Source of the DNA: a virus | Taxonomy: Duplodnaviria > Heunggongvirae > Uroviricota > Caudoviricetes | DNA length: 64,000 nt | IMG/VR virus record: IMGVR_UViG_2925891887_000001 | Strand: one strand, 5' to 3' | In this document: piece by piece, positions 1 through 64,000 of the stretch | Layout of the letters: the number at the start of each line of letters is the position of its first letter | How positions within the stretch are numbered: position 1 is the first letter of the stretch | The notes under the pieces: generated by a model | The model's database searches: none | What the model was told of the DNA's origin: nothing | What the model saw: the letters and a program-made list of their open reading frames with translations, nothing else | Made by a program: the position numbers and the translations under genes

Positions 1-983
1 GTAATTTTAAGACCAAAGCAGAAGAGGTTGGTACTAAAGTGGGATCACCATGCTCTACTTGTGGCAAAGCCTACTGCGAAGAAGATCTATCAACGGTGAA
101 GGAGAATTTCATTGAACAAGCACGTCAGGAAATTGGTCAGGCGAAGACACTTGCAGAGGCAATGGCTAAACACAAAACGAATCTTGAGAAAGCGTTAAGC
201 ATTGAGTCTGCCCTTGTTAAAACGACACCTGATGTAACGGCTATCATTGCCCGGATTGAAGAGCTTACGAAACAACTCTCATCTTTGCGTCATCGTGAGA
301 AGGAGGTTGTCGCTATTGAGTCTCTTGTGACTCGTGCTCGTACTGAGGTCGATCGTATATCAAAAGAGATAAATCCGTTTATTGCTCTTATCGCCAGACA
401 CGAAGATAACCTGGTATCCAGTAAGTCTACCTTCAAGTCCTTAAAAGATGAGTTGAAGGCTATTCAGGAACAAACGTTGCTATTGGAAAAAGCTCGTCAG
501 GTCTACTCTCCTGCCGGGGTGCGTTCTCATATTTTGACGTCTGTTACGCCTTTCCTGAATACACGCACTGCCGAGTATCTCAATACGTTGTCTGACGGGA
601 ATATTACTGCTGAGTGGTCGACGATGGATGTCACTAAAAAAGGTGAGTATCGCGACAAATTCAACATTAGTGTGCAGAAGAAAGGTTCAAGTAAGTCGTT
701 CCAGACCCTCTCTGGTGGTGAGAAGCGGAAGGTTCGCATTGCGTGTTCTTTGGCATTGCAGGATCTGGTTAGTAACCGGGCGAGTAAAAACATCGATTTG
801 TTTATCGGCGACGAAATTGACGATGCACTCGATACAGCCGGTCTTGAACGCCTCATGGGTATTCTGGAGTCCAAAGCTCGCGAGCGAGGTACTGTGCTGA
901 TTATCTCCCATAAAGAGATGAAGTCATGGTTCCGGGAAACTATTACGCTGGAAGTTAAAGAGGGGCGCAGCTATGTCGTTTAA
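1..983 (+). CDS. SbcC/Rad50-like recombination ATPase, C-terminal portion (5' end upstream of window)
   Basis: Frame open to position 1; zinc-hook CxxC (CSTCGKAYC), long coiled coil, ABC signature LSGGEKRKV, Walker B/D-loop LFIGDEIDDALD, H-loop ISH. Confidence 0.75.
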   Translation, partial: NFKTKAEEVGTKVGSPCSTCGKAYCEEDLSTVKENFIEQARQEIGQAKTLAEAMAKHKTNLEKALSIESALVKTTPDVTAIIARIEELTKQLSSLRHREKEVVAIESLVTRARTEVDRISKEINPFIALIARHEDNLVSSKSTFKSLKDELKAIQEQTLLLEKARQVYSPAGVRSHILTSVTPFLNTRTAEYLNTLSDGNITAEWSTMDVTKKGEYRDKFNISVQKKGSSKSFQTLSGGEKRKVRIACSLALQDLVSNRASKNIDLFIGDEIDDALDTAGLERLMGILESKARERGTVLIISHKEMKSWFRETITLEVKEGRSYVV

Positions 984-1731
984 ATTAAGCCGCTCGCAGT
1001 TTTTGCAGGTATTTGCAGTGATGCAGTCGATAAAACTGATCAATGGGCATACTTCCAATGGTGCGGCTCCACGTATTCTGTGGGGCAGCAACAATATTGA
1101 CGGAGTACAATTTGCCGCGTTGCTTGGTCTAATATCCGAGACGCCATTGATGCAAAGTTTGAAATCACTACCACCTGGATGTATTGCGCCGATCCTGATT
1201 AATCCTTTTGTTGAGGGGGGATATCTTCCCAACGTCGGGCCTGGGTTTATTGCATCCCATGAAACTGAAGATCTTAACATTAATAGCGAAGGGTTCTTTG
1301 GGGGAATGGGTGCGCATCACTGTATGGCTTTCACGAACCTTATTCGACTTGCCAATAAGCGGGTGGATAGTTTGGCATCGCCAGGTGATGCTTTTACTGG
1401 TTTCCTTATCCAAAGGAGAGATAAAAAGTACAGTGCGGACAAACTACAGTTTGTTGGTAAGTATGGAGAAATGGTAGAAATCGAACTTCAGCTCCCTCAT
1501 GTTTTAGCAAACGATAGTGCAGACAGTCGGAGGCTGTTGGGCATCATGCGTCATTTCATAGCAAGTGGTGTTAAACATGCCGCAGATAAACATGCCGCAG
1601 ATAAACGTGTCACGCAGGAAAATGAGTATTCAGACTTTGCAAACTCTCCCCAACCAACGTTGCAAACGGCAATAGTAACCAATTCGTTGGAGGCGAGATT
1701 ATTGGAAAACCCTATATGGGGAACATGGTAA
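973..1731 (+). CDS. hypothetical protein (252 aa)
   Basis: ORF start overlaps end of upstream gene; no motif recognised. Confidence 0.45.
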   Translation: MSFKLSRSQFLQVFAVMQSIKLINGHTSNGAAPRILWGSNNIDGVQFAALLGLISETPLMQSLKSLPPGCIAPILINPFVEGGYLPNVGPGFIASHETEDLNINSEGFFGGMGAHHCMAFTNLIRLANKRVDSLASPGDAFTGFLIQRRDKKYSADKLQFVGKYGEMVEIELQLPHVLANDSADSRRLLGIMRHFIASGVKHAADKHAADKRVTQENEYSDFANSPQPTLQTAIVTNSLEARLLENPIWGTW

Positions 1732-1740
1732 GGAGACTAT

Positions 1741-2310
1741 ATGAGTAAAAAAATCAGCGTAGTTGGTGTTGATCCCTCTATGAGCAACTTTGGGCTTGCT
1801 GTGGGCACTTTAGACCTTGAAACGGACGAACTTGAGATTCACGGCCTTACTCTTGTTGAGACTAAGGCGGGGAGTGACAAAAAGACCGTTCGTGTGAACA
1901 GTGACGATCTGCGTCGTGCCAGTGAAATATGGCGTGTTGCGAAGCCAATCATTGATAAGGCAAATATGGTTTTTTGTGAGCTACCGGTTGGGAGCCAAAG
2001 CTCTCGTTCGCAGACGTCTTACGGTATTTGTATCGGTGTACTTGCGTGTGTGGATAAGCCATTGATCCAGGTTACTCCAAACGAAATTAAGCATTTTGTC
2101 GGCAATAAACTTACTACATCGAAAGAAGAGATTATCCAGTGGGCTACGAAAAAACACCCTAAAGCACCGTGGCTGCGTCGTAAGCAATCTGGACAGGATG
2201 TTCTCGTGAACAAAAACGAACATTTGGCTGATGCGGTGGCTGCCATCCATACCGGTATGCAAACAGATCAGTTCCGCCAGGTGCGCGATGTTCTTAAGTC
2301 TCTCATTTGA
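1741..2310 (+). CDS. putative RuvC-like Holliday junction resolvase
   Basis: SD AAGGAG upstream; N-terminal VVGVDPS acidic motif, later CELPV and DAVAAIH, resembling RuvC/A22-type resolvases. Confidence 0.45.
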   Translation: MSKKISVVGVDPSMSNFGLAVGTLDLETDELEIHGLTLVETKAGSDKKTVRVNSDDLRRASEIWRVAKPIIDKANMVFCELPVGSQSSRSQTSYGICIGVLACVDKPLIQVTPNEIKHFVGNKLTTSKEEIIQWATKKHPKAPWLRRKQSGQDVLVNKNEHLADAVAAIHTGMQTDQFRQVRDVLKSLI

Positions 2311-2344
2311 TTTCATTGATAGGTAAGTACTTATCTATTAACAT

Positions 2345-2377
2345 GGGCCACTATATTTAGTGGCCCTCTTTATTTGG
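2345..2377 (+). terminator. intrinsic terminator-like hairpin
   Basis: gggccactatatttagtggccc stem-loop followed by tctttattt. Confidence 0.5.
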
Positions 2378-2383
2378 TGATAC

Positions 2384-4699
2384 ATGATAAGCATCGTAAA
2401 ACGTAACGGCCAAACAGAGCCGTTATCCGAAGAAAAATACAACCGCGTCGTAATGTATGGCGTAGAAGGCATTCGTGGTGTAAGCGCATCCGCTGTAGCA
2501 ATGGGAGCTGCGGCCAGCATTTTTGATGGGATGACCACCAGCCAGTTGCATGAGGCTTTGGTTAAATCTGCCGCTGATTTGATCTCACCAGAAGCACCAA
2601 ATTACTCACAGGTGGCTGCCCGCCTGAACATTTTTAAAATCCGCAAAGATGCCTTCGGTCGTTACGACTATCCGAACTTCTACCAACACATTGTCAAGAA
2701 CGTTAACAAGGGCGTTTATGACAAGGATTTGCTGACACATTATTCGTTTGAAGAGATCGAAGAACTCGGCAATTACATTAAGCCTAAACGTGACGATCTT
2801 TTTGGCTATGCAGCTACGGTGCAGTTGCAAAGCAAATACCTCGTTCAAAACCGTGTTACTGGTGAGATTCATGAGGGGCCGCAACATATCTATATGCTGG
2901 TAGGCATGTGTCTGTTCCAGAATTGGGAAGACGACTGCGCTGGCAAAACACGTATGGAGATGGTCAAAGGTTTCTATGACGTTACAAGTACGTTCAAACT
3001 GTCTCTGCCCACACCAATCATGGCCGGCGTCCGTACTCCAACCCGTCAGTTCTCCAGTTGTGTGCTGATTGAGTCTGGCGATAGTCTGAAAGGGATTAGT
3101 GCAGCTTCAGCCGCAATTATCGACTACGTTTCACGTCGTGCTGGAATTGGTATTGGTTTTGGCCGTATCCGTGCGCTGGGCAGCGAGATCCGCAATGGTG
3201 AAGCCACCCATACCGGAGTTATTCCATTCCTGAAGCATTTCCAGACGGCTGTTAAATCTTGTTCGCAAGGTGGTGTTCGTGGTGGCGCAGCAACAGCGTT
3301 TTACCCGATCTGGCATCTTGAAGTTGAAAGTCTGCTGGTGGTGAAAAATAACCGTGGTATTGATGAAAACCGCGTTCGCCATCTTGATTACGGCGTCATG
3401 AGTAACCGTCTAATGTACCGTCGACTCGTCAGAAGCGAGAACATCACTCTGTTCAGCCCGCATGATGTGCCTGATATGTACGAAGCCTTCTTCACAGACC
3501 AGGAGCTGTTTGAAAAGCTGTACCATAAATACGAAGCCGATGATTCAATTCGCAAGAAGTCAGTACCTGCCATTGAGCTGTTCTCATCTCTGATGCAGGA
3601 ACGAGCGTCCACGGGCCGAATTTATATTGCGAACGTCGATCATATTAATGAGCATGGCGCTTTCATTCCTGCTCTTGCACCTGTCCGCCAGTCAAACCTG
3701 TGTATGGAGATCACCCTACCCACCCGTCCACTGGCATTTACCGACGACCCGAACGGTGAGATCGCGCTATGCACTTTATCCGCTTTTAACCTCGGAGCCA
3801 TCCGTTCACTGGAGTCTCTTAAAGAGGTGGCGTTCTATGCCGTTGCTGCACTGGATTCGTTACTGGATTATCAAGACTATCCGATGGAGGCAGCCGAAGT
3901 GCCTGCCAAAGCTCGTCGTAGCTTGGGAATTGGTGTAACCAACTTTGCTTATTACCTGGCAAAGAATGGCGTTCGTTATTCTGATACCGCTGGCAATAAA
4001 CTGGTGCATGAAACATTCGAAGCTATCCAGTATTACCTTCTTGATGCCAGCTGCCGACTTGCTGAAGCAAAAGGTGAGTGTGACTGGTTTGAGCAGACCA
4101 AGTACGCAATTGGTCAGTTGCCGATCGACCATTACCGTTCTTCATTAGACGAAAGTGGCGAAACCAACTTTGAGTTAAAGATGCCGTGGGAAGAACTGCG
4201 TGAACGTATTGCAAAATACGGCCTTCGCAACTCCACACTGACGGCACAAATGCCATGCGAGACTTCCAGCCAGATCACTAATTCCACCAACGGCATCGAA
4301 CCGCCTCGTGGCCCGGTGTCGGTGAAATCTTCTAAGGACGGCATCGTTAAGATGGTCGTGCCTGAGTTTGAAAAACTGAAGGAACAGTATGAATACCTGT
4401 GGGATATGCCGGACAACCGCGGCTATCTGACAAAGGTGGCGATCATCCAGAAGTTCTTTGACCAGGCTATTTCAGCCAATACCAACTATGACCCTTCTCG
4501 CTTTGAAGGCGATAAAGTCCCAATGATGACGCTACTGTCAGATTTGCTTCTCGCCTACAAGATGGGAGTTAAAACGCTTTACTACCACAACACCAGAGAT
4601 GGGGCAGGAAAGCGTGATGACGACGAACCGCAAAATCCACTGACGCAAGCTGTAGCCGTCGAGCCAGAAGATGAGTGCGACGGAGCCTGCAAAATCTGA
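2384..4699 (+). CDS. nrdA: ribonucleoside-diphosphate reductase alpha subunit (class Ia, with ATP-cone)
   Basis: 771 aa; near-colinear with E. coli NrdA as I recall it (PTPIMAGVRTPTRQFSSCVLIE, NLCMEI, C-terminal CDGACKI). Confidence 0.93.
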   Translation: MISIVKRNGQTEPLSEEKYNRVVMYGVEGIRGVSASAVAMGAAASIFDGMTTSQLHEALVKSAADLISPEAPNYSQVAARLNIFKIRKDAFGRYDYPNFYQHIVKNVNKGVYDKDLLTHYSFEEIEELGNYIKPKRDDLFGYAATVQLQSKYLVQNRVTGEIHEGPQHIYMLVGMCLFQNWEDDCAGKTRMEMVKGFYDVTSTFKLSLPTPIMAGVRTPTRQFSSCVLIESGDSLKGISAASAAIIDYVSRRAGIGIGFGRIRALGSEIRNGEATHTGVIPFLKHFQTAVKSCSQGGVRGGAATAFYPIWHLEVESLLVVKNNRGIDENRVRHLDYGVMSNRLMYRRLVRSENITLFSPHDVPDMYEAFFTDQELFEKLYHKYEADDSIRKKSVPAIELFSSLMQERASTGRIYIANVDHINEHGAFIPALAPVRQSNLCMEITLPTRPLAFTDDPNGEIALCTLSAFNLGAIRSLESLKEVAFYAVAALDSLLDYQDYPMEAAEVPAKARRSLGIGVTNFAYYLAKNGVRYSDTAGNKLVHETFEAIQYYLLDASCRLAEAKGECDWFEQTKYAIGQLPIDHYRSSLDESGETNFELKMPWEELRERIAKYGLRNSTLTAQMPCETSSQITNSTNGIEPPRGPVSVKSSKDGIVKMVVPEFEKLKEQYEYLWDMPDNRGYLTKVAIIQKFFDQAISANTNYDPSRFEGDKVPMMTLLSDLLLAYKMGVKTLYYHNTRDGAGKRDDDEPQNPLTQAVAVEPEDECDGACKI

Positions 4700-4804
4700 C
4701 ATATGGTGGGGTGTATCCCCACCTTCTCTTTGATTTGTAAGCCTTGTTTAAACAAATAAGATAACAACTTGTTTAAACACATCAAAAAGCAAAAGGAAAA
4801 ACAC

Positions 4805-5947
4805 ATGTCATATTCAACGTTCCGTTTGGGTGCTAATGATGCAACCAAAGAGCCTATGTTCCTCGGACAATCTGTCAACGTGGCACGTTACGATCAGCAA
4901 AAATACCGTGATTTTGAAAAGTTGATTGAACGTCAATTGTCTTTCTTCTGGCGGCCGGAAGAAGTTGATATTTCGAGCGATCGTATCGACTTCAACACGA
5001 AGCTGCGGGACCACGAACGTCACATTTTTCTGAGCAATCTCCGTTATCAAACGTTACTCGATTCAGTTCAGGGACGTAGCCCAAATGCAACGCTGCTGCC
5101 GCTTATCTCTATTCCTGAACTGGAAACGTGGGTTGAAACATGGTCTTTCTCTGAGACTATCCATAGCCGCAGCTACACCCACATTATTCGTGGCATGGTG
5201 GACGATCCGAGCATTGTTTTTGACGGTATTGTTACGGATGAAGAAATCATCAACCGAGCGATCAGTATCTCTGCTGAATATGACAGGCTTTATGGGATGA
5301 CCTGCGAGCGCCAGTCGTTAGGTGAGAAAGAGTTTGAACGTCTGTACGTAAATGAATATGGCTGGGAGCCATACCCTTTGCATCGTCAGCTTTTCCGCAC
5401 GTTGGTGTCCATTAATGCGCTTGAGGCGATCCGTTTCTACGTAAGTTTTGCATGTACGTTTGCCTTTGGTGAACGGAAGTTGCTTGAGGGTAACACCAAA
5501 ATTATGCGCTTTATTGCCCGTGATGAAGCTCTGCATTGCGAAGGAACTGAACGCATGATCCGCTTCATGCGTACCGGTCGCGAAGGTTTATTGTGGAAAG
5601 AGATTGCTGCTGATGAAGAAAACGTCATTTACGACACCATGAAATCAGTCGCCGAACAAGAAATGAACTGGGCAGACTATCTCTTCAAAGACGGTTCGAT
5701 GATTGGTTTAAACGCGGATATTCTCAAAACCTATGTAAAATACCGCACCAATCTGGCTATGAATCGTCTTGGCCTGAAGGCTTTATTTCCAGAAGTTACC
5801 ACTGATCCGCTGGTCTGGATGAACAAGTGGTTGTTAACCGACACACTGCAAATTGCACCACAAGAGGCAGAGCAAAGCACATATCTGGTAGGTCAGATAG
5901 ATTCTACCGTGGATAAGGCTTCTCTAAGCCAGTTTGCAGACCTGTAA
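4805..5947 (+). CDS. nrdB: ribonucleoside-diphosphate reductase beta subunit
   Basis: Start moved to internal ATG (MSYSTF...) preceded by AAAAGGAAAAACAC leader; colinear with E. coli NrdB ([29 protein letters not shown], di-iron ligands). Confidence 0.93.
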
Positions 5948-6024
5948 ACCGATACAAAGCATTATGTGGCCTGGCAACGCTGGGCCACAATGGATCACAA
6001 GAATTAAGAAGGAACAAAACTAGC

Positions 6025-6894
6025 ATGAACTTTACCAAACTGACTGACCACCTGAAACTTGCCACCGATCGACTCATTGGATTTAAGCCAGAACCATATG
6101 AGTTGCATGAAGGCCATGGTGTAGCCACTGAAAGTATTTACAAGATGGTCGATCAGTTTCATGAACTCTTCCAGCATCCGAGACGCGTTATGCCGACACC
6201 AGCGCTGCTTCGTCTCCGTGCAAGCCTGATTCATGAAGAAGCTGTAGTGGAAGGTATTCCAGCCGCAATGAATGGGGATATTGAGCAACTGCTGGATGCA
6301 ATGGCCGACTTTTTATACGTTGGTGTTGGTACGATGGTCGCCATCAAAGGTGGTATTTCTACCGGCATGACCTATTACACGCAGGAACAGAGCATTGATC
6401 GCTTTATGCAGACAATTTTTGTGCCTGGTAACACTGTTTTCGATGATATGGCAATGCCATTTCAGGAAGCTCGTGAGGCGTCATGTATGCTCGAAGAGCT
6501 GGCAGATAAACTTGAGAACAAGACTGTTAAGGATTCTGAGCTGATTCAGGAACTGCGCCGTGTAATGAACAAAATCTATGTGGCGTGCATGATGACCTAT
6601 CGACTGGCTGATTTCCTCGGTATCAATGTTGTCGAGCTGGTTGGCGAAATTCATCGGTCCAACATGACAAAATTATGGCCTGCAGATGCCGAAGAGCGTC
6701 GCCATGCTGTGGCCAACTGCAAATACGACTCTTCTGACCTGGGATTTCGCCATGCTGATGGCACCGATAAGATGATCGGTTTTCGAATTTCCGATGGAAA
6801 GATTCTGAAGTCTCCAACCTATAGTGATGTCGATTTATCCTCCTTTGTTGAGCAAGCTAAAGCCTCAGCAATGTACGGAATGATCAAAAAATAA
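6025..6894 (+). CDS. putative MazG-like nucleoside triphosphate pyrophosphohydrolase (tandem domains)
   Basis: SD AAGGAAC; two acidic helical segments resembling MazG/HisE EExxE motifs; tentative. Confidence 0.35.
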   Translation: MNFTKLTDHLKLATDRLIGFKPEPYELHEGHGVATESIYKMVDQFHELFQHPRRVMPTPALLRLRASLIHEEAVVEGIPAAMNGDIEQLLDAMADFLYVGVGTMVAIKGGISTGMTYYTQEQSIDRFMQTIFVPGNTVFDDMAMPFQEAREASCMLEELADKLENKTVKDSELIQELRRVMNKIYVACMMTYRLADFLGINVVELVGEIHRSNMTKLWPADAEERRHAVANCKYDSSDLGFRHADGTDKMIGFRISDGKILKSPTYSDVDLSSFVEQAKASAMYGMIKK

Positions 6895-7065
6895 TTGTAG
6901 GTAGTTATCTATCTGTGTATATTGCATTTGCGCGTTAAATTTCTGAAACAACTATTCGTTTTTGGTGGCCTATGGCCACCATTTTTTTATCTATCTGGTC
7001 TTGTTCTCTCAATAAATGTAAACTCACACAATGAATAAGTGGTTACTTATCTTTGTGAGGTTTTT

Positions 7066-8169
7066 GTGTCACTCCTTTTGAATCGTGAGCATACGAACGG
7101 TCAGGTAACAAACGCATCGTATGCAAAAGTTATTGAGACGGTGCTTAAAAGCGGCGTGCAGGCTGATGATCGCACAGGCACTGGTACTTTAAGCACCTGC
7201 TACGTTCCCTCTTACTACATGCTTACTGGTGGGACTGTGCCGCTTATTTCTGGAAAGGCGGTAAATCTTAAGCCACTACTTGTCGAACTTGAGTGGTATC
7301 TGAAAGGCACGGGCAACATCCAATTTCTCAAGGATAACGGCGTTAAGATTTGGGATGCATGGGCCGATGAGAATGGCGATTTGGGGCCGGTTTACGGTAA
7401 GCAGTGGCGTCGATGGGAAGATACCCGCATCGTGAGCCATAGTGAATATCTGAGCAAGATCGATACTTTCCGTGAACGCGGGTACAAAGTCGAGGGATAC
7501 CTGGGTATCAGTGAAGATCGCGTAGTGCTGTCCCGTGAAATCGATCAGCTACAGCGTATTGTCGATACACTGCGCACGAATCCTACCGATCGTCGCATCA
7601 TGCTTAACGCATGGAACGTAGGCGAGCTTGAGGATATGAAACTGCCACCTTGCCACTTTGTCTTCTCTTTGTGGAGTCGTGAGCTTGATTTTGAAACCCG
7701 TTTAACGATGGCAACTGACATTGGTCTTCAACACAGTCGCCTCGGTTATGAGTCTATCTACACCAAGATGCTATACGATCTGGAGATGGACGGCAGTGTT
7801 ACTGAAACTGAACTGGATGAACTTGGAATCCCCAAACGCATCCTCAACTCCTGCCTCGTACAGCGTAGCGTAGACACTTTTGTTGGTATGCCATTCAATA
7901 TTGCTGGCTATGGCATTCTCACTCATTTTCTCGCGAAGATTACGGGTCACATGGCCGGTGCATTTGTGCATTTTGGCTTTGACGTGCATTTGTACAACAA
8001 CCACATGGAAGGTGTGTGTGAGCTAATGCAACGACAGGCTCCAGAGCATTCAGATCCGGTCGTTATATTCCCTAATGAATGGTCTGAGCTGGATGATTTC
8101 AAATGGGACGAGATTCTTATTCTTGGCTATGCCCCTCTACCGTGGATCAAGGTTCCAGTGGCGGTGTGA
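7066..8169 (+). CDS. thyA: thymidylate synthase (with lineage-specific insertion)
   Basis: DRTGTGT, GDLGPVYGKQWR, catalytic LPPCH, QRSVD, MPFNIAGYG; GTG start with GAGG 6 nt upstream chosen (ORF track opens at 7039). Confidence 0.85.
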   Translation: MSLLLNREHTNGQVTNASYAKVIETVLKSGVQADDRTGTGTLSTCYVPSYYMLTGGTVPLISGKAVNLKPLLVELEWYLKGTGNIQFLKDNGVKIWDAWADENGDLGPVYGKQWRRWEDTRIVSHSEYLSKIDTFRERGYKVEGYLGISEDRVVLSREIDQLQRIVDTLRTNPTDRRIMLNAWNVGELEDMKLPPCHFVFSLWSRELDFETRLTMATDIGLQHSRLGYESIYTKMLYDLEMDGSVTETELDELGIPKRILNSCLVQRSVDTFVGMPFNIAGYGILTHFLAKITGHMAGAFVHFGFDVHLYNNHMEGVCELMQRQAPEHSDPVVIFPNEWSELDDFKWDEILILGYAPLPWIKVPVAV

Positions 8170-8170
8170 T

Positions 8171-8584
8171 ATGGCAAGAGGTATGTATGTCTTATGCGAA
8201 ATTGAAGGTGTGCTGGCAAATACCAGCCATCGTAAATCTGTATCTGACTCGGATGCAGGCCAATTCATTGCCGGTGATGAACTCATTTTCCCCACCAGCC
8301 GTATGTTGCGTGGTTTTGCTCGCTCAGGGGCTGAAGTGGTGCTTATCAGTAGCCGCTCTGAAACTCTTGAAGCGCCCACTAAACGATGGCTGAAAGATTT
8401 TGGTGTTGATTACGACTGGCTTCACCTCGTACCGAATAGCACTAGTTATGAGAAGCATATTAAGCGCACATTAGCGGAGCATAAAGGCGATCTGCTTATC
8501 GCTGCGCTGGTGCACGATCCTCGACTCCGTGCCGCTTTAGCTGACTCTCATCATAGACCGGTCATCTATGAGGTGAGCAAATGA
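8171..8584 (+). CDS. hypothetical protein, possibly HAD-like hydrolase fold
   Basis: ATG overlapping thyA stop; hhhCEIEGVL (HAD motif I-like with Glu for Asp), VVLISS, GDLLIAALVHD; weak. Confidence 0.3.
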   Translation: MARGMYVLCEIEGVLANTSHRKSVSDSDAGQFIAGDELIFPTSRMLRGFARSGAEVVLISSRSETLEAPTKRWLKDFGVDYDWLHLVPNSTSYEKHIKRTLAEHKGDLLIAALVHDPRLRAALADSHHRPVIYEVSK

Positions 8585-9057
8585 AGATGATAGCTGCTGT
8601 TGGCCGTAACTATGAGATCGGCATAGCGAACGAACTGCCCTGGCGTTGTTCTACCGATCTGAAGCTATTTAAGAGACTCACCAAAAACGCCACTGTCGTT
8701 ATGGGGCGTAAAACGATGGAAAGTCTCAAACGCCCTCTTCCAGAGCGTCATAACCTCGTTTTGACGCGCTCTCATGGCTTTGTACCAAATGGATTCTACC
8801 CTGCTGGTGTGGATGATGTGTTGCGATTACCAGAGCCAGTGTGGGTGATTGGCGGGGAACAAATTTACTCGCTATTCATGCCGCATGTTGAAGAGATTTG
8901 GCTCTCCCACATCGGCGTTGATGTGCCAAACGCCGATGCATTCTTCCCGGCAAGCATGATGCGTAATTTAGGCTTTGTGCCTGTTGAAACAGCTTATACC
9001 CAACGAGCCAGCGAGGAAGAGCCTGGCTTTTCGCAGATCGTATACAGAAGGTCGTAA
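8581..9057 (+). CDS. folA: dihydrofolate reductase
   Basis: 158 aa; MIAAVGRNxxIG, LPW, VVMGRKTxESLxRPLPxR, VIGGxQIY motifs as in E. coli FolA. Confidence 0.85.
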   Translation: MKMIAAVGRNYEIGIANELPWRCSTDLKLFKRLTKNATVVMGRKTMESLKRPLPERHNLVLTRSHGFVPNGFYPAGVDDVLRLPEPVWVIGGEQIYSLFMPHVEEIWLSHIGVDVPNADAFFPASMMRNLGFVPVETAYTQRASEEEPGFSQIVYRRS

Positions 9058-9701
9058 TGGATTACCGGATTGGGATCACTGGTGCTCAGGGCAGTGGGAA
9101 AACAACCCTGGCTAAATATATCGACAAACATTACGGAATCCCTTACGTGGATGCTGGTGTCGGAAGTTTGATGAGCCGCCTCGGTGTTCGAGTAGGTGAT
9201 TCTATGCCTCTATATGAGCGGCTTCAGATTCAAATGGAAATAGCAAAGCATATAGAGCTACTTACACGTGGTGTTGAAGGCTTTGTTATCGATCGCACAC
9301 CTGCTGATGTTATGGCCTACACGTTGGATTTGGTCGGCCATACCAATGAAGATCGGTGTATTGAGTTAGCCCTCGATATCGAAAAGTTTTGCCACAAAAC
9401 TGCTATTTCAAACTTTAACGCCATTGCTGGCTTACGCCCGGGAGTCGCTCTCTCAGAGCGAGATTACTTGCGATCACAACGAGCATCATTAGACCGTCTG
9501 TATGTCGCTCGTATTGATGCGTTGATGTGCGGGGAACTGACAAAAATTCACCTGCATCCGCAAAGGGGAGATCTGCAAACCTTCGTCGTTTCCAACCGGT
9601 ATCGCACAGTTGAAGCAAGAGCCAGATCAGTGATGAGAATGCTAGATAACGCTGTAGAAAAGATAGAAAACCGGTTCTGTGGCCGAGTGACCGTTCATTA
9701 G
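9057..9701 (+). CDS. P-loop NTPase (putative nucleotide kinase)
   Basis: Walker A GAQGSGKTT near N-terminus; start overlaps folA stop (TAATG). Confidence 0.45.
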   Translation: MDYRIGITGAQGSGKTTLAKYIDKHYGIPYVDAGVGSLMSRLGVRVGDSMPLYERLQIQMEIAKHIELLTRGVEGFVIDRTPADVMAYTLDLVGHTNEDRCIELALDIEKFCHKTAISNFNAIAGLRPGVALSERDYLRSQRASLDRLYVARIDALMCGELTKIHLHPQRGDLQTFVVSNRYRTVEARARSVMRMLDNAVEKIENRFCGRVTVH

Positions 9702-9762
9702 AAATTGTTCGCCTCTTCGACATTGCGACAATAAAACTCTCAAAATGGGTTAAGGATAAAAA

Positions 9763-10182
9763 ATGTTTAGTGAAATGTTGCTTGAAGATGAACTGGATCG
9801 GAAAACAACAGAGGCTTTGATTCGTGTAGCGGACGAACATTCCCGGTCGCTTATGAGCGATCGAGAGGCTCGTCTGGCTATTCGTGCCATATTCGAAACT
9901 GCGCAGGGGCTTGTTGGTACACAAGTGGGTGAAGCCATTAACATCGCCATGTCTCAGTTCAGTGAAGGCAGTAAAAAGCCTCTGTTTCCTATGCATTTGA
10001 TGCTGGCTGGTGGCACGGTGCTTTATATCTCTGTTTGTCTGGATAGCAACCAAATCAATATTCTCAACACTGTGTCAGGTAAGTGGAAAGATCCGATTGT
10101 CTGTGAAACCAGTGAAGAAACTTTGAAAAAAGCGGCTCAATTTGTACGTAGCGCACTACTTAAGGGCGCTAAGAAGTTGTAA
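9763..10182 (+). CDS. hypothetical protein (139 aa)
   Basis: SD TAAGGA upstream of ATG. Confidence 0.45.
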   Translation: MFSEMLLEDELDRKTTEALIRVADEHSRSLMSDREARLAIRAIFETAQGLVGTQVGEAINIAMSQFSEGSKKPLFPMHLMLAGGTVLYISVCLDSNQINILNTVSGKWKDPIVCETSEETLKKAAQFVRSALLKGAKKL

Positions 10183-10191
10183 GGAGTTCTG

Positions 10192-10749
10192 ATGACAACG
10201 ATTGTTGCAGGCATCGATATCGAGTCTACGGGACTGGATTTCCTTGCTGGTCATAAAATTATTGAAATCGCAATTACCCGCTATGAACTGGAGACACAGA
10301 GACATATTGATAGTCTGGAGATGCGTTTTAACCCTCGCAGAAACATAGATCCGAAAGCTCAAGCCGTTCATGGCATTTCATTGGAACAGCTCGCAGCTGA
10401 ACCTTTGTTGTCAAATCATGCCAGCGAAATTGGCGCTTATATGGGGGCATGTAGTGTGTGGGTTGCTCATAACGGCGAAGCATTTGATATACCATTTATT
10501 CGACACGAGTTTTCAGGGTATGGAGTAAGACTGCCAGAAGTTCCTGTTATAGATACTATGTTATCGGGATTTTGGGCCACAGAAGACGGAAAACGTCCCC
10601 GCCTTGAAGAGTTGGCCTTCTCTCTTGGCTTTATATACGATCATGCCAAAGCACATAGTGCCTTATATGACACAAACTTAATGATGCAATGCTTCTTTAA
10701 GGCACGTAATAAGTACGGATTTTTTAAATTACCCTCTGAAATTGTGTAA
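10192..10749 (+). CDS. DnaQ-like (DEDDh) 3'-5' exonuclease
   Basis: Exo I GIDIESTGLD, Exo II HNGEAFDIPF, Exo III HSALYDT. Confidence 0.7.
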   Translation: MTTIVAGIDIESTGLDFLAGHKIIEIAITRYELETQRHIDSLEMRFNPRRNIDPKAQAVHGISLEQLAAEPLLSNHASEIGAYMGACSVWVAHNGEAFDIPFIRHEFSGYGVRLPEVPVIDTMLSGFWATEDGKRPRLEELAFSLGFIYDHAKAHSALYDTNLMMQCFFKARNKYGFFKLPSEIV

Positions 10750-10907
10750 AACAAAAGCCTACTTTAAAAAGTTTAAAGTAGGCTTTCTTTTAAAGAACAG
10801 TCGCCTTTCAATCATTTCCTGCCTGTATTTAATACTTTTCCGCCTGATAGGTTTAGTCAAAATGCAGCCATCGAAATGCAAATGTAACCAAACAGAAGGA
10901 GACTTAC

Positions 10908-11717
10908 ATGAGTTCGGTTGAAAATGTAATGACAAATGATGATCTGGACGAGCTGACAGCCATGTTGCAATCACTTGATGAACCGGTAAAAAAAGCTGCA
11001 CAGGTTGAAAATACTGATGATATTGACGATCTGTTGCTCGGCCTAGATGCTGGCGTAGCCATGAGTTCTGATGATGTTGCCGAAGAACTGTTCAATGAAG
11101 AAAAAGCAGGTGATTTCAGCTCTGCTTTAAATGAGTTGGAGTTAGCGCATGAGCCTATAAACGTAATTAACGCTGAAAGTGTTGAAGCTGCCGAAAACGA
11201 GCCAGAACAATTGGGATTTATTGAGGTTGAAGAGTGTGTTGAGGCTAATGATGAATTAAAAGTTCAACAGTCAAATGATAGCAATACAAATAAAAAAGCG
11301 CGTACTGCAAGAGGTCCTCGTTTTACTTTAAGTGATAAAGATGATTCGTTTTTCAATAAAGCGGGCTTAGAAAAAGATATTTTCTTAGACGCTTACGATA
11401 ACGCGCCTGTCAAAGCAAAGGATAAGATATTAAACCTTCTTAATTGGTTTAGCGGAGGTCCAGATATTAGTGTTTACACGGTAATTTCCATGAGACACCT
11501 TCTCACAGAAAAGAAGGCAACAAGTAATAGTATTAAGATTGCTTTAATGAGCAATCCAGAAAAACCGTATCCGCTTAATACTGCGTCAACTCAGGCTGGG
11601 CAAATGATGGCTGTATTTCCAGCGACAGGAATTGCCGTTAGAGACGGTGGAAATCTAACATTGAACGAAGAATCACCGATCGTTAAGAAGTTTGTCGCGG
11701 AGTACACTATTGGATGA
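10908..11717 (+). CDS. hypothetical acidic protein (269 aa)
   Basis: SD AAGGAG; strongly acidic N-terminal half. Confidence 0.45.
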   Translation: MSSVENVMTNDDLDELTAMLQSLDEPVKKAAQVENTDDIDDLLLGLDAGVAMSSDDVAEELFNEEKAGDFSSALNELELAHEPINVINAESVEAAENEPEQLGFIEVEECVEANDELKVQQSNDSNTNKKARTARGPRFTLSDKDDSFFNKAGLEKDIFLDAYDNAPVKAKDKILNLLNWFSGGPDISVYTVISMRHLLTEKKATSNSIKIALMSNPEKPYPLNTASTQAGQMMAVFPATGIAVRDGGNLTLNEESPIVKKFVAEYTIG

Positions 11718-11900
11718 CGTTCCCCTACTTAAAATAAAGCCCATAGAGAGCTTTATAGTACTGGGTAAGCCAATCACATACCCAGCACCACAAAAACGCG
11801 CCAGAGAGCTTCTCGTTTGCATTTCTGGCGTGTTTTATTTGATTGCCAGACATAAAATCAAATGCAAAAATAGGTATATACTTACCTATCGAGAAAGAAG

Positions 11901-12494
11901 ATGATTGCAGCCGAAAAAATCAAACAGCGAAAGCGCGACAACTCTCTTCGTGACCTCTGGAGAACACCTGACTGGCTGTTTTCTGCCATTCAACGTTATC
12001 TTGGAGTGACATTTGATGTTGACGTTGCCTGCAACAAGGACAATGCAAAGCTGCCTAATTTCATAGGCGTTGAGCGTGATGCTTTGAAATCTGAATGGGG
12101 ACAGCCAGGTACAATTGCCTTCCTCAATCCACCCTACTCCAAAATCTACCCCTGGATTGATGCGGCTATACGTGAGCAGGCTCGCGGAGTTACAACAGTG
12201 ATGCTAATTCCTCAATCCCTCGATACAAAGTGGTATGAGCGTGCAACAGAGTGTGCGAATGAGACGATTATTCTGTCTGGTGGCCGCGTAGCGTTTGTCG
12301 AGCCTGACGTAAATCTGGGTCAGGTAGAAGTAAACATCAACCCAGGTGGCAGTATGCTCGTTGTTTTTCGAGGATTCTGTCAGGACGCTGGGCACTCTAT
12401 AAGCAAGATCCCTTTGGACGTCATGAAAAGTCTGGGAGGGTATGATCCTGCGAATGTGATCAGGAAAAAAAGACCATCAAAGAAGGCTGCTTAG
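11901..12494 (+). CDS. dam: DNA N6-adenine methyltransferase (phage Dam-type)
   Basis: 197 aa with catalytic NPPYS motif and phage Dam-like layout. Confidence 0.7.
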   Translation: MIAAEKIKQRKRDNSLRDLWRTPDWLFSAIQRYLGVTFDVDVACNKDNAKLPNFIGVERDALKSEWGQPGTIAFLNPPYSKIYPWIDAAIREQARGVTTVMLIPQSLDTKWYERATECANETIILSGGRVAFVEPDVNLGQVEVNINPGGSMLVVFRGFCQDAGHSISKIPLDVMKSLGGYDPANVIRKKRPSKKAA

Positions 12495-12500
12495 TTTGTT

Positions 12501-12600
12501 CTGGTGTCTGTAATTAGCCTGCTTCTGTATATATAAATAACTACATATTAATTATTAATATACGGAAGAAGGCTGTTTTGTATCAGAGACTCCAGACCTG
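12501..12600. repeat. nested inverted-repeat element R1 (copy of R2 at 39057-39154)
   Basis: gcctgcttctgtatatat ... atatacggaagaaggc arms around an AT-rich loop, outer ctggtgtctg/ccagacctg; about 75% identical to R2. Confidence 0.6.
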
Positions 12601-12679
12601 AACATCACTACAGAATCCACTAGAACCCCTTCCCAGACGCTTTAAAATCGATTTTATGAACCACTTTAAGGAAACCAAC

Positions 12680-12910
12680 ATGTCATACCCGACTAATGTC
12701 GTTGCGCTCGTAGAGAGCGATTTTCTGGCCCAGGCTCGTGAAATGATGAAAGATCGTGAGCAGGCTTTCAACTTGTACGAATGGGCAATTAAGTGCTTGC
12801 ATCTTGGCGAGCATCGCGAACTTGTTGAACAGCTTTTAGGTGAGTTGATCAATGAGGTGTTTGCCTTGAATGTTCAACTACATGGTAGAGAAAATAATCA
12901 ACCACAATGA
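12680..12910 (+). CDS. hypothetical protein (76 aa)
   Basis: Internal ATG with SD AAGGAAACC. Confidence 0.4.
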   Translation: MSYPTNVVALVESDFLAQAREMMKDREQAFNLYEWAIKCLHLGEHRELVEQLLGELINEVFALNVQLHGRENNQPQ

Positions 12911-13492
12911 TAGATAAGTACAAACTATTCATAAAGTGAATTGTAAGTGCTAAGATCTGATAGTTTCCAGTCGTAGACTGGAGACTCGACCTGATGGGTG
13001 GGGGTAAGCGTCACTGGCGTCAGGTTTAAAAAAGCTCACTACCAGCGTAGAACTGGTGCCGTTTAGGTGTCGGGGAAGGGGGAACCAAAGTGAGCAGAGA
13101 CAAGGGTCACTTTATGATTGTCGAGTCTGGGGTGTTTCGAGAGGTTGAATCCAGTACTCCCCTTCATAAAGTGTGGGAAGATCTCGGTTCTGGGGTGCTG
13201 TCATCCATAACTTCCCAAGTCTAAGCTGGCAGTAGACTTAGACCATAACTTTTCAGGTTATGAAACGACCAGGTTGGTGAGAGATTTTTATACTCACCTC
13301 CCTGGGAGAGTATTACCTGAAAAGACAACCTCTCACTTCGTTCGAGGTGAACTTCACTCACTTCGTTCGTTCAGTTCAGGTTTATAAAAACCTGTTCTGG
13401 GAAGTAATTTGTTTATTTTAATAATTATTAACACGCACGCGTGTGCGCACGCGCGAAGAAAAATCGGCGCGGCGCTTGATTCAGGAGTTTAT

Positions 13493-14083
13493 ATGACGAC
13501 GAAGACACCAGCCCGATCGCAAGCAAAAACTCGCAAAAAAGCCAAAAACAAAAATTCCCCCCGCACCAATCCCACAACGCCTGTCGTAGAGTTCAATCCC
13601 CAGCTTAAAACCGTGAAAATCTTTAGTGATGGCTCTTGCCTTAAAAATCCGGGTGGCCCGGGCGGTTACGGTATCGTTCTCCAGTATCGTGGTGAGGAAC
13701 GCGAGTTCTCAGATGGTTTTCATAGCACCACCAATAACCGCATGGAGATGATGGGGGCACTTATCGGGCTGGAGCGTTTGAAATATCCATGCAACGTTAT
13801 TTTGCACTCTGATAGCCAGTATCTGAAAAACGGCATGACACAGTGGATGAAATGGTGGAAACGCAATGGATGGATGACTTCTGACAAAAAACCGGTAAAG
13901 AATGTTGATCTGTGGAAGCGTCTGGATGAGGCCGCAAGTCGACATAATGTTCGCTGGAAGTGGGTTAAAGGTCACGCCGGGCATCGTGAAAATGAAATAT
14001 GTGATCGACTCGCGAAGATCGCAGCTTTTTCAGCAGCAGATATGCCTCACAAGAAAGATATTGGTTTTGTTTATAATAAATAG
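13493..14083 (+). CDS. rnhA: ribonuclease HI with basic N-terminal extension
   Basis: [41 protein letters not shown], [12 protein letters not shown] colinear with E. coli RnhA; SD CAGGAG. Confidence 0.85.
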
Positions 14084-14231
14084 TAAGTAAGTGTTTACCT
14101 ATCATTTTAAATCATGTATCTTATCGGCGTCAGGATGACAATGTGTCGGTAAGACACAGTTCCAGGATGGAACGAGAAAGGCGGCTGGCAATCGCCAGCC
14201 GCAACTCTTTCTGACACTGGATGGAGTCCAC

Positions 14232-14726
14232 ATGGCACGTCAAACCTATTTCACTTCTGTAACTAAACGCCCTCGTTCTTTACGTCAAATTTTGGCCGAA
14301 TTATTTAGCGGTCGTGTTATGTCACGCCTTGAAGAACTAGAGACTACCGTTCGGTTGCTGAATGAACGTTTAGATAATCAAGCGTCAGTTGTTGCGAACG
14401 TGGGGGCGATTGTTGCCTCTGGCTCTTCACGCGAAGCGAAAAATGCACGGCCTTTAGTGAAGGAGAAAAACAACAAGGACAGTTCGAATGGAAAATTTTC
14501 AAAGAAAGAGGCTGAAACCAATGGCCTACGTTCTCATTATAGTTTCACTGGCGACGGTAGCCGTTCCAGCCGGTCAGAGCCTTTTGATGCCGGATTCATC
14601 CACCACCACACCTTCGTCGACGACAATTATCACCACTCCAGTGGAGCGTCCTGTCACTCTGGATGGGATGGCGGTGGATGCGATACCTCAAGTTCATCCA
14701 GTTACTCAGGATCATGCTGTGACTAA
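14232..14726 (+). CDS. hypothetical protein (N-terminal coiled coil; 3' half overlaps next ORF in another frame)
   Basis: ORF with GGAG upstream; C-terminal third is low-complexity and may be non-coding. Confidence 0.3.
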   Translation: MARQTYFTSVTKRPRSLRQILAELFSGRVMSRLEELETTVRLLNERLDNQASVVANVGAIVASGSSREAKNARPLVKEKNNKDSSNGKFSKKEAETNGLRSHYSFTGDGSRSSRSEPFDAGFIHHHTFVDDNYHHSSGASCHSGWDGGGCDTSSSSSYSGSCCD

Positions 14727-14739
14727 GGCGGTTGTATGA
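14521..14739 (+). CDS. small membrane-anchored Thr/Pro-rich protein (72 aa)
   Basis: SD AAGAGG 9 nt upstream; hydrophobic MAYVLIIVSLATVAVPA then TTTPSSTT; stop overlaps next start (ATGA). Confidence 0.4.
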   Translation: MAYVLIIVSLATVAVPAGQSLLMPDSSTTTPSSTTIITTPVERPVTLDGMAVDAIPQVHPVTQDHAVTKAVV

Positions 14740-14924
14740 ACTGGTTTTCAAATCACTTTGGAAAAATTTGGCTGGCAATTCTTGCCCTCATGGCCGCCGG
14801 TTGGGTATCGAACATTATAAAACTTGTTTGCTCTGGCGATCTCCAGTTTCAGGCTGGCATGACCTTGGCTCGTGTAGTTGGGATTTTTGTTTTTCCAGTT
14901 GGTTCGGTACTTGGTTATTTCTGA
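14736..14924 (+). CDS. small membrane protein (62 aa, two predicted TM helices)
   Basis: Translationally coupled ATGA overlap; hydrophobic segments. Confidence 0.4.
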   Translation: MNWFSNHFGKIWLAILALMAAGWVSNIIKLVCSGDLQFQAGMTLARVVGIFVFPVGSVLGYF

Positions 14925-14977
14925 CGGCTGTTAGTGCATATGCATTGACCATCTCTGCGTAAGCAATTTATGTAATT

Positions 14978-14994
14978 AGAAAACAACTTGTTTT
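14978..14994. promoter_or_regulatory. motif A palindrome AGAAAACAAcTTGTTTT (operator/promoter-like)
   Basis: Palindrome 24 nt upstream of ATG 15018, followed by conserved leader AAAGGAAAACACATG. Confidence 0.5.
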
Positions 14995-15017
14995 GACAAA
15001 TAATAAAAGGAAAACAC

Positions 15018-15443
15018 ATGTTAGGTTTCTTCAAAAAGAAAACTCGTAAAGCTGTTATCGAAGTCAAAAAAATGGAGAACCGTGATGCGGTTGAGGCCAC
15101 CGTGTGGGGCGCGTACATGATCTCCTATGCCGACGGCACATGTGACGCAAAAGAAATTGCCATTCTTGAGAAGACAATTGCAGCTCTGCCTGCGTTTTCT
15201 CCGTTTGCTGGTGAAATTGCCCAAATGAGCGCCAATATCCGTGCTCGTTACGAAGCGTCCCCTCGTTCTGCTAATGCACAGGCTATTCGTGAGCTGTCTG
15301 ATATTGCGGGTACTCCAGAGGCGGTCGATGTTCTGTGTCTGTGCCTTGATATTGCCGATCAGGACGGCATTGGTGAACAAGAAGAGCAGGCACTGAAAAA
15401 GATCGCCCAGGCGCTTCAGTTGTCACTGGATGCTTATCTCTAA
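15018..15443 (+). CDS. TerB-like domain protein
   Basis: Two helical ADG/ADQDG...E segments (YMISYADGTCDAKEIAILEK, LCLDIADQDGIGEQEEQAL) typical of TerB-family proteins. Confidence 0.45.
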   Translation: MLGFFKKKTRKAVIEVKKMENRDAVEATVWGAYMISYADGTCDAKEIAILEKTIAALPAFSPFAGEIAQMSANIRARYEASPRSANAQAIRELSDIAGTPEAVDVLCLCLDIADQDGIGEQEEQALKKIAQALQLSLDAYL

Positions 15444-15601
15444 TGCTTGAGAGATTCCGGCTTGTGATCGTCATTGCTCTTCTGGTGATGGCGGTGTTGG
15501 TGGATTTTACGGGAAAGATGATGTCTGTCATTTCTGATGGCGTCCTCATTGGTCTGGCGATCTACTTCGCTTATCCGCTAGTCCGTAAAGCAACGTGTTA
15601 A
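15443..15601 (+). CDS. small hydrophobic protein (about 52 aa)
   Basis: ATG overlapping TerB-like stop (TAATG); two hydrophobic stretches; below ORF-track size cutoff. Confidence 0.3.
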   Translation: MLERFRLVIVIALLVMAVLVDFTGKMMSVISDGVLIGLAIYFAYPLVRKATC

Positions 15602-15706
15602 TGACAAGGGCCAAATGGCCCTTGTGTTTCGTTGACCGAAATAGAGAGTTTGCACCTTTACGTTTAGCTTGCTCCCCTTTTATGCCACATCACAATAAAG
15701 CCAATA

Positions 15707-15722
15707 AGAAAACAACTTGTTT
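15707..15722. promoter_or_regulatory. motif A palindrome AGAAAACAAcTTGTTT
   Basis: 18 nt upstream of ATG 15741 with AGGAAAAACACATG leader. Confidence 0.5.
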
Positions 15723-15740
15723 AAGCATTAGGAAAAACAC

Positions 15741-16307
15741 ATGTGCAAGAAATGCAAAGCGATAGCTGATGAACAAAACGCCTTATTCGAAGAAATGGAT
15801 GCTAATGAACTGGTCAAAATGTTAGCCATTCTTCGAGGAATAGAAGACGTTTCCATATTTGAGAGAGTGGTTACAGCACTTAATTTTGAGTCCACCTTTG
15901 AAGAGCCAACTCAGGTTGTAGCTTTAGCACATCATTTCGGTGTTCATTATCTTGCTGAAAAAGAGAGAGCTGATAAGTTGCAAGCGACTTTGGATATGGT
16001 GAGCGAGACTCCAGGACCTCATGACGGTAACAAAAGTGAGACGATTATTGCCAGCAAAGATCGTGAAATTGCCGGGCTTAAATCCTCTCTAACGATGTTG
16101 ATGTCTGCAATTAACCTTATGTCTTCTAAAGCAGGTTATAAAATGCCATCACTAAACAGCGACGATCCGATGGCCGTTCGCCAGCTTTTAGGTGCAATGG
16201 CCGACCAGCTCGAAGACACAAAGAGTCGCCTTGAAGACATGATGCGGGAGCTCACGCATCGCCATGACTTGAATAAGCAGCCGCACAAAACGCAATACGC
16301 ACTCTAA
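15741..16307 (+). CDS. hypothetical protein (188 aa)
   Basis: Conserved leader and ATG. Confidence 0.45.
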   Translation: MCKKCKAIADEQNALFEEMDANELVKMLAILRGIEDVSIFERVVTALNFESTFEEPTQVVALAHHFGVHYLAEKERADKLQATLDMVSETPGPHDGNKSETIIASKDREIAGLKSSLTMLMSAINLMSSKAGYKMPSLNSDDPMAVRQLLGAMADQLEDTKSRLEDMMRELTHRHDLNKQPHKTQYAL

Positions 16308-16448
16308 TACAGCACCAGTCGACAGGGGGCGACAGCCCCCATTTTTACGCCTTAAATCTGCTGTAACGCCTATGAATGCAGCTTTTATGCCTTTTCAAGT
16401 TTGCGATAATTACACCAATCAGAAAACAAATTATTTAATGGTGTAATT

Positions 16449-18134
16449 ATGAATACAGCCCTTTCCATCATCGACGATGCCAGCTCAAACACGGCTATCG
16501 ACTATCGTCAGGAAATGAATGTCATCCACGAAATCGTGGCCGAGTGCGAGAAAGAGATCGCCTTCATGTATCAGGTACACGACTTCGTTTATGGCGACGA
16601 ACGCCACAACATGATTAATCGCCTGCTGAGACTAAACCATCGACCAGATGAAGATCGCTCGCGTTTAAATCGAGGTTGGTTGGATAAAGTCGATCTGGAA
16701 TGGGTGAAACAGAATATTTGGGCCGAGTACTGGAGGAAGGTCACGGACATGACTAACGTTTTGCTGATCATGCCAGCTTCCCGTCGAGATGAGTGGCGCG
16801 AGCAGTTTATAGAGGGCAAACAGGAAGTCATCAAAACTGACAGAACCGGCTACCAGATGAAGGTTAAAGAGTTCGTTGGTGTACCGGAGTTCAAAGCAGA
16901 AACGGTCATACCCACGATGCTTAATTTGCTGAATGACAGGCACAAATATCTCTCTGAGCGCGTGTATGGCTTGTTTAAGGCGCTGAGTCCTGCGCACAAG
17001 ACAAATAAGACAAACGGTTTCAGCGAGCGGCTGATAATCGCTGACTGCATTTCTGATTTCTGGCGGGACAGCGTTAGCGTGAACTATCGCAAAGAGGACT
17101 ACATCGACGATCTGCGTGTCTTGCTTCATTTCTTCGCGCACAAAGAATTTATTACCATCAATCGCACTGCTGAGGTGCTATCAGCTGCGTATCGGGCAAA
17201 CGACTGCCAGACCGGTGACTGGATGAACGTCGATGGAAATCTGATGCGCGTGAAGATGTTCAAGAACGGCAACGTTCACTTTGAAATACATCCTGACGTG
17301 GCCTGGAAGTTGAATGAGGTGCTGGCTTACAGTATGCCTGCTGCAATCCCCGCGCCATGTCGCACCGCGCCAAAAACACGGGCACCAAAGCAGTTCGGGT
17401 TAATCCAGAAGACGATCTCCGTGCCGGTTCGCACTGCGCTTCGTGACGGGCGATTGAGCAAAGACAAAGGCGTATGGTACTTCTCTGATTCAGCTCTCCA
17501 GAAGTCGCAGGTGGAAGAGCTTGAGCGCACACTGAGCTTCATTGGCGGCGTGCAGGAGAAAAAACACTGGCAGTTCCCGTATGAGATCGGCCATACGCTA
17601 AATACGATTGTGGCTACCGGATTAATACCGGATACAAAATCACACCAGTTCTACCCTACCCCACGCTTGATTGCTGAGTACGTTGCCAGAGCCACTGAAT
17701 TGAAGTCTGGTGAGAAGCTGCTGGAGCCTCAAGCCGGACGTGGGGATCTTCTGGCCTATATCAACGCCGATCTGGAAGATGTTACCTGCATAGAAATCGC
17801 ACCTCTCTTCGCTGATATCCTGCGCGGAAAAGGGTATACGAACACGATTTGCTGCGACTTCATAAAGTGGTCTGAGGACAACGTAGGTTATCAGTTCGAC
17901 AAAATCGTTATGAACCCGCCGTACTCGCTTGGTCGTCATAGAGAGCACACGCTGGCTGCGCTGGGGCATCTGAAAGTCGGCGGGCGTCTTGTAGCAGTAT
18001 TGCCGGGCACTGCGCCAATACTGGACTGGATGACGATGGATAATTACGTTTATGCCAGAGGGAAGTCGTTTACCAACGAGTTTGAAGACACAGGGATCAC
18101 AGTCAGCGTATACGTTTTCAAACGCGTTAAATGA
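16449..18134 (+). CDS. DNA N6-adenine methyltransferase with large N-terminal domain of unknown function
   Basis: C-terminal about 170 aa carry gamma-class motifs: QFYPTP (X), EPQAGRGDL (I, SAM-binding), NPPYS (IV); N-terminal about 390 aa unassigned. Confidence 0.7.
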   Translation: MNTALSIIDDASSNTAIDYRQEMNVIHEIVAECEKEIAFMYQVHDFVYGDERHNMINRLLRLNHRPDEDRSRLNRGWLDKVDLEWVKQNIWAEYWRKVTDMTNVLLIMPASRRDEWREQFIEGKQEVIKTDRTGYQMKVKEFVGVPEFKAETVIPTMLNLLNDRHKYLSERVYGLFKALSPAHKTNKTNGFSERLIIADCISDFWRDSVSVNYRKEDYIDDLRVLLHFFAHKEFITINRTAEVLSAAYRANDCQTGDWMNVDGNLMRVKMFKNGNVHFEIHPDVAWKLNEVLAYSMPAAIPAPCRTAPKTRAPKQFGLIQKTISVPVRTALRDGRLSKDKGVWYFSDSALQKSQVEELERTLSFIGGVQEKKHWQFPYEIGHTLNTIVATGLIPDTKSHQFYPTPRLIAEYVARATELKSGEKLLEPQAGRGDLLAYINADLEDVTCIEIAPLFADILRGKGYTNTICCDFIKWSEDNVGYQFDKIVMNPPYSLGRHREHTLAALGHLKVGGRLVAVLPGTAPILDWMTMDNYVYARGKSFTNEFEDTGITVSVYVFKRVK

Positions 18135-18150
18135 TAGGTAAATACTTACT
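18133..18150. promoter_or_regulatory. motif B palindrome GATAGGTAAATACTTACT
   Basis: Overlaps stop codon of methyltransferase gene. Confidence 0.45.
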
Positions 18151-18194
18151 TAGTTTATGTAAGAATGTAGTAACTAAACGATAAGAGAAAACAC

Positions 18195-18899
18195 ATGAGC
18201 AACCTCCAGTTAGAGCATTTTAACGTCACAGGCCATTCCGATTTTCCTTTCAAGTTTACATTGAAAGGTTATGCAGAGGATGCGGTAGGCCAGATCATTA
18301 TTGATAAAGACATCGTTAAGTTTGAGGGGAATTTTGATGAATCCGCGAAAACATTCATAGACTTCGTTGCCAAACGTTGGAGCGAGCAATGGAAAAACCT
18401 GGAAAAGCGCGCCAATGAGTTTGATCGGTTCATGGATGCAATGGATACAGCAAAAGAGGCTCTTGATGCCGGGACTCCGTTAGATCTGGAGTCACTTTTC
18501 AACGGCGAAGTGGCCTCTGCGATGTTCGCCACCATGTTCGCGGGTGAGTTCGTCCGCAGCGGTGCCAAAAACTACCTTGAGCTGGATTACAACGTCCCTG
18601 CAATTGGCGATTTCGTCGTTACCATCCAACGCAAAGAAGGTAAGACGCCAGGTGAACGCGTCGCAGAGCTTGAGGCCGTTGTGGATCAGCGTAACGGAGA
18701 GTGTGACCGTTTGATCAACGAGCTTCATGCACTTCGGGAAGAAAGAATATGTGCGGGTAGCAATACACGTAATGCAGCGGATATCTACTTCCAGTTAGTT
18801 GAGGAATGCCAGATTCCACCAGGTGGCTCTCTTGTCGATTACGTCAGACATTTAATGGCGGAAGTTAACTCCAGCCATAAAGATGGTGAGGTGCGCTGA
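18195..18899 (+). CDS. hypothetical protein (234 aa)
   Basis: Conserved leader AGAGAAAACACATG. Confidence 0.45.
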   Translation: MSNLQLEHFNVTGHSDFPFKFTLKGYAEDAVGQIIIDKDIVKFEGNFDESAKTFIDFVAKRWSEQWKNLEKRANEFDRFMDAMDTAKEALDAGTPLDLESLFNGEVASAMFATMFAGEFVRSGAKNYLELDYNVPAIGDFVVTIQRKEGKTPGERVAELEAVVDQRNGECDRLINELHALREERICAGSNTRNAADIYFQLVEECQIPPGGSLVDYVRHLMAEVNSSHKDGEVR

Positions 18900-19279
18900 T
18901 GTTTGGCATTGACGCACAGCGTATAGCCGCTTTTGCAAAAAGCCCTCTTGATAATCCCTTGTCTCGTAGTGAGCAAATGGAGCTGGCAAGGCTTTTTATT
19001 CACATTCAAAAACAGGCAGACGTTTTCAATAACATGCCTAATCAACCTATTCTGGATGGTCACATCCAGATGGTCATTAACAGTCATGAGAAAGGCTGGG
19101 CTGCAATCGTCCCCTGCACAATTACATACAGGTTGGCGAAAGAGGTTCAAGAGTTTCGAAAAGCCAGTGTCGAATCGGAGTCTACCAAAGCCGCAATAAA
19201 CACTCTTATTCGCATGGGGTTCACATGGACCGGTGGAGCCTACTGGCAAGCACCTCACCCCATTTTATCCGGCAATTAG
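18899..19279 (+). CDS. hypothetical protein (126 aa)
   Basis: ATG overlaps upstream stop. Confidence 0.4.
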   Translation: MFGIDAQRIAAFAKSPLDNPLSRSEQMELARLFIHIQKQADVFNNMPNQPILDGHIQMVINSHEKGWAAIVPCTITYRLAKEVQEFRKASVESESTKAAINTLIRMGFTWTGGAYWQAPHPILSGN

Positions 19280-19441
19280 ACGCTACAAATCCTTCGGCAT
19301 GAATAAATAAAGGCCATAAGTTGTGGCCTTAAATAAATTGTTTTCTACCTTTTCTTATTTGTGAAAATAACCACAACTAGAAAACAACGGAGTTAAGAAT
19401 GTCTAGTATTTCCGAAGCTCATATGTTCGCCGCTGGCGCTC

Positions 19442-19568
19442 GGTGATGCTGCCAACTTACTGATTTAGTGTATGATGGTGTTTTTGAGGTGCTCCAGTGG
19501 CTTCTGTTTCTATCAGCTGTCCCTCCTGTTCAGCTACTGACGGGGTGGTGCGTAACGGCAAAAGCACC
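19442..19568 (+). mobile_element. IS1 fragment (left terminal inverted repeat through insA codon 24 only)
   Basis: Identical to IS1 positions 1-127 and to the reverse complement of the complete IS1 at 54445-55212; identity stops abruptly inside insA. Confidence 0.9.
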
Positions 19569-19577
19569 ACCTTTTTA

Positions 19578-20678
19578 TCACACTGCGCGGAATGCGATTT
19601 CGCCAGGTATTACTTCACCTTGCCAATACATTTGGGCAGCAACGCGATCTGCGAGGTCACGATAAATAGCCGTAAATTCACTATCTGGACGACTAATAAC
19701 GGTTGGTGTTCCGTTATCCAGATCTTCACGAAGAGAGATATGAAGTGGCATTTGGCCTAACAACTGCGTGTTGTATTTCTCGGCCAGTTTCTGTGCGCCA
19801 CCGGTGCCAAAAATTGGCTCGTGATGACCGCAGTTACTGCAAATATGCACACTCATGTTTTCAACGATACCCAGTACCGGCACTTCGACTTTTTCGAACA
19901 TCACAATGCCTTTCTTCGCATCGATCAGCGCGATGTCTTGCGGCGTAGTTACCACAACCGCACCAGTTACAGGAATGTTCTGCGCCAGCGTCAATTGAAT
20001 ATCACCAGTGCCCGGTGGCATATCGAGAACGAGATAGTCCAGATCAGGCCACAGTGTTTCCTGCAACATCTGCATCAGCGCCTTGCTGGCCATCGGTCCA
20101 CGCCACACCATTGCATTGTCGTCGGTGACCAGATAACCAATAGAGTTGGTTGCCAGGCCATGAGACATGATAGGTGCCATGTGAGTACCGTCCGGTGAGG
20201 TTGGACGTTGGTTTTCCGCGCCCAGCATGGTTGGAATTGATGGACCATAGATATCGGCATCCAAAATACCAACTTTCGCACCTTCAGCAGCCAACGCCAG
20301 TGCCAGGTTTACCGCCGTGGAGGATTTACCCACGCCGCCCTTGCCCGAGCTGACGGCGATAATGTTCTTAACGCCATTAATGCCTGGTTGGTTTTTGACG
20401 CGCTTAAGCGTGGCAATGTTGTACGACAGCTTCCAGTCAATAGCCTTTGCGCCAGTGATACGGAGCAGATCACCACTACATTGCTCTTTCAGGTCTTCAA
20501 AAGGCTTATTCCACACGAAAGGCATGATTAGTTCGACATGCAGTGTGTCATCCATCAACGCAACATGGTGTAACGCTTTAAGCGTAGTCAGGTTGTGTTT
20601 CAGGGTTGGGTGCTGAAAATTAGCCAGCGTACCGGCTACCATTGCTCTCAGGGCATCCGGCGATTTGGACTCGCTCAT
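19578..20678 (-). CDS. apbC: Fe-S cluster carrier ATPase Mrp/ApbC (E. coli chromosomal gene)
   Basis: 366-aa ORF with deviant Walker [12 protein letters not shown], CxxC pair (ICSNCGHH) and near-identity to E. coli Mrp as I recall it. Confidence 0.9.
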
Positions 20679-20835
20679 CCCGTCTCCTTTATTTTAATTT
20701 GCGCAATTGTCGCCTTGTAGTGTACTCCAGCTACGACATTTAATCATTTATGAGAAATGCTGTTATCACATGGCAGACATAAGGCCATTTTGTTACTATC
20801 AAGCCCCTTTTCACTACAAAGAAGTAATGCCTACT

Positions 20836-22869
20836 ATGACCCAAGTCGCGAAGAAAATTCTGGTGACGTGCGCGCTGCCGTACGCTAACGGCTCAATCCA
20901 CCTCGGCCATATGCTGGAGCACATCCAGGCTGATGTCTGGGTTCGTTACCAGCGAATGCGCGGCCACGAGGTTAATTTCATCTGTGCCGACGATGCCCAC
21001 GGTACGCCGATCATGCTGAAAGCACAGCAGCTTGGTATCACACCGGAGCAGATGATTGGCGAAATGAGTCAGGAACACCAGACTGATTTCGCAGGCTTTA
21101 ACATCAGCTATGACAACTATCACTCGACGCACAGCGAAGAGAACCGTCAGTTGTCTGAGCTTATCTATACTCGCCTGAAAGAGAACGGTTTTATTAAAAA
21201 CCGTACTATCTCTCAGTTGTACGACCCGGAAAAAGGCATGTTCCTGCCGGATCGTTTTGTGAAAGGCACCTGCCCGAAATGTAAATCCCCGGATCAATAC
21301 GGCGATAACTGCGAAGTCTGCGGCGCGACCTACAGCCCGACTGAATTGATCGAGCCGAAATCGGTGGTTTCTGGTGCTACCCCGGTAATGCGTGATTCTG
21401 AACACTTCTTCTTTGATCTGCCCTCTTTCAGCGAAATGTTGCAGGCATGGACCCGCAGCGGTGCGTTGCAGGAGCAGGTGGCAAATAAAATGCAGGAGTG
21501 GTTTGAATCCGGCCTGCAACAGTGGGATATCTCCCGCGACGCGCCATACTTTGGTTTTGAAATTCCGAACGCGCCGGGCAAATATTTCTACGTCTGGCTG
21601 GACGCACCGATTGGCTACATGGGTTCTTTCAAGAATCTGTGCGACAAGCGCGGCGACAGCGTAAGCTTCGATGAATACTGGAAGAAAGACTCCACCGCCG
21701 AGCTGTACCACTTCATCGGTAAAGATATCGTTTACTTCCACAGCCTGTTCTGGCCTGCCATGCTGGAAGGCAGCAACTTCCGCAAGCCGACCAACCTGTT
21801 TGTTCATGGCTATGTGACGGTGAACGGCGCGAAGATGTCCAAGTCTCGCGGCACCTTTATTAAAGCCAGCACCTGGCTGAATCATTTTGACGCTGACAGC
21901 CTGCGTTACTACTACACTGCGAAACTCTCTTCGCGCATTGATGATATCGATCTCAACCTGGAGGATTTCGTTCAGCGCGTGAATGCCGATATCGTGAACA
22001 AAGTGGTTAACCTGGCGTCCCGTAACGCTGGCTTTATCAATAAGCGTTTTGACGGTGTGCTGGCAAGCGAGCTGGCTGACCCGCAGTTGTACAAAACCTT
22101 CACTGATGCCGCTGAAGTGATTGGTGAAGCGTGGGAAAGCCGCGAATTTGGTAAAGCTATCCGTGAAATCATGGCACTGGCTGACCTGGCTAACCGCTAT
22201 GTCGACGAGCAGGCTCCTTGGGTAGTCGCAAAACAGGAAGGTCGCGATGCTGACCTGCAGGCGATTTGCTCAATGGGCATCAACCTGTTCCGCGTGCTGA
22301 TGACTTACCTGAAACCGGTACTGCCGAAACTGACAGAACGTGCGGAAGCATTCCTGAATACGGAACTGACCTGGGATGGCATCCAGCAACCGCTGCTGGG
22401 CCATAAAGTGAATCCGTTCAAAGCACTGTATAACCGTATCGACATGAAACAGGTGGAAGCATTGGTGGAAGCGTCTAAAGAAGAAGTGAAAGCTACTGCC
22501 GCGCCAGTTACTGGCCCGCTGGCAGACGACCCGATTCAGGAAACCATCACCTTTGACGACTTTGCCAAAGTTGACCTGCGCGTGGCACTGATCGAAAACG
22601 CAGAGTTTGTTGAAGGTTCTGACAAACTGCTGCGCCTGACGCTGGATCTCGGCGGTGAAAAACGCAATGTCTTCTCAGGCATCCGTTCTGCTTATCCAGA
22701 CCCACAGGCACTGATTGGTCGTCACACCATTATGGTGGCTAACCTGGCTCCGCGTAAGATGCGCTTCGGCATCTCCGAAGGTATGGTGATGGCTGCTGGC
22801 CCCGGCGGGAAAGATATCTTCCTGTTAAGCCCGGATGCTGGTGCTAAACCTGGCCACCAGGTTAAGTAA
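20836..22869 (+). CDS. metG: methionyl-tRNA synthetase (E. coli chromosomal gene)
   Basis: 677 aa from [26 protein letters not shown]; HIGH-type motif, KMSKS, zinc knuckle CPKC...CEVCG; essentially identical to E. coli MetG. Confidence 0.95.
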
Positions 22870-22889
22870 TTAAGCAACCTCTGTTCGCA

Positions 22890-22918
22890 ATGCCCGGCAA
22901 CACGCTGGGCATTTTCAT
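22890..22918 (+). terminator. terminator-like hairpin downstream of metG
   Basis: atgcccggcaacacgctgggcat followed by tttcat. Confidence 0.4.
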
Positions 22919-22952
22919 ATAGACACAATCCCTCCTGATTTACACAAGCCTT

Positions 22953-22967
22953 AAAACAATTTGTTTT
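22953..22967. promoter_or_regulatory. motif A palindrome AAAACAATTTGTTTT (second copy at 23002-23017)
   Basis: First phage-type element to the right of the host segment. Confidence 0.5.
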
Positions 22968-23030
22968 CTACCTTTTGTTGATTGAGATAATAAGCCACAT
23001 AAGAAAACAAATTGTTTCGGAGTGGTTGAA

Positions 23031-23330
23031 ATGTTGAACATTACCCAAGCCTACCAGGTGGCATTGATCAGTTCATCTCATACATCAGAGGAAGATGCTC
23101 GCCGATTCATGATCGCAAGCAATGAGCTGGATTGGGTTTCACAAATTGATGGCGGTTGTATTGTCCACGCCGGGTTACAGGATGATGTCTGGAAAGACGA
23201 CTTGCGTCGATATGGTATATCCGAAGGCGCGATTGCTAACATTCAGAAAGTACTTGATGTAGGCTTTGACTCTGTACATTTTGATTGTGGTGCGCCGATC
23301 GTTGAAGGGCTTGAGTGCTGGTGTTGGTAG
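23031..23330 (+). CDS. hypothetical protein (99 aa)
   Basis: Internal ATG after SD GGAGTGG. Confidence 0.4.
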   Translation: MLNITQAYQVALISSSHTSEEDARRFMIASNELDWVSQIDGGCIVHAGLQDDVWKDDLRRYGISEGAIANIQKVLDVGFDSVHFDCGAPIVEGLECWCW

Positions 23331-23500
23331 AGTGTATAAGCGGATCAATGAGTTACGGAAACAGTTAATAATGAGGAGCTTGTAATAAGCTGTATACCCT
23401 AGAAAAGCTAGACTAGGGAATAAAATGACGTGAAACTGGGCGAGACAGTAAATAATTCCGAATGATAATTGAACAAATAACCCCTTGCTCGGAGCTTGGA

Positions 23501-24691
23501 ATGACTGATACCGCTTTTTCAAAATCGTTACAAAAAGAAGTCGATCCTGAGCAGTACTTGGCGCTAAAGAATTTAGATGACAGCTCGGTTCATGCTATTG
23601 CCCGTGACGATATCATCTGCCCCATTTGCAAAGTTGGAGGTGGTTCGTTCGTTAGAGCCACTAGGAATGGTGGCTATCACAAGAAGGCGCATTTCAGATT
23701 TACCGGTGAAGATGGTCAAGGCCATCATCCATCATGTGATTTCTATGGAGATAGACTAACATCTGAGGTGAAGCAGCACCTTGTCTCATTCACAAAAGAT
23801 CGAACAAAGTATTCGCAGGTAATACGAAAGCTGGTCTGTGCCGGCATACAGGAAGGGATATTTACTCAAGAAAAAATGTGGCAGATGAGGGAATGGTTCT
23901 TCAATAAGCGAAAGGATTCCACATTTGAAATATGGTTAGAAAGCGAGCATTTAGACTGGCTTTATTATATTAGTGGGTTACGTGATGCATATCTAGCATG
24001 GACAACTCCTGATATTCTACCTTTCGCGCCCATTCAGGTTACTGTGCCTGGTTTTTCTTGGAAGCGTGCGATTGACAAAGAGGTGCTAAGAGTTCACATC
24101 AAGACTCTCCAGCAATTGCGTGAAATTTCAGTCTCACATAGAGACATTGCTGTAATCTTAGAACACATAAACAATAATCGTGACCGCACAATTCTCGATC
24201 CATCGCATTTGGAGGACGAGATAAGTAAGACCTGTAAGCTTACTAGTTTTGTGATGGGCAATTACATTGAGTTTCAGACAAAAACGGTTAGCGACAGAGC
24301 ATACGGGGAAGCTAAGTTTCTGGCATTTGCAGCACTTTTGTTGTTCGTGTCAGATTGGGACCTCAACATTGCTATTGGTAAGTTTTCTAAGATTGCCAGA
24401 GTGAAGGAGGTTGATGACATGCTGGCTGGTAATTTCATTGGTCTTAATCCTTACTTCCGATACGACCTGGCTAATGCAGTGAAGAGATTGCAGGATAACT
24501 GGCCGATTGAATACCAAGAGTTGGAGCATTGGAATGTTGAGAAATCCATGCGTGACGCATATGAAAAGTGGCGTGCGACAGAGCCTGAATTCGCTCCACC
24601 CCTATTGCCAGACTTGTATATTGCCAAACATGAGAAAGAAGTCGCACAAGACGAGCAAGTCAGGCAGTGGATTAAGAACGGGGATGTTTGA
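23501..24691 (+). CDS. hypothetical protein with N-terminal zinc-ribbon-like motif (396 aa)
   Basis: SD GGAG; CPICKVGGGS ... HHPSCDFYG cysteine/histidine cluster; no family recognised. Confidence 0.45.
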   Translation: MTDTAFSKSLQKEVDPEQYLALKNLDDSSVHAIARDDIICPICKVGGGSFVRATRNGGYHKKAHFRFTGEDGQGHHPSCDFYGDRLTSEVKQHLVSFTKDRTKYSQVIRKLVCAGIQEGIFTQEKMWQMREWFFNKRKDSTFEIWLESEHLDWLYYISGLRDAYLAWTTPDILPFAPIQVTVPGFSWKRAIDKEVLRVHIKTLQQLREISVSHRDIAVILEHINNNRDRTILDPSHLEDEISKTCKLTSFVMGNYIEFQTKTVSDRAYGEAKFLAFAALLLFVSDWDLNIAIGKFSKIARVKEVDDMLAGNFIGLNPYFRYDLANAVKRLQDNWPIEYQELEHWNVEKSMRDAYEKWRATEPEFAPPLLPDLYIAKHEKEVAQDEQVRQWIKNGDV

Positions 24692-24829
24692 GTGTAATTA
24701 GCTTAATCAATCAGTTGATAATGGCGGTCACAATTTGATTCTTTTCTATAAGAATCCGTTGATCGCCACTACTCTTCTTCCATACCTGCAATCACACCTT
24801 TAAATATCAATAGGTTAACGTTGTTTATA

Positions 24830-25675
24830 CCAATAAGAAAACAACTAAATAACAGATCAACGAAACATCAACGCTTTCACCCGATTTGGTCTAAAAAATT
24901 GACGTTTTCACACATCACTTCTTATACCCGTAATTCTACGCAGCAGATAGCGCTACAGCGTCCAAATTTCACCACAGACGACTCAACACACTACCAACAA
25001 AAACACACGCTCAAAATCGCTCCCGTTGCGTTACACAACCATATAAACAACTTATTTTCAGGTATAACAAAACAACTAAATAACACACATGCCATTACCC
25101 AAAACAACCAACCTCTTTATGGCAGGCTACCGAAAAGACCCACCTCTTCTCCCCAGGCTACCGGACAACCAACCTAACTTTCACAGGCAATCCGAAAACA
25201 TTCATACGCGCGATACCCACGACACGCCATTACCCAAACAGCGAAGAAACACCAGAATCACTGAAAACCCAACGAAGCCTGTTACCGCAAGGATTCTCTC
25301 AATCCCAAAAGACACGAAACAGAACAATCACGGGAAACGCCATTACCCAATACACGAATAACTACAAAAGCCTTTCACACACTCCAGACAAACAACTCAA
25401 ACACAATAACGAAAGGAATCGCCCACCTGCCATTACTCCATACACGGAGAAGAACAATCACCAAAACGACGAGAACACCCCATAGAAGAACCACCGCAAA
25501 ACGAACGAAACCACATACACCGACAGAGAGAACAACACACCCAATTCACCAACAGAAATAGTCGCCGTATAGAACGTTCTGGAAGGAGTGAGCATTAACG
25601 CCTATAGAGAGGTTGAGACAGATAAAACACAACATGTATAGCGAAGAAGCCAGGTATGTATAAGTGGGGAGGGAA
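24830..25675 (+). ncRNA. candidate long G-depleted (A/C-rich) non-coding transcript
   Basis: About 12% G over about 730 bp; begins at a half motif-A promoter-like element; four spaced GCCATTACCC copies; ends at terminator 25676-25697; only low-complexity chance ORFs. Confidence 0.3.
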
Positions 25676-25697
25676 GGAGGGGTGTCGCCTCCTTTTT
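25676..25697 (+). terminator. intrinsic terminator
   Basis: ggagg...cctcc stem followed by TTTTT. Confidence 0.5.
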
Positions 25698-25744
25698 CGT
25701 ATTTATTCAACTCCTGATTTTATCCCCCGTAACACCCCTACGGT

Positions 25745-25900
25745 CAGCCTTCGGTCCATACAGGGAAAAGGTTGCATCCCGCTACAGAAACGGCTGGGTT
25801 GCCTTCGGGGAACGGCTGGAGGTTTTCAGGGAAACGGTCGAGTTGCCTGTGTGGATTTCGGGAAAAGGCTCGATGCCGGTTCAGGAACGGTGGCGTACCG
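25745..25900. repeat. array of at least 6 degenerate 22-24-bp repeats with core (C/T)AGGGAAAcGG
   Basis: cagggaaaaggttgc, cagaaacggctggg, cggggaacggctgg, cagggaaacggtcg, cgggaaaaggctcg, caggaacggtggcg. Confidence 0.6.
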
Positions 25901-26271
25901 GTATAGCGAGAGGGAGAGTTGCGGCTACCCACCTGTAATGTGCGGGAAGAAGAGAGGCGCTCACGTAGGCGGACTTGCTTACCGCTGGATTCCCTCTGAA
26001 TGCCCAGCTACAGCGTAATTGTGCCAGACAGCCAGCGGGTCACAATCGATTTCAGTAGGTTTTTGGGGAGAGGATTACTCTGCCACCAGCCACTTTCGGC
26101 CACTAAATCAGAATAATGTAAAAAGTGCACTCGGTACTGAACCTGAAAACTCACTGCCAAAACCACATTCACCGGAATAAAATCCTTTTTCGCCTGTGCG
26201 TTATTGCGATAATAACACCAACAAGTAAACAACATGTTTAGACGTTATATAAACGAAGTGAGGATGAAGAG

Positions 26272-26490
26272 ATGATTAAGATGCCTGTGACGGTTGAGGT
26301 GTGGGGCGTGGATTCCCTGGCTGAGTGTCTGGATGCAGTGGGGCCGGAGTTGTACCGCAAGTTGTGGTCGTTCGTCCCGGCAGAAGGGGAACCGCCCAAG
26401 GGGAAGGATATCTGGCACCTGCTGAGTGAAGATGAAAAGCGGGAGCTGGTGGACGCGGTACACAGCGAGTTCCCGGGCGACGAAGATTAA
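26272..26490 (+). CDS. hypothetical small acidic protein (72 aa)
   Basis: SD GAGGATGAAGAG then ATG; terminator immediately downstream. Confidence 0.45.
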   Translation: MIKMPVTVEVWGVDSLAECLDAVGPELYRKLWSFVPAEGEPPKGKDIWHLLSEDEKRELVDAVHSEFPGDED

Positions 26491-26497
26491 GAGTGAG

Positions 26498-26520
26498 GCC
26501 ACCAGCACGGTGGCTTTTGT
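26498..26520 (+). terminator. intrinsic terminator
   Basis: gccaccagcacggtggc followed by TTTTGT. Confidence 0.55.
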
Positions 26521-26628
26521 CGCTATTAACCTCCGGGCAGCGCAACACCGTAACGATATACTTTGTGGCCGTTTTCTTACTGGTATTGTTTACGCAATTT
26601 AGAAAACAACATGTTTAAGGATTGCTTT

Positions 26629-26958
26629 ATGTTTACAAATATCGACATCAACCAAATCAAGAAATTAACTCAAAAAGAGTTTGATCAGTTTTATGAGTTA
26701 GAAGGTTGGTCTTCCACTCTGATCAATTCAAGATGGGTGCTGGAGCTGATGACTCGTGATGACGCACCTGCTTTGATGATTTGCGACATGGGTGAAGATG
26801 CTGACTTTATGGATATGAGCGAATTTTGTGTGGACACATACAACCGCAGCCAGAAGTACTACTTCACATGCGATAGCGAAAATGACGTGATTTCTAAGGT
26901 CTATCTTCACCTCGTCCAGCATTGGGACGTTCAGGAGTTTCTTGAAGTATTCGAGTAA
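26629..26958 (+). CDS. hypothetical protein (about 109 aa)
   Basis: ATG with AAGGA 9 nt upstream; alternative start 26611. Confidence 0.45.
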   Translation: MFTNIDINQIKKLTQKEFDQFYELEGWSSTLINSRWVLELMTRDDAPALMICDMGEDADFMDMSEFCVDTYNRSQKYYFTCDSENDVISKVYLHLVQHWDVQEFLEVFE

Positions 26959-27111
26959 CCCCAACCAAAGCCAGCATTGCTGGCTTAATTTCTCTATAGA
27001 CGCAGGGAAGAACCTGCATATCGCTCATGCGCCTGATCAATATGCTTTGTAGCCGTTTTCTTACTGGTATTATTTACGCCATTGAGAAAACAAGTTGTTT
27101 ACGGAGTTGTA

Positions 27112-27423
27112 ATGAAAAAATCATTGGTTCTTGGTCTGGACAAAGACCAGAAGAGAAAAGAGAAGCCTGCGCTGGTTGCTCAATTAACTTTGCTGGACAT
27201 CGTTGCCAATGGGACCTCTATTCGTCTGTTCCGTGAAACAGCGGTGTCTTTCGATAAAAACACCTTTACTCGTTATGTAATGAATGTTCGTCGCCAGCGT
27301 GGAAAAGGCTGGGTGGCATTTCAAAGAATGTGGCCGGAACATCAGCTCGAACTGGCTTTGATGGAAGTTAACCGCGTGGCCCAGCAAGAGATTCAGAGAG
27401 CATCAGTGATGGCAATAGCCTGA
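27112..27423 (+). CDS. hypothetical protein (103 aa)
   Basis: SD ACGGAG; motif A at 27085-27100. Confidence 0.45.
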   Translation: MKKSLVLGLDKDQKRKEKPALVAQLTLLDIVANGTSIRLFRETAVSFDKNTFTRYVMNVRRQRGKGWVAFQRMWPEHQLELALMEVNRVAQQEIQRASVMAIA

Positions 27424-27458
27424 TAATGTGCAAGTGGCAATTAGTCGACAGTACGACA

Positions 27459-27486
27459 GCCCCGCCATCCTTACGGGGCTTTTTTG
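27459..27486 (+). terminator. intrinsic terminator
   Basis: gccccgccatccttacggggc followed by TTTTTTG. Confidence 0.6.
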
Positions 27487-27490
27487 TATT

Positions 27491-27506
27491 GTAAGTACAT
27501 ACTTAC
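27491..27506. promoter_or_regulatory. motif B palindrome GTAAGTACATACTTAC
   Basis: Perfect inverted repeat between terminator and gene 27550. Confidence 0.5.
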
Positions 27507-27549
27507 GATCATAGAATAGAAAAATAACCAATACACTACGGAGAGTGAA

Positions 27550-27945
27550 ATGACCGTTAAACGCGAAAAACTGACAGTTGATGTTTACTATGCCTCTGAA
27601 ACCGCCGAAGGTAAGAATGTGGCAAAAATCACCGTTGTTACGTACAACACCGAAACTGGTGCCGAAGTACAGGCCAGTACGATCGTGCGTAAAGGTGATG
27701 CCTCCGGCGGCGAGTACGCGACTCAATACCAGTCCATTCTCGATGCAACTGACCCGCTGCTGCTGAAAATCGAGAACTACTTCCGCCAGGTTGATGAAGA
27801 GGTGTTTGAAACCATGATGAATATGGTTAACACCGTATTCGCCTCCAGCCTGAATACCAACACTACCTGGATTGGTCAGTACGGCCTGCGCATTACCTCT
27901 GGCATTCCTGCCGACACCTTAATCCCTGAAAGCGTATTCGCTTAA
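27550..27945 (+). CDS. hypothetical protein (131 aa)
   Basis: SD CGGAGAG then ATG. Confidence 0.5.
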   Translation: MTVKREKLTVDVYYASETAEGKNVAKITVVTYNTETGAEVQASTIVRKGDASGGEYATQYQSILDATDPLLLKIENYFRQVDEEVFETMMNMVNTVFASSLNTNTTWIGQYGLRITSGIPADTLIPESVFA

Positions 27946-27953
27946 TCCTCTTT

Positions 27954-27982
27954 AAATGGCGCGTAAACCGCGCCATTTTATT
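27954..27982 (+). terminator. intrinsic terminator
   Basis: aatggcgcgtaaaccgcgccatt followed by TTATT. Confidence 0.55.
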
Positions 27983-28062
27983 AAGCCCGATAACAATTTG
28001 TTTTCTGCCTTATCTGATTTGTGAAAATGATTTCACTGAAGCAAGTTAATAAGGAAACCATC

Positions 28063-28437
28063 ATGGGACTTGATATCTATATCGAGACACAGCCTAAAAA
28101 CGATCTGAATAACGAGGCATCCAGAAAGCAGGTTGCTTACTTCCGTAAGTTCAATGCGCTCGTTGGGTGGATGGAGCGCAACGTAGGTGAAGTCGAAAAT
28201 TGTGAGCTTTTAGAATTAACGATGAATGACATTTGTTTTCTGAAGGCTCATTTGATGCACATAAACGAAAGTAATTGCGAAGAGTACTTGCCTACCCGGG
28301 AAGGTTTTTTCTTCGGCAGTCAGGAGTACGATGAAGGTTACTGGCATGATGTGGGGCAGTTGAAAGAGCTTGTGGAAGATCTGATTAAGAACCACGACTT
28401 TCACAATAACAGACTGACCTTCTGCGCCTGGTGGTAA
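28063..28437 (+). CDS. hypothetical protein (124 aa)
   Basis: ATG after SD AAGGAAACC; motif A at 27990-28004. Confidence 0.45.
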   Translation: MGLDIYIETQPKNDLNNEASRKQVAYFRKFNALVGWMERNVGEVENCELLELTMNDICFLKAHLMHINESNCEEYLPTREGFFFGSQEYDEGYWHDVGQLKELVEDLIKNHDFHNNRLTFCAWW

Positions 28438-28439
28438 AT

Positions 28440-28583
28440 ATGGGCGATTTCAAGAAACGCCTGAAGGAAAGAGCCGAGATGGTCAGAAAGCAAAACGCCT
28501 CTTCTGTCATCAGATACGCAAGGCAGTTTAGTCGCAACAACAAATCAGTTGAGGAAAAGATCCTTAGCGTAATCGTGCGATAA
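28440..28583 (+). CDS. small basic protein (about 47 aa)
   Basis: ATG 3 nt after upstream stop; below ORF-track cutoff. Confidence 0.25.
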   Translation: MGDFKKRLKERAEMVRKQNASSVIRYARQFSRNNKSVEEKILSVIVR

Positions 28584-28609
28584 TTATTAAGGCCATCAGC
28601 ATTGGTGGC

Positions 28610-28725
28610 CTTAAATGACCATCTTGTTTCCCGCAGGCTAAAAACACCAACCTCTTACCTCCAGGCAACCGACAAACCCACCTGTTCCCGTCCGGCTACC
28701 GCAACTTTCCACTTTGACGCCTTAT
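28610..28725. repeat. second A/C-rich G-poor segment (related to 24830-25560)
   Basis: caggctaaaaacaccaacctcttacctccaggcaaccgacaaacccacctgttcccgtccggctaccg parallels caggctaccgaaaagacccacctcttctccccaggctaccggacaacc near 25.12 kb. Confidence 0.5.
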
Positions 28726-28751
28726 TCGTACAACGATAATTAACACCAACA

Positions 28752-28766
28752 AGAAAACAATTTGTT
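28752..28766. promoter_or_regulatory. motif A palindrome AGAAAACAATTTGTT
   Basis: 21 nt upstream of ATG 28788. Confidence 0.5.
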
Positions 28767-28787
28767 ATTTACGATAAGGAATTAATC

Positions 28788-29270
28788 ATGAATTTTATCG
28801 CTACTGTAAACGCACCCGCACATGGCAATATCGCTGTAACGTTCTCTGACATTGAAAAACGAGTACTTGGTGCATGGCGCGACAATGAGACGGTAGAACT
28901 GTCAGCACAAGAAAAATGCATTATTGCACGCGACATCATTGGCAATCGTCGTTACTCGCGGGTATTTGAGAAAGCGTATGTGGTAAATTCTGGATTCGGA
29001 ACGTTCGTCTTTCCGGTGCGCTCCGGGCGATTCTGCCAGTCCAAGCTGATTGAGTTCGCTACGCAGATTTCTTTCTGGATTAAAACTCAATCGTCGTTCA
29101 AATTTTCCGACGATGAAGCAGTATCGCAGGGGATGCGGATCGCCAACAATGCAATTAAATGCAAAAACATTACGTATACCGCTGGCGTTGATACATGGAA
29201 ACTGTTTTGCGCTAACTTTATGCTGAATGTATACGCAAGCAACCGCATCCACATCCTTGATGGCGTGTAA
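28788..29270 (+). CDS. hypothetical protein (160 aa)
   Basis: SD TAAGGA upstream of ATG. Confidence 0.45.
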   Translation: MNFIATVNAPAHGNIAVTFSDIEKRVLGAWRDNETVELSAQEKCIIARDIIGNRRYSRVFEKAYVVNSGFGTFVFPVRSGRFCQSKLIEFATQISFWIKTQSSFKFSDDEAVSQGMRIANNAIKCKNITYTAGVDTWKLFCANFMLNVYASNRIHILDGV

Positions 29271-29318
29271 CTGAGAAGAGGGCCAGAAACGGCCCTTTCT
29301 CTATAGCCACCAGCTGCC

Positions 29319-29479
29319 GCAGGGAAATTTTCAGAAACGGCGAGGAACGTATTCATGAGCCGACGGGGAACGGCCAGGATTTTTTCGGGAAACGGCTGCA
29401 TTTGCCTTTGTGTAGAAAAAACATCGGGAAGCTGGTGGAATCCAACCAGCGGTTGTCGGACAGGTGAGCGGGGAAAATT
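29319..29479. repeat. second array of degenerate GGGAAAcGG-core repeats
   Basis: cagggaaattttcagaaacgg, cgacggggaacggccagg, tttcgggaaacggctgc, catcgggaagctggtgg, gcggggaaaatt. Confidence 0.55.
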
Positions 29480-29805
29480 ATGATGACTTTCGTCACCTGA
29501 GACATCCAGATTTCTTTCGTAGCATAATCACATACGTGATTAAGTGGTGTGATTATGTGAAAAATCACGCGCACATAATACGCGAGCGGATACGGAACAA
29601 AACAAAATGCCGATCCGCGCCGACAAATAAACGCGGATCATAAAGCAAGACTAAAAGCCAATGATTAACTATGCGCTATAACGCGTTTTAAGCGCGTTAA
29701 TGTGTTAAGTAATGGGTATGTACTGGCAAGGATATAAAAGCGCGTCTATGGCGTTATTTTGGCGCTTATTTTTATGTTGTTGGAGTGAGTTAAAGACAAT
29801 AAAAA

Positions 29806-29876
29806 ACGCGCCATCAATGGCGCGTTATTGTGGAAGTATTGGAAACGAAAAAAGCGCCCATAGTGGGCGCTCGATT
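29806..29876. terminator. pair of bidirectional terminator hairpins at convergence of rightward and leftward transcription
   Basis: aacgcgccatcaatggcgcgtt and agcgcccatagtgggcgct, each flanked by A/T runs on both strands. Confidence 0.55.
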
Positions 29877-30107
29877 TTATTTGTGTAAACTGATTTTAAA
29901 TCCCATTTCTACGAACGCTTTTAACATTAAAAATATATCAGCGTCGTTCACGTCTGCTTTTTTTCGCTCCTGGTCGCTCAATAAGTCAATTTTGCGCGTC
30001 GTTTCATCTATAAGCTCGACTACACGCCCAGCGTAACCAGCGATCCCAGCGATGCGATTAACATAATATTCATTATGGACGTTAACGCCAGCGATAAGAA
30101 CAAACAT
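29877..30107 (-). CDS. hypothetical protein (76 aa), AT-rich cassette
   Basis: Leftward ORF, last gene before convergent terminators. Confidence 0.4.
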   Translation of the reverse strand: MFVLIAGVNVHNEYYVNRIAGIAGYAGRVVELIDETTRKIDLLSDQERKKADVNDADIFLMLKAFVEMGFKISLHK

Positions 30108-30128
30108 GATTAAGCTCCTTAAAAAAAA

Positions 30129-30332
30129 TTAAATAGAATTTTGAAGTTTTCCGATTAATGCGCTTAAGCGTAAGTATTCACGTTTGCGCTTGCAATCTCG
30201 CTTGCTGTTAAGCAAATCAGAAAACGTAAAATTTAATTGGTCGCGTTGCGCGATCAAATCGTCGATTAATTCCAGTTTATAAGCGCGATAATTTGCGCGA
30301 TATTCTGCGCGGATCTTGTCATAGCTGACCAT
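30129..30332 (-). CDS. hypothetical small coiled-coil protein (67 aa), AT-rich cassette
   Basis: Start moved to internal Met with AAGGAG 8 nt upstream; hairpin agcgcccacaatgggcgct just upstream. Confidence 0.4.
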   Translation of the reverse strand: MVSYDKIRAEYRANYRAYKLELIDDLIAQRDQLNFTFSDLLNSKRDCKRKREYLRLSALIGKLQNSI

Positions 30333-30380
30333 CTTTAAAGCTCCTTTAAAGCGCCCATTGTGGGCGCTTGATTCCATTAA

Positions 30381-31031
30381 TTACGCTTTAAAAGCATCAG
30401 CTAAATAATTGTAGAAATCATTCTTGATAAAGCGATATTGCTGTGTACCAGCTTTGGCGCTCCCAGCTCCTTTGACTTTTTCAACAAGTCCGAGACGTTC
30501 GCAAAGATTGATCAACTGGTTGGCTTGAGTATAGCCAGCGTCCAATTTAATTTCACACGCTTTTTTAGCTTCATTCATTAAATCGAAAACAGCGCCATTG
30601 GTGAACGTGTCGATCTCGTCGTTAATCATATCGATTAAAGCGAATACACGAGATCCAGACATATCAGCGATGGAATAAACGCATTTACCAGATTTAATGG
30701 ATTTAACCAGATAAACCAGTTTTTCCAGTGAATAACTATTAGTCATTGCATCACGGAAAAATACTTCTGGCGCTTGTTTGCTTGCTTTAATCGCATAGTA
30801 GAAAACAGAGCATAATTTTTCGTCTTCTACTGCGTTTACGACGTTGTTGATGAAGTAAGCAAGTTTAGTGGTCGCAGCTTGCATATTTGCTTTGTCTGCT
30901 TTGGTGTGCGTACCATTTTTATAATGTTCGTTATATGTTTGAGTTGCCAGATCTGCTTTTTCGCGCAGCTCGTCGGATACAATAGATGCAGCTTCAATGA
31001 TGGACTTTTTAGAAATGATAATGTTAGCCAT
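30381..31031 (-). CDS. hypothetical protein (216 aa), AT-rich cassette
   Basis: Start at Met-4 of track ORF (SD AAGGA); C-terminal region resembles a winged-helix segment. Confidence 0.45.
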   Translation of the reverse strand: MANIIISKKSIIEAASIVSDELREKADLATQTYNEHYKNGTHTKADKANMQAATTKLAYFINNVVNAVEDEKLCSVFYYAIKASKQAPEVFFRDAMTNSYSLEKLVYLVKSIKSGKCVYSIADMSGSRVFALIDMINDEIDTFTNGAVFDLMNEAKKACEIKLDAGYTQANQLINLCERLGLVEKVKGAGSAKAGTQQYRFIKNDFYNYLADAFKA

Positions 31032-31283
31032 GATGGACATCCTTACGAAAAATTAAAATGAATTTATTTTTTACTGTCGTTAGCTAGCTCGCTTTCGACG
31101 AGTTCAATTATCGATACGTGAAAAAAGATTGCAAGTATTTTTTTTAAATTTTCTGCAGGGATGAAAGTCCTAGAAATAAAAGCGAGATCGTCGAAGGTGT
31201 TCCCTAAATAAATAATCAATTCGGGCCTTTAACCTTATATATTTATACGGAGTGGCATCGAAAGAGTTTTAAATGAATGGCAT

Positions 31284-31312
31284 GTAAAATAATAACCGGA
31301 CTTAGCCGGTTA
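31284..31312 (-). terminator. intrinsic terminator inside leftward cassette
   Basis: Minus-strand taaccggctaagtccggtta followed by TTATTTTAC. Confidence 0.5.
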
Positions 31313-31326
31313 TTACCCTTATAGAT

Positions 31327-31851
31327 TTAAAATGGAAGGATTCGTTCAACCCAATCGAAGAAAACAAGTATTTTTCTGCCGTCTTCTAACTTAAGAGTGA
31401 CCTGGCAAGCATCAACGCCTCTTGACACCCCTTCTATTTCACGACCGTCTGTCATGTAGACCCTTATAGATTGGTCGTTTTGATAAGCCTTGCGACATAT
31501 CGCAAAAAAGTCACGGCGTGATGGCTGATTGTCAACATAGTCTGGATGTATTGTTAGCCTACCTTTGAACTCGCGAGCAATGTCATCGATTACACCTGAT
31601 TCAATTGTGCTAATGCGCTCAAGTGGGAGTCTTATACGATTTTCTTTATCATATGGAATCGGGCATAAATCTAGCTTATTGCGTGAAGGCATTGTCCCCT
31701 GAACGTACATGCAAAACACCTGACCGTCTTCAAGCGTGACTCTTACAGGAATGTTGTTCTTCCGCCAGAACATAAGTATGTTCTCAGCATGTTCGTAGTC
31801 TCGCGGCCAGACTTCAGCCGGTATGCCGTAGGTGATGTCCAATGTTCTCAT
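31327..31851 (-). CDS. hypothetical protein (174 aa), AT-rich cassette
   Basis: 4-nt overlap with upstream gene (translational coupling). Confidence 0.45.
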   Translation of the reverse strand: MRTLDITYGIPAEVWPRDYEHAENILMFWRKNNIPVRVTLEDGQVFCMYVQGTMPSRNKLDLCPIPYDKENRIRLPLERISTIESGVIDDIAREFKGRLTIHPDYVDNQPSRRDFFAICRKAYQNDQSIRVYMTDGREIEGVSRGVDACQVTLKLEDGRKILVFFDWVERILPF

Positions 31852-32462
31852 TCTGATACTCTTAGAGGTGTTTTCAGCAATCCAAATTTAAATTCTTTAT
31901 TACCAACGACCAAGAAGGGGACTTCAACATAGATTTTTTTATCGACGGATTTAGAGTTCGCTGTTTTCTTGATGTCGCGAACGATACGTTTTGTTGTGTT
32001 TTCATCAATAAACAATACCTTCCCACTGGTATTCCCTTCAGTCTTAGCATAAGTGACAATAGGTTCTTCATTGCCAACTCTGATGTTCACTTGGCAACCC
32101 GTTGTAGCCATTTCATCACAATAGAGTGTACCGTCTTGAATTTCTAAAACAATTCCAGATGGCTTCATGGCCTCGTTAGAGCTTACATTAGCGTTTTCTG
32201 GTACTGCGGTCCCGTTAATTTGCAACCGTAATCTTTCTGTTCCTGCATGAAGTATTGTTTCTTCTGCGTTATCTGAGAATCTATACCAGACTGGTTGAAT
32301 CAGACCTCGTGATTTGTATTTTAGTACGTCTTCAGAAGTATACATGCTGTACGTTTTTTGCATGTCAGAGACGAAATCTGATAATGCGTTGGCGGAAAAC
32401 GCCGGGAGGCATATACAAGCAAGGAATAACGAAAGTTTCATTTTCATATCATGATAATCCAA
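31848..32462 (-). CDS. predicted exported protein with signal peptide (204 aa), AT-rich cassette
   Basis: N-terminal MKMKLSLFLACICLPAFSANA with AxA-type cleavage site. Confidence 0.45.
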   Translation of the reverse strand: MDYHDMKMKLSLFLACICLPAFSANALSDFVSDMQKTYSMYTSEDVLKYKSRGLIQPVWYRFSDNAEETILHAGTERLRLQINGTAVPENANVSSNEAMKPSGIVLEIQDGTLYCDEMATTGCQVNIRVGNEEPIVTYAKTEGNTSGKVLFIDENTTKRIVRDIKKTANSKSVDKKIYVEVPFLVVGNKEFKFGLLKTPLRVSE

Positions 32463-32951
32463 TTATTTAACATCACACTTTCTAATTTTTTCTATTTGTT
32501 CTAATTTTTCATGATCATCATTTAGATTTCCTTTGACTATCTCCGTTTCAAGTTTGCTGATTAGCATGTTAAGTGCGTTGTAGTTATTGCATTTTACTTT
32601 GTAGGCGTAGTATGACCTTGTCCCTGGTTTTTGTACACCCATATCATTAAAGTTAGAGCTTAAAGTATAACCTTCAAGTTCAACCCCTTTTATTGTTGGA
32701 AGAATTATATTTAATGGTTCTAATTTAAATGGGTAGATATAAATATGTGATATGAAGTACTCTTCTGAAGAGATTTTCTTCATGTCTTTTGTGATTGAAA
32801 CTGAATATTTACGGTCCCGAGCGATATAAAATTTTGTACATTTGTACGGCTCTAAGTTGAATAGATAATATCTGTCTTTAAAAAGAACATCTTTTCCATG
32901 TGATATTTTATGTCGTAAAGAGTTAATTATTTTGTTTATAGAAATACTCAT
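32463..32951 (-). CDS. hypothetical protein (162 aa), AT-rich cassette
   Basis: Directly abuts downstream gene; Lys/Tyr/Ile-rich. Confidence 0.45.
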   Translation of the reverse strand: MSISINKIINSLRHKISHGKDVLFKDRYYLFNLEPYKCTKFYIARDRKYSVSITKDMKKISSEEYFISHIYIYPFKLEPLNIILPTIKGVELEGYTLSSNFNDMGVQKPGTRSYYAYKVKCNNYNALNMLISKLETEIVKGNLNDDHEKLEQIEKIRKCDVK

Positions 32952-33096
32952 CTACAGTATCCGACCTTAGTTATCAATTGAAAAGCCTACAAATATCGTT
33001 CAGCCAATCAAGAAATTTTTTCAGCCGGAGGTATGTACTTCAAAAAATGTGATGAATGTCACATGCAGGTGCTCTCATACACCTGCATGTAGACTA

Positions 33097-33663
33097 TTAA
33101 TCATTCAATAATCTATATTTTCTTTTGATTAAATCTTCACCTTTTTTGGTGAACACAAAACCAAATTGCGATTTTTTGTTCAGCCTAAGGACTCTGTTAT
33201 CCAACGCATCGGTTGATGGAATCAATGTTTGATCATCTATCCAATTAAGTAGCGTAAGAAAGTTCAGCAGCCTCAACGTTGTTGTGCGAAGCTCTTTCGA
33301 TATATTTTCAATGCTGGCAATTCGTCTTTCTTTTTTCTCAGGTGGTACAGATAATTGTTCTTGAGGTTTCGTGGGTAGATAATCAATTTCGTTTGCTGAA
33401 TCGAATGATATGTGTGGCGTAATTTTGCTAAAAAAGCCTTTCGCTGACTCACTTGATAATAAACCAGACCTATTCATATCGTTTGTTATTCTGTACAGGA
33501 GTGGACTGTGTTTCATTTCAGGATAACGTTGATAAAAGTTAAGCAATTCAAAAGCAGCATTAGCACCAACAAGAAAATCAGAAGGATCGCTGACTTTCCA
33601 GAAAGAATGATTTTTCTTAGCGCCAGTGGTGTCAACAAATGATAATTCTTTTAACCAACTCAT
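33097..33663 (-). CDS. hypothetical protein (188 aa), AT-rich cassette
   Basis: Start at internal Met (MSWLKEL) with AAGGAG 7 nt upstream. Confidence 0.45.
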   Translation of the reverse strand: MSWLKELSFVDTTGAKKNHSFWKVSDPSDFLVGANAAFELLNFYQRYPEMKHSPLLYRITNDMNRSGLLSSESAKGFFSKITPHISFDSANEIDYLPTKPQEQLSVPPEKKERRIASIENISKELRTTTLRLLNFLTLLNWIDDQTLIPSTDALDNRVLRLNKKSQFGFVFTKKGEDLIKRKYRLLND

Positions 33664-33728
33664 GATGTGCTCCTTTCTAACAAGTGAGCACATCATAGAA
33701 TTAGTAGATAGGGGGTAAATATGAAATG

Positions 33729-34007
33729 TTACGGCAACCTGCTCAGTATTTCCTCTAGATCTTTTTTTGTCATATTGGAGTTCTCATAGATGCGCATGAT
33801 TTTCTCACGCGTCTTAGCGGAAACCCCAACGGCAGATGTGACTTTGTCAAATTCAGCCATAGTCATCGTCTCCAGAATGGCATTGATAACTTCAGCCTTA
33901 GACATCTTGATTTTTTTCTCTTTGAGTTTTATTTGAAATTTTCCAAGTTTTTCATTGGCCTTATCAGACAATGCCACTTGGCAATAAGTTGTTTTCTTTT
34001 CGCTCAT
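33729..34007 (-). CDS. hypothetical small protein (92 aa), possible DNA-binding
   Basis: Lys-rich helical protein immediately downstream of helicase gene. Confidence 0.4.
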   Translation of the reverse strand: MSEKKTTYCQVALSDKANEKLGKFQIKLKEKKIKMSKAEVINAILETMTMAEFDKVTSAVGVSAKTREKIMRIYENSNMTKKDLEEILSRLP

Positions 34008-34009
34008 AA

Positions 34010-35569
34010 CTAATCTCGTTTCAGAACTCCAAAATCGAATGCGCCATCAACAGGCAATACACCTTCTGCAAAGCCAGGTGTGGTGTCGATGATGTGTTTT
34101 CGCTCATAAGAGTGAGACAACAGGTATTTGTTGCTAATGTCAATGAAATCAGTGATAAAACACACGTTTGCCTGATTCTTCTTGGCTCGTAAGCCACGAC
34201 CGACACGTTGTCTCATTTCAACTTCTGCTTTCCCACCACCAGCAAGAATGACCGCACCAACGCTTGGCACATCAACACCGACATCCAGAATAGTCGAGCC
34301 TATTAAAACATCTATGTCGCCAGACGCTAAACTGTTCAGCTTTGCTTGCCTTGTCGACTGGTTCGATTCCCCATAAATGAAGTCAACTCTAAGGCCGGAC
34401 TCTTTCATCATTTCCATCAGGATTTGCCCGTGGCGTTTAAGACGAACCAGAGTCATACAATTGAGAGAATGTTGCTTATAGAGCAATGCTTCGCGAACAA
34501 TGGCCTCATTACGTCCCAAATTATACACGATCCCCAACTGATAAGCCTTTTGGTAGGCAGTGCTCATACCTACTCTAAAATTGAGGTGTTTGTTGGCAAG
34601 TTCTGCCTTGATTCTGGCCTCGTCCGGCTTGTAGGCAACTTTATGATAAAGGAAGTATGGCTTTGCCAGAATGCCTCTATCAATCAGGTACTTTTCCGTG
34701 ACTTTTATTTCAATTCGCCCGGCCACTGCCATCAGACGCATGTTGGCTTCCGTAGAATCCTTCATGAACGGCGTTGCCGTAAGCGCCAGGCGATAGTCTG
34801 CGTTCGCACATAATCTGGCAATGTCATAGAAATTAGAGCCTGAAGACTCATGCGCCTCTTCCAGAATAAGAAGAGAGACACTTGAAAGGAAGCGTTTCAC
34901 CAAGTCCCGACGTTTGAGGTGGTAGCTCTTCTTATCTGGAGTTGCATCGCGTGGTGGTTCTTCAAGGAAACTTGCCAGAGTTTGAACTGTAGCGACGTTG
35001 ATATGTCGTGATACCTGGAACTCACCCGAGCCAATGACTCCAACCTTTTGGTCTTTTAACCACGGTTCGCCATTTTCGGCGCGGTAGTCGATGGATCTCT
35101 GGAAGTTTTCGGCCATCTGAAACATCAGAACAGAGCGGGTTGTTAAAAATAATGTCATTCGACCGATACGTGCAGCTGCTTTGCAGGCAACATTAGATTT
35201 CCCGCCACCAGTAGCGATCTGCGCAATCATCATTCCCTCTCGAACCAGTGTTTCCACAGTCTGATCCTGATATGCATAATCAGGATTGTATGGGAATGGG
35301 TTGACCGCCGGATTTGGCTTTCCAAGCGCCGGAGCTTTGTCTTTGCGGATATGAACACATTTGATGCCCGCCTTGTTCAAGTTCGCCGCTACAGGCTTGG
35401 CAAAGCCAGCAGGGAACGAGTTTTTACTCCAGTTGAACATCGTGCTTGTGCCCTTCCAGTCGCCAGTCTCGACTTCGTAGCTCAACATCTGTTGCACCAG
35501 TTGCTTTACCTTGTCATCTGCGCCAGAAATAAGTGCATTTACTGCGTTAGATACAATCCGAACAGTCAT
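34010..35569 (-). CDS. SF2 (DExH-type) helicase
   Basis: Walker A TGGGKS, motif II LEEAH, motif III LTATP, motif VI RQRVGRGLR; SD AAGAGG. Confidence 0.8.
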   Translation of the reverse strand: MTVRIVSNAVNALISGADDKVKQLVQQMLSYEVETGDWKGTSTMFNWSKNSFPAGFAKPVAANLNKAGIKCVHIRKDKAPALGKPNPAVNPFPYNPDYAYQDQTVETLVREGMMIAQIATGGGKSNVACKAAARIGRMTLFLTTRSVLMFQMAENFQRSIDYRAENGEPWLKDQKVGVIGSGEFQVSRHINVATVQTLASFLEEPPRDATPDKKSYHLKRRDLVKRFLSSVSLLILEEAHESSGSNFYDIARLCANADYRLALTATPFMKDSTEANMRLMAVAGRIEIKVTEKYLIDRGILAKPYFLYHKVAYKPDEARIKAELANKHLNFRVGMSTAYQKAYQLGIVYNLGRNEAIVREALLYKQHSLNCMTLVRLKRHGQILMEMMKESGLRVDFIYGESNQSTRQAKLNSLASGDIDVLIGSTILDVGVDVPSVGAVILAGGGKAEVEMRQRVGRGLRAKKNQANVCFITDFIDISNKYLLSHSYERKHIIDTTPGFAEGVLPVDGAFDFGVLKRD

Positions 35570-35633
35570 AAACCTCTTTCCTTAGTGCCTTTTGTATGTT
35601 ATTTGGCTATTATAATAAGTAAGTGATTACTTA

Positions 35634-36332
35634 ATGGATTGTAGCAATAAAATGGATGTAAAAATCACGATTTTGCAGGTTGATGTTGCCAACCTTCGCC
35701 CGAATACCTGGAACACCAATTCGGTTGGTGCGCAGAATTTCGAAAAACTGAAAGGTTCTATCGAAAAATTGGGCTTTTTTAAGCCAATTTTGGCTCGTGA
35801 ACTTGAAGATGGATTTTTTGAAATCCTCGGCGGCGAACATCGCTGGCGTGCCGCTATTGAGCAAGGAATTTCAACGGTTCCGGTGCTTTCTGTGGGCAAA
35901 ATTAGCGATGTCGTAGCTAAACAGATGTCACTGGTGGACAACGAGCGATACGGTGAAGACGACCAAATCGCATTGCAACGCTTCATTGAAGAAATTCAGT
36001 CAGAGCTTGACTATCAACTGTCTGAAATCGCCCCGTATGACGACGAAATCTCGATGGTTTTAGCAAAAGAGGCGGCAATCGACCTTGAAGCACTGGAGGC
36101 GTTGTCTCGTGGTAGTGATGAGCCTGTCGATACCGACAAACGAGAGAAAACCGAACGTGTGGGTGCGGAACATCAGACCATGCGCTTCAAAGTAACTTTC
36201 GATGCGTCAGATCGTGTTGCAGAAACCATAAAAAACATCATTAAAGAGCAGGCTATTAACACCGGTAATGAAATGGAGAACGCTGGTGAGGCTCTGGTGT
36301 GGCTGGTCGACTACTACAAGGAGCGTATGTAA
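35634..36332 (+). CDS. ParB/Srx-like nuclease-domain protein
   Basis: N-terminal ParB-type domain with box II-like GGEHRWRAA; acidic C-terminal half. Confidence 0.55.
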   Translation: MDCSNKMDVKITILQVDVANLRPNTWNTNSVGAQNFEKLKGSIEKLGFFKPILARELEDGFFEILGGEHRWRAAIEQGISTVPVLSVGKISDVVAKQMSLVDNERYGEDDQIALQRFIEEIQSELDYQLSEIAPYDDEISMVLAKEAAIDLEALEALSRGSDEPVDTDKREKTERVGAEHQTMRFKVTFDASDRVAETIKNIIKEQAINTGNEMENAGEALVWLVDYYKERM

Positions 36333-37000
36333 TGACCAAAAAGTTTGAAATCGTATATCGCGACCCGGCAGATCTTATTCCCTATGAGATGAATGCCAAA
36401 AAGCATGATGAACAGCAGATCCGAGATCTGGCCGCAGCCATTAAAAAGCGCGGATTTGACCAGCCAATTACGGTCGATAAGAACGACGTAATTATTACTG
36501 GCCACGGCCGCCGTGAGGCTGCAATTTTTGCTGGACTTGAGCGCGTACCGGTTATTGTTCGCGATGATCTCAGTGATGACGAGGTTCGTGCGAAGCGCCT
36601 TGAAGATAACCGACTTGCCAGCATTGATTACGATGCAATTAAGCTACAGAAAGAGCTTGAGTCGCTTGTTCTGGACGATATCGAGGTTTTCGGCTTTGAA
36701 GAGCGTGAGTTGAATGTTCTCGTTGGCAGTATGACAGAAGAAATGGACACCGACTCGCTAGTTATCGATCTTGGCGAAGAAACTAAACGACAGAAGGATG
36801 AACACACCGTGATCAGTCGTGAAGTTGCAGCGGAAGAAGTACGTGTTGTCGACGTATTGGGCTTTAAAACGCTCCCTGCTGGCTCTGCCATTGTTGTTGG
36901 TGATTTGCTTGCCCACATGGAAGAAATGACGGGAGAAAGCGGGGTAGACGCATTTGTGGCATATGCGGAGAAGATCTCTTCCGGGGAGATGGCTGCATGA
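36332..37000 (+). CDS. ParB/Srx-like domain protein (second copy)
   Basis: ITGHGRREAA motif; start overlaps upstream stop. Confidence 0.5.
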   Translation: MTKKFEIVYRDPADLIPYEMNAKKHDEQQIRDLAAAIKKRGFDQPITVDKNDVIITGHGRREAAIFAGLERVPVIVRDDLSDDEVRAKRLEDNRLASIDYDAIKLQKELESLVLDDIEVFGFEERELNVLVGSMTEEMDTDSLVIDLGEETKRQKDEHTVISREVAAEEVRVVDVLGFKTLPAGSAIVVGDLLAHMEEMTGESGVDAFVAYAEKISSGEMAA

Positions 37001-37635
37001 GCAAATACATCATCAACGTATCGTTTCAGACACGCGTAAATAAAACCACGCGCACGTTGGAAATCGCTGAGTCGTTCGGGCTTGGCCTGGACGAAAAAGA
37101 GTGGACGCTTTACGACAATCTGGAGCTGGAAGTGAAGCAGGGCGATGTGGTGTACATTACCGGCCAATCCGGTTCCGGCAAATCCGTTGTGCTGCGCGAG
37201 CTGCAACACCAGATGAAGGATGAAGGGCTATCTGTGGCCTCCATCGATGATTTTACCTTCGATAATGAGGTTAACGTCATTGACCAACTGGGCAAAACTA
37301 CCAGTGATGCGCTTGGGTTGTTATCTATGGCTGGTCTGAACGATGCATATCTGTTTGTTCGCAAGCCTTCTGAAATGTCAGACGGTCAGAAATATCGTCT
37401 CAAGATTGCCAAACTGATTGAGTCAGGCGCTAAAGTGTGGGCTGCTGACGAGTTCGGCGCTGTTCTCGACCGTGTAACCGCTCAGGTTGTGGCATCTAAC
37501 CTCCAGCGTGCCGCTCGAAAGGTTGGTGCGACGGTAATGGTGGCGACGACTCACGAAGACCTGAAGAACGCGCTGCGCCCGGATATGCAGATCACCAAGC
37601 ACTACAAAGAACGCGTGAAGGTGGAATATGCCTGA
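36997..37635 (+). CDS. ABC-type ATPase (single nucleotide-binding domain)
   Basis: Walker A GQSGSGKS, signature-like SDGQKYRL, Walker B/D-loop VWAADEFGAVLD, H-loop TTHED. Confidence 0.6.
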   Translation: MSKYIINVSFQTRVNKTTRTLEIAESFGLGLDEKEWTLYDNLELEVKQGDVVYITGQSGSGKSVVLRELQHQMKDEGLSVASIDDFTFDNEVNVIDQLGKTTSDALGLLSMAGLNDAYLFVRKPSEMSDGQKYRLKIAKLIESGAKVWAADEFGAVLDRVTAQVVASNLQRAARKVGATVMVATTHEDLKNALRPDMQITKHYKERVKVEYA

Positions 37636-37882
37636 TTTGAAGATCGTAGAGCTGAAGCCATCGAAAGAGACTGATAACAACAACGTGGAAGTCATCCGCC
37701 TGCTGGAAGAAGCACTTCAGCACGCCAGAGAAGGAAAAAGCCAGAGCCTGGCGCTGTTGATGATCAACAACGACGGCAGTGTTCTTGATTGCTGGCATAA
37801 CGGCGGGCGCCCGTATGTCATGGTAGGGGCGATGGAGTCTCTTCGCCTGGATTTCATCAATGCCAATATCGAGCGCAGGTGA
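37628..37882 (+). CDS. hypothetical protein (84 aa)
   Basis: Overlapping start/stop with neighbours. Confidence 0.4.
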   Translation: MPDLKIVELKPSKETDNNNVEVIRLLEEALQHAREGKSQSLALLMINNDGSVLDCWHNGGRPYVMVGAMESLRLDFINANIERR

Positions 37883-37887
37883 TCGAG

Positions 37888-38778
37888 ATGGCAGATATCA
37901 TCATCAAACGCTACCGCCCTGAAGAGTTTCCGCGTCATCTGGACTTTCTGGAGCGAATGACTGTCACAAAGGGAACTGTAGAGGACTGGCACGCTCTTAA
38001 GTCGCTTCACTACAAAACAGACGGCAAACCTTTCGCGCCAACTTACTATCGCTGCGAACTTGATGACCGTCTGGTGGGCGTCGTGGTTATGGCTTACCCG
38101 AAACTACTGCTGGCACCTCGCCACCGCATGTTTCCTAAGTTGAAACCAACCACTAATACCACCGTGGCTAACCAGTACTGGGGTCGGTACGTGAATAACA
38201 ACTTTGCGGTGATCAGTCGCTCAGTTGTGGATACTCAGTATCGTGGCGTAGGCGTCTCTTATCGAATGATTAACCTGGTTAGCAGGATGCATGACCGGCC
38301 AATCATTGAGATCCAGTCCTCGATGAGCAAATACAATCCCTTCGCCATGAAAGCAGGGTTTAAGTTCATCCGCCCTGAGCGACCGAAGAGCTATGAAAGT
38401 GCACTGCGTGTATTCCAGCGCCATTTCCGTTCCGACCCGGGTGATAACGAGGCGATCGTCAAAGAGTTGTTCGCAATGAGCGAGTCTCGTCGTCGCCGTG
38501 CACTGCGTGATCTGGTGGCGGACTACCACAAGAACAGTTCCCTGGCAAAAGCTGGGCGGAATCGTGGCACGACGATTCAGGACATTGCCGACAGTCTGGT
38601 GGACGAGGCCAGCATTGTGAAGCTGCTCAAGGACATTCACAACCTGAGCTTTACGTCTCCGTTGTATGGTGTGTACCGAAACCCTGACTTTGGCCGTCGA
38701 CTGCCTGACACGCTGCCACTGCTGGCATTCGACAAACAACCTTTGGATAAACCGTTAGAAATTGCTTTACCGGCATAA
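37888..38778 (+). CDS. hypothetical protein with GNAT-like acetyltransferase motif
   Basis: Motif A-like QYRGVGVS after a beta-strand segment; weak. Confidence 0.35.
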   Translation: MADIIIKRYRPEEFPRHLDFLERMTVTKGTVEDWHALKSLHYKTDGKPFAPTYYRCELDDRLVGVVVMAYPKLLLAPRHRMFPKLKPTTNTTVANQYWGRYVNNNFAVISRSVVDTQYRGVGVSYRMINLVSRMHDRPIIEIQSSMSKYNPFAMKAGFKFIRPERPKSYESALRVFQRHFRSDPGDNEAIVKELFAMSESRRRRALRDLVADYHKNSSLAKAGRNRGTTIQDIADSLVDEASIVKLLKDIHNLSFTSPLYGVYRNPDFGRRLPDTLPLLAFDKQPLDKPLEIALPA

Positions 38779-38787
38779 GGATTTGCC

Positions 38788-39054
38788 ATGACGTTAACCG
38801 ATAAACAAAAGGACATCATCAAAACGCTCAATCTCGGTTATGAGCGAGGTCATCTACTTGACCTGGACGAATTGCTTGAAGTTTTGCCGTACAAGACAAC
38901 CAAGCAAAGTATCCAGTTCTCAATTCGCGCTCTGATAAAAAAGGGGCTGGTGGAGAAAGGGCATACGCGCCAACGCAGTGACAATCGCTATCACCGCCGA
39001 ACTCTTGGGTTAACTACTTTAGGTCGAGCCAAAGCGAAGTTACTGGTGATGTAA
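38788..39054 (+). CDS. small putative winged-helix DNA-binding protein (88 aa)
   Basis: Basic helical protein; pattern only. Confidence 0.35.
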   Translation: MTLTDKQKDIIKTLNLGYERGHLLDLDELLEVLPYKTTKQSIQFSIRALIKKGLVEKGHTRQRSDNRYHRRTLGLTTLGRAKAKLLVM

Positions 39055-39056
39055 TC

Positions 39057-39154
39057 GGTCTGGGAGCTTATTTAAAGACCTGCTTCTGTATATATAAATA
39101 ATAAGTAACTTATTAAATATATACGGAAGCAGGCTTCGTAAGACATGCCAGACC
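39057..39154. repeat. nested inverted-repeat element R2, 95 bp upstream of terS
   Basis: gacctgcttctgtatatat ... atatatacggaagcaggc inside ggtctggg ... ccagacc. Confidence 0.6.
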
Positions 39155-39249
39155 TAATTAAACACCCCAGAAAACAAGTTGGTTAGCAGATGCAGTAAAC
39201 AAGTTGTTTTAGAGCGCATGGACGCGCTCTGTGTGTTTTAGAGGGATCT

Positions 39250-39882
39250 ATGACGGTCGAAAAAGACGAGGTAAAAACTCGCCTGACACCAGCGGAGTGG
39301 GCCGAAGCTGAAGCCAAATGGACGTCAGGCGAATATACACTCTCAAAGCTGGAGGAAGAGTACGGCATTCGTCGTGAAACACTCTCCAGACATTTCAAAA
39401 AGCGAGGATTAGAGAAAGGCGCGGACTCTGTTGGGAAGATGGTTCGTGAGTCTCTTAAATCTGACGCAGAGCTTCGCGCTAAAGCCCGTGCGGAAAAGAT
39501 AGAAGAACGTCGTACACGTTATGACGGCTGGGCGTATGCGTTGGGGCAGATGGTGATGGTCGAAGTCACTACGGCCAAACGTGAGGGTAAGCCTTTAGGG
39601 GCGATTGAGGATTCTCTCAAGAGCTTACAGAGAGCCAGTAATACCCTTGCAAAATGCTTTGAAGTTTCGTCCAAAGCATTGGGCATGGATCATGCGGAAA
39701 ATGACGAGGAAGAAATTCCGAACCTGGTATTTGGTGAGCTTACGCCTTCCCAGGTGGCGAAATTACGTCAGGAAGACGACGAGCCTGAAATCATCGATGA
39801 CGAATTGCTTGAGACGTTGGAAGAAGAAGCTCTAAGCGAATTTGATGCGACAGATGATGGAAGTGAAGGGGAGGACGAATAA
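39250..39882 (+). CDS. terminase small subunit (putative)
   Basis: Position immediately upstream of terL; N-terminal HTH-like region, very acidic C-terminus. Confidence 0.55.
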   Translation: MTVEKDEVKTRLTPAEWAEAEAKWTSGEYTLSKLEEEYGIRRETLSRHFKKRGLEKGADSVGKMVRESLKSDAELRAKARAEKIEERRTRYDGWAYALGQMVMVEVTTAKREGKPLGAIEDSLKSLQRASNTLAKCFEVSSKALGMDHAENDEEEIPNLVFGELTPSQVAKLRQEDDEPEIIDDELLETLEEEALSEFDATDDGSEGEDE

Positions 39883-41138
39883 TGGCAATCCCGTCCTCGC
39901 TCAGTCTTGTGCAACTGCATTCTGGACAGATGAAAGTCTTCCAGTCTCCGCATCGATTTAAAGTTGTTTGTGCTGGTCGACGCTGGGGAAAATCCCGGTT
40001 GTCGATCTCCACTATTATTCGTGCGGCGGCAAAGGAAAAAAAGCAAAGGGTCTGGTATGTCGCTCCTACTTACCAGATGGCTCGCCAGATTTTGTGGGAC
40101 GATCTACAGGAAGTTCTGCCTCGTAAGTGGGTTAGGAAAAAGAACGACACCACGATGACAATCGTGTTGAAGAACGGTTCGGAGATCGCCCTCAAAGGTG
40201 CTGATAAGCCTGACACTCTGCGCGGCGTAGCGTTGCATTTTGTAGTGCTTGATGAATTTCAGGATATGAAGGCTGACACCTGGTACAAGGTGTTACGACC
40301 TACTCTTTCATCGACACGCGGCGGTGCACTGATCATTGGTACGCCAAAAGGCTTCTCGGAATTTCACAAACTGTGGACTATAGGCCAGAACGTAGAGCTG
40401 CAAAGAAAGGGACAGTGGAAGAGCTGGCAGTTTGTAACTGCCGATTCTCCGTTTGTGCCTACGGCGGAAATTGAAGCTGCTAAGAACGATATGGACCCCA
40501 AATCGTTCGCTCAGGAGTACCTGGCCAGCTTTGAGAACATGTCCGGGCGCGTTTACTACCCGTTCGATCGTAACGTGCATGTAAAACCGCTTCAGTTCAA
40601 CCCTCGGTTGCCTATATGGGTAGGGCAGGACTTCAACATTGACCCGATGTCTTCAGTAATTTTGCAACCTCAGCCAAATGGTGAGCTATGGGCAATTGAT
40701 GAATTGGTGCTCTTTTCCTCTAACACGGCAGAAGTTTGTGATGAGCTTGAGAGACGCTTCTGGCGCTGGAAATCACAGGTAACGGTATTTCCAGATCCGG
40801 CAGGTGCTTATCGCCAACATGCTCGTGGGGAGTCTGACGTAGACATATTCAAAGAGAAGGGATTCTTACGTGTCGATTATTCGAAAAAGCACCCGCCAAT
40901 TGCGGATCGTGTTAATGCTGTTAACCGAATGCTGATGTCCGCATCTGGAGATATCCGGCTGTATATCGATCCGAAGTGCAAGCATTTGATTGATTCACTG
41001 GAAAAAGTCATCTACAAGCCTGGAACACGAGATATGGATAAGACAGGTGGCATTGAGCATAGTGCAGACGCATTGGGCTATCCAGTACATCGTAGGTATC
41101 CAGTCAAAAACCGTGTTATTCTTGGTGGTTCTCGATAG
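39882..41138 (+). CDS. terminase large subunit
   Basis: Walker A CAGRRWGKS, Walker B VVLDEF, C-terminal nuclease-type acidic residues (VGQDFN). Confidence 0.85.
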   Translation: MAIPSSLSLVQLHSGQMKVFQSPHRFKVVCAGRRWGKSRLSISTIIRAAAKEKKQRVWYVAPTYQMARQILWDDLQEVLPRKWVRKKNDTTMTIVLKNGSEIALKGADKPDTLRGVALHFVVLDEFQDMKADTWYKVLRPTLSSTRGGALIIGTPKGFSEFHKLWTIGQNVELQRKGQWKSWQFVTADSPFVPTAEIEAAKNDMDPKSFAQEYLASFENMSGRVYYPFDRNVHVKPLQFNPRLPIWVGQDFNIDPMSSVILQPQPNGELWAIDELVLFSSNTAEVCDELERRFWRWKSQVTVFPDPAGAYRQHARGESDVDIFKEKGFLRVDYSKKHPPIADRVNAVNRMLMSASGDIRLYIDPKCKHLIDSLEKVIYKPGTRDMDKTGGIEHSADALGYPVHRRYPVKNRVILGGSR

Positions 41139-41153
41139 GTAAGTAATTATCTA
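41134..41153. promoter_or_regulatory. motif B palindrome GATAGGTAAGTAATTATCTA
   Basis: Overlaps terL stop codon, 11 nt upstream of portal ATG. Confidence 0.5.
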
Positions 41154-41164
41154 AGGTTATTCAA

Positions 41165-42739
41165 ATGGAATTGAACGACAAACAAATTAAGGATCTGGTG
41201 GCGCGACGCCACCCGGAATACGAAAAGAAAAAAGAACATTGGGACTTCCTCGCCAGCACTTACGCTGGCGGGCGTGGTTGGTTTACAGACAATATCTTTC
41301 GTTACTTTAAAGAGGGAGATCAGGAGTTTAAGGAGCGAGTTGAACGTGCTTATCGCTTCAACCACACTCGTGAGGTGGTAAACCTCATCAACAAATATCT
41401 CTTTAAAGAAGACATTCATAGAAATATCGAAGAGGCACCAGAGCAGATCCGCAATTTCTGGAAACGTGCGACTCGCCAGAATGCCTCTATTGACTCATTT
41501 ATGGCCGCTATTGATTTGCAGTCGTCTATTTACGGTCGCATATGGGTTGTTGTCGATAGCACGATGAGTGGTGATGTTGAGTCAGTAGCTGACGAGAAAA
41601 AGAAAGATGCTCGCGCCTACGCCTACTGGATTTCACCTCAGCAAATGCTGGATGTGGCATGGGACGACGACGGGAATATGTTGTGGGCGTTAATTGTGGA
41701 AGTCGCTCGTGATGACGCAGATCCTTTTACTTCTACAGGTCAGGAATACCAACGTTATCGTCTGTGGACACAAAACGAGTGGTATCTGTTCCGTGAGGAA
41801 GTGAAGAAGGGCGCTGGTGGAGCAGGTCGCCGTCAGGCAAAAGTTATTTTAGAGGATAGCGGTGAGCATAATCTCGGCGTAGTTCCTGTGTTTCCTGTTG
41901 ATTGTATTGGAGAAAGTGAATCACCGTATTTCAGCCCATCGTTGATCGATGATATCGCTTATCTTGATCGTGCGGTTGCAAACTATCTGTCAAACCTTGA
42001 TGCCATTATTCAGGATCAGACATTTAGCCAGTTGGCTATACCGGTACAGTCGCTTTTACCTGGTGATGAAAACCACACTAAAGTGCTTGAAATGGGCACA
42101 AAGCGAGTCTTCACCTACGATTCTGAAGGTGGAAACCAGCCGTTTTATCTGTCACCAGACCCGAAACAAGCTCAGATGATCATCACTACGATTAAGACGG
42201 TGATTAACGAAATCTACCATTCAGTTGGTGTAGCTGGTGAGCGAACGAAGCAGGACAACGCACAGGGAATCGATAATTCATCTGGTGCCGCAAAAATGTA
42301 TGACTTCCAGCGTGTAAATAGCTTGCTTGTCACAAAAGCAGAGCGTCTGGAAAGGGCTGAACGCCAAATCATGCTACTGGTTGCGAAATGGATGGGGGCA
42401 GATCTGGACGAAGACCACTCTTTAATTGCGTATCCAGAAAGTTTCGATATTCGTGGCCTTACTGATGAATTTTCTGTTGCCGAGAAACTGTCATTACTTC
42501 AGGCACCGGACTCTGTACGTCGTCACCAGATGGAAATGCTTATTGAGAAGATTTTCCCGAACATTACTGAGGCGATGAAAAAGGAATTTGATAAAGATCT
42601 CTTGAATTTTCCTCCAAAAAATGATCTAAATACCCTTGAAAATAAGTCAGTACTTACTTATGATCGTGGTGCAGCCCAAGAAAGCGGGCAAGATCAACCC
42701 CGAGGGAATGGGGACTCATCTACTCAAGAGAACGAGTGA
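41165..42739 (+). CDS. portal protein
   Basis: 524-aa ORF directly after terL; size and position. Confidence 0.7.
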   Translation: MELNDKQIKDLVARRHPEYEKKKEHWDFLASTYAGGRGWFTDNIFRYFKEGDQEFKERVERAYRFNHTREVVNLINKYLFKEDIHRNIEEAPEQIRNFWKRATRQNASIDSFMAAIDLQSSIYGRIWVVVDSTMSGDVESVADEKKKDARAYAYWISPQQMLDVAWDDDGNMLWALIVEVARDDADPFTSTGQEYQRYRLWTQNEWYLFREEVKKGAGGAGRRQAKVILEDSGEHNLGVVPVFPVDCIGESESPYFSPSLIDDIAYLDRAVANYLSNLDAIIQDQTFSQLAIPVQSLLPGDENHTKVLEMGTKRVFTYDSEGGNQPFYLSPDPKQAQMIITTIKTVINEIYHSVGVAGERTKQDNAQGIDNSSGAAKMYDFQRVNSLLVTKAERLERAERQIMLLVAKWMGADLDEDHSLIAYPESFDIRGLTDEFSVAEKLSLLQAPDSVRRHQMEMLIEKIFPNITEAMKKEFDKDLLNFPPKNDLNTLENKSVLTYDRGAAQESGQDQPRGNGDSSTQENE

Positions 42740-42760
42740 TAAGTAACAAAAGGAATTTTT

Positions 42761-43648
42761 ATGAATCTGTGGCAAATGCTTTTGGCCCGTCGTGGTCTGA
42801 TGGATGTCGCTGAAGCGCATGAGCGTGGAGGCGCTGGCGGTGTAGCTGCTGATAATGAGCAGAGCACACAAGATCCTGACAAACAGGGTGAACAAAAAGA
42901 GCAGCCGAAGGGCGATGACGAATACGCTGGCATGACTCAGGAAGAGTTACTGGCCGAACTTCGTAAAACCAAGAAAGCTGGTGCTGAACTGCTGAAGGAG
43001 AACATGAAGCGCAAAGAGAAAGAGCGCACATTGGCCGATCAGCTTGCTCAGTACGGTGATATCGACCCGGCGCGTGCTCGCCAGCTTTTAGAAGCTGAAC
43101 AGGCCGCAGAAAATGCACGTCGTGAGGCGGAGCAAGCTGAACTGGAGCGTCGTGGTGAGTTCGATGCTGTTAAAAAACAGATGATCGAAGCACACCAGGC
43201 AGAGCTGGCACAGCGTGACGAACGTTATACAGCACTGGAAAGTGAAAACGCATCACTGAAATCTCAATTAGTCGAGATGACCGTGGGCGCTTCCTTCAGT
43301 AACTCTCTCTTCCTACGTGACAAAGTTCTGATGACCCCGGCAAAAGCCCGCGTGATCTACGGTTCTCATTTTGAAGTGGGTGAAGACGGTAGCGTAGTGG
43401 GTTATGACAAACCGGCAGGTCATAAAGAACGAGCTGTTCTGGTTGACGGTGAAGGTAAGCCGTTGCCGTTTGAATCCGCGATTGAACGCATTGTGCGGGC
43501 AGATCCGGAAGCTGACGCATTGATGCGTAGCGAAGCCAAGCAGGGTGTAGGCTCACATTCCAAATCGACCTACACAATATCCCAACCGAAGAACAAGTCG
43601 ACTATGGATAAGTTGGCCTCCGGTCTGGGGAAAATTGGACTTAAGTAA
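42761..43648 (+). CDS. scaffolding protein (putative)
   Basis: Charged coiled-coil-rich protein between portal and capsid genes. Confidence 0.5.
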   Translation: MNLWQMLLARRGLMDVAEAHERGGAGGVAADNEQSTQDPDKQGEQKEQPKGDDEYAGMTQEELLAELRKTKKAGAELLKENMKRKEKERTLADQLAQYGDIDPARARQLLEAEQAAENARREAEQAELERRGEFDAVKKQMIEAHQAELAQRDERYTALESENASLKSQLVEMTVGASFSNSLFLRDKVLMTPAKARVIYGSHFEVGEDGSVVGYDKPAGHKERAVLVDGEGKPLPFESAIERIVRADPEADALMRSEAKQGVGSHSKSTYTISQPKNKSTMDKLASGLGKIGLK

Positions 43649-43673
43649 CATCTAAATCAAAGGGAATTGATAG

Positions 43674-44549
43674 ATGCCATTACTGCGTGAAGAAGCTGAA
43701 AAGCTGTCTAACAACGAACTTGAACAGGGTGTGATCGAAACTATCATCGATCGCGATGACCTGTTTGCCATCCTGCCTTTTATGAAAATTAATTCAAAGG
43801 CATATCTGTACAACCGTGAAAAAACGCTGAGCGAAGCTACTTTCATTGATGTGAACGACACCATCACCGAAGGTGCAGCAACCTTCGAAGAGAAAGTTGC
43901 GAAGCTGCGCATTCTGGCTGGCGACGTTGACGTCGACAAATTCCTGGCTACCACTATGGCTGATACCAACAACCAGCTGGCTATCCAGGTTCGTCAGAAA
44001 GTCAAAGGTCTGGCTCGTGCCTTCCGTCGCAATCTGATTGTTGGCGACTCCACCACTAACAACAAGGCGTTTGACGGCATTCCACGCCTGATGCACGCAG
44101 ATCAGAAGATCGATATCGCCGGTGCATCTATGACTTTCTCCATGTTCGACGAACTGGTCGATGCGGTGAAAGATCTTGGTGCTGACTGCATCATGATGCG
44201 TTCAGAGCACCTGCGTGCTTACCGTGCGCTGCTGCGTACAGTAAACGTAGGTCCGTCTGAAATCATGATGGAGAACTTCGGTCGTCCGATGCTGTGCCAT
44301 AACGACGTTCCGTTTATCGTAAACGACTTCATTCCGACCGATGCTGGCAAAGCAAGCATCTACTGCCTGCATCTGTCAGAAGAGAACGGCGTTACTGGTC
44401 TGTATGGCGGCGACAACGCAGGTATCGTTGTTGAAAACATTGGTACTGTACAGAACAAAGACGCAGTACGTACCCGTGTGAAGTGGTACTGCTCTCTGGC
44501 GAATAAGCACGATAAGGCTATCGCTGCACTGACCAATGTAAAAATTTAA
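43674..44549 (+). CDS. major capsid protein (putative)
   Basis: Position after scaffold, followed by strong terminator. Confidence 0.55.
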   Translation: MPLLREEAEKLSNNELEQGVIETIIDRDDLFAILPFMKINSKAYLYNREKTLSEATFIDVNDTITEGAATFEEKVAKLRILAGDVDVDKFLATTMADTNNQLAIQVRQKVKGLARAFRRNLIVGDSTTNNKAFDGIPRLMHADQKIDIAGASMTFSMFDELVDAVKDLGADCIMMRSEHLRAYRALLRTVNVGPSEIMMENFGRPMLCHNDVPFIVNDFIPTDAGKASIYCLHLSEENGVTGLYGGDNAGIVVENIGTVQNKDAVRTRVKWYCSLANKHDKAIAALTNVKI

Positions 44550-44558
44550 TCAGTGTTG

Positions 44559-44576
44559 TAGATAAGTAATTATCTA
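44559..44576. promoter_or_regulatory. motif B palindrome TAGATAAGTAATTATCTA
   Basis: Perfect inverted repeat 10 nt after capsid stop. Confidence 0.5.
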
Positions 44577-44583
44577 TGTTTAA

Positions 44584-44610
44584 GGGTGGGCTATACGCCC
44601 ACCCTTTTTG
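44584..44610 (+). terminator. intrinsic terminator
   Basis: gggtgggctatacgcccaccc followed by TTTTTG. Confidence 0.65.
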
Positions 44611-44622
44611 TAGGAGCAAGAA

Positions 44623-45543
44623 ATGCCAGAACAAAAGATGAAGATTACGGAAGAGGCATTTTCGGATTTTACGGGGCATATGTGCCGCGCCGGATTTACC
44701 AATTCTATCTCCGATGAACCTTTAACCGAGCGGCAACAAAGTCAGCTATCTGCTTGTTTGCAGGCGGTTCCCTTCTCCCAATCCGTAAACATAACTCCGG
44801 CTTCACCATCAGTTTTGGTTGGGAAAACTGTTCAACTTAGTGCAGGTATTAGTATGGGTAAGAGTGCCAGTTCATTTACCTGGAAGTCAGCCAATGATCA
44901 AATTGCAACCGTTAACGGCACTGGATTAGTAACTGGCGTAGCCCCAGGCAAAGTGAAAATTACCGCAACTGATCAGGAAACCCAGCTTTCCGCGTCAGTG
45001 GAAGTCACCGTAAATCCGGTAGCCGTTAAATCCGTAACGGTAACGCCAGACTCAACCTCTGTTGAGAAAGGGAAATCAGTCAGTCTGAAAGCGAATGTTC
45101 AGCCGTCAAATGCGACGAATAAGGCAGTTACCTGGTCTTCCAAAAATGAAGACAAGGCAACGGTAGACCAGAGCGGGAACGTTACTGGTGTAGAAGTTGG
45201 CACTGCGACGATTGAGATCGTTTCCCAAGATGGCAGCAAAAAGGCAACTGCAACGGTGGAAGTAACTGCGCCTGTTGTGGCTGTTACCGGCGTCGAAATC
45301 GACCCAAATAGCACAACCGTTGAGGCAAACAAAACTGTTCAGCTGACCGCAAATGTCGAGCCGGCAGGAGCCACAAATAAAACCGTTACTTGGGAATCCA
45401 AAAATACCGAGTTTGCAACGGTGGACAGCGAAACCGGTGTTGTAACTGGTGTTGCGGCTGGTACTGCCACAATCGAGGTTACTACCCAAGATGGTAGCCA
45501 CAAAGCGACAGCGACCGTAGAGGTCACTGCCGCACAGGAATAA
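44623..45543 (+). CDS. Ig-like (Big_2-type) domain protein, probable virion decoration protein
   Basis: Three tandem about 80-aa repeats of the form VTP.S..V..G..V.L.A.V.P..ATNK.VTW.S....ATVD..G.VTGV..G.A. Confidence 0.55.
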   Translation: MPEQKMKITEEAFSDFTGHMCRAGFTNSISDEPLTERQQSQLSACLQAVPFSQSVNITPASPSVLVGKTVQLSAGISMGKSASSFTWKSANDQIATVNGTGLVTGVAPGKVKITATDQETQLSASVEVTVNPVAVKSVTVTPDSTSVEKGKSVSLKANVQPSNATNKAVTWSSKNEDKATVDQSGNVTGVEVGTATIEIVSQDGSKKATATVEVTAPVVAVTGVEIDPNSTTVEANKTVQLTANVEPAGATNKTVTWESKNTEFATVDSETGVVTGVAAGTATIEVTTQDGSHKATATVEVTAAQE

Positions 45544-45587
45544 CCGATATTGGGCGGCGAAAGCCGCCCAAGAGGAGAGAAAGCGTT

Positions 45588-46022
45588 ATGAAACCAGCAA
45601 AAATTGTTTTATTAGAACCGCAATTTTCCGGTTATTCGGGAATGCTGTGTGGCGTTCAGTTCGAGAACGGGGTATCCGTAGCGGAGTTGCCTTTTATCGA
45701 TCAGCAAAGGATTTGTGCCTCAATGCGAGCATCAACAGTCGAGGGCAAAAATGTTTCTCCGTCTGCCGCATACAGTGATCGTGGCGAGTTGACCGCAGAC
45801 CTGATTACCGAGCCAGCAGCACCTGGCATTGTGCCAATGAAACGTGGGACACCAGATGAACCGGCCAAACAGATCCAGACTTTCACACGAGAAGAGTTGG
45901 AGTCAATTGCAGACAATGAAGGCATTGCCGGTCTACGTGTGATTGGTAATCAGGTTGGTGTCAAAGCGAAAGGAATTGTCGAGATGATTGAAGGCATCCT
46001 GAAAGCACAAGGCGGTGAGTAA
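45588..46022 (+). CDS. hypothetical structural protein (144 aa)
   Basis: Position in head-tail joining region. Confidence 0.4.
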   Translation: MKPAKIVLLEPQFSGYSGMLCGVQFENGVSVAELPFIDQQRICASMRASTVEGKNVSPSAAYSDRGELTADLITEPAAPGIVPMKRGTPDEPAKQIQTFTREELESIADNEGIAGLRVIGNQVGVKAKGIVEMIEGILKAQGGE

Positions 46023-46855
46023 TGGCGCAGATCGACTCGTATCGTAGCGGTGAAGCTGTTTCCCTTTCATTTGCCTTCAACGTGCTGGATATCGAATCTG
46101 CTACCTACACAGTAAAGGACAGCACCGGGGCTATTCTCGTTGATGGCGAGCCGCTAGAAATTACCAGCGGTCAAATGTCGATTCCGGTTGTCGTGTCGGC
46201 TGAATATAACCAGCTCTCTGAGAAAGAGCGAGATCTGCGGTACGTCATTGTGAAGGCTGTTGCATCGGGTCTGACGCATGAAGAGCGGCAAATGTATGTT
46301 CTGCTGAATAGTTTTGAACTGTCGATACCAGAACAGTCGTTTGCAACTGTCGCTGATGCTCAAATGCAGGCGATCGATATGCTGAATGGGGACACTTTGC
46401 TGTCGGATGGTGAAGGCTTAATGCGCAAGCGTCTCATTGAGGCTACCAGACGAATTAAAACTTTACCGTTCTCAATCCGCAAAATTCTACGTATCGACTT
46501 TGACCGATACGATCGCCCTCAAAATATGCTGAATGTGTATGACATTCCGTGGGGAGCAGATGGAGCGTACCGGCATGATTTAGTCGATTGGGAAAAGATG
46601 ACGCAGGAGAAGTTTGAAGAGTTCCCTGACTACTTCAAAGAAGCGTTGATGCTTGCCGTTGTCAACGAAGCGTGTGAGATCGCAAATGGCAATGATGTAG
46701 CCGCAGCACGAGAGGATGGCATTTTGTCAGAGTCCATCGGTGAAACAACCAACATGTACCGTACCGGTAAAGCTGCAAACGTGCATGTGGCTCGTAGTAC
46801 CTGGCGCTTGCTGGTCAGTTACATCAACAACCGTATGATTGTTCGCCGTGCGTAA
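46022..46855 (+). CDS. hypothetical structural protein (277 aa)
   Basis: Start overlaps upstream stop. Confidence 0.4.
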   Translation: MAQIDSYRSGEAVSLSFAFNVLDIESATYTVKDSTGAILVDGEPLEITSGQMSIPVVVSAEYNQLSEKERDLRYVIVKAVASGLTHEERQMYVLLNSFELSIPEQSFATVADAQMQAIDMLNGDTLLSDGEGLMRKRLIEATRRIKTLPFSIRKILRIDFDRYDRPQNMLNVYDIPWGADGAYRHDLVDWEKMTQEKFEEFPDYFKEALMLAVVNEACEIANGNDVAAAREDGILSESIGETTNMYRTGKAANVHVARSTWRLLVSYINNRMIVRRA

Positions 46856-46934
46856 CGCCAGTCGCATTATTTACTTTTGGTCGAAAGGGTTTTTGGCCAG
46901 TAATGAGAGCGACCGACAACAACAGGGAGAGAGC

Positions 46935-47279
46935 ATGAATATTTCATGGCAAACAGAAATTGCGATCTACCGCTTTGGCGCAAAGAACGTTTACGGTGAG
47001 GCGCAATTACAATTCGTCAGGAAGACGAATGTCGGCGTGGTTAAGTTCGAACAGAGTAATGAGAAATCGTCAGTTCGTGCTGATAGCTCTGGTAGTCGTG
47101 GTAAGGCGAGTCTGGAGCTGTTTGATGCTGTGTTAGTAGTCCCTTTAGAAGCGGCTGTACAACTTGATGATGTACTGATCCTTGAAGGTCAAAAATTAAA
47201 GGTGTCCAGTGTTCATCGCCGCTGGGGGCTACGAGGAAGACCTGGGCATCTTGAAGTAGGGGCGAATATATGGGTCTGA
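46935..47279 (+). CDS. hypothetical head-tail connector-region protein (114 aa)
   Basis: ATG after SD CAGGGAGAGAG. Confidence 0.4.
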   Translation: MNISWQTEIAIYRFGAKNVYGEAQLQFVRKTNVGVVKFEQSNEKSSVRADSSGSRGKASLELFDAVLVVPLEAAVQLDDVLILEGQKLKVSSVHRRWGLRGRPGHLEVGANIWV

Positions 47280-47743
47280 AATACGATGCGCATCAGTTCA
47301 AACGTGCGGGGAATAGACTCAACAACAGCCAGAAAGCATTTAAGCGATATCTTATTCGGGACATGGAAAAGCTGGCGCGTTTGGTTGAGCGCCTCAGCCG
47401 TGCAATGGCCCCGCTGGAAACCGGATCTCTGGAGACAGCCATCTTTGCCAGGGTGATTAAAGAAGGTTATTCAGGGCTGCGCATTGAGCTTTCTGTGTCT
47501 GGAGCAAAACCACGTCAGGGGCATCCGGGCGTAGAAGTCGGTGACTATGCTAAGTACATGGAGCTGGGTAAATACCGACTCGGTTATCTTTCTCGAATGA
47601 AGAACGTGACAAACCCACCAATTGCCGGTGTTAAACCCCGTGTTGGGCCACACTTTCTGGAAAGAGCGGTGGAAATTAGCGAGAAGCAGTTCTCAGAAGC
47701 GATTCTTGAGGCTGCCAGAAAAGCCGGATTTACGAGAGGTTAA
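47270..47743 (+). CDS. hypothetical head-tail joining protein (157 aa)
   Basis: Overlapping start/stop with neighbours. Confidence 0.4.
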   Translation: MGLKYDAHQFKRAGNRLNNSQKAFKRYLIRDMEKLARLVERLSRAMAPLETGSLETAIFARVIKEGYSGLRIELSVSGAKPRQGHPGVEVGDYAKYMELGKYRLGYLSRMKNVTNPPIAGVKPRVGPHFLERAVEISEKQFSEAILEAARKAGFTRG

Positions 47744-47744
47744 T

Positions 47745-48128
47745 GTGTTTATTGAAGCGTTTGCAAGTTTGATGCAGAAGGCAAAGATTGGCACGGTCGG
47801 GACTGACATTTTCTGTCACTACTTGCCTGCCAATGTGAAATCTGGCGTCCTGCTTATTAACCCAAATACCGGTATCAGCATCGATCATGAGCTACAGGGC
47901 TTTTACCACGAATCATTCACAATAATTGTGCGTGGTTCGTCAATTACTACGACGGTTGAGAAAGCCAATAAAATCATTGAGATGTTTCCAGTAGAGGAAA
48001 CGGAATCTGGTGGTGTTTATTTTCGACTGGTACGACCGATGGCGATGCCAATCATTTATCCCAAAAATGATGGGGCATTAATAGAAGCAGGCATTCCTAT
48101 TGAATTTGCTGGCTATTTATTGAATTAA
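47745..48128 (+). CDS. putative tail completion protein (127 aa)
   Basis: GTG after SD GAGAGG; position just before major tail gene. Confidence 0.35.
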   Translation: MFIEAFASLMQKAKIGTVGTDIFCHYLPANVKSGVLLINPNTGISIDHELQGFYHESFTIIVRGSSITTTVEKANKIIEMFPVEETESGGVYFRLVRPMAMPIIYPKNDGALIEAGIPIEFAGYLLN

Positions 48129-48135
48129 CTCAATT

Positions 48136-48153
48136 GGTAAGTATATACTTACT
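48136..48153. promoter_or_regulatory. motif B palindrome GGTAAGTATATACTTACT
   Basis: 7 nt after upstream stop, 50 nt before major tail ATG. Confidence 0.5.
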
Positions 48154-48202
48154 ATTAGCGCAATGAATGCGTAGAATTAACGGAAAAAGGAGTTTTCCAT
48201 CA

Positions 48203-48949
48203 ATGTCTAATACCCATGTAAAAAACATCAAACTTGGTGCCTGTAAGGTGTCGTTTGGTGGTGTGGATTTGGGTTACACCAAAGGTGGTGTTCAGGTTGA
48301 AATCGCAACCGAAACGCTGAAAGTGACCGTAGACCAGCTGGGCCAGACCACGATCTCCGAGCTGATCCAGGGCCGCAACATCACCATTACTGCGCCGCTG
48401 GCTGAATCCGTGTTGAAAAACATGGTCGATCTGATGCCAGGTTCCACGCTGAGTTCTGGCGAAGATACCGTAACCATCACGTCTGCGCAGGGAGTGAACC
48501 TGATCGACGTTGCGAAAGAGTTGGTGCTGACCCCGCAGGATGCGACGGATTATGTTCTGACCATCCCTAAAGCAGCAACCGCGGGTAACTTCACCATGAC
48601 CTACCAGTCTGACGACGTTCGCGTGTTCTCAGTTGAGTTTTCCGCTTACCCGGACGACGCTGGCGTGTTGGGGAAAATGAGCCTCCCAAAGCCGGTTGAG
48701 AGCGTCACGCTGACCCCGTCTTCACCGACCGTAAAAGTGGGCACTAAAGTTCAATTGAGCGCAACCTTCACCCCGGCCGATGCAACCAATAAGACTGGCG
48801 TGTGGAGCTCTGATGCGACTGATAAAGCGACCGTAGATCAGAACGGACTGGTAACTGGTAAAGCTGTCGGTTCAGCCAATATCACCTTCACAACTAATGA
48901 CGGTGCCAAGAAGGCGACCAAAGCCGTCTCTGTAACTGCCGCAAGCTAA
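48203..48949 (+). CDS. major tail protein with C-terminal Ig-like domain
   Basis: SD AAAAAGGAG; C-terminal Big_2-like repeat as in lambda gpV-type tail tube proteins; position before G/T and tape measure. Confidence 0.75.
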   Translation: MSNTHVKNIKLGACKVSFGGVDLGYTKGGVQVEIATETLKVTVDQLGQTTISELIQGRNITITAPLAESVLKNMVDLMPGSTLSSGEDTVTITSAQGVNLIDVAKELVLTPQDATDYVLTIPKAATAGNFTMTYQSDDVRVFSVEFSAYPDDAGVLGKMSLPKPVESVTLTPSSPTVKVGTKVQLSATFTPADATNKTGVWSSDATDKATVDQNGLVTGKAVGSANITFTTNDGAKKATKAVSVTAAS

Positions 48950-49011
48950 ATTGTGATAACCCAAGAGGCCCATGGATGGGCCTCTGTATGAGTTTAAAAG
49001 GATTTTAACCA

Positions 49012-49329
49012 ATGACCAAATTACTCGATCTCGATTCCATTCTGCCTCCGAAGAAAAGCATCAAATTTGGCGGTCAGGAATATCCCATCGTTGAAATGAC
49101 GGTAGGTCTGTTCGTTTCCATCAAGCAGATGGAAGGCAAAGATCTCATGAACATGTCTCCTGTTGAGCAAGTGACAGCTTATGCAGATCTGGTTCGTAAG
49201 GTTATCCCTTCAGTACCTGACGAAGTTCTTGAAAAACTGACTGTTCCGCAACTCCAGCAGATCTTCACCTTCGCTATGGAAGTGATTGATGAAGAAAACG
49301 AAAAAGCGGCTGGCGAAGGGGCAAAGTAA
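49012..49329 (+). CDS. tail assembly chaperone (gpG-like)
   Basis: Small acidic ORF between tail tube and tape-measure genes. Confidence 0.55.
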   Translation: MTKLLDLDSILPPKKSIKFGGQEYPIVEMTVGLFVSIKQMEGKDLMNMSPVEQVTAYADLVRKVIPSVPDEVLEKLTVPQLQQIFTFAMEVIDEENEKAAGEGAK

Positions 49330-49409
49330 TTTCCCGCGATGAATCCGGGACAAGGACCGTCTCAATAGATCTCGGATTCTATTTCAGTCGTGTAGTTGCT
49401 CACTACGCC

Positions 49410-49679
49410 GTGTCGCCATTAGAGCTACTGAACGTTCCTCTCACGATGTTCTGGATGCTCAGTCGCAATATAGACCGTCTGCGTGCGGAAGAGGATGTCC
49501 GCAACTTACAAGTCGCTCGTGCGTCCCAGGCGGATGGCGAGGCTGTGAAGGCGTTCATGGAGGGTTTGCAACTCAGGATTGGAAGACCAGTCGTAACAGA
49601 TAAAGTCTACGATCCAAGCCAGGATAAGGCAGACCCTGACGCCAAAGAGCAACTGATGCAAATATTTGGCAGAGGATGA
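49410..49679 (+). CDS. gpT-like segment, probably the -1 frameshift extension of the G-like chaperone
   Basis: ORF in -1 frame relative to G; both frames open over 49293-49329, which contains an A-run (cgaaaaag). Confidence 0.4.
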   Translation: MSPLELLNVPLTMFWMLSRNIDRLRAEEDVRNLQVARASQADGEAVKAFMEGLQLRIGRPVVTDKVYDPSQDKADPDAKEQLMQIFGRG

Positions 49680-49686
49680 CAAGGGA

Positions 49687-52600
49687 ATGTCACAAAACGT
49701 AGAGTTTATCCTGTCGCTGGAAGACAAACAGTTTACAGCGTCAATCGATCGTGCGGGGAAACTGCTTACTCGATTTGGTGAGCAGGTAACAAAGCCTGCT
49801 CAAAAAATCCAAACCTTTGAACGCTCTTTGGGTTCGGTCGCCCGTATCATTGGCGTTCTGGAAAGCAAGCTCGATTCTACGGCAGATAAACTACAGGATG
49901 TAGCTGCCGGTTTTGAGCTTGCTTCAGATGCTACGCGTAAAATGCGTGGCAACATCACCAGCCTCAATTCTGGTCTTAAAGCCCTGATTGAGCGCGTCGA
50001 TACGACAACTTCTTCAGTAGATAAACTCACCGCGTCATTACGTAAAGTGCAATCAGAGCTAAATGATTTCTCTGATTGGGCGACCTATGCAAGCAAAAGC
50101 GCAAGCCGCTTTGGTACGGAGGTCAAAGAAGCCTCTGCGTCCGTGAGTGGCATGAATACGCGCCTTAATACCACGACGAAGCGACTCAGTAATTGGGGTG
50201 TCTCAACGAGTCAGGCTGCCGAGGGACTGAAAAAGGTTCGTGAGCAGATGGACGAAGTTATCGGACGTCAGCAACTGATTAGCAAGCCGGTACGCGTTCG
50301 TACATCTGGAGGTAGCGATGGTGGCAGCGGGCGGCGTAGCGGCTCTGGCCATAGCGGTAAAAGTAACGAAGGAGGTATGTTCTCTGGCCTTCGTGGCAAC
50401 ATTTTCCTGCTTGGCGAGATCGGAGATGCAGCCAGAACGGTTACTGACATCATGTTTGGGTGGCAGAAGCCTATTGTTGAAGCTGCGGCCGAAATGGAAC
50501 GTATGCGGGTGATGCTTCGAGGGTTGAATAAGGAGAAGTCCAACCCGGGCCAGGCTGCCGCTGATGATATGAAGTACATCGTAGACATGGCTCAAAATGC
50601 GCCGTTCGCGATGCAGGCGTTAACAGACTCCTTCGTGAAGTTTCGTTCTGCTGGCTTAGATCCAACCGATGGTTCTCTGAAGGCGCTGGTGGACTCCGTT
50701 GCTCGTTTTGGTGGTGATAGTGAGCTGTTGAAACGTGCGGCTGTGGCCGTTCAGCAGATGTCCGGTAAGGGCGTTGTGTCAATGGAAGAGCTACGTCAGC
50801 AATTAGGTGAAGCCGTTCCTAACGCGATGCAGGCAATGGCAGACGCCGCAGGCATCACTATGGGGGAACTGACTAAAGCCGTTGCCAGCGGTACGGTTGA
50901 GGCAAAACAGGCGTTGTCTCTGATGTTTGTTGGTCTGCGTGCGGAGAATGAGAACGCAGCGAAAGACATGATGCAAACCTACACAGGTGCGCTGGCGCAA
51001 CTTCAGACGTCATTCACGTTATTTGCTGATCGGGTTGGTCAGGCCGGATATCTGGATTCTCTATCGAAGGGGATGAAAGAACTGGCTTCAATCATGAATA
51101 GCGCCGAAGGGATTTCGTTTGCCAATTCTTTAGGTTCGGGGTTAACAACGGCAATCGATGGGTTGCGTCAGCTTGCTCAATGGTTAGCAAAGAACCAAGA
51201 GCTGGTAATTAATCTCGGTAAGGTCGTGGCCGCGATGGTTGCGTTCAAACTGATGCGAGCAGGGATCATGGGGGTAGTTGGCGCTGGGAGCCAGATGGTT
51301 AGCACCTTTGCCACGATGGCGACCGCCATACAGACTCCATTTAACCTCGGCGCTACAGCAGTAACTCGATTCAATCGTGCGGCACGTATGGGGCTGGCTC
51401 CGATCCCCTCTCTTATTTTCGCCATCCGTGGGGCGATTACGGGGCTTAAAGGCGCTTTTGCTGGATTAACGGCGTTCATTGCAGCAAACCCTATAGGGGC
51501 AGCATTTACAGTTGCCACAGTAGCTGTTGCTGGCCTAATCACGTACATGACCATGCTCCGCAGCGAAACTTCAAAGGTCGTTGACGAGATTAGGAAAATA
51601 CCAGAGGCGATGACGGCGGCCAAACGTGCACAGATGGCGGAGTATAAAGCGCGTCTTGAGCAACAAATCACGCAAAAGGAACAAGAGTTAAAATCTGGCG
51701 AAAAGGTGGTTTATGGGCCGGGTATGGCCGGAACTACAGTAAAGATTAATCAGGATGAACGTAAGCGTATAGAAAATGAGCTAAATGACCTTCGTGAGAA
51801 ACGCGATAAAACTACTGGGGCAATTGAACGCGGAGACACTGCTGTAGCCAAACGTCTTGCAAAAGATGCGGCAGAATCACAGATAGAGAAAATACGGGAA
51901 GAGAATAGAGACTTTGCGGCAACATTCGCTAAAGCTCGTCAAGAGGCTCTGGATAAGATCCAGAAAATCAATGATGACGGTTCACTTTCAGATGACGAAA
52001 AGAACAAGCTATTGGCACCGTTACGTGAAACGGTAAACAAAAGCTATCTGGAGCCTGCGCAAAAACTGGTTGATTCACTTTCTTCTCGTAAGAATGCGAC
52101 CGAGAAGCAAATTGCGACTCTTAATGATCAGCTTGAAAAAGCCAAAAAGGATGGAAATACCGAGCAGATCCAGAAACTGCAAGGCAGTATTCGTGGTTAT
52201 CAGGAGCATTTGGAAGCCGTTGCTCAGGAGCTGACTCAGGCAGAGTTCGAGAGAGATAACGCGGCCAAAACTGGTAAGGGCGTAATGTCAAACCAGGGGA
52301 CTGTTCTTGGGTTAGGTACAACTGATAAAGCTGCTCAGAAGGCGCTGGCGCAATATATGCGAAACCAGATGGATTCTGCGACTTATCAGCGTACTTTGCC
52401 TGACGGCACTCCGATGATGGACTTCGAAGGTAAGCCGATTATTGGGCCTAAACAACTCAAGACGCAGCTTAATTTGCAGAAAGCATCCAGCGCCAGCTCT
52501 CTGGAGAAAATGAGCGATGAAGAGCGTGCCGCAGCCATTGCTGCACTGACTAAAGCTCGTGAACAGGATGCCGCAGCCGCCGAGAAAGCAGCCCAACGAT

Positions 52601-54261
52601 CAGCTAACGCCTCGCAGCGTGCGGCCAAGAAGGAACAGGCAGCGCAACAGAAACTGGCAGCCGGATACCAGAAGGCTCTGGACAAAGCCGATCAGCTTAT
52701 GGGGCAAATGGGTGAAAGCTCTAAGGCTACGGTATCGTTTGATCAGTCTCTTCGCGATACAACGAAATCGCTGACAGATTTGGCTAATGCGGTTCCTAAC
52801 GAGTTCATCACTCAAGAGATGATCGACAAGGCGAAAAAACGTCTTGAAGACCTCAAAAATGCGACACCTGAATATCGCGAGATGTTTAATCGCCGCAATG
52901 TTGAGCAGATGATCTCCACCTGGGCACCGGAGGCGGATTCCATTATTAGTGCTGGCTATACGCCGTCTCGCGAAGAGAAAGTTGCTGATTTCGAAGACAC
53001 CTACAACCGCAATCTCAAAGCGTTGATAGAACTTCGTGATAAGGCGTCTGATCCTAAAGTTGTGGCGCTTTATACAAAGAAAATCAATCAACTGATTGCT
53101 GCTGGCAATACCGCGCTTATTAAAGAGACGGGGACTGCGACGCAGAAGTTGGCACTGGAATACGAAAACCTGGCAGAGCAGATCGAAAGCACCTGGACTG
53201 ATTTGTTTAGTGGCTTAACTGATGTCCTGACTGATTTCGTTATTAACGGGAAGATGAGCTTCTCCAGCCTATCTCAGTCCATTTTGAAAGATATCACCAA
53301 TATGGTCGTGAAGTCGCAAATCACGCTGCCTCTAATGAACATGTTGGGGATGGGAACCACCGCAGCTGGTAGTTCACAGAGTGGCAATTTGCTCACTGGA
53401 GTTGCTTCTGCCGTTGCCAATCAAGGTGTACGAATGGGCAACACTGTTAATGGCGACAAGTCGGTAGGAGAAGCCACGAAGGAGACGTCCAGTTCGGTAA
53501 CTGGATTGGGGCAAACAACACAGCAGACCACCAGCGCAATTGGCACAGCAACAAATGCGATTGGTAGCTGGGTATCGGGGCTATTTGATAGCACCGAAGC
53601 CAAAGATGCTGAGACAAAAGCAGTGAAGGACTCCATCTTCTCGATGCAGAACCTCAGCTCTGTTACCGGCGCTCTGTCTGCCGCGTTTGCAATGCTTGGA
53701 GCTAATGCTTCCGGCTCTGGTAATAAGTGGTTGAATTTCGGCGCGACAGTTGCATCTGGTTTGGTTTCAGTATGGGCTGGTGGTGGATTCGATGGATTGA
53801 TGTCCGGTTCTTCTGGCTCAACTTCCGGGTTCAACAATCTGACCAGTTCTGCTGCCGATGGCACGAATGGTATTCCTGCAATTCCGAAGTTTGCAAATGG
53901 TGGCATATTCGGAAAAGACGGCGTGATCCCGCTCCGGGCATACCAGAAAGGCGGTATCGCCAACTCACCTCAATTGGCGTTGTTTGGGGAAGGCGATATG
54001 AATGAGGCGTATGTTCCATTGCCTGATGGCCGAACAATCCCTGTAACGCTCAGTACCGATGGTATGAGTGGAGGCGGAAATGTTCTTTCTCCTGTATCAA
54101 TTGAGATCAACGTCCATAGTGACGGTAGCACGACAGAATCCGGCGATACAGAAAGCATATGGAACAATGCCGCTCAACGGATGAAAGCAATCGCGCTTGA
54201 GACTATCGCTCAAGAGAAACGCCCTGGCGGATCACTCAACCCAAACACTCAACGTAACTAA
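49687..54261 (+). CDS. tail tape measure protein
   Basis: About 1525 aa, coiled-coil rich with hydrophobic segments; canonical position. Confidence 0.9.
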   Translation: MSQNVEFILSLEDKQFTASIDRAGKLLTRFGEQVTKPAQKIQTFERSLGSVARIIGVLESKLDSTADKLQDVAAGFELASDATRKMRGNITSLNSGLKALIERVDTTTSSVDKLTASLRKVQSELNDFSDWATYASKSASRFGTEVKEASASVSGMNTRLNTTTKRLSNWGVSTSQAAEGLKKVREQMDEVIGRQQLISKPVRVRTSGGSDGGSGRRSGSGHSGKSNEGGMFSGLRGNIFLLGEIGDAARTVTDIMFGWQKPIVEAAAEMERMRVMLRGLNKEKSNPGQAAADDMKYIVDMAQNAPFAMQALTDSFVKFRSAGLDPTDGSLKALVDSVARFGGDSELLKRAAVAVQQMSGKGVVSMEELRQQLGEAVPNAMQAMADAAGITMGELTKAVASGTVEAKQALSLMFVGLRAENENAAKDMMQTYTGALAQLQTSFTLFADRVGQAGYLDSLSKGMKELASIMNSAEGISFANSLGSGLTTAIDGLRQLAQWLAKNQELVINLGKVVAAMVAFKLMRAGIMGVVGAGSQMVSTFATMATAIQTPFNLGATAVTRFNRAARMGLAPIPSLIFAIRGAITGLKGAFAGLTAFIAANPIGAAFTVATVAVAGLITYMTMLRSETSKVVDEIRKIPEAMTAAKRAQMAEYKARLEQQITQKEQELKSGEKVVYGPGMAGTTVKINQDERKRIENELNDLREKRDKTTGAIERGDTAVAKRLAKDAAESQIEKIREENRDFAATFAKARQEALDKIQKINDDGSLSDDEKNKLLAPLRETVNKSYLEPAQKLVDSLSSRKNATEKQIATLNDQLEKAKKDGNTEQIQKLQGSIRGYQEHLEAVAQELTQAEFERDNAAKTGKGVMSNQGTVLGLGTTDKAAQKALAQYMRNQMDSATYQRTLPDGTPMMDFEGKPIIGPKQLKTQLNLQKASSASSLEKMSDEERAAAIAALTKAREQDAAAAEKAAQRSANASQRAAKKEQAAQQKLAAGYQKALDKADQLMGQMGESSKATVSFDQSLRDTTKSLTDLANAVPNEFITQEMIDKAKKRLEDLKNATPEYREMFNRRNVEQMISTWAPEADSIISAGYTPSREEKVADFEDTYNRNLKALIELRDKASDPKVVALYTKKINQLIAAGNTALIKETGTATQKLALEYENLAEQIESTWTDLFSGLTDVLTDFVINGKMSFSSLSQSILKDITNMVVKSQITLPLMNMLGMGTTAAGSSQSGNLLTGVASAVANQGVRMGNTVNGDKSVGEATKETSSSVTGLGQTTQQTTSAIGTATNAIGSWVSGLFDSTEAKDAETKAVKDSIFSMQNLSSVTGALSAAFAMLGANASGSGNKWLNFGATVASGLVSVWAGGGFDGLMSGSSGSTSGFNNLTSSAADGTNGIPAIPKFANGGIFGKDGVIPLRAYQKGGIANSPQLALFGEGDMNEAYVPLPDGRTIPVTLSTDGMSGGGNVLSPVSIEINVHSDGSTTESGDTESIWNNAAQRMKAIALETIAQEKRPGGSLNPNTQRN

Positions 54262-54459
54262 CTATCGACTGCCCCGACCGGGGCAGTCTCACAAGGATGT
54301 GAGATGGAAAGACAAACGTTTAATTGGTATCCAGATTACGAATCTGAAAAGAGCGTAAAACCGAATGTAACGGTACTTAATTTTGGTGATGACTACGAGC
54401 AGCGACAGGCTCAAGGTCTTAATCGTATTAAAGAAGAATGGTCGGGTAATGACTCCAAC

Positions 54460-54963
54460 TTATTGATAGTGTTTTATGTTCAGATAATGCCCGATGACTT
54501 TGTCATGCAGCTCCACCGATTTTGAGAACGACAGCGACTTCCGTCCCAGCCGTGCCAGGTGCTGCCTCAGATTCAGGTTATGCCGCTCAATTCGCTGCGT
54601 ATATCGCTTGCTGATTACGTGCAGCTTTCCCTTCAGGCGGGATTCATACAGCGGCCAGCCATCCGTCATCCATATCACCACGTCAAAGGGTGACAGCAGG
54701 CTCATAAGACGCCCCAGCGTCGCCATAGTGCGTTCACCGAATACGTGCGCAACAACCGTCTTCCGGAGCCTGTCATACGCGTAAAACAGCCAGCGCTGGC
54801 GCGATTTAGCCCCGACATAGCCCCACTGTTCGTCCATTTCCGCGCAGACGATGACGTCACTGCCCGGCTGTATGCGCGAGGTTACCGACTGCGGCCTGAG
54901 TTTTTTAAGTGACGTAAAATCGTGTTGAGGCCAACGCCCATAATGCGGGCAGTTGCCCGGCAT
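54460..54963 (-). CDS. insB: IS1 InsB reading frame (transposase made as InsAB' by frameshift)
   Basis: ORF in -1 frame overlapping insA 3' end; matches IS1 insB. Confidence 0.85.
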
Positions 54964-55157
54964 CCAACGCCATTCATGGCCATATCAATGATTTTCTGGT
55001 GCGTACCGGGTTGAGAAGCGGTGTAAGTGAACTGCAGTTGCCATGTTTTACGGCAGTGAGAGCAGAGATAGCGCTGATGTCCGGCGGTGCTTTTGCCGTT
55101 ACGCACCACCCCGTCAGTAGCTGAACAGGAGGGACAGCTGATAGAAACAGAAGCCAC
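54882..55157 (-). CDS. insA: IS1 InsA
   Basis: [43 protein letters not shown]... matches IS1 InsA. Confidence 0.9.
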
Positions 55158-55498
55158 TGGAGCACCTCAAAAACACCATCATACACTAAATCAGTAAGTT
55201 GGCAGCATCACCGAATGGTCGTTAACCTTTACCAGATCATACAACGAAATTAATGCAATCGATGACTTCCTGACTGAGCGAGCAGGCGTTGAGTCGTTCT
55301 ATTGGGTTAATCCAAGAGGAAAACGGATTGTAGTTGTATGTGACAGTCATACGGTCAAGCGATATCAGGGGTACTGTGTCTTAACTGCTACATTCAGACA
55401 AGTATTTGAGGCTTAAGTATCTGGATAAGTAAGTACTAATTTACTATCATTGTGGCGCTGACAGGATGTTAGCGCCTACTTATTTCAAGGATGAAACA

Positions 55499-56197
55499 AT
55501 GGGAATTAAAGCTGATATTCAGAGCTTATCTCCCTCTGCACTCATTGAGTTGTTCGTACTGGATATGTCGAACACAACTTCAGGGGGGAAGTTATTCTTC
55601 CACGCCGGAACAAACGAACTGATGCAACCTGTCGTCTGGCAAGGAGTGACATACGAGCCGTGGCCAATCAAAGCATCAGGCTTTGACAAAACTGGCCAGG
55701 GAACGTTGCCACGTCCAAAAATTCAGGTATCGAACTTTGCCGGAACCGTCTCTGCGGAAGTTCAGGCGAACGACGATCTTGTTGGCTGCCGCATTATTCG
55801 CAAGATGACGCTGGCTCGCTTCCTCGATGCCGTTAATTTTAAAGACGGCAACCCAACAGCAGATCCAAACCAACATTTCCCGGATGAAATGTGGTTTATC
55901 GAACAGAAAACGCTCGAAACTCATCAGGTTGTCGAGTTTGAGTTGTCCAGTGTGTTCGATTTGATGGGGGTGCAACTGCCGTATCGTCAGATCATTAAAA
56001 ACACCTGCCCGTGGAAATACCGAGGGCCAGAATGCGGCTATACCGGTCCATATTTCGACAAAAATAACCAGCAGACGTCTATGTCTGGTGCTGATTACTG
56101 CACAAAACGTTATGACGCCTGTAATGCGCGTCGGAATTATTTTGCCAACGGAGTGATCCATTTTGGCGGGTTTATTGGAGCTACGCGATATGGGTAA
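55499..56197 (+). CDS. minor tail protein gpL-like
   Basis: WQGVTYEPWPIKASGFD, ARFLDAVNF, C-terminal cysteine cluster (CPWKYRGPECGY, CTKRYDAC) as in lambda L; SD AAGGA. Confidence 0.8.
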   Translation: MGIKADIQSLSPSALIELFVLDMSNTTSGGKLFFHAGTNELMQPVVWQGVTYEPWPIKASGFDKTGQGTLPRPKIQVSNFAGTVSAEVQANDDLVGCRIIRKMTLARFLDAVNFKDGNPTADPNQHFPDEMWFIEQKTLETHQVVEFELSSVFDLMGVQLPYRQIIKNTCPWKYRGPECGYTGPYFDKNNQQTSMSGADYCTKRYDACNARRNYFANGVIHFGGFIGATRYG

Positions 56198-56987
56198 TAA
56201 AGCAATCCCTGAGCTTGGCTCTGATGTTATGCAGCAAATCTATCTCTGCGCCATAAATCGCTACCCTAATGAAGCGTGTGGCTTTCTGGTGAGAACTAAT
56301 GGCGACAAATATCGCTTTATGGAAGCGCGAAATGTTTCGGAGAACCCGCAGAACACTTTTGTAATGCACGTTGACGACATTATAGCGGCAGAGGATGCAG
56401 GTGACGTAATCGCAATCTGGCATTCACATACTGATGAATCAGCAGAAGCATCTGATGCCGATCGTGCAGGCTGTGAAGCGACGGAAGTTCCGTGGATGAT
56501 TCTGGCTATTCGCAAGAATGTTGAGGGAGATGCCCCTTTCCATTTTAGCGAGATGAATGTGATCACACCTGATGGTTTCGAAATGCCATACCTGGGTAGA
56601 CCGTATGTATTTGGCGTATTCGATTGCTGGATGTTGTGTCGGGACTATTTGAAGCGTGAGTTTAACGTCGAGCTTAACCCGAACGCACACCTGCATATTC
56701 CATCGTGGTACACCGGCGATAACGACATTCTCGACCAGAACTACCGAAACGAAGGGTTGGTACGGCTTGCGCCTGGAACAGAGCCTCAACGTGGGGACGT
56801 CTTCTTTATTCAATACGGGAAAATGCCAGATCACTGCGCGGTTTATATCGGCGATGGAATGATTCTTCATCACCAGATCGACCGTCTTAGTTGTCGTGCT
56901 TATTACGGCGGAATGTATCAGAAACATACGACGCATCACTTGCGTCACAGAGACTTGCTCAAGGGAGATGAGACGTGTCTGAGTTAG
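56190..56987 (+). CDS. tail tip protein gpK-like (MPN/JAMM plus NlpC/P60 domains)
   Basis: JAMM-like IWHSHTD...D motif and NlpC/P60-like Cys/His (FDCWMLCRDY ... HH). Confidence 0.7.
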   Translation: MGNKAIPELGSDVMQQIYLCAINRYPNEACGFLVRTNGDKYRFMEARNVSENPQNTFVMHVDDIIAAEDAGDVIAIWHSHTDESAEASDADRAGCEATEVPWMILAIRKNVEGDAPFHFSEMNVITPDGFEMPYLGRPYVFGVFDCWMLCRDYLKREFNVELNPNAHLHIPSWYTGDNDILDQNYRNEGLVRLAPGTEPQRGDVFFIQYGKMPDHCAVYIGDGMILHHQIDRLSCRAYYGGMYQKHTTHHLRHRDLLKGDETCLS

Positions 56988-57568
56988 TTCATGTGCAGCT
57001 TGGCGGACCTATGGCTAAACATTTTGGTCGCCACTGGCATCTAAAGGTGCGCAATACAAAACAGGCTCTGGATTTAATTGAAGCCAACAAGCCTGGGTTT
57101 AAAGCATGGATGAAGCGCAATATCAAAACCTATGACAGTTACCACATCCAGATCACCAATAAACAGGGCCACAAGTGGTCTGTTGACGAAAGTGAATATC
57201 AGATGATGGGGCAGTCTGACAACATTGCCAAAATCCGCATTACACCTGTTCCGCGAGGAAGCGGTGGATCTGCTTTTGGGTGGTTTCAGACGGTAGTAGG
57301 GGCCGCTTTGTTGGTTGTATCGGCGGTAGTGATGCCTGCTTTAGCACCTCTCGGTTTGTCACTGATGATGGGCGGCATATCACAAATCATATCGCCGCAA
57401 GCCACTAACGAAAGTGTGAGACAGGCAGATAACTCGAACTCTTATTATTTCGACGGCCCTCAAAATACAGAAAACCAGGGCAACCCAGTACAACTTATCT
57501 ATGGCGAGGAAATTCTGGTTGGCTCACAGGTTGTGAGTTCTTCAATCACGATTGACCAGCTAATGTAA
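56975..57568 (+). CDS. tail assembly protein gpI-like
   Basis: GTG start; hydrophobic central segment and C-terminal LIYGEEILVGSQVV typical of lambda I-type proteins. Confidence 0.65.
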   Translation: MSELVHVQLGGPMAKHFGRHWHLKVRNTKQALDLIEANKPGFKAWMKRNIKTYDSYHIQITNKQGHKWSVDESEYQMMGQSDNIAKIRITPVPRGSGGSAFGWFQTVVGAALLVVSAVVMPALAPLGLSLMMGGISQIISPQATNESVRQADNSNSYYFDGPQNTENQGNPVQLIYGEEILVGSQVVSSSITIDQLM

Positions 57569-57585
57569 ACAAGGATTTTTTGAAC

Positions 57586-60500
57586 ATGGAACAGTTCAAG
57601 AAGAAAAAGCTACCGCTGTTTATTGCCGGTGCGGGTGGTAAAAAAAGCAGCAAAAGCTCTAGTCGTACACCGGTTGAAGCCGACGATACCGTAAATTCTC
57701 GTGCAATGGCCGCTATCCTCGATCTTCTTGGGGAAGGGGTAATTGGCGGCTTAGTAAATGGCGCAAGATCTATTTTTATCGACGATCTGCCGATTGTAAA
57801 TGAAGACGGTTCCTCCAACTTCAGCGGAATCACATGGGATTTTCGCGACGGTTCACAAGACCAGACTCCAATGTCTGGCTTTGATTTCGTTGAAACGCCT
57901 AAATCCGTCAATATCCAGTTAAAAAAAACACATTATGTAACGGTTTCAATCGATAACGATGAAGCTGATCGGGTTCGTGTCATCATGAAGTTTCCTTCTT
58001 TGCGAAGCATAGATAAAAAAACTGGTGACACGAACGGTACGACTGTTGAGTACAAGTTCCAGATAGCAAATGGCGACTCAACATTTGTAGATGTGGTCGC
58101 GGAAGGTGAAAAAAGCGTTGGCATTAAGCTAACAGCAAAGAAGACCGGCGTTTATTACCGTAGCTACGAGCTGAAGCTGCCTAAGCCTGGACGCGCATAC
58201 AAGGTTCGTGTAGTCCGTATTACCGATGATAACAGTAGCCAGTATCTCTATAACGATACATGGGTGGATTCAATCGGGGAAATTGTCGATACACCGATGA
58301 ACTATCCAAACTCTGTTTTGGTTGGATTGAAGGTAAACTCTGAGCAATTCGGCAGCACCATGCCATCTCGCTCTTATCTGGTGCGTGGCCTAAAAATTCG
58401 AGTACCTTCAAACTATAACGAGTCCAGTAACACTTACGCTGGGGTATGGGATGGCACTTTTAAGCTGTTGTCTTCTTCGAACCCCGCGTGGATTCTCTTT
58501 GATTTGCTGACCAATGCTCGATATGGCCTTGGTCAGTATGTGTCGGAATCTATGATTGACCTTGGCCAGTTGTACCAGATTGGTCGATATTGTGACGAAG
58601 AGGTCGATGATGGCTTTGGTGGCAAAGAGAAACGCTTTGCAATCAATACGCAGATCACCAGTCGACAGGACGCATACCGGCTAATTCAGGATATTGCCGG
58701 AGCATTCCGCGGCATGGTGTTTTGGGCTGGTGGGATGGTTAACATCATGCAGGATAGCCCATCAGATCCGGTAATGATGTTTACCAACTCTAACGTCAAA
58801 GATGGATTGTTTACCTATAAAGGTTCTGCGCGTAAAGATCGCCCATCCGTTGCGCTCGTAACCTACAACAACAAGGAGGACGGTTATAAGCAAAACATCG
58901 AGTACGTCGAAGATCAGGACGCAATGCGCCGTTATGGTGAGCGTAAAACAGAAGTCGTAGCATTTGGCTGTACAAGCCGAGGGCAGGCTCACCGAGTTGG
59001 TTTGTGGCTTTTATATACCGCCAGAATGGAGTCGGATGTAATTACATTTACTGCCGGCTTAGACGCGTCATTTCTGATGCCTGGTGAAACCGTTCTGATT
59101 CAGAACAAATATCGCGCAGGCAAACGTAACTCAGGTCGAATTGTGGCGTTTACCAAAAACAGCGTCACACTCGATGCGCCTGTGTCGTTAGCCAAAGGCG
59201 GCTGCTTTATTCGAATACTGAATCAGGAAGGCAAAATCGTTGAACGCGATGTTCTTGAAACTGGCGAAAATATAACAAAAGTTACGTTTTCAAAAGCCCT
59301 GTCTTCGGCTGAAACGCCTGTTTTGAACGGCGTCTGGACTATTACAGAACCAGACCTCGAACCTATGCGCGTTCGCATCGTTAACATCGCGCAGGGGGAA
59401 ACGCCGGGTAGCTTTGACATCACCGCTGTTGAGAACAATCCGTCTAAATATGAGGCAATCGACAATGGTGCAACGCTGATCCCACAGAATACGACGGTAT
59501 TGGACCCAACTTACTCCAAGCCATCTAATCTGCAAATCACTGAAGGGACTTATCTCTCAAGCCCGGGCAACCTGTCAGTAAAACTGACTGCAACATGGGA
59601 AGGGAAATCTCCAGAGTATTGGATCAGTTGGCGACGTTCTGATGAAAACAATGTATCGAACTGGCAATCGGCGCGTGTAACCGAAGAGCAATACGAAATC
59701 GTTAATGTCGCGGAGAATGGACGCTACGACTTCCAGCTGTATGCGGTTTCATTCAACGGTAAAAAAACAGAGATTATCAGTACCGTTTATCAGGTGTTGG
59801 GCACAATGACACCGCCGGATGCCCCAACGTCATTAACGGCCGTTGGAGACTATCGTAATGTGATACTGAATTGGGTTAATCCAGATTCGGTAGACCTTGA
59901 TCACATTAATGTTTACGCATCCCAGACCAACAATCTGGATACGGCGAAACTGATCGCAGAGTCTGCAAGCACCACCTTTACACATGCTGGTCTTGGGGAT
60001 AGCGAAACGTGGTATTACTGGGTTCGAGCATCGAACAAGCGAGGTATGTTAAGTCCTCCGAACTCAAACTTGGGTACAGAGGCGACAACTCGCGATGTAC
60101 TGTCGTTCCTGACTGGCAAAATTACATCTTCCGAGCTTGGTCAGGCTCTGCTTGAGGACATCAACAGCAAAGCCTCTCAAGAAGCAGTTGACGAGTTAAA
60201 TGAGCATATCAACCAGAGCGTCGAATCTTTGGAGGGGGCGGTAAACGACGTTAAGGAAGATATAGCTGAATTAGATAAGCAGTTCAGCGATAACCTCGCG
60301 GATTTTGAAATAAAATTCAACGAGCGTAGCGATGCTTTGGAGAACGCACAAACCGAGCTTAAAGGTGAGGTTTCGGCAACGATCGACAAGGTCAATGAAG
60401 CGTTTGAAAAAATTGATGCTACTGATGCTGCAATTGTTGAAATCGAAAACACCGTATCTGAACACGATAAAGCTCTCGCTAATACAGTCGAGGCAATAAA

Positions 60501-62313
60501 GGCTGCAAGAGATGAAGCGGCGGCTCTTATTGCTAAGGAAAGCGAGGCTCGTGTTGAAGGCGATGCTGCAAACGCTAAACAACTGGAAGTGTTGCAGTCA
60601 ACGGTAGAGGAAAGCTCCGCTGCCGTTGAAGAAATGAAAAAGACGGTTGCAGAGGTCGATCGTGCCAGTGCAGAACTGACTACGAACATTGAAGCGTTAG
60701 CTAAAACAAATATTGACCTGGCTCTTCGTCAAGATGAAGACCAGCACAAGCAGATGGTCAATAACGCGAAGATCGCAACAACACAGAAAACCTTTGCTGA
60801 TGATATGTCCGCAATGGCCACGAAGGTTGAGGAAATTCGCGTAGAAATTGGCGAAGACATTAAGGCCAGTATTCTGGAAGAGTCCACCGCTCGTGCCGAT
60901 GGCGATGAAGCGTTGGCAAAGCGTGTCACTCAGCTGCAATCTAAGTTTGAAGGAGATATCAGCGCGGCGATTAGTACAGAGCAGGAGGCTCGTACATCTG
61001 CCGATGAAGCTCTGACGACACAAATCACTCAGCTTGAGTCGAAAGTAAGCAACGATATCGTCGCAGCTATTAAGGAAGAGCAAGAAGCCCGAGCAACGGA
61101 AGATTCGGCTCTGGCAAGCCAGATCACCCAACTTCAGGCAAAAGTTGATGATGATATTTCTGCTGCAATACGCAGTGAGCAGGAGGCCCGAGCAAGCGGG
61201 GACTCTGCGTTAGCCAAACAAATAAACCAGCTTCAGTCAAAGGTTGACGGTGATATATCCGCTGCCATCACTCAGGAGCAGGAGGCCAGAGCAAGTGCTG
61301 ACCAGGCGCTCTCACGAGAAATTAACAGCCTGCGAGCACAAACCGGAACTGATATTGCCGCAGCGGTTGCTGTAGAGACAAAAGCAAGGACTGATGCCGA
61401 TAGTGCATTGTCTACCCAGATTACGTCTCTTACAGCAAAAGCTAATGATCTCAAGGCGTCTCTTGCCAGAGAAACAACGGCTCGTGCAGATGGTGATACC
61501 GCTTTAACAAAAGAGGTTTCAAGTTTAAAAGCACAGACAGCGAAAGATATTAGTGCGGCCGTTGCAGTTGAAACGCAGGCTCGAACTGATGCTGACTCGG
61601 CGTTGTCGTCTCAGATCACCAAGCTGACCTCTCAATACAAAGAGGATATTAAAGCGGCTGTAGCAACCGAAACGAAAACGCGTACAGAGCAAGATGCTGC
61701 ATTGGCGACTCAAATCACAAACTTAGAGTCTCAAACGGCAGCCAACATTTCCGCGGCGGTCACAACTGAAACGAAAGCGAGAACGCAGGCAGATAATGCT
61801 CTGAGTGGGCGAATCGATACTCTGAAAGCAGAGGTGAATGGAAATACCGCGACAATTCAACAGCAGGCAACAGCTATTGCTGATACCAACAAAAAAGTGT
61901 CAACCGCGTGGACGTTGAAAATGGAGACTTCAACGAGCGGAGGGCAGAAGTATGTTGCCGGTATTGCGCTTGGTATTGACACCACTGGGCTATCTCAGTT
62001 TTTGGTTCAGGCGGACAGGTTTGGTTTGGTCAACTCTGTTAACGGGAAGATCACAACGCCATTTGTTATCGAAAACAGTATCGCCTATATGAATGGAGCG
62101 TATATCAAGGATGGCACAATCACCAATGCAAAAGTAGGCGATCTGCAATCTACCAATTTTGTTAGCGGTAGATCTGGATGGCGGTTCGGCAAAAATGGAA
62201 CGCTTGAGATCAACGGTAATAGCGGCGGCAATGGGCGATTGGTTATAAATGGTCAGCGGATTGACGTTTATGACGATAACAACGTCCTACGAGTAAGAAT
62301 TGGCCGTCTGTGA
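57586..62313 (+). CDS. central tail fibre / host specificity protein gpJ-like
   Basis: About 1575 aa; colinear with lambda J over the N-terminal about 700 aa (NYPNSVLVGLKVNSEQFGS, GVWDGTFK, DAFGCTSRGQAHRVGLWLL); long internal repeat region. Confidence 0.85.
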   Translation: MEQFKKKKLPLFIAGAGGKKSSKSSSRTPVEADDTVNSRAMAAILDLLGEGVIGGLVNGARSIFIDDLPIVNEDGSSNFSGITWDFRDGSQDQTPMSGFDFVETPKSVNIQLKKTHYVTVSIDNDEADRVRVIMKFPSLRSIDKKTGDTNGTTVEYKFQIANGDSTFVDVVAEGEKSVGIKLTAKKTGVYYRSYELKLPKPGRAYKVRVVRITDDNSSQYLYNDTWVDSIGEIVDTPMNYPNSVLVGLKVNSEQFGSTMPSRSYLVRGLKIRVPSNYNESSNTYAGVWDGTFKLLSSSNPAWILFDLLTNARYGLGQYVSESMIDLGQLYQIGRYCDEEVDDGFGGKEKRFAINTQITSRQDAYRLIQDIAGAFRGMVFWAGGMVNIMQDSPSDPVMMFTNSNVKDGLFTYKGSARKDRPSVALVTYNNKEDGYKQNIEYVEDQDAMRRYGERKTEVVAFGCTSRGQAHRVGLWLLYTARMESDVITFTAGLDASFLMPGETVLIQNKYRAGKRNSGRIVAFTKNSVTLDAPVSLAKGGCFIRILNQEGKIVERDVLETGENITKVTFSKALSSAETPVLNGVWTITEPDLEPMRVRIVNIAQGETPGSFDITAVENNPSKYEAIDNGATLIPQNTTVLDPTYSKPSNLQITEGTYLSSPGNLSVKLTATWEGKSPEYWISWRRSDENNVSNWQSARVTEEQYEIVNVAENGRYDFQLYAVSFNGKKTEIISTVYQVLGTMTPPDAPTSLTAVGDYRNVILNWVNPDSVDLDHINVYASQTNNLDTAKLIAESASTTFTHAGLGDSETWYYWVRASNKRGMLSPPNSNLGTEATTRDVLSFLTGKITSSELGQALLEDINSKASQEAVDELNEHINQSVESLEGAVNDVKEDIAELDKQFSDNLADFEIKFNERSDALENAQTELKGEVSATIDKVNEAFEKIDATDAAIVEIENTVSEHDKALANTVEAIKAARDEAAALIAKESEARVEGDAANAKQLEVLQSTVEESSAAVEEMKKTVAEVDRASAELTTNIEALAKTNIDLALRQDEDQHKQMVNNAKIATTQKTFADDMSAMATKVEEIRVEIGEDIKASILEESTARADGDEALAKRVTQLQSKFEGDISAAISTEQEARTSADEALTTQITQLESKVSNDIVAAIKEEQEARATEDSALASQITQLQAKVDDDISAAIRSEQEARASGDSALAKQINQLQSKVDGDISAAITQEQEARASADQALSREINSLRAQTGTDIAAAVAVETKARTDADSALSTQITSLTAKANDLKASLARETTARADGDTALTKEVSSLKAQTAKDISAAVAVETQARTDADSALSSQITKLTSQYKEDIKAAVATETKTRTEQDAALATQITNLESQTAANISAAVTTETKARTQADNALSGRIDTLKAEVNGNTATIQQQATAIADTNKKVSTAWTLKMETSTSGGQKYVAGIALGIDTTGLSQFLVQADRFGLVNSVNGKITTPFVIENSIAYMNGAYIKDGTITNAKVGDLQSTNFVSGRSGWRFGKNGTLEINGNSGGNGRLVINGQRIDVYDDNNVLRVRIGRL
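60880..61840 (+). repeat. about 10 tandem about 99-bp (33-aa) repeats within J-like gene
   Basis: Units of form E(Q/T)(E/K)AR(A/T)xADxALxxQITxLxxKVxxDISAAIxx. Confidence 0.65.
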
Positions 62314-62343
62314 TGGTGGAAAAAAAATTTTATATCGGTAAAA

Positions 62344-62366
62344 ATAGGTAGGTATATACTTAATGG
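62344..62366. promoter_or_regulatory. motif B element ATAGGTAGGTATATACTTAATGG
   Basis: Between J stop and side-fibre start. Confidence 0.4.
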
Positions 62367-62406
62367 CGGGCAAGGATAGCCCGCCAAATCAAGGAGCATA
62401 TTCAAC

Positions 62407-64000
62407 ATGTGGTACAGGGAAGGTACTATCACATTTACACAGGGCAGCAATACTCTGGTTGGGGCAGGGACAGCCTGGAACGTAACAGCTAATGGTGTGT
62501 TGCCGGGGATGATCGTCATTGGCCCCGACAATAAGCTGTATGAGATCAAGCGCGTAACCAGTGATACGAACATTGTTCTCTCAGAACCTTATACCGGCGA
62601 AACTCAGTCTGAAGTTCCGTGCCGAATCATTACGACCTATGAAGGCGACTTAACACAGTTTAGCGCGCGCTTTACTGCGCTAATGTCGCGTATGTCGGCT
62701 GATTCCAAGTCCATACGCAGTTGGTTGACTGCGCTGGATGAGGTGACAATCGAGCGTGAAGACGGTACAGAAGTGACCGTTAAGCCGCTAATGCAGATCG
62801 TCAACGAGCACAACGAAAACGTTGAGTGGTATAAAAATAACACTGACGCGATTGATGCTGCTGGCGACAAAGCTCGTGAGGCGGCGGCCAGTGCTGCCGC
62901 AGCAGCAAAAAGCGCCAATGCCGCTGGAGAAAAAGCCTCTCAAGCGTCTCAAAGTGCATCCGCTGCGGCATCCTCACAAAGTGCCGCAAGTGCGAGTGCA
63001 ACTGCTGCGAAAAAATCTGAAACGAATGCTGCAGCGTCACAAAAATCTGCAGCCACTTCTGCATCCACCGCGACCACGAAGGCGTCAGAAGCTGCCACCT
63101 CAGCCCGGGATGCGGCGGCCTCAAAAGAGGCAGCGAAATCATCAGAAACGAGCGCAGCCTCGAGCGCCAGTAATGCCGCTTCCTCGGCAACGGCGGCAGG
63201 AAATTCCGCGAAGGCGGCAAAAACGTCCGAGACGAACGCCAGGTCTTCTGAAACGGCAGCGGGACAGAGCGCCTCGGCTGCGGCAGGCTCAAAAACAGCG
63301 GCTGCGTCGTCTGCCAGTGCCGCGTCAACAAGTGCCGGGCAGGCCTCAGCCAGTGCCACCGCCGCCGGAAAATCGGCAGAAAGTGCCGCATCGTCTGCTT
63401 CAACTGCCACAACGAAGGCTGGCCAAGCCACTGAACAGGCCAGCGCAGCAGCGAGGTCTGCTTCCGCAGCGAAGACATCCGAAACGAACGCGAAAGCGTC
63501 GGAAACCCGTGCAGAATCCTCAAAAACGGCAGCCGCATCGTCCGCCAGTTCGGCGGCGTCATCGGCATCATCGGCGTCTGCTTCAAAAGATGAGGCGACC
63601 AGACAGGCGTCAGCAGCGAAGGGCAGCGCCACGACGGCATCCACGAAAGCAACAGAGGCGGCAGGCAGTGCGACGGCAGCATCTCAGAGCAAAACTGCTG
63701 CTGAATCCGCTGCGACCCGTGCGGAAGCTGCTGCTGATCGTGCTGAAGAGATTGCCGGTGCAGTTGCGATGGAAGACGCAAGCCTTACAACTAAAGGTGT
63801 TGTGAAACTTAGCAGTGCTGTCGACAGCACCAGTGAATCGCTGGCCGCAACGCCAAAAGCAGTTAAAGCAGCCAATGACAATGCGAATAGCAGGGTGCCA
63901 TCTAACCGAAAAGTTAACGGTAAAGCACTGACTGCGGATATCAAATTAACGCCGAAAGATATTGGTACTTTAAATTCAGTAACGATGTCTTTCTCTGGCG
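62407..64000 (+). CDS. side tail fibre protein, lambda Stf-like (3' end beyond window)
   Basis: SD AGGAG; long Ala/Ser/Thr-rich collagen-like segment nearly colinear with lambda Stf as I recall it (KTSETNARSSETAA..., ATPKAVK); frame open to window end. Confidence 0.85.
   Translation, partial: MWYREGTITFTQGSNTLVGAGTAWNVTANGVLPGMIVIGPDNKLYEIKRVTSDTNIVLSEPYTGETQSEVPCRIITTYEGDLTQFSARFTALMSRMSADSKSIRSWLTALDEVTIEREDGTEVTVKPLMQIVNEHNENVEWYKNNTDAIDAAGDKAREAAASAAAAAKSANAAGEKASQASQSASAAASSQSAASASATAAKKSETNAAASQKSAATSASTATTKASEAATSARDAAASKEAAKSSETSAASSASNAASSATAAGNSAKAAKTSETNARSSETAAGQSASAAAGSKTAAASSASAASTSAGQASASATAAGKSAESAASSASTATTKAGQATEQASAAARSASAAKTSETNAKASETRAESSKTAAASSASSAASSASSASASKDEATRQASAAKGSATTASTKATEAAGSATAASQSKTAAESAATRAEAAADRAEEIAGAVAMEDASLTTKGVVKLSSAVDSTSESLAATPKAVKAANDNANSRVPSNRKVNGKALTADIKLTPKDIGTLNSVTMSFSG

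Follow-up and report, generated by a model that had tools for sequence, protein, structure and literature searches.

Layout of the locus and its gene products

The window, the whole stretch of 64,000 nucleotides that was analysed, is an SSU5/pHCM2-family phage-plasmid. The early, DNA-metabolism arm of this element (genome ~110 kb) carries the two modules described here, a dual-coding locus at 14232-14924 (module 1) and the tciA/tciB pair of phage P1 at 15018-15601 (module 2), and the locus is present in more than 680 plasmid records. The features are as follows.

14142-14216, + strand: conserved leader of ORF164, containing hairpin 1, hairpin 2 and the invariant AACTCTTTCTGACA
14232-14726, + strand: ORF164, frame 0, 164 codons, with a basic N-terminal stretch, a long helix at residues 17-70 and a disordered tail
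14475-14478, + strand: AGGA, Shine-Dalgarno core of the embedded gene, 9 nt 5' of the ATG at 14488
14488-14739, + strand: embedded gene in the +1 frame inside the ORF164 tail, 83 aa, identified by selection and by a conserved ATG and Shine-Dalgarno
14736-14924, + strand: ORF62, two hydrophobic segments by hydropathy, matching phrog_6006
14971-14993, + strand: one copy of a palindromic repeat, agAAAACAAcTTGTTT, that resembles a promoter or operator, 37 nt 5' of the tciA ATG
15018-15443, + strand: tciA ortholog, a TerB-domain protein of 141 aa, identified by Pfam, PHROG and identity to P1 TciA
15443-15601, + strand: tciB ortholog, DUF3927, 52 aa, two hydrophobic segments
15604-15635, + strand: hairpin ACAAGGGCC-aaat-GGCCCTTGT followed by a T-rich tail, resembling an intrinsic terminator, at the end of the tciAB unit

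The leader of ORF164 contains two hairpins that are terminator-like on both strands. Hairpin 1 is GTTCC-aggat-GGAAC (about 14159-14173), and hairpin 2 is GC-rich with 9 bp (14181-14202), folds in 10/10 lineages and shows compensatory inner-stem changes in L010, L067 and L091; it may serve as an attenuator, a terminator or a 5' stabiliser. AlphaFold modelled ORF164 as a helix at residues 17-70 (pLDDT up to 93) followed by disorder at residues 71-164 (pLDDT ~40). The helix is probably a coiled coil and the product probably cytoplasmic; hydropathy gave no TM segment (maximum KD15 1.45, no window >1.5). The tail is rich in Ser, Gly, His and Asp and ends in the motif C-x-S-G-W-D/N-x-x-G-x-D...CCD. 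ORF164 matches phrog_10411, which has no assigned function, and constitutes an orphan family of 61 clusters; a remote-homology search (word-indexed search plus full hmmsearch, 1.84e9 representatives) returned its own family and two low-complexity matches only.

The embedded protein begins with a basic n-region (MENFQRKRLKP), followed by a hydrophobic helix at residues 12-26, a conserved PAGQSLLxPD, a linker that is rich in Thr and Pro and prone to indels, and a second conserved motif, LDGMx[VLM]DxIP. It has one hydrophobic segment (maximum KD15 2.53), in which replacements are conservative (V/I/L/A, S/T), and AlphaFold placed a helix at residues 3-23 with the remainder an extended, low-confidence coil. 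We predict either a Sec signal peptide, with cleavage after Ala25 (A-V-A|V-P), or a signal anchor that leaves the tail in the periplasm, cleavage and topology being judged solely from hydropathy and the -3/-1 pattern; no Cys is conserved across the relatives, and the protein therefore lacks a lipobox. Its family comprises 24 clusters, mostly of 83 aa, without a functional lead, and its PHROG match, phrog_15659, is likewise without assigned function. Pfam and NCBIfam gave no match for ORF164, the embedded ORF or ORF62, and profile and family searches found no homolog of known function for any of the three.

The embedded gene ends 13 nt past the ORF164 stop, and its TGA overlaps the ATG of ORF62 (ATGA, 14736-14739), placing the ORF164 stop 10 nt 5' of that start codon. 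This junction is conserved between lineages whose ORF62 proteins are only 53% identical. Stand-alone homologs of ORF62 occur in Aeromonas and Vibrio phages (weak matches); the family has 11 clusters and offers no functional lead.

In module 2, the TciA ortholog matches Pfam TerB PF05099 at residues 33-136 (31.5 bits, cut-off 24.4; E = 2.4e-7) and phrog_632 'tellurite resistance' (E = 4.8e-63), and it is 78.7% identical to P1 TciA over all 141 aa (E = 1e-69); a PDB sequence search gave no meaningful match. The TciB ortholog matches Pfam DUF3927 (48.3 bits, cut-off 25) and phrog_1470 and shares 39% identity and 75% positives with P1 TciB (E = 8e-11). The tciA stop and the tciB start share 1 nt (TAATG), as they do in P1 (TGATG), and tciB always co-occurs with tciA. 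For tciC, the best tblastn match of P1 TciC within the window had E = 0.56, and the terminator lies directly 3' of tciB. The palindromic element preceding tciA has 33 strand-matches in the window against 3.0 expected, with copies 24-45 nt 5' of at least 11 early-gene start codons. A function for the tciAB module can be proposed from homology, which is also the sole basis of its assignment in the P1 record.

All five ORFs listed in the first-pass annotation were recovered with their coordinates, and its descriptions of them hold in most respects. The 3' part of ORF164 is of low complexity and modelled as disordered, the membrane anchor of the second ORF is supported by its single predicted hydrophobic segment, and the two-TM nature of the 62-aa protein is supported by its two hydrophobic segments. 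Its TerB-like call was correct and understated, the protein being a 79%-identical ortholog of P1 TciA; the 52-aa peptide is hydrophobic as described, with two segments, and belongs to a known family (DUF3927/P1 TciB). The overlap, given as about 200 nt, measures 206 nt from 14521 and 239 nt from the conserved start at 14488.

Selection on the overlapping frames

Substitutions were counted by parsimony in 59 unique relatives, and the counts are approximate because the sequences are related and include recombinants (e.g. L004). Both frames are open in 59/61 unique relatives, down to ~40% amino-acid identity, and also in L091, the most divergent locus; the other 2/61 carry 1-nt indels. Upstream of 14488, ORF164 shows a frame-0 substitution pattern (dN/dS ~0.49). 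The codon-position pattern flips at the overlap. The point at which selection leaves frame 0 for +1 is precisely 14488, the rate of frame-0-synonymous changes being 0.92 in 14455-14487 versus 0.06 in 14488-14520 (p = 8e-4). Within embedded codons 1-36, changes synonymous in +1 filled 72 of 109 opportunities, versus 16 of 107 for those synonymous in frame 0 (p = 1.4e-9). Over the overlap, the parsimony class nonsynonymous in frame 0 and synonymous in +1 stands at 0.558, the reverse class at 0.396 and changes nonsynonymous in both at 0.398. Omega(+1) is ~0.7 and omega(f0) ~1.0 overall, the latter ranging from ~1.0 to 1.9 in the first 108 nt and lying at ~0.85 in the linker. Coding potential for +1 is positive across the overlap (+0.24, +0.10, +0.40), and that for frame 0 in the 3' core is -0.27.

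Stop codons were examined in both directions. Outside the indel-rich linker, no inferred change in the overlap created a +1 stop (0 per 17.1 opportunities, P = 0.006), and upstream of the overlap such changes occurred freely (22-25 per 54). Changes creating a frame-0 stop within the overlap numbered at most 3 per 30.3 opportunities (P = 0.007). Simulation given the frame-0 tail left the +1 frame open by chance in 41-71% of cases (9% in L010), so openness of +1 is uninformative alone and the evidence against chance is the substitution pattern. The converse simulation, synonymous recoding of the +1 protein, left frame 0 open in only 5-13%.

The 3' core, ~30 nt long, contains conserved motifs and signatures of both frames. 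The frame-0 motif C-x-S-G-W-D/N-x-x-G is kept in 11/11 lineages, including at three +1-synonymous sites, and a TGT/TGC change that replaces the +1 residue leaves its Cys intact. Statistically the frame-0 signal is weak (p = 0.017 or 0.11, depending on the tree), and elsewhere in the overlap frame-0 residues evolve neutrally, the exception being the vicinity of this Cys/His-rich C-terminal motif. Since the frame-0 tail is mostly neutral, the case for function in both frames is carried by stop avoidance together with the weak 3'-core signal. From these substitution data, constraint appears to be partitioned along the overlap, acting on +1 only in the first 108 nt, on neither frame in the linker and on both in the 3' core. 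Variants whose 1-nt deletions destroy both C-termini are maintained in some contigs (P0043, 80 contigs), so that the 3' parts of both frames may be dispensable. RNA structure was rejected as an explanation for the double conservation of the 3' core (RNAalifold -5.3 kcal/mol, covariation term -0.03); known RNA families gave sub-threshold noise only in 13000-17000.

The first-pass annotation had placed the start of the second ORF at 14521 and had offered three accounts of the overlap: an earlier end of the first ORF, a frameshift, or an embedded gene. The last of these fits the data. Every lineage has a GGA or GGAG core 8-9 nt (6 nt in L091) 5' of the ATG at 14488, with flanking sequence that varies (AAGGA, TGGAG, AGGGA, GGAAGG), and +1 selection begins at this codon. 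One lineage has lost the ATG at 14521, and conservation does not extend to the AAGAGG Shine-Dalgarno of that codon; the conserved Shine-Dalgarno belongs to 14488. Judged by these conserved signals and by the selection flip, the embedded gene starts at 14488 and not at 14521. An earlier end of ORF164 is contradicted by its stops: none interrupts frame 0 in the 59 unique relatives free of 1-nt indels, and changes that would create one are avoided.

We think it likely that the locus comprises two accessory modules, the first truly dual coding and the second the P1 tciA-tciB pair. One rival reading, that only the embedded gene matters in the overlap and the frame-0 tail is non-functional read-through kept open for the ORF62 junction or for polarity, would account for the omega(f0) values of the first 108 nt and the linker, the disorder modelled for the ORF164 tail, the negative frame-0 coding potential in the 3' core and the persistence of variants with a replaced frame-0 C-terminus. 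It does not account for the shortage of frame-0 stop-creating changes, for a frame that synonymous recoding of +1 would usually close, or for the motif and Cys retained at sites where +1 is silent or altered; moreover, the frame-0 stop keeps its position even in loci without ORF62. We regard it as unlikely. The opposite simplification, in which ORF164 is the only gene and the +1 ORF an untranslated by-product of frame-0 tail composition, agrees with the ease with which +1 stays open by chance (least so in L010) and with RefSeq/PGAP and most depositors, who annotate ORF164 alone. We consider it highly improbable, as the frame-specific pattern begins exactly at a conserved ATG preceded by a conserved Shine-Dalgarno, +1 stops are avoided only within the overlap, helix replacements are conservative, coding potential is positive and the ATGA junction with ORF62 is conserved.

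Two further readings were rejected. A programmed +1 ribosomal frameshift of the kind known from dnaX or the tail-chaperone G/GT genes, which would link the N-terminal part of ORF164 to the +1-frame C-terminus, was suggested by database proteins of exactly 168 aa from several lineages that join these parts. Such fusions turned out to be DNA-level 1-nt deletions in T4/A5 homopolymer runs, scattered over at least 6 positions and found in ~1% of members; no conserved slippery site or stimulatory structure was seen at any one position, and +1 selection starts at the embedded ORF's own ATG and Shine-Dalgarno, not at a shift site. We find this option hardly credible. Still less credence goes to a spanin-like pair (Rz/Rz1, P2 lysB/lysC), a proposal that draws on the shared architecture, in which a +1 gene for a Pro-rich product bearing an export signal starts inside and ends just past the outer gene, and on the coiled coil of the outer gene product. 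Against it, ORF164 has no TM segment, the embedded protein has neither a conserved Cys nor a lipobox, the PHROG matches of both have no known function and the locus lies among DNA-metabolism genes, while the related phage Cyrano has a complete holin-endolysin-Rz-Rz1 cassette (CYRAN_22-25) ~52 kb away.

Modularity, expression and possible roles

The gene cluster consists of at least two independently assorting modules and is not one unit. All module parts are adjacent in 59/86 loci, ORF62 is missing from 11/86, and L091 has tciAB and lacks ORF62. SSU5 and pHCM2 carry an antirepressor cassette where tciAB would sit, preceded in SSU5 by the same palindromic motif, and tciAB is also found alone in P1, P7, D6 and lambdoid, Erwinia and Pseudomonas phages. 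The treatment of the five ORFs as a single functional cluster in the first-pass annotation is not supported: three units (ORF164 with the embedded ORF; ORF62; TciA with TciB) assort independently of one another, and their transcription signals are separate.

Expression data come from relatives. In Cyrano, which is 97% identical to this element and not the element itself, the homologs CYRAN_83-86 lay at log2 2.3-3.3 in overnight LB lysogen cultures, noisy near-floor values given a floor of 2.32 (PMC9928086 S1 Table), and these genes are absent from the moron list (PMC9928086). In P1, tciAB lies within the C1-repressed ban operon (P1 record), and the tci genes are induced during lytic growth (bioRxiv 10.64898/2025.12.28.696737) and are non-essential by CRISPRi (PMC10695390). 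Silence in Cyrano lysogens and C1 repression in P1 argue against a prophage-expressed exclusion role. The literature searched yielded no experiment on tellurite or colicin resistance or on cell-division inhibition by P1 tci genes, PADLOC defence models matched none of the five proteins at E <= 0.1, and no mention of these genes was found in a paper on defence against incoming DNA by an SSU5-like Klebsiella plasmid. Both modules most likely encode non-essential accessory proteins that are produced when growth is lytic or derepressed and that function at the inner membrane of the host or in its periplasm, and they are most likely not prophage-expressed exclusion factors.

These results bear on the proposal that all five or six ORFs form one prophage-expressed system for superinfection exclusion or manipulation of envelope stress. 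Four products are predicted to be membrane-bound or exported, TerB domains are linked to membrane stress, and the parts stand together in the majority of loci, as such a system would have it. The same loci, however, show independent assortment (the SSU5/pHCM2 antirepressor cassette, the 11 loci without ORF62, and L091), tciAB travels alone in other phages, promoter-like and terminator signals separate the modules, the Cyrano homologs sit at the detection floor in lysogens and P1 tciAB is C1-repressed, and the PADLOC models found nothing; we judge a single system very unlikely.

Under the preferred reading of two accessory modules, module 1 would yield three polypeptides, most likely encoded on a shared mRNA. 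Translation from 14232 would produce cytoplasmic ORF164, and internal initiation at 14488, in the +1 frame and from the embedded gene's own Shine-Dalgarno, would produce the 83-aa protein. Its basic and hydrophobic N-terminus would direct it to the Sec pathway, leaving the Thr/Pro-rich tail with its LDGM..D.IP motif in the periplasm, either cleaved or signal-anchored, and termination at the ATGA junction would couple translation of the two-TM ORF62. Module 2 would be transcribed from its own motif-led start and closed by its terminator; there, cytoplasmic TciA, the TerB protein, would be translationally coupled to TciB, which most likely tethers TciA to the inner membrane.

A more ambitious idea, that ORF164, the embedded peptide and ORF62 form a new three-part system spanning cytoplasm, inner membrane and periplasm, seems to us unlikely. 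If it were true, the system might, to name some possibilities, keep out the genome of a second phage, set the timing of lysis or act against a host defence based in the envelope. Its cytoplasmic and periplasmic members would be inherited and expressed together by virtue of the overprinting, and the disordered ORF164 tail, rich in His and Cys, would serve to bind metal or a partner.

The embedded gene adds genuinely, if modestly, to the overlapping genes known from phages, and it lies beside genes that are already known. As PGAP and most depositors omit it, a conserved small protein, predicted to be exported, is absent from nearly all annotations of the family, whose SSU5/pHCM2-type members are often encountered in clinical E. 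coli, Klebsiella, Salmonella (including S. Typhi) and Cronobacter. With its constraint divided along the overlap, the locus offers a clean and testable example of dual coding, and single-base changes can be named that would silence one frame and leave the other unchanged: T14489C turns the +1 ATG into ACG and is synonymous in frame 0 (AAT to AAC), and G14514T gives a frame-0 stop (GAA to TAA) and is synonymous in +1 (CTG to CTT). The neighbouring 'TerB-like' gene turns out to belong to the uncharacterised P1 tciAB cassette, which moves among many phages and here fills an exchangeable slot that starts with the family's promoter-like motif.

Comparison with known systems

In spanin pairs, the upstream gene contains the start of a second, +1-frame gene whose product is exported and rich in Pro, and in the 'overlapped' type of P2 lysB/lysC the second gene ends a few codons past the first. 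The embedded gene resembles the lambda Rz/Rz1 and P2 lysB/lysC arrangements in starting within ORF164, and the P2 type in ending 13 nt past it. The likeness is architectural and not functional: here the outer gene lacks a TM segment, the inner gene lacks a lipobox and both lie outside the lysis cassette.

Overprinted genes of small phages and viruses, such as those of phiX174, place two selected frames over the same nucleotides, with the overlapped stretch of one product disordered and of low complexity. Module 1 shares the two frames over the same nucleotides and the disordered, low-complexity stretch, which belongs to ORF164. It differs from the phiX174 type in that constraint is split along the overlap (+1 only, neither, both) and not shared throughout, and in that a genome of this size is under no obvious pressure for compactness.

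Module 2 is closest to the tciA-tciB-tciC genes of P1, with the same gene order and the same 1-nt stop/start overlap, and in both cases the pair lies among early or replication genes of a phage-plasmid. The window lacks the tciC that is present in the P1 ban operon, and its pair is led by the SSU5-family palindromic motif and has its own terminator, whereas the P1 pair sits inside the C1-controlled ban operon. In E. coli DjlA, a TM helix holds a TerB-like domain at the cytoplasmic face of the inner membrane (PMC11709261), and the TerB of ter operons has an integral membrane protein, TerC, as an interaction partner (PMC11003894). TciA differs in lacking both a J-domain and a TerC partner, and TciB and TerC are unrelated; nevertheless, TciA with its coupled two-TM TciB fits the same membrane-tether logic, and by this analogy TciB is most likely the tether of TciA.

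Genomic setting and predicted products

Over the 3 kb around the locus, identity is 99% to many non-mobilizable plasmids of E. coli and Shigella, ~110 kb each, and 96-98% to the Escherichia phages CMS-2020a, Cyrano and PhiR41_1, with farther matches (66-68% nucleotide identity) to Salmonella phage SSU5, S. Typhi plasmid pHCM2 and Klebsiella, Enterobacter and Cronobacter plasmids. These matches indicate that the window is an SSU5/pHCM2-family phage-plasmid. The curated Cyrano annotation places the locus inside a long same-strand stretch of DNA-metabolism genes, in the order exonuclease, adenine methylase, RNase H, CYRAN_83-86, DUF4942 protein and Ea-type genes. All ORFs claimed by the first-pass annotation were found as described; with one start revised as explained below, the features on the strand presented are:

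14142-14216, ORF164 leader: two hairpins, then invariant AACTCTTTCTGACA; conservation above that of coding sequence
14232-14726, ORF164, frame 0
14488-14739, embedded ORF, +1 frame, 83 aa
14736-14924, ORF62
15018-15443, tciA, TerB-like, 141 aa
15443-15601, tciB, DUF3927, 52 aa

Hydropathy showed no strongly hydrophobic segment in ORF164, one in the +1 ORF and two each in ORF62 and the 52-aa ORF. In the embedded protein, a basic n-region (MENFQRKRLKP) leads into a 14-15-residue hydrophobic helix; next comes the conserved stretch [AS]-x-[AT]|[VIT]-P-x-x-Q-S-L-L-x-P-[DE], and then a variable Thr/Pro linker and an LDGM..D.IP motif. The conserved stretch fits a signal-peptidase site, but the protein could just as well have an uncleaved signal anchor. 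ORF62 has no charged tail, and its weak homologs are stand-alone small TM genes of Aeromonas and Vibrio phages. ORF164, the embedded protein and ORF62 had no Pfam, NCBIfam or PADLOC match, and neither ORF164 (by exhaustive profile search) nor the embedded protein had relatives beyond this phage-plasmid group.

PHROG families exist for both ORF164 (phrog_10411) and the +1 ORF (phrog_15659); in the ten records inspected, depositors or PGAP annotated only the former of the two. An ORF62 homolog lacks annotation in Klebsiella phage pJN2-26 (locus L010, ~2112-2264) and in three further Klebsiella phage records, and on Logan contig L091 (1858-2004) a tciB homolog beside a TerB gene went uncalled. 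Annotators miss small genes at these loci.

Probable coding in two frames within ORF164

We started from 10 annotated relatives, added 72 IMG/VR and 3 GTDB loci and finally a single Logan contig, and so obtained 61 unique locus versions, 40-99% identical as proteins. Both frames are open in all but two, which carry a 1-nt indel. Openness of the +1 frame is not evidence by itself, since synonymous recoding of the frame-0 tail kept it open in 41-71% of simulated runs. We regard the substitution pattern as decisive. Upstream of the overlap, differences followed the usual order of frame-0 codon positions (3 > 1 > 2); within it, frame-0 position 3 was the least variable. Using a neighbour-joining tree and parsimony ancestors, frame-0-synonymous changes fell from 0.85 per opportunity upstream to 0.40 within the overlap, about the rate of changes nonsynonymous in both frames (0.40), with +1-synonymous changes at 0.56 (omega(+1) ~0.7, omega(f0) ~1.0). 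The E. coli plasmid pYLPD4a carries a recombinant ORF164 (L004, 1533-2027), its 5' half of SSU5/pHCM2 type and its 3' half, overlap included, of the E. coli (window) type; one tree for the whole locus is therefore only approximate.

The signal was concentrated in codons 1-36 of the +1 ORF (+1-synonymous 72/109 vs frame-0-synonymous 16/107, p = 1.4e-9). The Thr/Pro-rich linker was nearly neutral in either frame with many indels, and the last ~25 codons leaned weakly toward the opposite, frame-0 pattern (p = 0.017 or 0.11 by tree). The pattern switched sharply at ATG 14488, being frame-0-like in the 33 nt upstream (0.92 vs 0.53) and +1-like in 14488-14520 (0.06 vs 0.53, p = 8e-4). This ATG is present in every lineage, preceded 8-9 nt upstream by a GGA/GGAG core with varying flanking bases in the ten lineages compared, and 6 nt upstream by GGAAGG in L091. 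Mutations creating +1 stops were frequent upstream of the overlap (22-25 per 54 opportunities), and none was inferred in the overlap outside the linker (0 per 17.1, P = 0.006). Coding potential of the +1 frame by codon usage was positive over the entire overlap, and its TGA overlaps the ORF62 ATG (ATGA), an arrangement kept even where ORF62 identity between lineages is only 53%. These comparative signatures mark 14488-14739 as a real 83-codon gene. The proposal that the second ORF is embedded was thus borne out by the switch at a conserved ATG, but not its start at 14521, which reads ATT in one lineage.

The ORF164 structure model has one confident helix (residues 17-70); the 94 residues after it are low-confidence, and the embedded gene is thus predicted to fall wholly in a disordered tail. 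No frame-0 stop occurs among the 59 unique relatives without a 1-nt indel, changes creating one are rarer than expected (at most 3 per 30.3 opportunities, P = 0.007), and synonymous recoding of the +1 protein left frame 0 open in only 5-13% per lineage. In a 3' core compared across 11 lineages, the same nucleotides encode frame-0 C-x-S-G-W-D/N-x-x-G-x-D and +1 V-x-L-D-G-M-x-[VLM]-D-x-I-P. Three +1-synonymous sites are invariant precisely at the frame-0 G, W and G codons; the frame-0 Cys is kept across a TGT/TGC change that turns +1 Val to Ala, and the +1 Gly across a GGG/GGA change that turns frame-0 Asp to Asn. RNA structure does not account for this conservation. Together, stop avoidance, recoding and the core pattern argue that frame 0 is kept open, with probable constraint on the ORF164 C-terminal motif. 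The tail is otherwise largely free to vary, and frame-0 functionality is the weaker part of the claim.

Separate units, signals and the tciAB pair

ORF164 and the embedded ORF always occurred together (86 loci); ORF62 was absent from 11/86 and TciA and TciB, always moving as a pair, from 27/86. In SSU5 and pHCM2 a Rha/antirepressor cassette occupies the tciAB slot, and L091 has tciAB without ORF62. A palindromic element, agAAAACAAnTTGTTT, gave 33 strand matches in the window against 3.0 expected. Copies sit 24-45 nt ahead of the start codons of tciA, the gene after it and at least nine further early genes. The element also occurs in SSU5 (L007, 2252 and 3224), where it precedes the alternative cassette. 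With its extended left arm it reads about CACCAAnnAGA-AAACAA-N-TTGTTT.

Palindromic element copies in the window: 4762, 14981, 15710, 16424, 19331, 22954, 23005, 25045, 26227, 26604, 27088, 27991, 28755, 39172, 39197

The element resembles a family-specific promoter or operator and seems to mark exchangeable-cassette boundaries as well. A terminator-like hairpin lies directly 3' of tciB. Beyond it, a 188-aa ORF (15741-16307; phrog_5508, function unknown) is preceded by a separate motif copy; most relatives have this ORF, with or without tciAB. The leader hairpins are GTTCC-aggat-GGAAC and a 9-bp GC-rich stem (14181-14202), the latter with compensatory changes in three related loci (L010, L067, L091). 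In a terminator scan the leader scores on either strand, and no promoter would fit between it and the ORF164 ATG; candidate functions are attenuator, 5' stabiliser and protein-binding site. Given the independent assortment and the distinct promoter-like, terminator and leader signals, the locus comprises separate units, and the single cluster initially proposed is not supported.

The TerB-like call was confirmed, the 141-aa protein exceeding the Pfam TerB gathering score. It is 78.7% identical to P1 TciA over its full length, and the 52-aa DUF3927 protein shares 39% identity (75% similarity) with P1 TciB. P1 and the window share the 1-nt stop/start overlap of tciA and tciB; no TciC was found in the window. 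Homologs of TciA are spread over 98 phage records of many lineages. In P1 the tci genes lie within the C1-repressed ban operon, with function annotated 'by homology', and the literature reports their transcription in lytic growth; they are non-essential by CRISPRi (PMC10695390) and a variable region among P1-like plasmids (PMC9603915). TerB-like domains work at the cytoplasmic face of the membrane, anchored by a TM helix in DjlA (PMC11709261) and by TerC in ter operons (PMC11003894), and because of these precedents TciB might tether TciA to the membrane.

ALTERNATIVES for the pair and overall standing

Frameshifting had been offered as another reading of the overlapping pair, and 168-aa proteins joining the frame-0 N-terminus to the +1 C-terminus do occur in several lineages (loci L057 and L083; proteins P0021, P0022, P0043, P0048-P0051, P0057, P0059, P0067, P0070). 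They stem from 1-nt deletions in T4/A5 runs at >=6 different positions (for example T4 in CCTTTTG, 14584-14590) and make up ~1% of cluster members. Such scattered DNA-level homopolymer deletions, with the embedded ORF's own conserved start, argue against frameshifting; the fusions represent mutants or sequencing errors, and only the openness of both frames keeps them visible. One variant, P0043, was found on 80 contigs, and at least some fusions are therefore circulating alleles, not sequencing errors. Superinfection exclusion was also suggested. In LF82/Cyrano transcriptomes CYRAN_83-86 were at log2 2.3-3.3 in overnight LB (floor 2.32) and ~4.5-6.0 one hour post-dilution, and are not listed among lysogeny-expressed morons (PMC9928086), which argues against exclusion in its classical, prophage-expressed form, in a relative's data that are noisy near the floor.

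The sole nearby feature strongly expressed in the LF82 lysogen is CYRAN_81 (~117 normalised reads, 12x background). Its equivalent at 13090-13224 is a 44-codon GTG ORF lying in 500 nt poor in ORFs that precede RNase H. No tRNA was found, the fold did not outperform shuffled sequences (z = -0.48), and the feature may be a small RNA or small protein.

The first-pass interpretation was partly right, its start codon, cluster unity and likely expression timing needing correction. In architecture the ORF164/embedded pair resembles the Rz/Rz1 spanins. A spanin reading was rejected: a TM domain is missing from ORF164 and a lipobox Cys from the embedded protein, and in Cyrano a complete holin-endolysin-Rz-Rz1 cassette lies elsewhere. 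The tciAB part was already known from P1, and the dual-coding ORF164/embedded locus with its coupled ORF62 is a new, well-supported case of a known gene arrangement.

Follow-up and report, generated by a model that had tools for sequence, protein, structure and literature searches.

Orphan methylases are one of the main routes by which phages and plasmids escape restriction. In the gamma-class Type II or orphan enzymes M.TaqI, M.BseCI and CamA, the target-recognition domain (TRD) lies C-terminal to the catalytic core. Another mobile-element orphan is the stand-alone 187-aa "class I SAM-dependent methyltransferase" of IncF leading regions (WP_012881140 type, pHK09), whose gene has ssb, psiB, psiA and antirestriction genes around it. 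In plasmid leading regions, orphan methylases make up a prominent class of anti-defence functions (PMC11541004). The plasmid orphan methylase M.EcoGIX protects entering DNA from restriction, and enzymes of its type belong to the beta family with a DPPY motif (PMC7736820).

Here we analyze a gene in a 64,000-nucleotide stretch of viral DNA (IMG/VR record IMGVR_UViG_2925891887_000001, hereafter the window). An earlier note, made from the sequence alone, had read this gene as an adenine methyltransferase with an N-terminal domain of unknown function. We assign a probability of roughly 0.55 to the reading that the gene product is a stand-alone orphan AdoMet-dependent adenine-N6 methyltransferase, most likely acting on the DNA of its own element. 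All coordinates are on the + strand unless marked otherwise.

The gene and its element

The window represents an E. coli phage-plasmid that resembles SSU5 and pHCM2. It is nearly colinear with plasmid AnCo1 (NZ_KY515224.1), which has terminase, portal, capsid and tail genes as well as a RepB replication initiator and ParB-domain proteins, identifying the element as a phage-plasmid of this type. For such an element, virion DNA is just one of two states.

The open reading frame at 16449..18134 is complete, has an ATG start and encodes 561 aa. The translation matches PHROG 6263, "DNA methyltransferase", from end to end (E 5.5e-300) and is 92% identical to the "DNA methyltransferase" of Salmonella phage SSU5. 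A check of the sequence found the motifs QFYPTP, EPQAGRGDL and NPPYS in the order that the earlier note had given. In AnCo1, the frame occupies the same positions, 16449-18134, and its product is annotated as "DUF4942 domain-containing protein". At the DNA level, the gene occurs with 100% identity in many ~110-kb E. coli plasmids and with at least 99% identity in 85 records. It also has hundreds of diverged homologues and so is not a chance open reading frame. The gene is thus already catalogued, under Pfam DUF4942, in PHROG 6263, in RefSeq and in the SSU5 annotation. In the literature on DUF4942, on SSU5/pHCM2 methylases and on phage-plasmid orphan methylases, we found no functional study, and DUF4942 was named only in passing.

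The gene lies within a + strand block for nucleotide and DNA metabolism, which comprises nrdAB, thymidylate synthase (thyA), DHFR, a 3'-5' exonuclease, a Dam-type methylase, RNase HI and a TerB-like protein. A terminator-like GC hairpin with a T-run (16325..16340, a consensus match only) separates the methylase gene from the ORF before it and suggests that the methylase gene may start its own transcription unit. Two co-oriented ORFs of 234 aa and 126 aa follow downstream (18195..19279; PHROG 8364 and 10451, of unknown function). They have no Pfam or PADLOC matches; a weak match of the 234-aa ORF to DrmE_N (E 0.008) was below the cutoff and was ignored. Since other elements have different genes beside the methylase, these two ORFs are probably not its partners.

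The C-terminal catalytic core

The C-terminal 166 aa (aa 396-561, 17634..18131) form a complete minimal core of an AdoMet-dependent amino-methyltransferase with Rossmann fold. Motif X is QFYPTP (aa 400-405, 17646..17663). Motif I, which corresponds to the AdoMet-binding loop and has the form EPxAGxG, reads EPQAGRGDL (aa 426-434, 17724..17750) and aligns to LEPACAHGPF of M.TaqI. The acidic residue of motif II is E449, and D470-F471 follow. Motif IV, the putative catalytic pocket for the target amino group, is NPPYS (aa 489-493, 17913..17927) and aligns to NPPY of M.TaqI. The motifs and the alignment to M.TaqI bear out the proposal of a compact gamma-type core at the C-terminus with the motif order X-I-IV.

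In an alignment of 86 representatives of the family (~30% identity), Q400, E426, G430, N489, P491 and H500 were invariant, and Y402, P403, T404, P427, A429, G432, E449, D470, F471 and P490 nearly so. Position 492 in motif IV was Y or F. The invariance of the catalytic and AdoMet-binding residues in all 86 representatives shows that the enzyme is under selection for activity. The core is presumably an active (N/D)PP(Y/F) amino-methyltransferase of the gamma (TaqI/HsdM) type.

An AlphaFold2 (AF2) model of the full protein, based on 25 homologues, had a mean pLDDT of 82, with values of ~85-95 across most of aa 400-560. The 69 aa that follow NPPY in this model are all core strands, the last of the Rossmann fold. 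As the earlier note had suspected, they leave no room for a target-recognition domain after motif IV.

Motifs and modelled fold together show the predicted target to be the exocyclic amino group of adenine. The Pfam search of the 561-aa protein did not return a methyltransferase family above threshold. N6_Mtase (PF02384) scored 13.7 bits against a cutoff of 20.4, over aa 400-441 only, and matched at E ≤ 0.1 in 18 of the 86 relatives. PADLOC matches were to mad2 (5e-15) and to the Type II methylase models MTase_II (2.8e-10). A core profile built from 18 diverged members had M.TaqI as its best match in the PDB (E 4e-5), with archaeal DIMT1/KsgA (1e-4), a second DNA adenine methylase (2e-4) and Erm close behind.

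An alternative is that the enzyme does not act on DNA, but modifies adenine in the rRNA or tRNA of the host, or else glutamine in a protein, for host takeover. The E-values of KsgA/DIMT1 and Erm were within 3- to 10-fold of that of M.TaqI, the top structural neighbours of the core were METTL5 and PH1948, family members had matches to Pfam MTS and RrnaAD, and NCBIfam gave weak matches to ksgA. METTL5, PH1948 and KsgA-type enzymes act on rRNA, and METTL5 needs TRMT112. We nevertheless consider a substrate other than DNA quite unlikely. The best sequence-profile match is a DNA enzyme, motif X has the form QFYPTP(R), which among gamma-class motifs is that of the HsdM/TaqI type, and the best family matches are the PADLOC models DNA MTase_II and mad2. 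In addition, the gene repeatedly adjoins DNA methylases on mobile elements. This context would favour adenine in DNA rather than in RNA as the target of the core.

The N-terminal region

The ~395 aa that precede the core carry no assignment apart from Pfam DUF4942 (PF13708) at aa 140-295, with a score of 74 bits against a cutoff of 25; the domain was also present in 86 of 86 family representatives. The earlier note had called this region unassigned, and had proposed structure prediction as a check. A separate model of aa 1-395 reached a pLDDT of 83 and a pTM of 0.73, so that the fold is predicted with confidence. In this model, long helices (aa 20-121) are followed by an indel-prone hairpin (aa 124-142), an alpha/beta core (aa 150-305) and a small alpha/beta unit (aa 325-390). 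The check did not, on the other hand, provide a solved relative: structural and profile searches with the N-domain against solved folds returned no known TRD, HsdS, winged-helix or other match.

Conservation was expressed as information content (bits per column) in the alignment of the 86 diverged representatives. The first segment (aa 1-79, 16449..16685) is acidic (net charge -6), mostly helical and poorly conserved (1.47 bits/column); the AF2 model places helices at residues 20-48 and 52-62 and has pLDDT values below 50 for residues 1-18. The conserved alpha/beta core that follows (aa 80-305, 16686..17363) includes the Pfam domain and scores 2.41 bits/column at aa 80-122, 2.54 at aa 146-305 (the DUF4942 core) and 3.1 at aa 261-300 within it. 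A variable linker and small alpha/beta subdomain (aa 306-395, 17364..17633), located directly before the catalytic core, has only 1.62 bits/column, falling to 0.82 at aa 341-360. No other part is as conserved in the family as the DUF4942 core, which exceeds even the catalytic core (2.54 versus 2.32 bits/column, the latter for aa 396-561).

Among the 86 representatives, the N-domain residues W95, L179, S180, H183, T185, N186, I196, W258, H277, N289 and L292 were invariant, and D221, L222, R223, D262, G263, G274, E279 and P282 nearly so. Five of the invariant residues (L179, S180, H183, T185 and N186) belong to the loop LSPAHKTN (aa 179-186, 16983..17006), which has the family pattern LSxxHxTN. 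The stretch HFEIHPD (aa 277-283, 17277..17297) at a strand-to-helix junction contains invariant H277 and near-invariant E279, H281 and P282, and is followed by invariant N289 and L292. H281 is highly conserved in the family and invariant among 25 closer homologues. Residues 182-186 of the LSxxHxTN loop had pLDDT values below 50 in both models and are the sole internal segment that AlphaFold cannot place. An invariant loop that is left unplaced is typical of a loop that becomes ordered on a ligand.

The earlier note had proposed that the N-terminal 390 aa may supply target recognition. One part of this proposal stands: as the core itself lacks a target-recognition domain, the anatomy of the protein suggests that substrate engagement comes from the N-terminal 395 aa. 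As a statement about the entire N-terminus, the proposal fits poorly. In a methylase family, sequence variation usually falls in a classical target-recognition domain, whereas here the DUF4942 core is strongly conserved, variation is found in aa 306-395, and similarity to a TRD fold was not detected. Judged by conservation and position, aa 306-395 are the best candidate for specificity-determining contacts, and the DUF4942 core may be a family-constant module that engages the substrate or a partner, or possibly a second active site.

The conservation pattern also brings up a different explanation, namely that the DUF4942 region has a second activity, for example as a metal-dependent enzyme or as a binder of host defence or replication proteins, and that the protein is bifunctional. 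The conservation peak at aa 261-300, the invariant polar residues H183, T185, N186, H277 and N289 with near-invariant D221, R223, D262, E279 and H281, and the lack of a match to a solved fold would all agree with this. A stand-alone phage family of ~299 aa, phrog_38825, matches aa 129-302 (E 6e-6) and hints that the domain can exist without the methylase. Yet the domain is almost always fused to a methylase, and no nuclease, hydrolase or other catalytic family matched at E ≤ 0.1 in the 86 members. The strands at aa 198-215, where a PD-(D/E)XK site would be located, are variable, which rules out such a site there. Overall, we regard a second activity as unlikely.

Stand-alone DUF4942 proteins of 328-414 aa were considered separately; the six that were read turned out to be truncated or frame-broken fragments or to have extensions. 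The label "RE endonuclease" on the homologue from Pseudomonas phage Dolphis prompted a comparison of the N-domain with PD-(D/E)XK and His-Me finger nucleases, which gave no structural match. The N-domain may contain a small cryptic metal site.

It is similarly doubtful that DUF4942 represents a new functional domain that does more than passive recognition, either as a nucleic-acid clamp or as a second catalytic or defence-binding domain. If it were a clamp, the core would gain a relaxed, nearly sequence-independent or single-strand activity, making the protein a broad-spectrum anti-restriction enzyme. Either version would define a widespread and so far unrecognised class of mobile-element anti-defence proteins on SSU5-like phage-plasmids and IncHI resistance plasmids.

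Orphan status, role and comparison with known systems

A second, separate methylase is encoded at 11901..12494, in agreement with the earlier note. The 197-aa product (PHROG 111) is an orphan N6-adenine methyltransferase of the phage Dam type, with full-length scores of 131.6 bits for PF05869 (cutoff 28.1, E 2.9e-38) and 113.2 bits for TIGR01712 (cutoff 97.05, E 8.4e-33). Its NPPYS motif is found at aa 76-80 (nt 12126-12140). We take its specificity to be GATC, as in the family. The window contains 277 GATC sites, compared with ~250 expected, and the sequence is thus not depleted.

A restriction endonuclease was not found among the scanned neighbours in the window, in the full annotation of AnCo1 or in six other loci of the family. 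The only HNH endonuclease gene on AnCo1 is ~80 kb away. Both methylases are orphans by this evidence, and the claim that a cognate restriction enzyme is missing holds in the window neighbourhood and the AnCo1 annotation. It is highly improbable that the protein is the modification half of a restriction-modification system with an overlooked nuclease, or a fused enzyme with both functions. The Dolphis label and the presence of an SF2 helicase with a Pfam "ResIII" match (34010-35569, - strand) point in this direction. However, neither the protein nor its neighbours have a nuclease domain, and no restriction gene adjoins the methylase in seven loci, the window included, or is annotated on AnCo1. 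The helicase, examined as a possible restriction subunit, was rejected as well: the match covers the helicase motor only, in a 519-aa protein encoded 16 kb away on the opposite strand.

The N-domain was detected by HMMER in 612 clusters (50% identity) among 1.84 billion cluster representatives. Nearly all of these clusters consist of 500-590-aa proteins in which the domain is N-terminal, indicating that the two-part architecture is fixed. Near full-length copies occur in more than 2,100 plasmid records. Carriers of the family include SSU5-like phage-plasmids, IncHI1 and IncHI2 plasmids, temperate phages and the early regions of lambdoid prophages. On IncHI2 and IncHI1 plasmids, a full-length homologue with 30% identity is encoded ~2 kb away from the gene for a Dam-family methylase, and the vicinity has no nuclease gene. 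A Variovorax prophage has the homologue after repressor/cro-like genes and immediately next to an N6_N4 methylase. In an Enterobacterales prophage, it follows replication genes and is flanked by N6_N4 and C5 methylases, and in one further phage it is located upstream of the large terminase gene. Altogether, genes for other DNA methylases (Dam, N6_N4 or C5) were found beside the homologue in six of the seven loci, counting the window. The family is consistently orphan, located on mobile elements and often part of methylase clusters. That other orphan methylases accompany it supports a function in self-protection without proving it.

The methylation of DNA adenine could serve mainly in epigenetic control of the element (its replication, packaging or choice between lysis and lysogeny) and not in protection. 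Dam methylation gives such control in P1. The position of the gene among nrdAB, thyA, DHFR, exonuclease and RNase H genes, the location of prophage homologues in early regions beside replication genes, and a candidate recognition domain so highly conserved that one fixed regulatory motif could be expected are all consistent with this idea. Against it, the family is found on unrelated replicons with different modes of replication and packaging, which does not fit one element-specific site, and clusters with up to two other methylases look more like a protection toolkit. We see a mainly regulatory role as a tentative and somewhat unlikely alternative, while a regulatory role of the methyl marks in itself is possible.

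According to the preferred reading as an orphan DNA adenine methyltransferase, the core would work in the manner of M.TaqI: with AdoMet bound, it would flip out the target adenine, take it up in the NPP(Y/F) pocket and methylate it at N6. The DUF4942 core (aa 80-305), with its LSxxHxTN loop and HxExHP...N cluster, would be the constant module to which the nucleic acid or a partner binds, and aa 306-395 would tune which sequences are modified. Given the high conservation of the candidate recognition domain, we expect the members of the family either to share a single short motif or to have a relaxed specificity. Judging from the context, the DUF4942 enzyme and the Dam-type enzyme would pre-methylate the phage-plasmid DNA, both during plasmid maintenance and in lytic replication, and the progeny DNA would be less sensitive to the restriction systems of the next host. 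The anti-restriction role through two orphan methylases, which the earlier note had suggested, is plausible in outline on these grounds.

Some observations agree with this explanation and others do not. The related core in the anti-restriction setting of the IncF leading region and the mobile-element contexts without a restriction enzyme speak for it. Conservation of the DUF4942 core above that of the catalytic domain is atypical for a recognition domain, and the invariant His, Glu, Asn and Asp residues resemble an active or ligand-binding site as much as a DNA-binding surface.

The family is found on clinically relevant elements, namely SSU5/pHCM2-like phage-plasmids and IncHI1/IncHI2 multiresistance plasmids. 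Some SSU5/pHCM2-like phage-plasmids carry CTX-M. Knowledge of the specificity would account in part for the range of hosts that these elements have and would add a methylation motif that now confounds the interpretation of methylomes. As the N-domain is large, well predicted and strongly conserved, but has no solved relative, the structure of a substrate complex would reveal a new mode of nucleic-acid presentation to a minimal core.

The phage T1/HP1/VT2-type small Dam methylases include the 197-aa ORF as an ordinary member, which is small, lacks a TRD and has an NPPY motif. Giant phage proteins (PHROGs 9133, 15406, 11358 and 10691, with "PLxRFG" or internal-virion annotations) share the core of the 561-aa protein at aa ~397-520 with E-values from 1e-8 to 3e-50. 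They contain it as a module within multidomain proteins of 1,200-3,900 aa, and the DUF4942 core is outside the match. In the 1259-position profile of phrog_9133, aa 328-560 match as a single unit (E 3e-50); aa 328-395 travel with the catalytic core into this phage protein family. P1 records were not among the phage matches listed or tallied, and we do not claim kinship to P1 DarB. The minimal RNA adenine methyltransferases of the METTL5, PH1948 and KsgA type differ in that they lack both the DUF4942 domain and the mobile-element context.

The likeness to M.EcoGIX and M.BceJIII, plasmid-borne orphan m6A methylases specific for single strands, is a functional analogy only. Membership in the M.EcoGIX family was rejected, as those enzymes are of the beta class with DPPY, in contrast to the order X-I-IV with NPPY, and have another domain arrangement. 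The 187-aa IncF methyltransferase has a homologous core (32% identity over 121 aa, E 3e-16), but is without the DUF4942 domain. The DUF3560 protein that precedes the IncF core was considered as a split-system version of the N-domain and was dismissed, with an hhalign probability of 0.4%.

The protein resembles the M.TaqI type in the linear order of motifs X, I (EPQAGRG, aa 426-432) and IV (NPPY, aa 489-492) and in its Rossmann-fold catalytic domain. It differs from this type in having nothing after the core and a 395-aa N-terminal region of no known fold before it. The protein is an architectural variant of an orphan mobile-element methylase, and its general role is as expected, which limits the surprise for a gene that is already catalogued. 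The interest lies in the size and strong conservation of a domain without a solved relative, and in the abundance of the family on clinically important plasmids.

Relatives of the methylase core and of the N-terminal region

The minimal methylase core of the 561-aa DUF4942-methyltransferase fusion (16449-18134, + strand), in the stretch formed by residues ~397-520 (window 17637-18008), was also found embedded in giant phage proteins, represented by PHROG profiles with lengths of 1,259-3,925 positions. The annotation of such core-bearing proteins reads 'PLxRFG protein' or 'internal virion' protein in some of the phages. This embedding, together with the annotations, suggests that the core module is also delivered as a portion of ejected proteins.

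In the leading region of the IncF plasmid pHK09, a gene pair (4506-6477) encodes a stand-alone homologue of the core with a length of 187 aa and, ahead of it, a 453-aa DUF3560 protein. DUF3560 was considered as a relative of DUF4942 and rejected, because the two domains are not homologous.

Matches confined to the other end of the fusion came from large Klebsiella plasmids, where short ORFs annotated as 'hypothetical protein' align with its first 43-62 residues only (65-68% identity). These ORFs may be remnants of the fusion gene, or they may reflect a shared N-terminal module.

Accessory genes of the window

The nucleotide-metabolism block around the fusion gene includes genes for a TerB-like protein (15018-15443, +; PF05099, E = 2.4e-7) and for a protein containing a pyrophosphohydrolase domain of the MazG/PRA-PH type (6025-6894, +; PF01503, E = 1.3e-8).

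A minus-strand block at about 30.4-36 kb has a low GC content (0.36-0.40). It contains a gene for a FljA-like 'repressor of phase-1 flagellin' (31327-31851, -; PF03614, E = 3e-80); a possible effect of the phage-plasmid on its host is the repression of flagellin expression. A 519-aa SF2 helicase with ResIII/DEAD/Helicase_C domains is encoded at the edge of the block (34010-35569, -). Apart from the FljA-like ORF, the adjoining minus-strand ORFs had no match in Pfam. The helicase could belong to a replication module or to an accessory/defence module.

The apbC-metG region

Compared with the near-identical plasmid AnCo1, the window lacks ~3.3 kb between apbC and the 126-aa ORF downstream of the fusion gene. 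In AnCo1, this segment comprises five ORFs, including one for an S24 peptidase.

Two host-type housekeeping genes are paired on the phage-plasmid, apbC/mrp for an Fe-S cluster carrier (19578-20678, -) and metG for methionyl-tRNA synthetase (20707-22869, +). At least 80% of the length of this region (19300-23000) was found in 201 plasmid records, and the matches listed are E. coli phage-plasmids of ~107-114 kb, except for one of 218 kb. It is unusual for a phage-plasmid to carry an aminoacyl-tRNA synthetase.

Follow-up and report, generated by a model that had tools for sequence, protein, structure and literature searches.

The apbC-metG gene pair that lies beside a truncated copy of IS1 in the 64,000-nucleotide stretch of phage DNA analysed here (the window; IMG/VR record IMGVR_UViG_2925891887_000001) is very probably long-resident cargo of a clade of phage-plasmids, and the IS1 fragment next to it the scar of a secondary deletion. 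This reading was reached by sequence comparison with plasmids, phages and chromosomes, and the features on which it depends are collected in the table.

Table. Features at and around the apbC-metG module (window coordinates)
Feature	Position	Strand	Description
Motif A, copy 1	19331..19387	+	57-nt direct repeat, promoter/operator-like, ahead of early-region gene cassettes
HD_4-domain gene remnant	19399..19446	+	14 native codons, then into IS1; stop TGA at 19444-19446
IS1 stub	19442..19568	+	IRL, insA promoter region and insA codons 1-24; 127 of 768 bp left
Deletion junction	19542..19577	+	seen on aligning the window base by base with IS1 and four relatives
apbC/mrp	19578..20678	-	366 aa, predicted Fe-S cluster carrier P-loop ATPase
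Divergent apbC/metG promoter region	20679..20835	.	100% conserved among phage-plasmids
metG	20836..22869	+	full-length methionyl-tRNA synthetase, 677 aa
Chromosome-like patch in metG	21204..21877	+	E. coli-type, sublineage-specific
metG terminator, hairpin and T-run	22889..22913	+	fold -16.9 kcal/mol, z -3.7
Motif A, copy 2	22954..23010	+	upstream of the next phage gene, encoding a DUF5983 protein

On homology, the window is assigned to a phage-plasmid of the SSU5 supergroup, within an Escherichia/Shigella clade that includes Cyrano/pLF82 and, going by the literature, would also include pWPMR2. Its structural module is 97.6% identical to that of Cyrano/pLF82 in a DNA comparison, and SSU5 matches positions 40000-64000 at 80.7% identity over 86% of this 24-kb region, so that the SSU5-like siphovirus morphogenesis module typical of the family is present. 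Plasmid replication and maintenance were traced through the record p22AR0322A (109,442 bp, circular), which is 100% identical to the window over the 8 kb compared and carries a RepB initiator together with phage tail and replication genes on one replicon, the RepB gene lying outside the window itself. A tRNA-Met gene that could pair with the synthetase was looked for, and the window contains no tRNA genes at all; the four in p22AR0322A are those for Ser, Thr, Tyr and Asn. A second, full IS1 (54445-55212, 768 bp, with the perfect 9-bp target duplication GAATGGTCG) interrupts a gpM-like tail gene, a homologue of tail gene M, so the phage copy in the window may be defective for virions. Infectious virions have been demonstrated for Cyrano, which has a copy number of about 5.5 per cell (PMC9928086). 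SSU5 and pHCM2 belong to the same supergroup as the window but, unlike the window, SSU5 gave no apbC-metG match in a DNA or protein search of the phage collection. The module is regarded as specific to the Escherichia/Shigella clade of the supergroup.

The module measures about 3.3 kb. At least 80% of the segment is found in 204 PLSDB plasmids, with 185 of the matching records at 95-99% identity, the range given also for the approximately 190 Escherichia and six Shigella plasmids in PLSDB with the module; 218-219 plasmid copies were counted among 5,426 complete E. coli genomes, and the module is also found in four deposited phage genomes, including PhiR41_1 (listed host K-12). Most carriers lack IS1 beside the module; in its place, apbC is adjoined by humD and the humD terminator. 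IS1-free relatives with the module in the same place are Cyrano, PhiR41_1, pW170_1, p88COLEC-2, p4_0.2 and the MARGA_4 plasmid, all with the gene order humD, terminator, apbC, metG, motif A. The module of Cyrano (pLF82, OV696614), CMS-2020a and PhiR41_1 is 95.8-96.8% identical to that of the window and occupies the same position; the intact humD terminator adjoins apbC in Cyrano and PhiR41_1, preceded by other cassettes (e.g. Ea22-like) and with no IS1 stub, while the homology of CMS-2020a, likewise without the stub, begins at 19564. From these comparisons apbC-metG is identified as a resident accessory cassette of the clade, with its own divergent promoter region and metG terminator, which would sit between the humD terminator and the module boundary at motif A.

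An earlier note on this DNA had reported that phage motif A resumes after metG, and the 57-nt repeat does flank the segment on either side. Copy 2 bears a perfect 16-nt inverted repeat (22954-22969 / 23002-23017), and the window has three occurrences of the 16-mer core where chance would give 0.05. Homology to relatives with other cassettes breaks at 19373/19374, within copy 1, and motif A is taken to be a module boundary as well. The ORF that follows copy 1 reads MSSISEAHMFAAGA and then R and a stop within IS1. Over 19374-19441 (68 bp) the window matches, at 100% identity, the beginning of an intact gene for a 213-aa 'HD domain-containing protein' in at least 30 plasmids (positions 7026-7667 of locus L007), whose product matches Pfam PF13328 HD_4 at 67.8 bits; the truncated gene is therefore named here as an HD_4-domain gene, with a predicted RelA/SpoT-type hydrolase-like product.

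The geometry of the IS1 junctions had been described in the earlier note as an ORF at 19399 running into the left end of IS1 at 19442, with 127 bp of IS1 identity ending inside insA codon 25 and the apbC stop codon 9 bp farther on, and all of this was reproduced to the base: the identity stops at 19568 and the stop codon (TTA on the + strand) occupies 19578-19580. The stub is identical at 127/127 positions to the IS1 of P1 (AJ000741) and of PhiR11_1_star (PV340548) and at 125/126 (99.2%) to positions 1-126 of the annotated IS1A. Its IRL is an exact 23-nt match to that of IS1, and the view that phage DNA meets a true IS end here is borne out; the apbC/IS1 junction is internal to IS1 and hence, as had also been argued, is not the product of simple transposition. 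As only positions 1-127 are left, with no right end and no transposase, the stub is classed as a remnant rather than an element, and because its right end is deleted a target-site duplication cannot exist; PGAP labels it 'IS1 family transposase, incomplete' in an identical record. The exact left IRL is shared with insertions of the IS1A/IS1B family, but the inner breakpoint is transposase-independent. By contrast, the copy at 54445-55212 is a textbook IS1 insertion, with the right end and duplication that the stub lacks.

At the inner junction a microhomology of 5 bp, GCACC (19564-19568), links IS1 nucleotide 127 to the humD terminator, whose ancestral 3' arm and T-run are kept at 19564-19577. 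The microhomology would extend to 8 bp with the terminator allele GCACCGCC; the window has GCACCACC, hence 5 bp. Together with the retained 3' arm, the IS1 bases GGGGTGGTGC (19542-19551) re-form a terminator-like hairpin of -17.5 kcal/mol (z -3.0), as compared with -15.3 for the ancestral humD terminator. A consensus promoter and terminator scan found no more sites than in shuffled controls; the junction hairpin was missed because its 12-nt loop is above the limit of the scan, and it was hence folded directly. The exact 181-bp structure with both junctions is 100% identical in seven complete RefSeq E. coli plasmids and in CP057685.1, and its carriers, isolated in several countries, have human, pig, chicken and giant panda sources. 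The stub is interpreted as a scar left when a later insertion was followed by a deletion beside a resident apbC-metG.

The proposed course of events is as follows. The HD_4-domain gene that follows motif A would have received an IS1 insertion 43 bp after its start or, alternatively, an IS1-mediated adjacent deletion would have placed the left end of IS1 at that site. A transposase-independent deletion would then have fused IS1 nucleotide 127 to the loop and 3' arm of the humD terminator at GCACC, taking with it what remained of IS1 and of the HD gene, some ten small early genes, and humD. With a parent resembling p4_0.2 the deletion would measure about 6.2 kb; the interval from motif A to humD is hypervariable among relatives, so both size and content would vary with the parent. 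An IS1-mediated adjacent deletion was also considered for the inner junction and was rejected, as such deletions begin at the IS end and not at nucleotide 127. No full IS1 at the HD-gene site, which would represent the intermediate, was found among the matches listed, and the order of events is thus inferred.

Both genes of the module had been described as complete, and profile searches recovered them at full length and above cutoffs. ApbC scored 759.3 bits against the NCBIfam equivalog NF008669 (cutoff 348), and its translation has both the deviant Walker A motif GKGGVGKS and the CxxC motif CSNCGH. MetG scored 1018.8 bits against NF001100 (cutoff 587) and 163 bits against the C-terminal domain model TIGR00399; HLGH (the HIGH motif, residue 22), KMSKS (333) and the zinc knuckles CPKC (146) and CEVC (159) are intact, as is the C-terminal tRNA-binding/dimerisation domain. 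The description of the segment as E. coli chromosomal called for a correction. Homology to K-12 is confined to 19582-22870, where identity is 88.75%, and the segment is not strictly chromosomal DNA.

Divergence is unevenly distributed across the module. In apbC, 195 of 1101 positions differ from K-12 and only 1-22 from sister phage-plasmids; its identity to each chromosome sampled is about 82%, and its dS of 1.56 against E. coli (dN 0.035) may be set against 1.35 for E. coli versus Salmonella. All six phage-plasmids compared encode the same ApbC protein (dN among them 0). The intergenic region shows 0/157 differences among phage-plasmids and 48/131 against K-12, and it aligns poorly to chromosomes except for some 40 bp beside metG. 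In metG, 109 of 2034 positions differ from K-12 (94.6% identity), and each of the six residues that differ in MetRS matches E1V33 and/or Salmonella, Citrobacter or Klebsiella. With dN/dS against K-12 of 0.023 for apbC and 0.013 for metG, both proteins are judged to be under purifying selection. The region after metG gave no alignment with K-12, E1V33, Citrobacter or Salmonella, and the stem changes among phage-plasmids in the terminator that it contains are compensatory; this terminator is considered the module's own and non-homologous to the chromosomal metG terminator. The apbC homologue of Cyrano (CYRAN_99) has been reported at 9-fold over local background expression in lysogens (PMC9928086).

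The module would have been captured from an enterobacterial chromosome belonging neither to E. coli nor to any sampled species, or else captured very long ago, and in either case its capture would long predate the IS1 event. A MetRS search of genome contigs covering at least 80 enterobacterial species found no donor among the matches listed, where the best identities were 88.7% for the whole segment (E. coli type) and about 82% for apbC; the loci listed held no E. albertii, E. fergusonii, E. marmotae or E. ruysiae chromosomes. In a database of 5.8 billion proteins, clusters at 90% identity join the phage-plasmid, E. coli and Salmonella copies of ApbC (about 95% identical), so that search is uninformative on the donor.

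Two origins for the structure had been offered in the earlier note. One, an assembly chimera in which IS1 bridged reads of phage and host so that apbC-metG really belongs to the host chromosome, is extremely improbable, although IS1 is highly repetitive in E. coli (a median of 10 places per genome), repeats are classic chimera points and the junction does lie inside IS1. A module only 88.8% identical to K-12, with apbC at about 82% to E. coli chromosomes, is neither propagation-host DNA nor the product of such an assembly; its downstream terminator and intergenic region are non-chromosomal, its right-hand end is without any IS, the same module stands without IS1 in about 200 plasmids and four phage records, and the identical two-junction stub recurs in eight independent complete assemblies. 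The other, an IS1-associated rearrangement with capture of host DNA, fared better in one half: a rearrangement did occur, but it would have deleted phage DNA and brought in no host DNA. Capture of apbC-metG by IS1, whether by composite transposon, cointegrate resolution or adjacent rearrangement, with the stub as what is left of the vehicle, is considered very unlikely. IS1 does adjoin the module, the full copy at 54445-55212 shares its replicon, and in p88COLEC-2 a full IS1A follows metG at a few hundred bp, albeit at a different site. The IS1-free relatives, however, carry the module in the same place with humD and its terminator beside apbC, and its divergence (apbC dS 1.56) is far older than a near-identical IS1 copy. 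Moreover, the 3' half of the humD terminator persists between IS1 and apbC in the window, which indicates that IS1 arrived beside a module already in residence.

A third possibility concerns only the route by which IS1 and apbC were joined, namely recombination of the IS1 in the HD gene with a second copy, already truncated, near the humD terminator, or import of stub and module together from another plasmid by homologous recombination. Plasmids bearing the stub are identical on the left and differ by about 5% in metG, and the window and pAMPD1 have one difference in 1423 bp on the left and 97 in 1869 bp on the right, a contrast showing that recombination shuffles the region; a microhomology of 5 bp is also short. 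Even so, this route is thought improbable, as the matches listed include no relative whose humD terminator carries an IS1 fragment, and one crossover within GCACC fully explains the junction sequence. 

Within metG, the patch listed in the table has 15/674 differences from K-12 as against 24-31/674 from sister phage-plasmids, and many E. coli chromosomes match the overlapping block 21211-21900 at 99.3% identity. Of 37 metG differences between the window and pW170_1, 24 fall within the patch (binomial P = 6e-9), most of these sites matching K-12, and the tests for a mosaic metG gave P = 6e-9, 6e-23 and 3e-6. The patch, which occurs in only two other records, is a probable gene-conversion tract of the window's sublineage. 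In principle it might be a polishing artefact between paralogues, but its identity to the chromosomes listed is 99.3% and not 100%. The window allele also differs from those of Cyrano, CMS-2020a and PhiR41_1 at 4-5% of sites, mostly synonymous. The phage-plasmid metG thus appears to be a mosaic formed by recombination with chromosomal alleles of E. coli, next to an apbC that stays deeply diverged, a point that may be new. Ongoing allelic exchange with the essential host metG, from which the adjacent apbC xenologue would be barred as too dissimilar to recombine, is put forward tentatively, with the odds judged close to even but slightly against. On the main reading itself, metG would have stayed close enough to the host gene to recombine, and Escherichia chromosomal alleles would repeatedly have replaced patches of it; apbC, at about 82% identity, would have escaped such replacement.

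[quoted passage not shown] Phage-plasmids like pWPMR2 have been described in S. sonnei and in E. coli CC131, CC23 and CC73 (bioRxiv 10.1101/2025.09.12.675607). Like the window, the pWPMR2 type comprises SSU5-supergroup phage-plasmids of Escherichia/Shigella with an extra methionine-tRNA ligase gene; going by the published descriptions, the window differs in adding the IS1 stub, the deletion of about 6 kb and the full IS1 that interrupts the homologue of tail gene M. In PMC10591226 metG only marks where a transposon lies on the chromosome, and the paper is irrelevant to phage-plasmid metG. The activity and level of MetRS are determinants of persistence (PMC11004401), and mupA/ileS2 and the chromosomal metG tolerance/persistence alleles (PMC11004401) are precedents in which an extra or altered aminoacyl-tRNA synthetase alters antibiotic survival. 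Unlike these, the window MetRS is near wild-type with its catalytic motifs intact, so we infer that any effect would come from dosage or regulation and not from a drug-insensitive or defective enzyme. On the literature, as far as the accounts cited here go, a second metG at plasmid dosage may alter Met-tRNA charging physiology and so give rise to antimicrobial-tolerant subpopulations.

With humD and the HD_4 gene lost and an IS1 in a tail gene, this variant looks to be drifting towards a plasmid-only lifestyle with its cargo intact, which is consistent with selection maintaining apbC-metG rather than phage functions. Host genes beside a broken IS in a phage look like contamination or fresh transduction; here they appear to be stable, selected cargo of reported clinical relevance, and comparison with relatives quickly settles such cases. 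The phage-plasmid would add a second MetRS and a second ApbC to its host at roughly plasmid copy number, and the literature, in the accounts cited here, ties phage-plasmid metG to antimicrobial survival in epidemic Shigella. If the proposed exchange with the host gene is real, the phage-plasmid would serve as a reservoir of alleles of an essential translation gene and as a shuttle that spreads them by horizontal transmission, the near-identical stretch of 2 kb could support RecA-mediated integration or chromosome mobilisation, and the tolerance phenotype attributed to phage-plasmid metG could vary with the mosaic allele carried. A mosaic metG next to a frozen apbC would be a clean natural example of divergence limiting homologous exchange between a mobile element and the chromosome.

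The window was assigned by DNA comparison to the SSU5 supergroup of phage-plasmids. Positions 40000-64000 were 97.6% identical to Escherichia phage Cyrano, which is the pLF82 phage-plasmid of AIEC LF82, makes siphovirus particles, is SOS-inducible, and is present at ~5.5 copies per cell (PMC9928086). An 8-kb stretch spanning the apbC-metG region was 100% identical to p22AR0322A, a circular 109-kb plasmid with RepB and phage replication, tail and tRNA genes. Salmonella phage SSU5 was 80.7% identical across 86% of positions 40000-64000; it shares the supergroup but gave no match to the apbC-metG segment in DNA or protein searches. Four phage records (Cyrano, two of CMS-2020a, and PhiR41_1) carry the segment at 95.8-96.8% identity, and at least 80% of it is present in 204 PLSDB plasmids, the matching records comprising 190 from Escherichia and 6 from Shigella, nearly all ~110 kb and non-mobilizable. 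A set of 5,426 complete E. coli genomes contained 218-219 plasmid-borne copies beside the chromosomal one. Gene order was invariable in relatives free of the IS1 stub (Cyrano, PhiR41_1, pW170_1, p88COLEC-2, p4_0.2 and the MARGA_4 plasmid), namely humD (UmuD-like S24 peptidase; NF051876, 220 bits), the humD terminator, apbC on the reverse strand, metG, and motif A; the module was therefore resident before IS1 arrived. As judged from these records, the host-like module is lineage-wide phage-plasmid cargo, already known, and no local accident.

Coordinates of features in and around the apbC-metG module (L-handles denote loci of relatives; L007 is the p4_0.2-type locus and L004 the MARGA_4 plasmid)
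Feature	Position	Strand	Details
Motif A	19331-19387 and 22954-23010		57-nt direct repeat with internal inverted repeats
Motif A, weaker copy	near 27998
Short ORF	starts 19399		reads MSSISEAHMFAAGA
Intact HD_4 gene	L007 7026-7667		remnant in window at 19399-19441
IS1 left inverted repeat	starts 19442
IS1 stub	19442-19568		127/127 vs IS1 of P1 fragment AJ000741; 125/126 vs annotated IS1A
apbC	19578-20678	minus	complete, 366 aa; NCBIfam NF008669, 759 bits (cutoff 348)
Intergenic region	between apbC and metG		157 bp, divergent
metG	20836-22869		complete, 677 aa; NCBIfam NF001100, 1019 bits (cutoff 587)
metG terminator of module	22889-22913		hairpin; homologous positions in L002, L004, L008

ApbC and MetG were assigned using curated NCBIfam equivalog cutoffs, both well exceeded. 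The MetRS keeps the HIGH and KMSKS motifs, the zinc knuckles and the C-terminal domain, and both genes are, by their dN/dS (0.013 for metG and 0.023 for apbC), under strong purifying selection. The ApbC protein was identical in 6/6 phage-plasmids compared, though the genes had up to 22 synonymous differences. At 366 aa it is shorter than the 369-aa protein of all chromosomal copies compared, three codons of the N-terminal region being absent (20650-20678, apbC 5' end). The terminator stem after metG is GCCCGG/CCGGGC in Cyrano and GCCCAG/CTGGGC in pAMPD1, a plasmid also bearing the stub, with a G-U pair in the window; since these changes are compensatory, a functional hairpin is supported. This terminator is unrelated to that of chromosomal metG.

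The earlier note had regarded the segment as E. coli chromosomal DNA, joined to the phage either by an IS1-associated capture or by misassembly of phage and host reads. Its description of the site was confirmed in the sequence reading and ORF list, including the ORF at 19399, the IS1 left end at 19442 with 127 bp of identity reaching insA codon 25, the complete apbC 9 bp beyond it followed by complete metG, and the flanking motif A repeats; the origin proposed for the segment did not hold. Homology to K-12 was confined to 19582-22870 (apbC stop to metG stop) at only 88.75% identity, with 195/1101 differences in apbC, 48/131 in the intergenic region and 109/2034 in metG, and neither the post-metG terminator nor most of the intergenic region aligned to any chromosome compared. 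The 80 enterobacterial species representatives listed, among which E. albertii, E. fergusonii, E. marmotae and E. ruysiae did not figure, gave a best whole-segment identity of 88.7% (E. coli type), followed by an Escherichia cryptic lineage (87.5%) and Citrobacter (~84%). The segment is thus distinguished in sequence from propagation-host DNA. Capture by IS1 is contradicted by the stub-free relatives, which carry the module beside the humD terminator. The exact 181-bp sequence containing both junctions was 100% identical in 7 RefSeq complete E. coli plasmids and CP057685.1, from isolates of humans, pigs, chicken and giant panda, and because it recurs in these eight assemblies the stub is an inherited structure. 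Together with the chromosomal divergence and purifying selection, these concordant assemblies exclude both an assembly chimera and a recent capture of host DNA. In CP170191.1, labelled "Enterobacter hormaechei strain B56 chromosome", apbC and metG each showed 0 differences from E. coli K-12, and this record is probably mislabelled or contaminated.

The stub is an unexceptional scar of IS1 insertion and deletion beside known cargo; in the PGAP annotation it is an incomplete IS1 transposase. The 68 bp separating motif A from IS1 (19374-19441) match, at 100% identity, the beginning of an intact 213-aa gene in at least 30 relatives, annotated "HD domain-containing protein" and matching Pfam HD_4 (RelA/SpoT-type hydrolase domain); the gene destroyed was possibly a small alarmone hydrolase with an HD_4 domain only. 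In p4_0.2, about ten small early genes separate this gene from humD, which comes after them. Relatives read ...GG(T/C)GGTGC-AAT-GCACC(A/G)CC-TTTTTAT-(apbC stop) before apbC, which is the humD terminator hairpin, and only GCACCACCTTTTTAT remains of it in the window. IS1 reads ...AAAGCACC/GCCGG, the slash marking the breakpoint within insA codon 25, and because the window, IS1 and humD terminator sequences agree in the pentamer GCACC (19564-19568), the crossover was placed inside it. On this alignment the IS1/apbC junction is transposase-independent. With a p4_0.2-like parent, the deletion would span ~6.2 kb (L007 7069-13295) and would have removed IS1 nt 128-768, the remaining HD gene, humD and the cassettes between the two. 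A chance occurrence of GGGGTGGTGC in IS1, 12 nt before the breakpoint, lets the junction re-form a terminator-like hairpin (10-bp stem and U-run; -17.5 kcal/mol on folding vs -15.3 for the ancestral terminator), which may still protect apbC against antisense read-through.

The 16-mer core of motif A occurs 3 times in the window vs 0.05 expected by chance, and the motif behaves like a promoter/operator-like element doubling as a module-exchange boundary of the early region. Its copies lie precisely where relatives change over to other gene cassettes, with homology breaking at 19373/19374, and in the copy at 22954-23017 the 16-nt inverted arms are perfect and 32 nt apart. In relatives, gene decay and independent IS1 activity have a hotspot in the early region around the module: in p88COLEC-2 a full IS1A (L003 7778-8545) lies ~470 bp downstream of metG, at a site other than that of the stub, the Pol III theta gene is frameshifted, and a type I R-M system is encoded upstream, and the ead/Ea22 gene of the MARGA_4 plasmid is truncated (L004 4666-4785).

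The two cargo genes have evolved differently. For apbC, dS was 1.56 between the window and E. coli, 1.35 between E. coli and Salmonella, and up to 0.09 among phage-plasmids (dN = 0); for metG it was 0.27 against K-12 and up to 0.23 among phage-plasmids. A sliding-window scan with per-block difference counts indicated a mosaic metG. Block 21204-21877 differed from K-12 at 15/674 sites and from sister phage-plasmids at 16-31/674, and many E. coli chromosomes matched the overlapping block 21211-21900 at 99.3% identity. Against pW170_1, the closest allele, 24/37 differences fell inside 21204-21877 (P = 6e-9), most matching K-12. The 3' third belongs to another allele class (best chromosomal match 96%), and right of position 21000 the window differed at 97/1869 sites from pAMPD1, which is identical in stub and apbC (P = 6e-23). 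The simplest reading is that the module came from an enterobacterium other than E. coli or by a very old capture, that metG would later have been overwritten patchwise by recombination with Escherichia chromosomal metG, and that apbC, at ~82% identity, would have been too divergent to recombine. A paralogue-polishing artefact is conceivable for the mid-block patch of this allele, which only two other records carry, but metG mosaicism in general is supported by many assemblies.

In epidemic S. sonnei, as summarized in PMC12452169, the metG of the phage-plasmid pWPMR2 occurs in multiple and highly variable copies, and its expression yields a subpopulation predisposed to antimicrobial survival and to acquisition of cephalosporin resistance (Tam et al., medRxiv 10.1101/2024.10.27.24316207). 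In S. sonnei, elements of the pWPMR2 type are common, and they have been found in E. coli CC131, CC23 and CC73 as well (bioRxiv 10.1101/2025.09.12.675607). Independent work found persistence to be affected by MetRS level and editing activity (PMC11004401), and expression of the apbC homologue in lysogens of Cyrano is ~9-fold over prophage background (PMC9928086). Only six MetRS residues differ from K-12, all of them (6/6) matching Escherichia sp. E1V33 and/or Salmonella, Citrobacter or Klebsiella, so any MetRS effect is more likely to act through dosage or regulation than through an altered enzyme.

A second, full-length IS1 (768 bp, 54445-55212, minus strand, 99.6% identity to IS1A) lies inverted relative to the stub and 35 kb from it, with a perfect 9-bp target duplication GAATGGTCG (site 54436-55221). 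It splits a 111-aa Phage_min_tail gene (PF05939, gpM-like, 120.6 bits), and functional tails are probably beyond this phage-plasmid copy. The residual interest lies partly in such a variant, whose phage functions are apparently decaying with the apbC-metG cargo still intact, and partly in the recombination asymmetry between metG and apbC; the loss of a putative (p)ppGpp hydrolase beside tolerance-linked metG cargo is a curious coincidence.

Follow-up and report, generated by a model that had tools for sequence, protein, structure and literature searches.

The gene at positions 23501-24691 (+ strand) of the 64,000-nucleotide stretch of DNA analysed here, which we call the window, encodes a 396-aa protein, X, that is optional single-gene cargo at a swap slot; most related E. 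coli phage-plasmids lack it or carry something else in its place. The wider family of X has been shown to adjoin Gabija and other defence systems recurrently and, judged from sequence searches, is undescribed, horizontally mobile, without known relatives and unlisted in PADLOC 2.0. X is thus put forward as a fresh candidate for an immunity-related function, which would be defence or, less probably, anti-defence. The features on which the argument draws are as follows.

23330..24703, + strand: swappable cassette, consisting of X with 170 bp upstream and 12 bp downstream (BLAST against p09EL50)
23442..23469, + strand: weak sigma-70-like promoter match GAGACA-16-GATAAT (consensus scan, 9/12), within the cassette
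23491..23494, + strand: Shine-Dalgarno GGAG, 6 nt 5' of the ATG at 23501 (read from the sequence)
23501..24691, + strand: CDS of X, stop codon included (PHROG 12525; RefSeq WP_047659412.1)
23501..23800, + strand: predicted N-terminal domain, ~residues 1-100 (invariant columns of the alignment and secondary structure of the model)
23801..24688, + strand: predicted helical C-terminal domain, ~residues 101-396 (conserved motifs)

Over positions 22800-25200 the window matches the circular 109-kb E. coli plasmid p22AR0322A (NZ_CP195468.1) at 100% identity and the remaining listed plasmids, of ~107-113 kb, at 98.5-99.4%. The annotation of p22AR0322A includes a complete siphovirus structural module, terminase, portal and ParB-type partition genes, as well as a DnaB-like helicase, nrdAB, thyA and a RepB-family initiator, the last of which is annotated outside the window. 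X itself is 57% identical to a protein of Salmonella phage SSU5 and 69% identical to its counterparts in Klebsiella SSU5-type phages. Because of this annotation and these matches, the window is assigned to an SSU5-type circular phage-plasmid. The original prediction had placed the gene beside a host/phage junction, but no such junction exists: the sequence is that of a circular plasmid, and phage-plasmid genes lie on either side of apbC and metG (19578-22869), which adjoin an IS1 remnant and are cargo of the phage-plasmid itself. In the window, X has as its neighbours metG, a DUF5983 ORF and a non-coding region of 1.5 kb, which lies directly downstream of X, is conserved, and carries iteron-like repeats (GCCATTACCCAA x4). 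An Rfam scan of 22000-28000 gave no match, and a search for tandem repeats in 22870-26600 found none.

X is a real gene under purifying selection rather than a chance ORF, because it matches PHROG 12525 (E 1.5e-209; function unassigned in PHROGs), because a full profile search recovers 177 cluster representatives of its family (50% identity, E<=0.001), and because comparison with the copy in pHCM2-type plasmids gives a dN/dS of 0.13 (dN 0.062, dS 0.49). The open reading frame extends from 23462 to 24691 on the + strand, and the correct start is the ATG at 23501, which yields 396 aa and makes the gene coincide exactly with RefSeq CDS WP_047659412.1. An equivalent start, M-x-x-T-A-F/Y-S, is present in 29/29 full-length sequences of a close alignment (A1), a count that omits a 356-aa call without an N-terminus (row P0028), and in 58/58 sequences of a wider alignment (A2); full-length A1 members share an N-terminus equivalent to MTDTAF/Y, which in X itself reads MTDTAF. 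The sigma-70-like match at 23442..23469 may be X's own promoter, a reading to be taken together with the result of the consensus scan that matches of this kind show no enrichment in the X region.

The optional character of X emerges from comparison with relatives defined by a shared terminase gene; of 5426 complete E. coli genomes, 239 have it, always on a plasmid. X is found in 35 of these 239 plasmids, at >=99% identity in every case, and is missing from ~85% of them. Plasmid p09EL50 aligns by BLAST to window positions 19561-23329 and 24704-31993 with clean boundaries, and in place of the intervening 1374 bp it carries 220 unrelated bp encoding a 61-aa ORF, a version found in 96 genomes. The slot is filled by a 99-aa plus a 244-aa gene in FDAARGOS_1281 and pLF82, and by a 61-aa plus a 186-aa gene in further plasmids, giving at least three alternative gene contents. 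Neither the 244-aa slot protein nor a 387-aa gene found after X in four loci proved to be related to X when tested as a paralogue, and PDB sequences gave no match to the 244-aa and 186-aa replacement proteins. The 1.5-kb non-coding region, by contrast with the slot, is ~95% identical in plasmids without X; since it is retained in every variant, it is independent of X.

Expression from the slot can be viewed through pLF82 ('Cyrano'), which lacks X, so that its transcriptome reports on the slot, i.e. on another gene in the same position. During lysogeny the 244-aa slot gene CYRAN_102 is transcribed at a normalised value of 57, the ORF upstream of it at ~7, and an ORF of the non-coding region does not rise above the detection floor (PMC9928086, supplementary file 2). 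By analogy, the pLF82 pattern suggests that cargo in the slot may bring its own promoter.

These comparisons bear directly on the original prediction, which had taken X for a large single-gene accessory insert. That inference holds: presence and absence in related phage-plasmids, which the prediction had proposed as a check, show the gene to be optional at this locus, cleanly replaced in p09EL50 and exchanged for other genes elsewhere, and no homology to a conserved core primase or initiator, the finding named in advance as contrary, was detected in a gene that most relatives lack. The premises fared less well. The GC content of X is indeed lower than the window mean (43.4% vs 46.9%), as had been supposed, but at ~1 SD lower and the 13th percentile of equal-sized windows this is normal scatter; nor is X defined by two anomalous features on either side, since the junction is absent and the non-coding region is retained with or without X. 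The accessory-gene reading is supported, and the original prediction as a whole partly so, its core being correct and some of its premises wrong.

Beyond E. coli, a word-indexed search of the family returned 34 clusters, all from Enterobacterales and mostly on ~110-kb plasmids, and the representatives from the full profile search are nearly all 360-400 aa long, match over their full length and show no fusion to other domains. The family extends across Proteobacteria and cyanobacteria, and occurs on IncX1 plasmids and in the cargo regions of lambdoid prophages; most of the members found come from islands in bacterial chromosomes, not from phages. In PLSDB it is present on 266 plasmids, of which ~175 are SSU5-type copies at >=60% identity from Klebsiella, Salmonella, Escherichia and Enterobacter; PLSDB plasmids with an SSU5-type terminase at >=80% identity number ~800. 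The 106.7-kb pHCM2-type Salmonella plasmids carry a copy at 87% identity. More distant settings include conjugative IncX1 plasmids, in which a relative at 29% identity adjoins an Abi or NACHT gene, and Pectobacterium, whose 78%-identical copy belongs to a two-gene islet in the chromosome, flanked by ychF and by transporter genes. IMG/VR holds ~30 loci, mostly SSU5-type elements or prophages, and the family is rare in viral contigs. A literature search for WP_047659412.1, SSU5_107 and PHROG 12525 found no paper.

The lambdoid prophage copies of X have O, P/DnaC and ren-like genes to one side of them and ninB, ninG and Q to the other; in one prophage type X adjoins a SocA_Panacea-domain gene as well as a pyocin gene accompanied by its immunity gene. 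This early-right operon position is one normally expressed in the lytic phase; it speaks against an immunity reading and is better suited to an anti-defence or takeover gene.

At the protein level, the N-terminal Cys/His cluster noticed in the original prediction is present (C40, C43, H64, H75, H76, C79), and C40, C43, H75 and C79, together with M1, S7 and E13, are invariant in 58 sequences that range down to ~20% identity. Near-invariant in the same sequences are T4, D15, Q18, D37, V51, F65, F67, R130 and W132 and, in the C-terminal part, A275, L279, L281, W286, A291, N311, G314 and P317. An AlphaFold2 model built from the 58-sequence alignment (pLDDT 92.2, pTM 0.87) predicts two parts: a small N-terminal domain, in which a beta-hairpin and two helices accompany a four-stranded zinc ribbon, and after it a helical domain of ~300 residues. 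The ribbon is framed by C40-P-x-C43 and H75-x3-C79 and includes a conserved HFRF strand, and its four strands, at residues 48-67 of the model, fall between the two ligand pairs. C40, C43, H75 and C79 thus form a predicted CCHC zinc site with the ligand arrangement of a zinc ribbon. The C-terminal domain is marked by the motifs LVCxGIE and MRxWFF (containing R130), a hydrophobic helix AFxALLLFxSxW and a loop GNxIGLNPF (containing N311). Some 15 members have a C-terminal extension that resembles the C-terminus of SSB (DDLDDIPF, WDDIF, EDDLPF, FDDIDF, VDFDDF); the E. coli X ends in WIKNGDV.

Similarity searches are in keeping with the earlier description of the ~300-aa C-terminal region as devoid of recognisable motifs, as neither Pfam, PDB sequences nor folds gave a match. 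Pfam, PADLOC and PHROGs, applied to X and the 58 family members, returned PHROG 12525 as their only match; a PDB sequence search of X with alignment A1 gave none, and neither did a fold search with an earlier, less good model than the one described above. Seven isolated N-terminal domains searched against Pfam at E<=10 gave scattered zinc-ribbon noise only. No ATPase, TOPRIM or helicase motif was detected in X by Pfam and PADLOC, and Pfam gave no match to a helix-turn-helix, WYL or other known DNA-binding family. X has no recognisable catalytic or effector domain, an observation that counts against an immunity reading.

The strongest clue to the role of the family comes from its genomic neighbours. 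A scan of one genome per species with a 14-sequence sub-alignment yielded 55 loci from Alpha- and Gammaproteobacteria and cyanobacteria, of which 48, many from Alphaproteobacteria, were surveyed over +/-3 genes; the associations described below amount to a modest number of independent cases, approximately seven lineages, which counts against an immunity reading. In 23 of the 48 loci an OLD ATPase-TOPRIM protein and an SF1 helicase lie <=4 kb from X, a count that includes one locus (L041) in which only the helicase was found, and the pair is identified by PADLOC as Gabija (GajA E 2e-209, GajB E 8e-235). In five loci with a 576-aa OLD protein, an ORF of 479-530 aa separates OLD from X; in the only one of these scanned (L032) this ORF is 479 aa long and has B. 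cereus GajB as its best PDB match. Other systems near X are Lamassu at three loci (L007, L021 and L033, where LmuA at E=0, LmuB or a SIR2 gene paired with an SMC-like one was seen), a Hachiman-like pair of a 260-aa protein and a 1168-aa DEAD-helicase at two (L038 and L039), NERD+UvrD at L030, AbiJ at L052 and, elsewhere, a YhcG nuclease with an integrase. A known system lies within ~3 genes in 30 of the 48 loci, a high figure, seemingly above chance, from a small sample with an incomplete neighbour scan and no matched background. When X is collapsed at 70% identity, Gabija stands beside 7 of the resulting 22 clusters and another known system beside 4 (11/22).

The arrangement of X and Gabija takes at least five forms, among them X convergent with GajB across a 48-bp gap, X followed by one or two genes and then convergent GajB-GajA, and the co-directional orders GajA-GajB-X and X-GajA-GajB. 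X is convergent with Gabija in nine loci, and its spacing to neighbours is 48-232 bp, without translational coupling. The Gabija subtypes involved are themselves diverse, with GajA proteins of 543-811 aa and GajB proteins <30% identical between groups. In pairwise comparisons of loci the identity of X tracks that of GajB (Pearson 0.89, Spearman 0.63), and purifying selection acts on all three genes (dN/dS 0.11 in X, 0.065 in GajB, 0.06 in GajA). Because dS for X and Gabija is unequal in the same pair of loci (0.82 vs 0.42 in one pair, with X the less diverged partner in others), the comparison indicates that the association has been re-made or maintained through reassortment, beyond the inheritance of one block. 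Neither the window nor the annotated parts of the plasmid that were read (30000-109442) showed any Gabija gene. Every SSU5-type, IncX1 and prophage copy, and about half of the loci of the family, have no adjoining Gabija, a distribution that tells against an immunity reading.

Tentatively, and with confidence that stops a little short of even, we propose that X is a cargo protein with a role in immunity, as yet in no catalogue consulted, and that it works together with nuclease-helicase defence of the Gabija type. In favour of this count the optional cassette, the defence genes beside distant relatives, the re-made link to Gabija, the occurrence of other copies in cargo regions, the rarity of the family in viral contigs and the lysogenic expression of the gene that fills the slot in pLF82. 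The X family would, on this proposal, be a participant in conflicts among bacteria, phages and other mobile elements. We infer that X would contribute to defence rather than oppose it and would be expressed in lysogeny, while the element resides as a plasmid; that its N-terminal CCHC zinc ribbon would bind DNA or a DNA-processing protein, with the helical domain assembling or signalling; and that X would cooperate with the Gabija encoded next door in many bacteria, acting on this plasmid in trans with a host system, or alone.

Doubtful, but deserving of a hearing, is a form of partnership in which X is a third Gabija player, mobile and separately transcribed, whose eIF2-beta/eIF5-like N-terminus sets what the complexes recognise or tolerate; X might, for example, mark or protect particular DNA ends or replication intermediates, and phage-plasmids and prophages might carry it alone to exploit or tune host Gabija in trans. 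The main rival explanation reverses the direction of effect and holds that X is an anti-defence or immune-modulating protein that blunts Gabija-type immunity and so shields the phage-plasmid, prophage or conjugative plasmid that carries it, serving beside Gabija as an antidote or regulator that spares the carrier element. The presence of X in early-gene regions of temperate elements is consistent with such a role, since the SSU5-type slot follows an early-type repeated motif and the lambdoid copies lie between O/P/ren-like genes and ninB/Q, as is its presence on conjugative IncX1 plasmids; a recurrent link specifically to Gabija, and not to any one other system, would fit a dedicated modulator, and the SSB-like acidic tails of a minority of members could compete for host DNA-repair partners. 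Most members, however, reside in bacterial chromosomal islands rather than phages, and the GajA and GajB genes beside X are intact and strongly constrained, which is hard to square with a resident inhibitor. X also adjoins Lamassu, Hachiman-like and AbiJ genes, has no significant match in the PDB even though the PDB holds Gabija-inhibitor complexes, and is absent from anti-defence catalogues, so that an anti-defence function appears unlikely.

Regulation and replication offer explanations that make no appeal to immunity as such. A transcription regulator that reads DNA through its zinc ribbon and controls the cargo or defence genes beside it, as regulators accompanying many defence systems do, would account for the N-terminal domain, for the variety of systems that X adjoins, and for gaps of 48-232 bp to neighbouring genes in place of translational coupling; yet 375-400 aa is large for such a role, no known DNA-binding family is matched, X is convergent with Gabija in nine loci, and in the Pectobacterium islet and the phage-plasmid slot it stands alone with no obvious target, which together leave this explanation improbable. 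That X is a replication or recombination factor, e.g. an initiator acting on the adjacent 1.5-kb non-coding repeats as a lytic origin, is highly improbable. Its position directly upstream of a conserved region with iteron-like repeats that is silent in pLF82 lysogeny, its place after the O and P genes in lambdoid prophages and the SSB-like tails of some members would all suit such a factor, but no such region accompanies the stand-alone copies in chromosomes or those on IncX1 plasmids, X shows no primase or initiator similarity, a RepB initiator is annotated outside the window, the region persists at ~95% identity in plasmids without X, and X is missing from ~85% of E. coli relatives. As a replication initiator for the adjacent non-coding region specifically, X is rejected by this presence/absence pattern (X in 35/239, region kept).

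Gabija is among the commonest anti-phage systems and is reported from >15% of genomes (PMC10781630), and its discrimination of self from non-self is still described as unknown (PMC12407980). An uncatalogued protein that travels repeatedly with different Gabija subtypes offers a testable handle on that question. X is moreover carried by clinically widespread SSU5/pHCM2-type phage-plasmids, including the S. Typhi pHCM2 type that has been surveyed as having 'no defence systems', and should X prove to act in immunity or counter-immunity, it would affect the dealings of these elements and their hosts with other phages.

Comparison with Gabija itself, which consists of the OLD-family ATPase-TOPRIM nuclease GajA and the UvrD-like helicase GajB and is described as a two-gene system in a review of OLD nucleases (PMC10568477), places X outside the known components. 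The protein named 'GajC' in PMC13069673 is MazF-like and has no relation to X. PADLOC and Pfam identify X as neither of the two Gabija proteins, and adjacent gajA and gajB genes are seen only at distant homologues of X (23/48 loci), with no counterpart in the window. No sequence or fold similarity links X to the solved chains of anti-Gabija inhibitors, complexes of which with Gabija are included in the PDB, and the anti-defence catalogues applied to these plasmids do not list X.

The N-terminal domain recalls two zinc-binding domains of otherwise different proteins. The eIF2-beta/eIF5 zinc-binding domain, which we take to be Pfam PF01873, is archaeal and eukaryotic and acts in translation initiation. 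Compared with the X profile, the eIF5 N-terminal domain and the aIF2-beta zinc domain score E 0.015 and 0.36 (PDB), with a probability of 84% by pairwise hhalign, values below significance. Residues 8-108 of X align with eIF5 55-153 and share with it E-L-(D/G), a CPxC knuckle and an HHxLCxF segment, the CPxC of X pairing with CPEC and its AHHPxCDF with THHKLCTF; where eIF5 has its second CxxC knuckle, X has (H/C)64 and H75-x3-C79 instead, and there is no Pfam match. The likeness is accordingly offered as a lead only. The N-terminal zinc finger of CoiA-type proteins follows the pattern CPxC ... HFxH ... C, to which X is similar in its CP-x-C, in a basic strand ending HF-x-(H/F) and in a distal Cys. 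This is a resemblance only, as the predicted zinc ribbon of X is not followed by a PD-(D/E)xK nuclease domain and the seven N-terminal domains at E<=10 gave no Pfam match to it.

The closest parallel at the level of genome organisation is with single-gene defence cargo in the swap slots of temperate phages and phage-plasmids, examples of which are the P2 old locus and the cargo of P1 and SSU5 phage-plasmids. Unlike such cargo, X matches no catalogued defence family in PADLOC. Defence cargo on SSU5-type elements has been documented, although for pHCM2-like plasmids the DefenseFinder-type survey in question lists none (bioRxiv 10.1101/2025.09.12.675607); since those plasmids carry X, it was evidently missed by that survey. 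In its mode of exchange, X behaves as the catalogued cargo genes do, being likewise exchanged between fixed flanks.

The gene for X, the 396-aa zinc-ribbon protein, is followed in the window by a non-coding stretch, and a repeated motif recurs in and around this part:

24704-26271, non-coding region of 1.5 kb with no credible ORF inside
24820-25560, G-poor part, the first ~800 nt of the non-coding region
22954-23017, 26224-26239, 26601-26616, 27085-27103, 27988-28006 and 28752-28770, plus others, motif copies

The non-coding region is conserved throughout the SSU5 supergroup: its counterparts in pHCM2-type and Klebsiella elements and in SSU5 are ~62% identical to it in pairwise comparison. It is kept with or without X. 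Its G-poor part is markedly A+C-rich on the + strand and carries GCCATTACCCAA-type repeats, and is followed by a G-rich segment. A scan of the region against Rfam returned no match, and in the related phage-plasmid pLF82, which is without X, an ORF called within the region lies at the transcription floor during lysogeny (PMC9928086). A lytic origin or some other DNA element is a possible reading of this region.

The motif, AGAAAACAA-n-TTGTTT, contains the palindrome AAACAAnTTGTTT and occurs in 24 copies in the window versus 1.3 expected. Most copies overlap the start of a small ORF in the early region or lie shortly before it, and copies occupy corresponding positions in SSU5; the motif is probably a common promoter or operator of an early regulon.

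Beyond the immediate surroundings of X, the window element carries bacterial-type cargo, a second variable region, a resistance gene and an interrupted tail gene:

8581-9057, + strand, DfrA51, a trimethoprim-resistant dihydrofolate reductase (RefSeq annotation)
~19000-19560, second variable region, between a 381-nt hypothetical gene and apbC
19497-19571, IS1 transposase remnant adjoining apbC-metG
19497-22869, apbC and metG with the IS1 remnant
54304-55416, phage tail protein gene interrupted by IS1A (~54460-55157)

The original prediction placed a junction with host DNA beside X, but what lies there is apbC and metG (methionyl-tRNA synthetase), both full-length and of ~51-53% GC, which are carried by the phage-plasmid itself and are common to the examined E. 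coli SSU5-type plasmids. On the other side of apbC, comparison of the equivalent site in three further loci (L061, L062 and L063) revealed an S24 peptidase gene and differing sets of small genes in the sister plasmids, and in one of them, NZ_CP062814.1, this region encodes an entire type I restriction-modification system; in the window, the IS1 remnant alone remains. The DfrA51 gene adjoins thymidylate synthase inside a nucleotide-metabolism module, and a published paper (PMC12217456) deals with dfrA50 and dfrA51 in phage-plasmids. Because the tail protein gene is interrupted by IS1A and the tail-fibre gene beyond it is annotated as partial, the window copy may be defective for virion production.

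Among loci where one or two genes separate X from the GajA-GajB anti-phage system Gabija, a gene for a 387-aa protein (L008, 9170-10333; also in L018, L020 and one further locus) lies directly 3' of X on the same strand, across a 24-bp gap. The protein has no Pfam match, and profile comparison ruled it out as a relative of X.

Within the X family itself, ~15 members (including P0066, P0092, P0132, P0133, P0135 and P0006-P0013) possess a C-terminal extension whose final acidic stretch and aromatic residue resemble the SSB C-terminal peptide, with endings such as DDLDDIPF, WDDIF, EDDLPF, FDDIDF, VDFDDF and IDF. The E. coli copy in the window is without such a tail. By their likeness to the SSB peptide, these tails could serve in docking onto SSB-partner proteins.
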